Shown here: piece after piece, positions 1-11,819 of the stretch
Layout of the letters: every line of letters begins with the position of its first letter
Numbering within the stretch: position 1 is the stretch's first letter
Assembly: GCA_001600695.1 (NCBI GenBank)
Contig: BCKQ01000050.1
Location: 1-11,819 of the forward strand
DNA length: 11,819 nt
Reading direction: 5' to 3'
Origin: Ascoidea asiatica JCM 7603
Taxonomy: Eukaryota; Fungi; Ascomycota
Position numbers and translations under genes: made by a program
Notes under the pieces: model-generated
The model's input: only the letters and a program-made list of their open reading frames with translations
The model's database searches: none
What the model was told of the DNA's origin: nothing

Positions 1-354
1 CAATTTTGTGAAAAAACAGAGAAAAATTTTGCAATGAACTCTTCAAAAAATAATTCTTCGCCTTACAGTTTTTCACTTCTTGATCTTGTTAATAATGACA
101 GATTTTTTGAAAACATAAAGTATTACAAGCTTATTAAAAAGGTTATTTATCAGTTAGAGTCATCAATTAAAACTCCTTTCTCTTCCAGAATTAGTAAAGA
201 GCATAATGTAGGGCCCAAAAATTCAAGGGAAATCATTGGTATTGGAATTTCACTTTTCGAAGAAATAATAACAAAAAACATTAGTTTTCCAATATTAAAG
301 CATTTACAGGATTGTTTGAAGATTATCGATGAAAAATATCTATCGAAAATTTAA
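1..354 (+). CDS. 3' end of an unidentified protein-coding gene (frame open from base 1; the ATG at 34 may be internal)
   Basis: Frame +1 has no stop from base 1 (QFCEKTEKNFA-MNSS...) to TAA at 352-354. That is 117 codons in very AT-rich DNA, with an amphipathic-helix-like residue pattern. No recognisable domain. Confidence 0.4.
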   Translation, partial: QFCEKTEKNFAMNSSKNNSSPYSFSLLDLVNNDRFFENIKYYKLIKKVIYQLESSIKTPFSSRISKEHNVGPKNSREIIGIGISLFEEIITKNISFPILKHLQDCLKIIDEKYLSKI

Positions 355-444
355 AATCCACAATACGGGAGATAATATATTAGTCCAAATTTTTATGAGT
401 GTGTTCTTTTAGGGTATATGATTTTATATTCTCCACTCTCATAA

Positions 445-488
445 ATCGGTAACTTATCATTCTGGTAATTATTTTTCTGGTAATTATT
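445..488. repeat. Short tandem repeat, ~15-bp period
   Basis: TTCTGGTAATTATT occurs exactly at 460-473 and 475-488, with a degenerate copy (ATCGGTAACTTATC) at 445-458. Confidence 0.6.
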
Positions 489-1449
489 ATCGTTTCAAAA
501 TTATCGAATTTGGTTGAATGAATATTATACAAGCTCTCTTCAAAGAGCCAATTAAACGTTATTACACAAAAATTAGAATAATGTTGTTTTTAATAATATA
601 TGAGTTCTTCAACGCTACTTGCGCAACGTTCTGAATTTTTAATCATGATAACTGAGATTGTCATATTTTTAGTGGCTTGCCAAAATTTTTAGGGACTCTA
701 GTTAATCTTTCTTATTGTTATAGATTTATTTTAACTCGATTCAGGTTGATCGTATTTTTGTTGGCGGTAGAAGTAGCTCAGGTAAGGAATTTTTACTACA
801 ATAGTTTGAGCGTAAAGCCACTCTATTTTTATATTTATACTCTCTAAGTGTAAATAACATACTAATTTTAACAACTATCAACATCTGAATAAATAACACT
901 AGCAAATTGTATGTATACATAAAGTAACCAGATCTATATGTAAAATAAAAACTTCTTTACAGTTTTTTAAATAATTTTATTGAATTTTTATAGAAAAAGA
1001 GGATAAATAGACTGAAAAGCCTACATAATCTTTAAGTGGGATAGGTAACCATCAAGAAAAAATATCTTAGAAAATATTTCTAAAACAATAAAAAAAAGTT
1101 AGAAATCATGTTTTCTACACCCTAAATTATCTAGTTAGTGTCTTTTTGTTTTAGTTAGAAGAGTATGCTAAATTTATCATCTTTCAAGTTAATAACGTAA
1201 AAATTTATTATGTTACTTGATTTGCAAGTTATTACACCCATATAAGTTTATATAACATGTGTAGGGTATATTATGCTACATTTCGAAATTATTTAAGCAG
1301 ATTAATTTTAGTCAAAGCTTTTTCTGACAAAAATGAGTAATTCATCCAAACTTAGTAATTTTAAAATTAATTCACAGACATATATCAGGCATGTTTTTTT
1401 TTGAAGCAATCACGATAGCTTTTATAGCGCACTATTTCCAGTTCATATA

Positions 1450-4400
1450 TTATCTTCCAAAGTTAGGTAAGCGTAATCTACTTTTTGTTTTTACTCTAGA
1501 GCCAGTAAAAGGGTCTTCTTTGTTTATGGTCGTCAGCTTAGTCAAAGAAACATTTCCAAACTGAAAGCTAAGATCATCCAAATCAGTTTTCGATTTTTCA
1601 GGATATTGAATTGAAGTATTCCCAATTCCTAGAGCTCTGTTAATTTTCTCTTGCCAAAATTTTTTAGCTTCATCTAATAGTTCTAAGTTATTGGAAACCT
1701 GTGAGCCTGTTGAGGCTCCATTCAAAAGTAGTAGTTCAGCGATCTCAAAAACCGGCTCTTCCCTAGAATCGGAAAAATGTGTGAGTGCATACTCTAAAAG
1801 ACTTGATTCTATTTCCTTTTCCTTTCCTTTTATGACTAGCATATTAGGATTTGCATTACTAGACAAAGCTCTAAGAATCATATGAACATTATTTGAATGA
1901 ATACCATAGATTAAATGATTGTTGGCTTTGATATCATGCTCAACATATAAACGTTTTTTATATTTGTTAGTAATAAATGAACTACGTTCTGAAGCTGACG
2001 AGTTAAAGGAGATTAGGGACTGCTTATCTCTCAAATTTGCTTCCCAATAAGAGTTCACTGTCGAATTCGACACTGAGTGAAGAAGCTTAACCATCTCTTT
2101 TGTAAATATTGATACGTCTAAAGTTAAAGATCGAATTTTCGAAATATGAGAGCCTAAGCTTCTATGAATCCCAGAACAATCTATGCAAACAACAAGTAGA
2201 AGATTGATTGATAGCCATTCAACTGATTTTGTCGATCCACAATCACAGCAGTTGTAATTACTTTTATCAATGTTGCGAACCAATGCGAAATAATTGGTTG
2301 TAGGCACACTGGGCAAACTCTTTGAGGGTATAACACTTTCATCTTGTAGCTTCTTTGGCAGCTCTAAGCTGGTAGAACCCGCTGGAAATTTTTCATAAGT
2401 ATTTCTACTAATTTCATTTCCATTCATCCCCATAGAATTAGTCGTACTTGCTTTGACAGCATTGTTTAAACTATCAATCCAAGACATTCTATCTTGTTCA
2501 CTTGATGCTTGAAATAATCTTCTCAAATTTGTATTTGTCACTACCTCAAAACAAAATCTTCTATCATTGTGGGTTTCAAGGTATCTAATGCAGGCTAATT
2601 TTAATTCAATGGGCTGCCCTCTTAAAACCTTCCCTGTTTTCCAATCAGCGTACTCTTTCAAAGTTGTACCTTCTAAAACCATCCAGTGCTTATGCCAGCC
2701 AGTTTTTGCTTGTCCACCATAACTCCATAATATCCCCTGTTTATCCACCAAAGAATTTCGTTTTGAAGAGTTACTTTCCTTTAGAAAATCCAAAGCACTT
2801 GCAATTTCTTGAAAACTCTGCGCGTTAACAATATTTGTTCTCTTGATATACTGCTGATTTTTTATATTCGACCAAGTTTCCACCAAATCCTGACAATAGT
2901 GAATATGCTCAATGCAAACACTAATTGAAGAATTTAGTTGATCTCCTTTTTGTTGAGTGATATCTGGTTTACCAAAACTATAGCTGTTGTTTAAAGCTTT
3001 TCGAGTAAAGTAACAAACATTCAACAAAAATTTTCTAAAAAACTCACCATTTTTGATTTCATTCAAATAGTTGAAGTAATCATATCTCACTAACTCAAAT
3101 TTTTTTTTTTTGCTGAGCAACTTTTCGTCACGTTTAGATAATGCCCCTGAAACGTTCATGAGTATGTCTTTATCATCCTCTATTCTGAGCAGTTTGGTAT
3201 TAGTAGCATCTGGAGTAGTACTTGAAATTCTCATGAGAGAATCTTTTCCTACATATCGCGAGGTAATTGAACTGCCATCTTTTGAGAGATATTTACTTGC
3301 AGAGGAGTAATAGTCTTTACTACTATCAAAATACTGCTTTTTCCGAATAGCAAGGTTTTTGAAATCGCTATTGTAATATAACGATCTTAAAGGTGATAGA
3401 AAAAATTTCTTCAATAATGTTATTTCATCTAAATCTTCTTGCATGTTATGCTTTTCAATAGTTATTAGGTTCAAGATAATATCCTCAGCTTTCTGTTTAA
3501 ATTCATATCCATCAAAAAAAGTTACAAATTCTTTTAGATCTGTTACAAACTCATTTTTACAGGATAAAGAATCAGAGATGGAGCTTTCAAGATTTTCAAG
3601 TTTCTTAAGTAATAACTTGACTCTAGGCTTTAAATTCATTGCAAAATCCTCAAGGTCATTGACTGCCTTTCTATAAAAGGGACCATCAACTGAAGGTAGA
3701 TAGTCTGTTTCTGGCTCTTTTATACTCGAAGAAAGACCATCATCGGAGGCTTTAATGTTAGCCTGTGCTGCGAGAGACTGTTTTGGACTAGTAACTTCTA
3801 GCAAACTATTATTCTCCTTGAAATCTGTAGGAGAATTGTTTTCATATTTTTGAACCAAATTTTTTAGCTCAGATTGAGACTCATGTGTTTGAAGTATACT
3901 GTCATCTTTGAAAAATCTTTCTGGCTCACACCAAATACCAAAATATACTAGAGGTTTGAATATATCGTCTGTTTTATCCTGATGGAAAATATAATATATA
4001 TAGGCACCTTCTGATGAATTTGGAAGATTGTATAAAAATGAAAATTTAAGGGTGGTAGAAGAATTATTACTAGACTCATTTCGTTTCTCAACTACCGGAA
4101 CATTATTAAGGGATGCTGCAATATTATCTCTCTGAACATCCCCTATAATAACAACATTATTATCATCATCATAAATTCCTTCAGATATCTGCAGGATTTC
4201 CTTTAATTTTTCAAAAATTTCATCTTTTGATCTTCCCCTAATTAAACAAAGGTTTTTGAAAACAGGAATAGAATCTTCCAACGACTTTACAGAAGACAGC
4301 CTTTTGAGAGAATCGTAGTCGTTAGGTTCATTTTGGGAAACCCCCGTTGTGGAATCCTCAACTGATAAACTGGGATCTTTAAAATCTTTGCAAGTATTTT

Positions 4401-4884
4401 TCAGAGAACTAAAATCTACAGTAGAAGATGTTTGCAGTTTCTTAGTTTCTTCAGTGATACTTTGTTCCAAATTTTCAACGAAATTGAAATCTTCTACCAG
4501 TATAGGGGAAGCAGCTAGTGTGGCATCAAGCTCTGCATACTGGGGTTGTGTTTCAAAAACAAAAATTATTTGAGAATGTGAATGAATGTCTAAAAGAAAA
4601 GGATATGAAATTTCTGGAAAATGACAGTTTTGAACAAATTTACATGGCGTATTTTGATGCTCCACTCCTTTTTGGCTATAACCTTGGATTCCAATCAGAG
4701 TGTCATTGTTTGCAATCTTTATCAAAGAAGGATAATTTGGAGCAGTTTGAGTATCATTCCATTGTGATCCTTTACCACCAGAGCGAATGATTATGTTTCT
4801 AATATTAAACTTATTTATATTAGAAAATACTAGTGGTTGACCAAAAGAAATTGAATTCTTTTCTTTACTTGTTACTTGTCCCAT
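1450..4884 (-). CDS. AGE1: ADP-ribosylation factor GTPase-activating protein, ACAP/centaurin-beta-like architecture (BAR-PH-ArfGAP-ankyrin), Age1 family, 1144 aa
   Basis: ArfGAP zinc finger with catalytic Arg: CCDCGSTKSVEWLSINLLLVVCIDCSGIHRSLGSHISKIRSLTLD (C-x2-C-x17-C-x2-C-x4-R; as I recall, the x17 spacing and sequence match yeast Age1). PH domain: KQGILW...WHKHWMVL...RRFCFEVVT...FQASSEQDRMSWI. BAR-like start DGPFYRKAVNDLE followed by long helices. Ankyrin-like segments: ILRALSSNANPN and IAELLLLNGA. N-terminus MGQVTS fits the myristoylation consensus. Confidence 0.9.
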   Translation of the reverse strand: MGQVTSKEKNSISFGQPLVFSNINKFNIRNIIIRSGGKGSQWNDTQTAPNYPSLIKIANNDTLIGIQGYSQKGVEHQNTPCKFVQNCHFPEISYPFLLDIHSHSQIIFVFETQPQYAELDATLAASPILVEDFNFVENLEQSITEETKKLQTSSTVDFSSLKNTCKDFKDPSLSVEDSTTGVSQNEPNDYDSLKRLSSVKSLEDSIPVFKNLCLIRGRSKDEIFEKLKEILQISEGIYDDDNNVVIIGDVQRDNIAASLNNVPVVEKRNESSNNSSTTLKFSFLYNLPNSSEGAYIYYIFHQDKTDDIFKPLVYFGIWCEPERFFKDDSILQTHESQSELKNLVQKYENNSPTDFKENNSLLEVTSPKQSLAAQANIKASDDGLSSSIKEPETDYLPSVDGPFYRKAVNDLEDFAMNLKPRVKLLLKKLENLESSISDSLSCKNEFVTDLKEFVTFFDGYEFKQKAEDIILNLITIEKHNMQEDLDEITLLKKFFLSPLRSLYYNSDFKNLAIRKKQYFDSSKDYYSSASKYLSKDGSSITSRYVGKDSLMRISSTTPDATNTKLLRIEDDKDILMNVSGALSKRDEKLLSKKKKFELVRYDYFNYLNEIKNGEFFRKFLLNVCYFTRKALNNSYSFGKPDITQQKGDQLNSSISVCIEHIHYCQDLVETWSNIKNQQYIKRTNIVNAQSFQEIASALDFLKESNSSKRNSLVDKQGILWSYGGQAKTGWHKHWMVLEGTTLKEYADWKTGKVLRGQPIELKLACIRYLETHNDRRFCFEVVTNTNLRRLFQASSEQDRMSWIDSLNNAVKASTTNSMGMNGNEISRNTYEKFPAGSTSLELPKKLQDESVIPSKSLPSVPTTNYFALVRNIDKSNYNCCDCGSTKSVEWLSINLLLVVCIDCSGIHRSLGSHISKIRSLTLDVSIFTKEMVKLLHSVSNSTVNSYWEANLRDKQSLISFNSSASERSSFITNKYKKRLYVEHDIKANNHLIYGIHSNNVHMILRALSSNANPNMLVIKGKEKEIESSLLEYALTHFSDSREEPVFEIAELLLLNGASTGSQVSNNLELLDEAKKFWQEKINRALGIGNTSIQYPEKSKTDLDDLSFQFGNVSLTKLTTINKEDPFTGSRVKTKSRLRLPNFGR

Positions 4885-5113
4885 GTTTTTTTAGAAAAGA
4901 TAGTTGATTTAAAAAAAGAAAAAATATATTCGAATTTATATCCATGTTGATAAAGAATTGCATTTACATATTTGTTCAATTGCGAGCTCATATGCCTTGC
5001 TTTTTTACTTTAATTCTTAAACAATAATAGTATCACTAAACACATGATTACGTTGCATTAACACAGACGAATGGCGATTGCAGATCTGTGGATCAAAATT
5101 TAATTCAAGCTAA

Positions 5114-5121
5114 ATCACGTG
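5114..5121 (+). promoter_or_regulatory. RTCACGTG bHLH (Cbf1/Tye7-type) E-box in the divergent AGE1/MATalpha1 promoter
   Basis: ATCACGTG 230 bp upstream of the AGE1 ATG, followed by a long poly(T) tract (about 5127-5138) typical of nucleosome-depleted yeast promoters. Confidence 0.4.
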
Positions 5122-5147
5122 GATTGTTTTTTTTTTTTATTTCTAGA

Positions 5148-5155
5148 TTACGTAA
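5148..5155. promoter_or_regulatory. Palindromic TTACGTAA, possible bZIP site
   Basis: Perfect 8-bp palindrome in the AGE1/alpha1 intergenic region, with a related GATTACGT near 5046. Motif match only. Confidence 0.25.
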
Positions 5156-5662
5156 CATACTCATCACACTTACTTTTTTTGCTAAGCATATTTGCAGTGA
5201 ATAGTATTAAACCAGAATAAATGCTTTTATCCTAAAAATGCAGGAATAAGTTTGCAGGTAAAAATTTTTAACGGGAAAATCATCAATCAATCTCTGTTTT
5301 ACTAATAATTTCCCTTTACAAAATCAACTATTTAAAATTCTAGGACTTTTAGCAAAACATTTGCTTCACGTTTACCCTTACAAACGGGATATATTTCACT
5401 GACAGTATTAATAGATAAGCACTTTTCAAAATTCTGCTTTGGGGCTGAAATTACTTAGAACCCAAATGCTACAATTACTACACTGTAGAGTCTGATGGCT
5501 TTCGGTTTTATAACTATTAGTATAAGTATAAATCTCAAGAATTTGATTACTGAAGTATTAGAAGTTCTTTTGTACGTATTTTTCTTTATCCTTTATATTT
5601 TTGTTTTTTAGAAATAAAAAAGACCAGTTCCAGATATAGCTTTTTTTATTATTTCAAGCAGG

Positions 5663-6424
5663 ATGTCCAAAGGTTTACACCCAGTTATAAACAAGAAACC
5701 CGCATTTATCATAAAGAATTATAAGATTGCAAAGGCGCCTAAAAGGAAGGTTGAAAGCAAAAGAAAATCCGAGTTGAAGAATACCACCAATGTATTTCAA
5801 TCTGGTCTTGCGCCAACAATACCTTCACCTTCTTTAGAGTTGTCTACTATGTTGGCAAGTGTTAAAAAAGAAGAGCTTACCGAAAATCTAAAAATCAATG
5901 AAGAAAAAAAATTAACAAAGTCTATCAAAAAAATTCCTAAAAAGAGAAGATTAAATGGATTTATGGCCTTTAGATCATATTATTCTAAAAGGATATGTAG
6001 CGCCTCCCTTCAAAGAAGGCTATCGTCAAGCTTAAGCAAATTTTGGGAAAAAGAAAAGAATCAATCCTCATGGCAAAAATTGGCAATAATATACAACTCA
6101 GAAGTACGTGATATTTCTTTTAATGATTGGTTAAGTTCCATGAATGAAGACATCAATACTTCTGCCAATAGTGGCGATGAAAGGAAAAAAAATGGTACTA
6201 TAGAAGATATTTTTGATGAAGAGAGTTGTTTTAGCCAGGATTTTACTTTACCTTCTATAGATTTGCAAAATCAATTTCTTTCCAGTTTTCAAATTGATAA
6301 TTGTGATAATACTTTTCTTTCGAATGCTGGTTTTGATTCTTTCAACTTCTTAGTAGATTTAGAGACTCAAGATCCTTTTTTAAGCTCACTTCTAAATTTT
6401 AACACTTCTACATCAGGACTTTAA
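5663..6424 (+). CDS. MATalpha1: Mating-type alpha1 protein (alpha-box/HMG-related activator), 253 aa
   Basis: Alpha-box core KKRRLNGFMAFRSYYSKR...QRRLSSSLSKFWEKEKNQSSWQKLAIIYN. N-terminal KPAFIIKN resembles S. cerevisiae alpha1 KPAFKIKN. Acidic/Phe-rich C-terminal tail. No intron is needed. Adjacent to an alpha2 homeobox gene. Confidence 0.95.
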   Translation: MSKGLHPVINKKPAFIIKNYKIAKAPKRKVESKRKSELKNTTNVFQSGLAPTIPSPSLELSTMLASVKKEELTENLKINEEKKLTKSIKKIPKKRRLNGFMAFRSYYSKRICSASLQRRLSSSLSKFWEKEKNQSSWQKLAIIYNSEVRDISFNDWLSSMNEDINTSANSGDERKKNGTIEDIFDEESCFSQDFTLPSIDLQNQFLSSFQIDNCDNTFLSNAGFDSFNFLVDLETQDPFLSSLLNFNTSTSGL

Positions 6425-6754
6425 TTACTATTGGTATTATTTTACTATAAATAGAGTTCATATCAGCTATTTAATTTTTCAACATATAATGAATTTTCTA
6501 AACTTTTTTTTCTTCAAAATTTTTCTTATTTCTTTCTTAATTAATGGACACTTAATTGTTAATTTTACTTCTCAAGGACACTTTAATATATATTTAATAT
6601 AAAAAAACCTGTATACTCAAAATGACATTTATATTTTAATTTTTAGTTGTAAATATTAAGTGAAACTCTTTATATTGCTAGTTCGAGAAAGCAAAGATAC
6701 AGCATAATCTAATCGGTTATAATAAGCAGCATAAGTTTTCAGATAAATAAAAAC

Positions 6755-7815
6755 TTATTTTTCCAAGATACTACGAACGACATCACTGACTTCCGGATTT
6801 CGGTCCTTGCGTCTTAAAAATGTTAATACTTGAACAAAAAATAATAAACCAAAAAATTTATTTTTTAGTAACATACCTTCTGTTACAAAGCCTGATAAAT
6901 AGAATGTTAGAAATGGGTCGTTTAGTTATAATGGTCTAAGCACTGCTGATAATAACAATAATAATAAAAATAATAAAAATAACAAAATTCATATAAATAA
7001 TGGATATAATAAAATTTATAAGTTATAAAAACATTAAAAATAATACAAAAACAAAAAATTGATGACTTACCAATAACGAATTTGTTTTTCGGATAATTTT
7101 GTTCTTTTGATGAGTGAACCTATATCATTCCCAACATAACTATTAGGTAAATGATCCTGATACCTTCATAAAAATGTTAGTAAAAAAGTTTATCAACTAA
7201 AAAAAACTGATGCATACTTACCAAGATTCTAATATTTGATTGCTTTCTTTAGAATGACGTTGAACCTTTGAAGATTTAAGAATTGGCCCGGACTTTGGAG
7301 TTATAATTTCTTTAAATGTTATTTGACTTTTTTCTGGTTGTTTTACTTTAAAAGTGTTAACACCTTCAAGTTGTGCTCTAGAGACTATTGCAGATGATAA
7401 ATTGTTTGAAACCATATTGATGTTACCCAAAATTTTAATTATATCTGAGTGAGTGAGCATTTGTTTATTTTTATCATTTGAAATCAAATTTTTAAGCATC
7501 TGTATTTGTTAGTTATAAAAGTATCAAAAAGCATTTTTAACAATCAACACACTGAAGTTACATACTTTATTTGCAGAACTCGCTTCTTTTGCAACCATAG
7601 CAAAGTCAAATTCATCTGCTGAACAAACGTATCCTAAGCATCTTCCTAATGTATAATATAGTTCTGAAAGCCTTGAAGAACAGGTTAGAACAAAAATCCT
7701 TTTATTTTATAAATTAAATCATAGTTAAATTTGAAACATACTCTTTTTTGAATTCCTTTTTCTTTGGATCTTCAACTGGTTGTTGATTCTGGGAAATCAA
7801 ATTTGAAATATTCAT
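6755..7815 (-). CDS. MATalpha2: Mating-type alpha2 homeodomain repressor, spliced: complement(join(6755..6812,6877..6891,7071..7163,7222..7499,7566..7671,7742..7815)), 624 nt, 207 aa
   Basis: Spliced translation: MNISNLISQNQQPVEDPKKKEFKKELSELYYTLGRCLGYVCSADEFDFAMVAKEASSANKMLKNL...QITFKEIITPKSGPILKSSKVQRHSKESNQILESWYQDHLPNSYVGNDIGSLIKRTKLSEKQIRYWLCNRRRKDRNPEVSDVVRSILEK*. The homeodomain aligns with S. cerevisiae alpha2 (ILESWF..NPY..LSRIQIKNWVSNRRRK). N-terminal ISNLI resembles IKDLL, and a C-terminal amphipathic tail is present. All five introns have GTATGT or GTAAGT donors and CTAAC/TTAAC branch points, and all phases are consistent. Confidence 0.92.
6813..6876 (-). other. MATalpha2 intron 5 (64 nt, phase 2, weak TATTAAC branch point, AAG acceptor)
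   Basis: GTATGT...TATTAAC-ATTTTTAAG. Restores NR-R-RKDRNPEVSDVVRSILEK, matching the alpha2 NRRRK motif plus tail. Confidence 0.8.
6892..7070 (-). other. MATalpha2 intron 4 (179 nt, phase 2 within the Trp48 codon, CAG acceptor)
   Basis: GTAAGT...TTCTAAC-ATTCTATTTATCAG. Restores QIRY-W-LCNR. Confidence 0.88.
6949..6987. repeat. Imperfect (AAT/AAC/AAA)n low-complexity tract inside alpha2 intron 4
   Basis: ATAATAACAATAATAATAAAAATAATAAAAATAACAAAA. It accounts for part of the extra length of intron 4. Confidence 0.6.
7164..7221 (-). other. MATalpha2 intron 3 (58 nt, phase 2 within the helix-1 Trp codon, AAG acceptor)
   Basis: GTAAGT...TACTAAC-ATTTTTATGAAG. Restores ILES-W-YQDH. The CAG 7 nt downstream is out of frame and leads to TAG. 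Confidence 0.88.
7500..7565 (-). other. MATalpha2 intron 2 (66 nt, phase 0, CAG acceptor)
   Basis: GTATGT...AACTAAC-AAATACAG, joining ...SSANK to MLKNL... in frame. Contains an in-frame TGA if retained. Confidence 0.85.
7672..7741 (-). other. MATalpha2 intron 1 (70 nt, phase 2, AAG acceptor)
   Basis: GTATGT...TTCTAAC-CTGTTCTTCAAG. Using the next CAG (ending 7664) shifts frame into a TGA. Confidence 0.8.
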
Positions 7816-7961
7816 CTTCTTTTTTTATACCTAAAGTCGTTAAATATCAAAGCAATCTTATTCAAGAATAAAGCCAATTCTAAGTATATTTATAAGCATA
7901 ACTTTTTTGATTAACAAGATGATAAGGAAAAAAAGATAATTTTGAGAGTTTAACAATTCTT

Positions 7962-7971
7962 GTCACGTGAT
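7962..7971. promoter_or_regulatory. Palindromic RTCACGTGAY (Cbf1/Tye7-type) site upstream of MATalpha2
   Basis: GTCACGTGAT about 150 bp upstream of the alpha2 ATG (7815). A TATAAATA lies on the minus strand at 7894-7887, between the site and the ATG. Confidence 0.5.
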
Positions 7972-8062
7972 AATAAAATAATACCATCAACAAATCTCTG
8001 CTCTTCAACCCTACCGACTTAACTAACTACTATTTTTTTTAAAATATTCAAGCAAGCCAGAT

Positions 8063-8100
8063 TGTTTCACTTGATTACAATTCACAGAATGAATGTTTCA
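8063..8100 (-). promoter_or_regulatory. Two tandem Ste12 pheromone-response-element matches (TGAAACA) upstream of MATalpha2
   Basis: TGTTTCA on + at 8063-8069 and 8094-8100, same orientation, 31 bp apart. This is an AT-rich 7-mer, so chance matches are possible. Confidence 0.3.
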
Positions 8101-8944
8101 AATCATAGGATGGTAACATCAAAATAAAACGCTAAGAATAAATCAAATTTTTTTATCTTACTAATTAATAAATATTTATAGATCAATTCAAAGCAAACGA
8201 ATATAGCTTAGGTTATATGAGTATAATATCTTCTTTGTCCTCTATAACTGCTTTTACCAAAAAAAAGGCTTCTGAAGAAGGCTTGCTCAAATGGAATATT
8301 TGGTTCACCCATGTTTTATTTTTCAAAATGTATCAAATAAACTACCAGATATTTAAAGATTTTGTAATGTTCCAAGAAAAAAGTGAAAAAATGTTTGAAT
8401 GAACTCATGAATATTTCAAAGTATAAGTCTATTACCTTGTTTAAATTCTGCTTAGCATTATTTTACTTACATAAGGTAAACTTTCGAAAATTCAACGGAT
8501 TATATTTATATCCTATACAAGACAAAAGACCAAGAAATTGATAAGCTATACTCTGTAAATCATTGAAGTTGAAATTTTAAAACTTAAAAACAAATCACTC
8601 AAAAAATTGAAAATCGCTTAAATTCCAAACTTTATTTATAGTGATAGCGCATTAGAATTTTGAAGCATTTTCATTTTTTTGGAGATAGCTTTATTTTGTC
8701 TCTCAAAACTTCAAACTAATAGATTTTTTTCATTCAATCACTTGAACCCAAACTCAGCCTTACCATTTAAGCAAATTATATTTAGTATAGGTTCACTTAT
8801 TAAATGACATTCTGTGGAAATTAGCGTAAATTAAACCAGTTAGCCAAATCCTCATTAACTTGTTTATTTCCCAAAGCATTATAGAACCATGAGGAAACTT
8901 ACAACCAGCAATCTATCTAATAATAAGGCTTTCAACTATAAAAA

Positions 8945-11137
8945 TCAAATACCTTCTAATTCTTCTTGTTTGATGGAGTTAGATAGTTCTACCAAAGGAG
9001 ATAGTGATTCACAAGCATCTGCCTGTAAAATAAATGGATCCTTCAAAGCTTCCTCTGCTGAAAGCCTCTGATCAACATCCACTTCTAAAATTTGGTCTAA
9101 AAAATGTTGTAAAACAATTGAAATTTTGGTGTCAGACTTTAATTTAGGGGTACCAACCGTTGCAATTAAATAGAGAGCACGTAAAGGTGCTTCGTTCAAA
9201 TAAGGAGGCTCCCCCTCAATCATCTCAATAGTCATTATCCCCAAAGACCAAATATCAACTTTGGGTCCATACTCTTTCATGGTAACAACTTCAGGAGACA
9301 TCCAATAAGGAGTACCAACTAATGTATTTCTTTTCTGCTTCAATTCATTTATTTGTGCACAAAATCCGAAATCAGTTAATTTTATTTTTCCTTCTAAAGA
9401 TAATAAAATATTATCTGATTTTATATCCCGATGTATAACCCCGTTTCTATGTAGGAACAGCAATCCATTTAAAGTCTCTCTGCATATGGCTCCTATTTGA
9501 CCCTCGGATAAAAAACTTTGAGTAACAATATCCGTTAATGATCCCCCTTCCATATATTCCATAACAACCCAAAGAATGCCATTCTGTATATGTGAGTTAA
9601 TGAAATTAACTATGTTTCTGTGCTTCAAAGTTTTCATAACCAAAATCTCGTTGACAATTAGCTCCTTTTTTGGCTGTGCTTGAAGCCTCATTTTTTTGAT
9701 AGCAAGAAATTTTCCATCAGTAATTCGACGAGCTGTATAAACAAAGCCAGAAGCGCCTTGCCCGATTTTTTTTAGTTCCGAATAAGCAACTGAAGGATCT
9801 TCCGGCGAGCATATATTTTTAAGCTGAGAATATAAAGTCGTTAAGTCTTTTTCATTCTCTTCTTTTCTATTTATTACCTTTGAAACTTTTTGAGATGGAT
9901 CTTTTTCAAGGTTAGCTTTAGGATTAGTCTTAGGAAAACTTACTTTAGGCAGTTTATCTGAAATGTAGTTTTCTGGTTTTAGCTTACTAGCTGTACTAGA
10001 GCCTTCTTCTTCAACAAAATTTGTGGGAACGTCTTTCAGTATTGCATGCTTGTTGACAGTAAACGCATTACTATCAGAGCTTGTCAGGCTTGTTATTGGA
10101 GGTTTAGGCGCAGGCCTGCTAGGAAAAAATTGATCAGACTTCCTATTAACATCCATGAAAGTATTTGCATTCTTCAAATTCCTTGTTAATTTCAAGGAGC
10201 TATTCTTGAAATGAGAATTCGGGTTTTGGGCTCGAAGATTCAGAGTAAGGAGTACAGCATCTGAGGATTTAGTATGAGGGGCAAAACAATTTTCATTCCT
10301 CAAAATTTCGCCGCTTTGTCTTTTATCGAATCTGTAATTTTCTTGTTGAATTGCTAAAAATGATTCACTCTCCTCAGGCCGGTTGGAATATTGATAAAAT
10401 TTGACAATTTCTTTGATTTCTTTTGGATGAAGCAACTGTTCCTTCCTACTTATGCCACTTTTTGTTAAAACATTTTCCCACTCTATAGGTAGACCCGTAA
10501 GTTTTCCAGTTGCAGAATCAACTCCTACATGTGCTACATGTTCATATTTAAAGGGCCTTGATATTTCTCTAATGGATTCATTTGAGTAAGGATCGGAAGA
10601 GCTTGACATAAGTGATCCCCTATTAAAGTTTTTGAATGGCTGTTTGTAATTTTTGGATCCAGGATGAGATCTTGATCTCTGACCTTTGGCTTGAGAATCT
10701 GAAAATATATCTTCTTTTGCCGAATGAGCACTCTGATTAGAAAAGTTCTTTTTGAGATATTTAGAAGATGTGTCTACCACATTTACATTAGCATTTAAAT
10801 TGTGCATTAATTTAGACCATGGATATTTAGCCTTGTTATTTATTAATTTATGATTGCCAACTTTATCATAATTGCATTCATCAAGAACTTTGAATACCAA
10901 TGGATTTGTTGAAAACACTAAGTTCGGTGATGAAATTATATGTCCACCAGAACTTTTAAAATTTTCAGTGTTAGCAGCCATGTGGGACCCATTTAAAGAA
11001 GAAATGGATGTACGATTGCGATTATTTTCAATCAGCAGTGACTGATTAGTAGACGTATTTATAATACAATCAGAGGATAAGGAAGAATTGGACAGTGACA
11101 ATGCTGCTTTAAAATGTATAGGGTCATCTAAGTTCAT
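8945..11137 (-). CDS. STE20: Ste20-type p21-activated (PAK) Ser/Thr kinase, 730 aa
   Basis: CRIB/PBD: ISRPFKYEHVAHVGVD...TGLPIEWENVL. Pro-rich RPAPKPP. Kinase motifs: IGQGASG, AIKKM, QPKKELIVNEILVMK, HRDIKSDNILL, DFGFCA, GTPYWMSPE. C-terminal G-beta(Ste4)-binding motif SLSPLV. No PH domain before the CRIB, so Ste20 rather than Cla4. Confidence 0.95.
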   Translation of the reverse strand: MNLDDPIHFKAALSLSNSSLSSDCIINTSTNQSLLIENNRNRTSISSLNGSHMAANTENFKSSGGHIISSPNLVFSTNPLVFKVLDECNYDKVGNHKLINNKAKYPWSKLMHNLNANVNVVDTSSKYLKKNFSNQSAHSAKEDIFSDSQAKGQRSRSHPGSKNYKQPFKNFNRGSLMSSSSDPYSNESIREISRPFKYEHVAHVGVDSATGKLTGLPIEWENVLTKSGISRKEQLLHPKEIKEIVKFYQYSNRPEESESFLAIQQENYRFDKRQSGEILRNENCFAPHTKSSDAVLLTLNLRAQNPNSHFKNSSLKLTRNLKNANTFMDVNRKSDQFFPSRPAPKPPITSLTSSDSNAFTVNKHAILKDVPTNFVEEEGSSTASKLKPENYISDKLPKVSFPKTNPKANLEKDPSQKVSKVINRKEENEKDLTTLYSQLKNICSPEDPSVAYSELKKIGQGASGFVYTARRITDGKFLAIKKMRLQAQPKKELIVNEILVMKTLKHRNIVNFINSHIQNGILWVVMEYMEGGSLTDIVTQSFLSEGQIGAICRETLNGLLFLHRNGVIHRDIKSDNILLSLEGKIKLTDFGFCAQINELKQKRNTLVGTPYWMSPEVVTMKEYGPKVDIWSLGIMTIEMIEGEPPYLNEAPLRALYLIATVGTPKLKSDTKISIVLQHFLDQILEVDVDQRLSAEEALKDPFILQADACESLSPLVELSNSIKQEELEGI

Positions 11138-11367
11138 TTTGAGTATATAATTTTCGAAGTCTAGAACCTTTCTTTGACAAGCTTTCTGATAGAATTTGAA
11201 AAAGCTATTTTATAAATGCAGTTGCAATCAAAGTTTCATTATTACTCAAATAAAAAACTTGAGGATTGGTTTTTTCCAGTAAGTACACTGGAAAAAATAG
11301 GTGTTGATTTATTAGGTTCAGAAGCTTTTAATTGTTGTTTTCATTGTGATAACAGTCGATATTATAT

Positions 11368-11375
11368 ATCACGTG
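11368..11375 (+). promoter_or_regulatory. RTCACGTG E-box upstream of STE20 (in a probable divergent promoter)
   Basis: ATCACGTG 231 bp upstream of the STE20 ATG. TATAAAA on the minus strand at 11214-11208. Confidence 0.4.
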
Positions 11376-11627
11376 CTCAATTACCTTTCTGTAACCGCCT
11401 GCTACGATAGTTGCTGACTTAACGAAAGCTGGTGACCGGGTATTATGCTCAATGTGTCCCGGTGGTATTTTAAATTCTTATTACAAGGAGCTTCACAGTT
11501 CTCATGAAAAAAAATCAAAGACTCTTTCAGTAATAAAGCTGACGAAACTCCTTTTATTTATATTTGAGGTAAATATTCTCATTTATATCACAGTAATCCT
11601 AGTCTTGCAAAGCCTTTTTTTTTTCCA

Positions 11628-11819
11628 ATGAATGATAATTTTAATAGTAAAAGTATAAAACTTGGTGAGGAAGAAGAATTTCTGGGTAACCAAATTATAT
11701 CAGATGATGAAATATCATGGATTTTAACAGAAATTTTTGATAAAAGAGATAATTATTTAAATTTAGATTCGAATAATTCTTTAAATGATAATAAACAAAA
11801 TTCTTTAAAAAATGATATT
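11628..11819 (+). CDS. 5' part of an unidentified gene running off the window (not in the ORF track)
   Basis: ATG at 11628, then 64 uninterrupted codons to the window edge: MNDNFNSKSIKLGEEEEFXGNQIISDDEISWILTEIFDKRDNYLNLDSNNSLNDNKQNSLKNDI (X=CTG). Asn/Asp-rich with strongly A/T-ending codons, preceded by a poly(T) tract. Confidence 0.5.
   Translation, partial: MNDNFNSKSIKLGEEEEFLGNQIISDDEISWILTEIFDKRDNYLNLDSNNSLNDNKQNSLKNDI

Follow-up and report, generated by a model that had tools for sequence, protein, structure and literature searches.

A MATalpha haplotype of the Ascoidea lineage, very probably enlarged by STE20 and AGE1, with a likely four-exon MATalpha2 gene

The window analysed here, a stretch of 11,819 nucleotides, carries at positions 1450–11137 a contiguous series of four genes, recognised from their open reading frames (ORFs), Pfam domains and motifs: AGE1 (1450–4884, minus strand), MATalpha1 (5663–6424, plus strand), a spliced MATalpha2 (6755–7499, minus strand) and STE20 (8945–11137, minus strand). 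All four genes were found where an earlier note, made from the sequence alone, had placed them. Non-mating-type genes are thus direct neighbours of MAT genes. AGE1 and alpha1 are divergent, and 778 bp separate their start codons (4885–5662); this spacer holds no ORF of note and is presumed to be their shared promoter region. At the other end, 1445 bp of AT-rich, geneless sequence (7500–8944) extend from the alpha2 start codon to the STE20 stop codon, with short ORFs only, all of them without matches, and likewise no match to RNA families (Rfam). Scanning of the whole window yielded neither tRNAs nor Rfam matches, and revealed no long direct or inverted repeats and no inverted repeats of the flip/flop kind.

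Two partial plus-strand ORFs lie at the edges of the window, both without a credible match in Pfam: the 3′ end of a gene cut by the left edge (1–354, 117 codons, stop at 352–354), and the 5′ end of another cut by the right edge (11628–11819, ATG at 11628, 64 codons). Because these edge ORFs have no Pfam match, no usual MAT neighbour is recognisable in the window, be it SLA2, DIC1, APN2 or the PAP, OBP and PIK genes, in agreement with the earlier note. The genes published as flanking the MAT locus of Ascoidea asiatica include ADR1 and MHP1 (Krassowski et al. 2019, Curr Biol 29:2555, PMC6692504), and the left-edge ORF could be one of these two. The identification of the edge ORFs with ADR1 and MHP1 found no backing, either in Pfam or among the genes around A. 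rubescens AGE1, to which they are dissimilar; in particular, the right-edge ORF does not resemble the ORF lying downstream of AGE1 in A. rubescens.

MATalpha1 encodes an alpha-box protein of 253 aa that matches the Pfam family MATalpha_HMGbox (PF04769) with an E-value of 2.5e-14 and 53.5 bits, against a gathering cut-off of 28.1. A word-based search with this protein returned zero matches, and its homologues came from a full HMMER search of 1.84 billion representative proteins, which gave 121 of them, the best being A. rubescens ODV57904.1 (BLASTP: 39% identity over 155 aa, E 3e-35). Together with the structure of alpha2 and the phylogenetic grouping of AGE1 described below, this best match fits an assignment of the window to the Ascoidea lineage.

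For MATalpha2, an ORF scan catches exon 1 alone (ORF 7218–7499), the full gene model being spliced. Four exons are predicted on the minus strand, at 7499–7222, 7163–7071 (93 nt), 6891–6877 (a 15-nt microexon) and 6812–6755 (58 nt, with a TAA stop at 6757–6755), which together encode a homeodomain protein of 147 aa. They join into one uninterrupted reading frame, and the introns (58, 179 and 64 nt) display the donors GTAAGT, GTAAGT and GTATGT, TACTAAC-like branch sites and AG acceptors. A three-exon model ending right after the microexon was discarded, the comparison with A. rubescens having revealed the third intron with its GTATGT donor. In that species, the alpha2 gene beside alpha1 (L006, 681–1928, minus strand) has equal split codons, 93-nt and 15-nt exons, intron phases and an 18-residue tail. 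By direct reading, counting in the homeodomain from the tryptophan of ILESW to that preceding LCNRRRKDR gives 31 residues, and also 31 in A. rubescens; the equivalent count is 32 in Saccharomyces cerevisiae alpha2 and 28 in a1. The predicted protein accordingly bears the three extra residues between homeodomain helices 1 and 2 that characterise the TALE type.

It is unlikely that this gene is a decaying relic, unexpressed or unspliced, in a locus functionally devoid of alpha2. Its product is far shorter than the 305 aa of A. rubescens, the similarity of exon 1 to its A. rubescens counterpart is not significant (reached by 324 of 2000 shuffles), and the exons searched singly against Pfam and PDB gave zero homeodomain matches, all of which would suit such decay. 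However, the pieces searched, of 30 and 92 residues, were not long enough for profile matches, and the open frame, the three canonical donors, the AG acceptors and the exon lengths and phases matching those of A. rubescens argue for an intact gene, as do the significant similarities of exon 2, which holds the homeodomain segment (0 of 2000 shuffles), and of the C-terminal tail (2 of 2000). We therefore favour the intact gene. The 2019 survey did not find MATalpha2 in A. asiatica (PMC6692504), and the small size of the last three exons, easily overlooked by translated searches, provides a simple explanation for its absence from that survey. Contrary to this published absence, the alpha haplotype of A. 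asiatica type probably contains a MATalpha2 gene of four exons, whose 15-nt microexon A. rubescens shares. Relative to the literature, this predicted intact gene is the sole novel detail of the window. An unlikely alternative to an overlooked gene is that the window belongs to an unsampled Ascoidea-lineage species which has the AGE1-MAT-STE20 arrangement and retains alpha2, in which case the capture would predate A. asiatica; against this, the remaining gene order is exactly that of the A. asiatica alpha allele (PMC6692504).

The two non-mating-type genes are both intact. AGE1 encodes a BAR/PH/ArfGAP protein of 1144 aa, in which ArfGap (2.3e-31) and PH (4.3e-14) are detected above the Pfam cut-off and BAR_3 weakly, below it. 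PH precedes the ArfGAP domain with its zinc finger, as in proteins of the BAR-PH-ArfGAP (AGE1/Csx2/centaurin) type; the finger itself (CCDC, 17 residues, CIDC) is intact, as is the IHRSLG motif. The name AGE1 is adopted from the published description of the locus (PMC6692504). Phylogenetically, the protein falls in a clade with Ascoidea and Saccharomycopsis-like sequences (97% SH-aLRT), outside the Saccharomycopsis-like group (100%). It shares 32% identity over 1163 aligned positions with the single A. rubescens AGE1, no better than the 39% of the fast-evolving alpha1. This low identity fits the published descent of the A. rubescens copy from AGE1a, with AGE1alpha branching outside (PMC6692504).

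STE20 encodes a PAK kinase of 730 aa with a PBD/CRIB domain (4.2e-17) and a C-terminal Pkinase domain (2.7e-71); the PH domain of the Cla4 type is absent, and the closest matches are proteins named STE20 or CST20. Both the CRIB core and the catalytic motifs (GQGASG, HRD, DFG) are intact. In an alignment of eight yeasts, the conserved C-terminal tail, which we take to be the G-beta-binding motif, is matched in part: the SLSPLV core is kept, and the next positions read E and S-N against the invariant or near-invariant K and A-R/A-A. CUG codon usage, considered as a marker of the clade, gave a mixed picture: the eight CTG codons of STE20 all fall in variable alignment columns, but some of those of AGE1 fall at leucine columns.

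The earlier note had suggested an expanded idiomorph in which STE20 and AGE1 would be alpha-specific alleles, leaving open whether surveys of yeast MAT loci already knew of such an arrangement. They did, and the capture of both genes by the A. asiatica MAT locus has been known since 2019: AGE1 and STE20 are integrated in its Ya and Yalpha regions, in the order AGE1alpha-MATalpha1-STE20alpha in the alpha allele and MATa2-AGE1a-STE20a-MATa1 in the a allele, with a and alpha proteins of about 50% identity and differing orientations (PMC6692504). The gene order and lineage of the window match this two-allele description, which supports the proposal. By itself the window cannot reveal allele-specificity, since any MAT locus sits between two genes, and it is to that extent compatible with STE20 and AGE1 being ordinary shared neighbours of a small alpha idiomorph (~4885–8944), near-identical in both mating types, a reading that we regard as very improbable given the divergent and differently oriented a and alpha versions published for A. 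asiatica (PMC6692504) and an AGE1 as distant from its A. rubescens counterpart as alpha1 is, which would be unexpected for a plain housekeeping orthologue within one genus.

Among database relatives, a search for a second, ~50%-identical STE20 or AGE1 with MAT neighbours found none, and exact look-ups of the whole STE20, alpha1 and AGE1 proteins gave no identical record in the searched collection. Several relatives considered as copies from the a haplotype were rejected: a Saccharomycetaceae-like STE20 with ordinary synteny (P0003), a Cla4-like kinase, GC-rich and belonging to an unrelated organism (P0113), and two AGE1 relatives of the Saccharomycopsis-like group without MAT or STE20 nearby (P0121 on L003 and P0123 on L004).

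Allele-specific STE20 and AGE1 remain the preferred reading, and the window very probably represents a MATalpha haplotype from the Ascoidea lineage, most likely that of A. asiatica, in which the sex-determining region has grown to take in these two ordinary genes. Their linkage is derived: in Saccharomycopsis crataegensis, the two genes occupy separate contigs and neither has a MAT gene within 10 kb, and in A. rubescens neither STE20 nor a MAT gene occurs within 10 kb of AGE1. The cell-type function of the locus would be carried by its two transcription factors, with alpha1 presumably turning on alpha-specific genes and alpha2 partnering a1 in a/alpha diploids. Rearrangements may have trapped STE20 and AGE1 by putting both of them among the MAT genes. 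As the a haplotype holds them in another order and orientation, recombination would be suppressed by inversion; crossing-over being blocked, the two versions could have drifted to ~50% protein identity. Each haploid owns one version only, so both versions must remain functional, and the alpha versions, with the CRIB and kinase motifs of STE20 and the zinc finger of AGE1 all intact, are consistent with retained function.

In taking up STE20 and AGE1, a budding-yeast MAT locus offers a parallel, rare among ascomycetes, to the alleles of STE20 in Cryptococcus and of PAP, OBP and PIK in Candida albicans, and informs how sex-determining regions expand. Since this capture was published in 2019, the window brings no new principle. 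What it usefully adds is the alpha2 gene model, which would revise the list of genes in the alpha allele; given this model, the a1-alpha2 heterodimer circuit need not be lost in A. asiatica. If alpha2 is indeed encoded, the species would retain a complete a1-alpha2 pair to sense the diploid state, and other surveys of yeast MAT loci may likewise have missed such genes, as tiny homeodomain exons can elude translated searches.

Compared with known systems, the window most resembles the alpha allele of A. asiatica, with which it shares a lineage, the order of AGE1alpha, MATalpha1 and STE20alpha and the lack of SLA2 and DIC1, and from which it differs in holding, between alpha1 and STE20, a MATalpha2 that was not reported there (PMC6692504). 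The MATalpha1-MATalpha2 pair of A. rubescens, situated in a telomere-proximal flip/flop locus (L006, KV454499.1), provides the closest known relative of its alpha1 and an alpha2 similarly built of four exons, with split tryptophan codons, the 15-nt microexon and the 18-residue tail; in contrast, alpha1 and alpha2 are divergent there and convergent in the window, and the alpha2 products measure 305 and 147 aa, respectively. The MTL of Candida albicans, also a budding yeast, harbours PAP, OBP and PIK, non-mating-type genes with divergent a and alpha alleles, among its MAT genes, a likeness drawn explicitly by the authors of the A. asiatica description (PMC6692504), but the genes captured there are others, all absent from the window, and were captured independently. 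Finally, the MAT locus of Cryptococcus neoformans and C. gattii also includes a mating-type-specific PAK kinase (STE20a, STE20alpha) inside the sex-determining region. It belongs, however, to a basidiomycete and spans more than 100 kb with more than 20 genes, pheromones and receptors among them, whereas the window presents an ascomycete locus of ~10 kb and four genes; the presence of STE20 in the MAT loci of both Cryptococcus and Ascoidea is a convergent resemblance.

ORF listing and Pfam scans recovered the four genes claimed in the earlier note, alpha2 in spliced form. AGE1 (1450-4884, minus strand) encodes 1144 aa with ArfGap (2.3e-31), PH (4.3e-14) and weak BAR matches; alpha1 (5663-6424, plus strand) encodes 253 aa with a MATalpha1 alpha-box match that clears the gathering score (2.5e-14); and STE20 (8945-11137, minus strand) encodes 730 aa with p21-binding (4.2e-17) and protein kinase (2.7e-71) domains. 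The usual MAT neighbours SLA2, DIC1, APN2, PAP, OBP and PIK were all missing from the window, as had been noted. The window is AT-rich (30.5% G+C), with no tRNA, Rfam match or long repeat across it. Partial ORFs run off its left (1-354, plus strand) and right (11628-11819, plus strand) edges; neither had a Pfam domain or resembled the genes surrounding A. rubescens AGE1. Between the start of alpha2 and the stop of STE20 lie 1445 bp (7500-8944) of AT-rich DNA (26-28% G+C) with no gene or RNA family match, a spacer that is long by yeast intergenic standards.

In the ORF listing alone, alpha2 appears just as a 93-aa ORF (7218-7499, minus strand); reading of the minus strand yielded a model with predicted splicing into four exons, 444 nt of coding sequence and 147 aa. 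Exon 1 (7499-7222, 278 nt) ends at a TG/GTAAGT donor that splits the tryptophan of ILESW, exon 2 (7163-7071, 93 nt) ends at the same donor, exon 3 (6891-6877) is a 15-nt microexon with a GTATGT donor, and exon 4 (6812-6755, 58 nt) includes a TAA stop. The introns measure 58, 179 and 64 nt, the first carrying a TACTAAC box. The third helix of the homeodomain, WLCNRRRKDR, spans the microexon, and the two tryptophans lie 31 residues apart, a three-residue-extended (TALE-like) spacing as in S. cerevisiae alpha2 (32) rather than a1 (28).

Searched singly against Pfam and PDB, the alpha2 exons gave no match, the pieces being too short, so support for the gene comes from comparison with the gene adjoining alpha1 in Ascoidea rubescens (KV454499.1 locus, 681-1928, minus strand), named MATalpha2 in the literature. 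Both genes share the two split tryptophan codons, a 93-nt exon 2 (987-895 in A. rubescens), a 15-nt exon 3 (826-812) with a GTATGT donor and the same microexon phase, and an 18-residue tail ahead of the stop. Exon 2 similarity exceeded 2000/2000 shuffles and tail similarity was matched by 2/2000, whereas that of exon 1 was not significant (2000 shuffles). The window product is shorter (147 aa against 305 aa called), with the gap in the N-terminal part, where no significant similarity was found; a further upstream exon may exist in the window. In addition, alpha1 and alpha2 are convergent in the window (5663-7499, 330 bp between stop codons) but divergent in A. rubescens (681-3451, ~860 bp between starts), which indicates an inversion of one of the two genes after the lineages parted. 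Downstream of A. rubescens alpha1, 10 kb hold no called gene (3452-13451), consistent with its invertible MAT region reportedly containing 44 kb of non-coding DNA.

STE20 combines p21-binding and kinase domains with no Pfam PH domain, hence a Ste20 rather than a Cla4 architecture. The gene is intact, with kinase motifs and CRIB present, as is AGE1 with its ArfGAP zinc finger; such intactness is what one would expect if haploids each rely on the copy they carry. The conserved C-terminal tail of STE20 (residues about 708-722; 8945-9020, minus strand), which is the G-beta-binding motif, keeps an SLSPLV core followed by E then S-N, where eight aligned yeasts have K then A-R (A-A in Debaryomyces); judging from these residues, this version may couple differently to the pheromone G protein. 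The three ORFs contain few CTG codons (9 in AGE1, 0 in alpha1, 8 in STE20). Those of STE20 all sit in variable columns of the alignment, as would fit a clade with altered CUG decoding, but some of those in AGE1 coincide with leucine columns.

Exact look-ups of the whole STE20, alpha1 and AGE1 proteins returned no record. A word-based search with alpha1 gave no match, and a full HMMER run against 1.84 billion representative proteins returned 121 relatives, the closest being an alpha-box protein of A. rubescens DSM 1968 (BLASTP: 39% identity over 155 aa, E 3e-35). Among full-length AGE1 relatives the best were a Logan protein, at 36-41%, and A. rubescens, at 32% across 1163 aligned positions, and the ArfGAP domain reached 66-68% identity to Saccharomycopsis. 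A quick maximum-likelihood tree grouped the window AGE1 at 97% with A. rubescens and Saccharomycopsis-like sequences, outside the 100% group formed by the latter, and gave no firm branching order between it and A. rubescens. The alpha1 and AGE1 relationships therefore assign the window to the Ascoidea lineage of the CUG-Ser2 clade. MT-A70 and receptor-L-domain genes lie near AGE1 both in S. crataegensis and in the Logan locus (SRR23704380) encoding the relative P0121, whose source is probably a Saccharomycopsis-like yeast.

Gene order alone proves no allele-specificity, because any MAT locus sits between two genes. The proposal that STE20 and AGE1 are alpha-specific alleles is supported, and their capture by MAT was already known, having been published in 2019: the A. 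asiatica locus, flanked by ADR1 and MHP1, carries either MATa2-AGE1a-STE20a-MATa1 or AGE1alpha-MATalpha1-STE20alpha, the two versions differing in orientation and sharing ~50% protein identity (PMC6692504). Alpha2 aside, the window order matches this alpha allele; ADR1 and MHP1 were not recognisable in the partial end ORFs (Pfam; A. rubescens AGE1 surroundings). Allele-specificity draws its support from that survey, provided, as we infer, that the window represents A. asiatica or a near relative. Among the papers searched, none besides Krassowski et al. 2019 named Ascoidea together with AGE1. As candidates for the a haplotype, STE20 relatives of suitable identity were rejected (ordinary or unrelated loci), as were AGE1 relatives (ordinary synteny).

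Saccharomycopsis crataegensis carries STE20 and AGE1 on separate contigs (BTFZ01000011.1 and BTFZ01000020.1) with no MAT gene within 10 kb of either, so the linkage is derived. The AGE1 identity to A. rubescens, no higher than that of alpha1, is odd for a housekeeping gene and expected if A. rubescens kept an a-derived copy; STE20 is lost from that species and its AGE1 groups with AGE1a (PMC6692504). Low AGE1 identity, unlinking in S. crataegensis and intact captured genes are all compatible with the published picture. The window shows an alpha haplotype whose alpha1, alpha2, STE20 and AGE1 are all intact, and the literature describes a rearranged a haplotype carrying diverged versions of the captured genes. 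The rearrangement would suppress recombination, with the two ordinary genes evolving as sex-linked alleles; alpha1 would activate alpha-specific genes and alpha2 would pair with a1 in the diploid. The short conserved C-terminal tail of alpha2 is a candidate a1-contact helix, by analogy with S. cerevisiae.

Our one addition to published work is the four-exon alpha2 gene. The survey found no MATalpha2 in A. asiatica (PMC6692504), and a 15-nt microexon within the homeodomain would slip past translated searches. Either the published gene list of the A. asiatica alpha allele needs amending, or the window belongs to a close relative that keeps alpha2.
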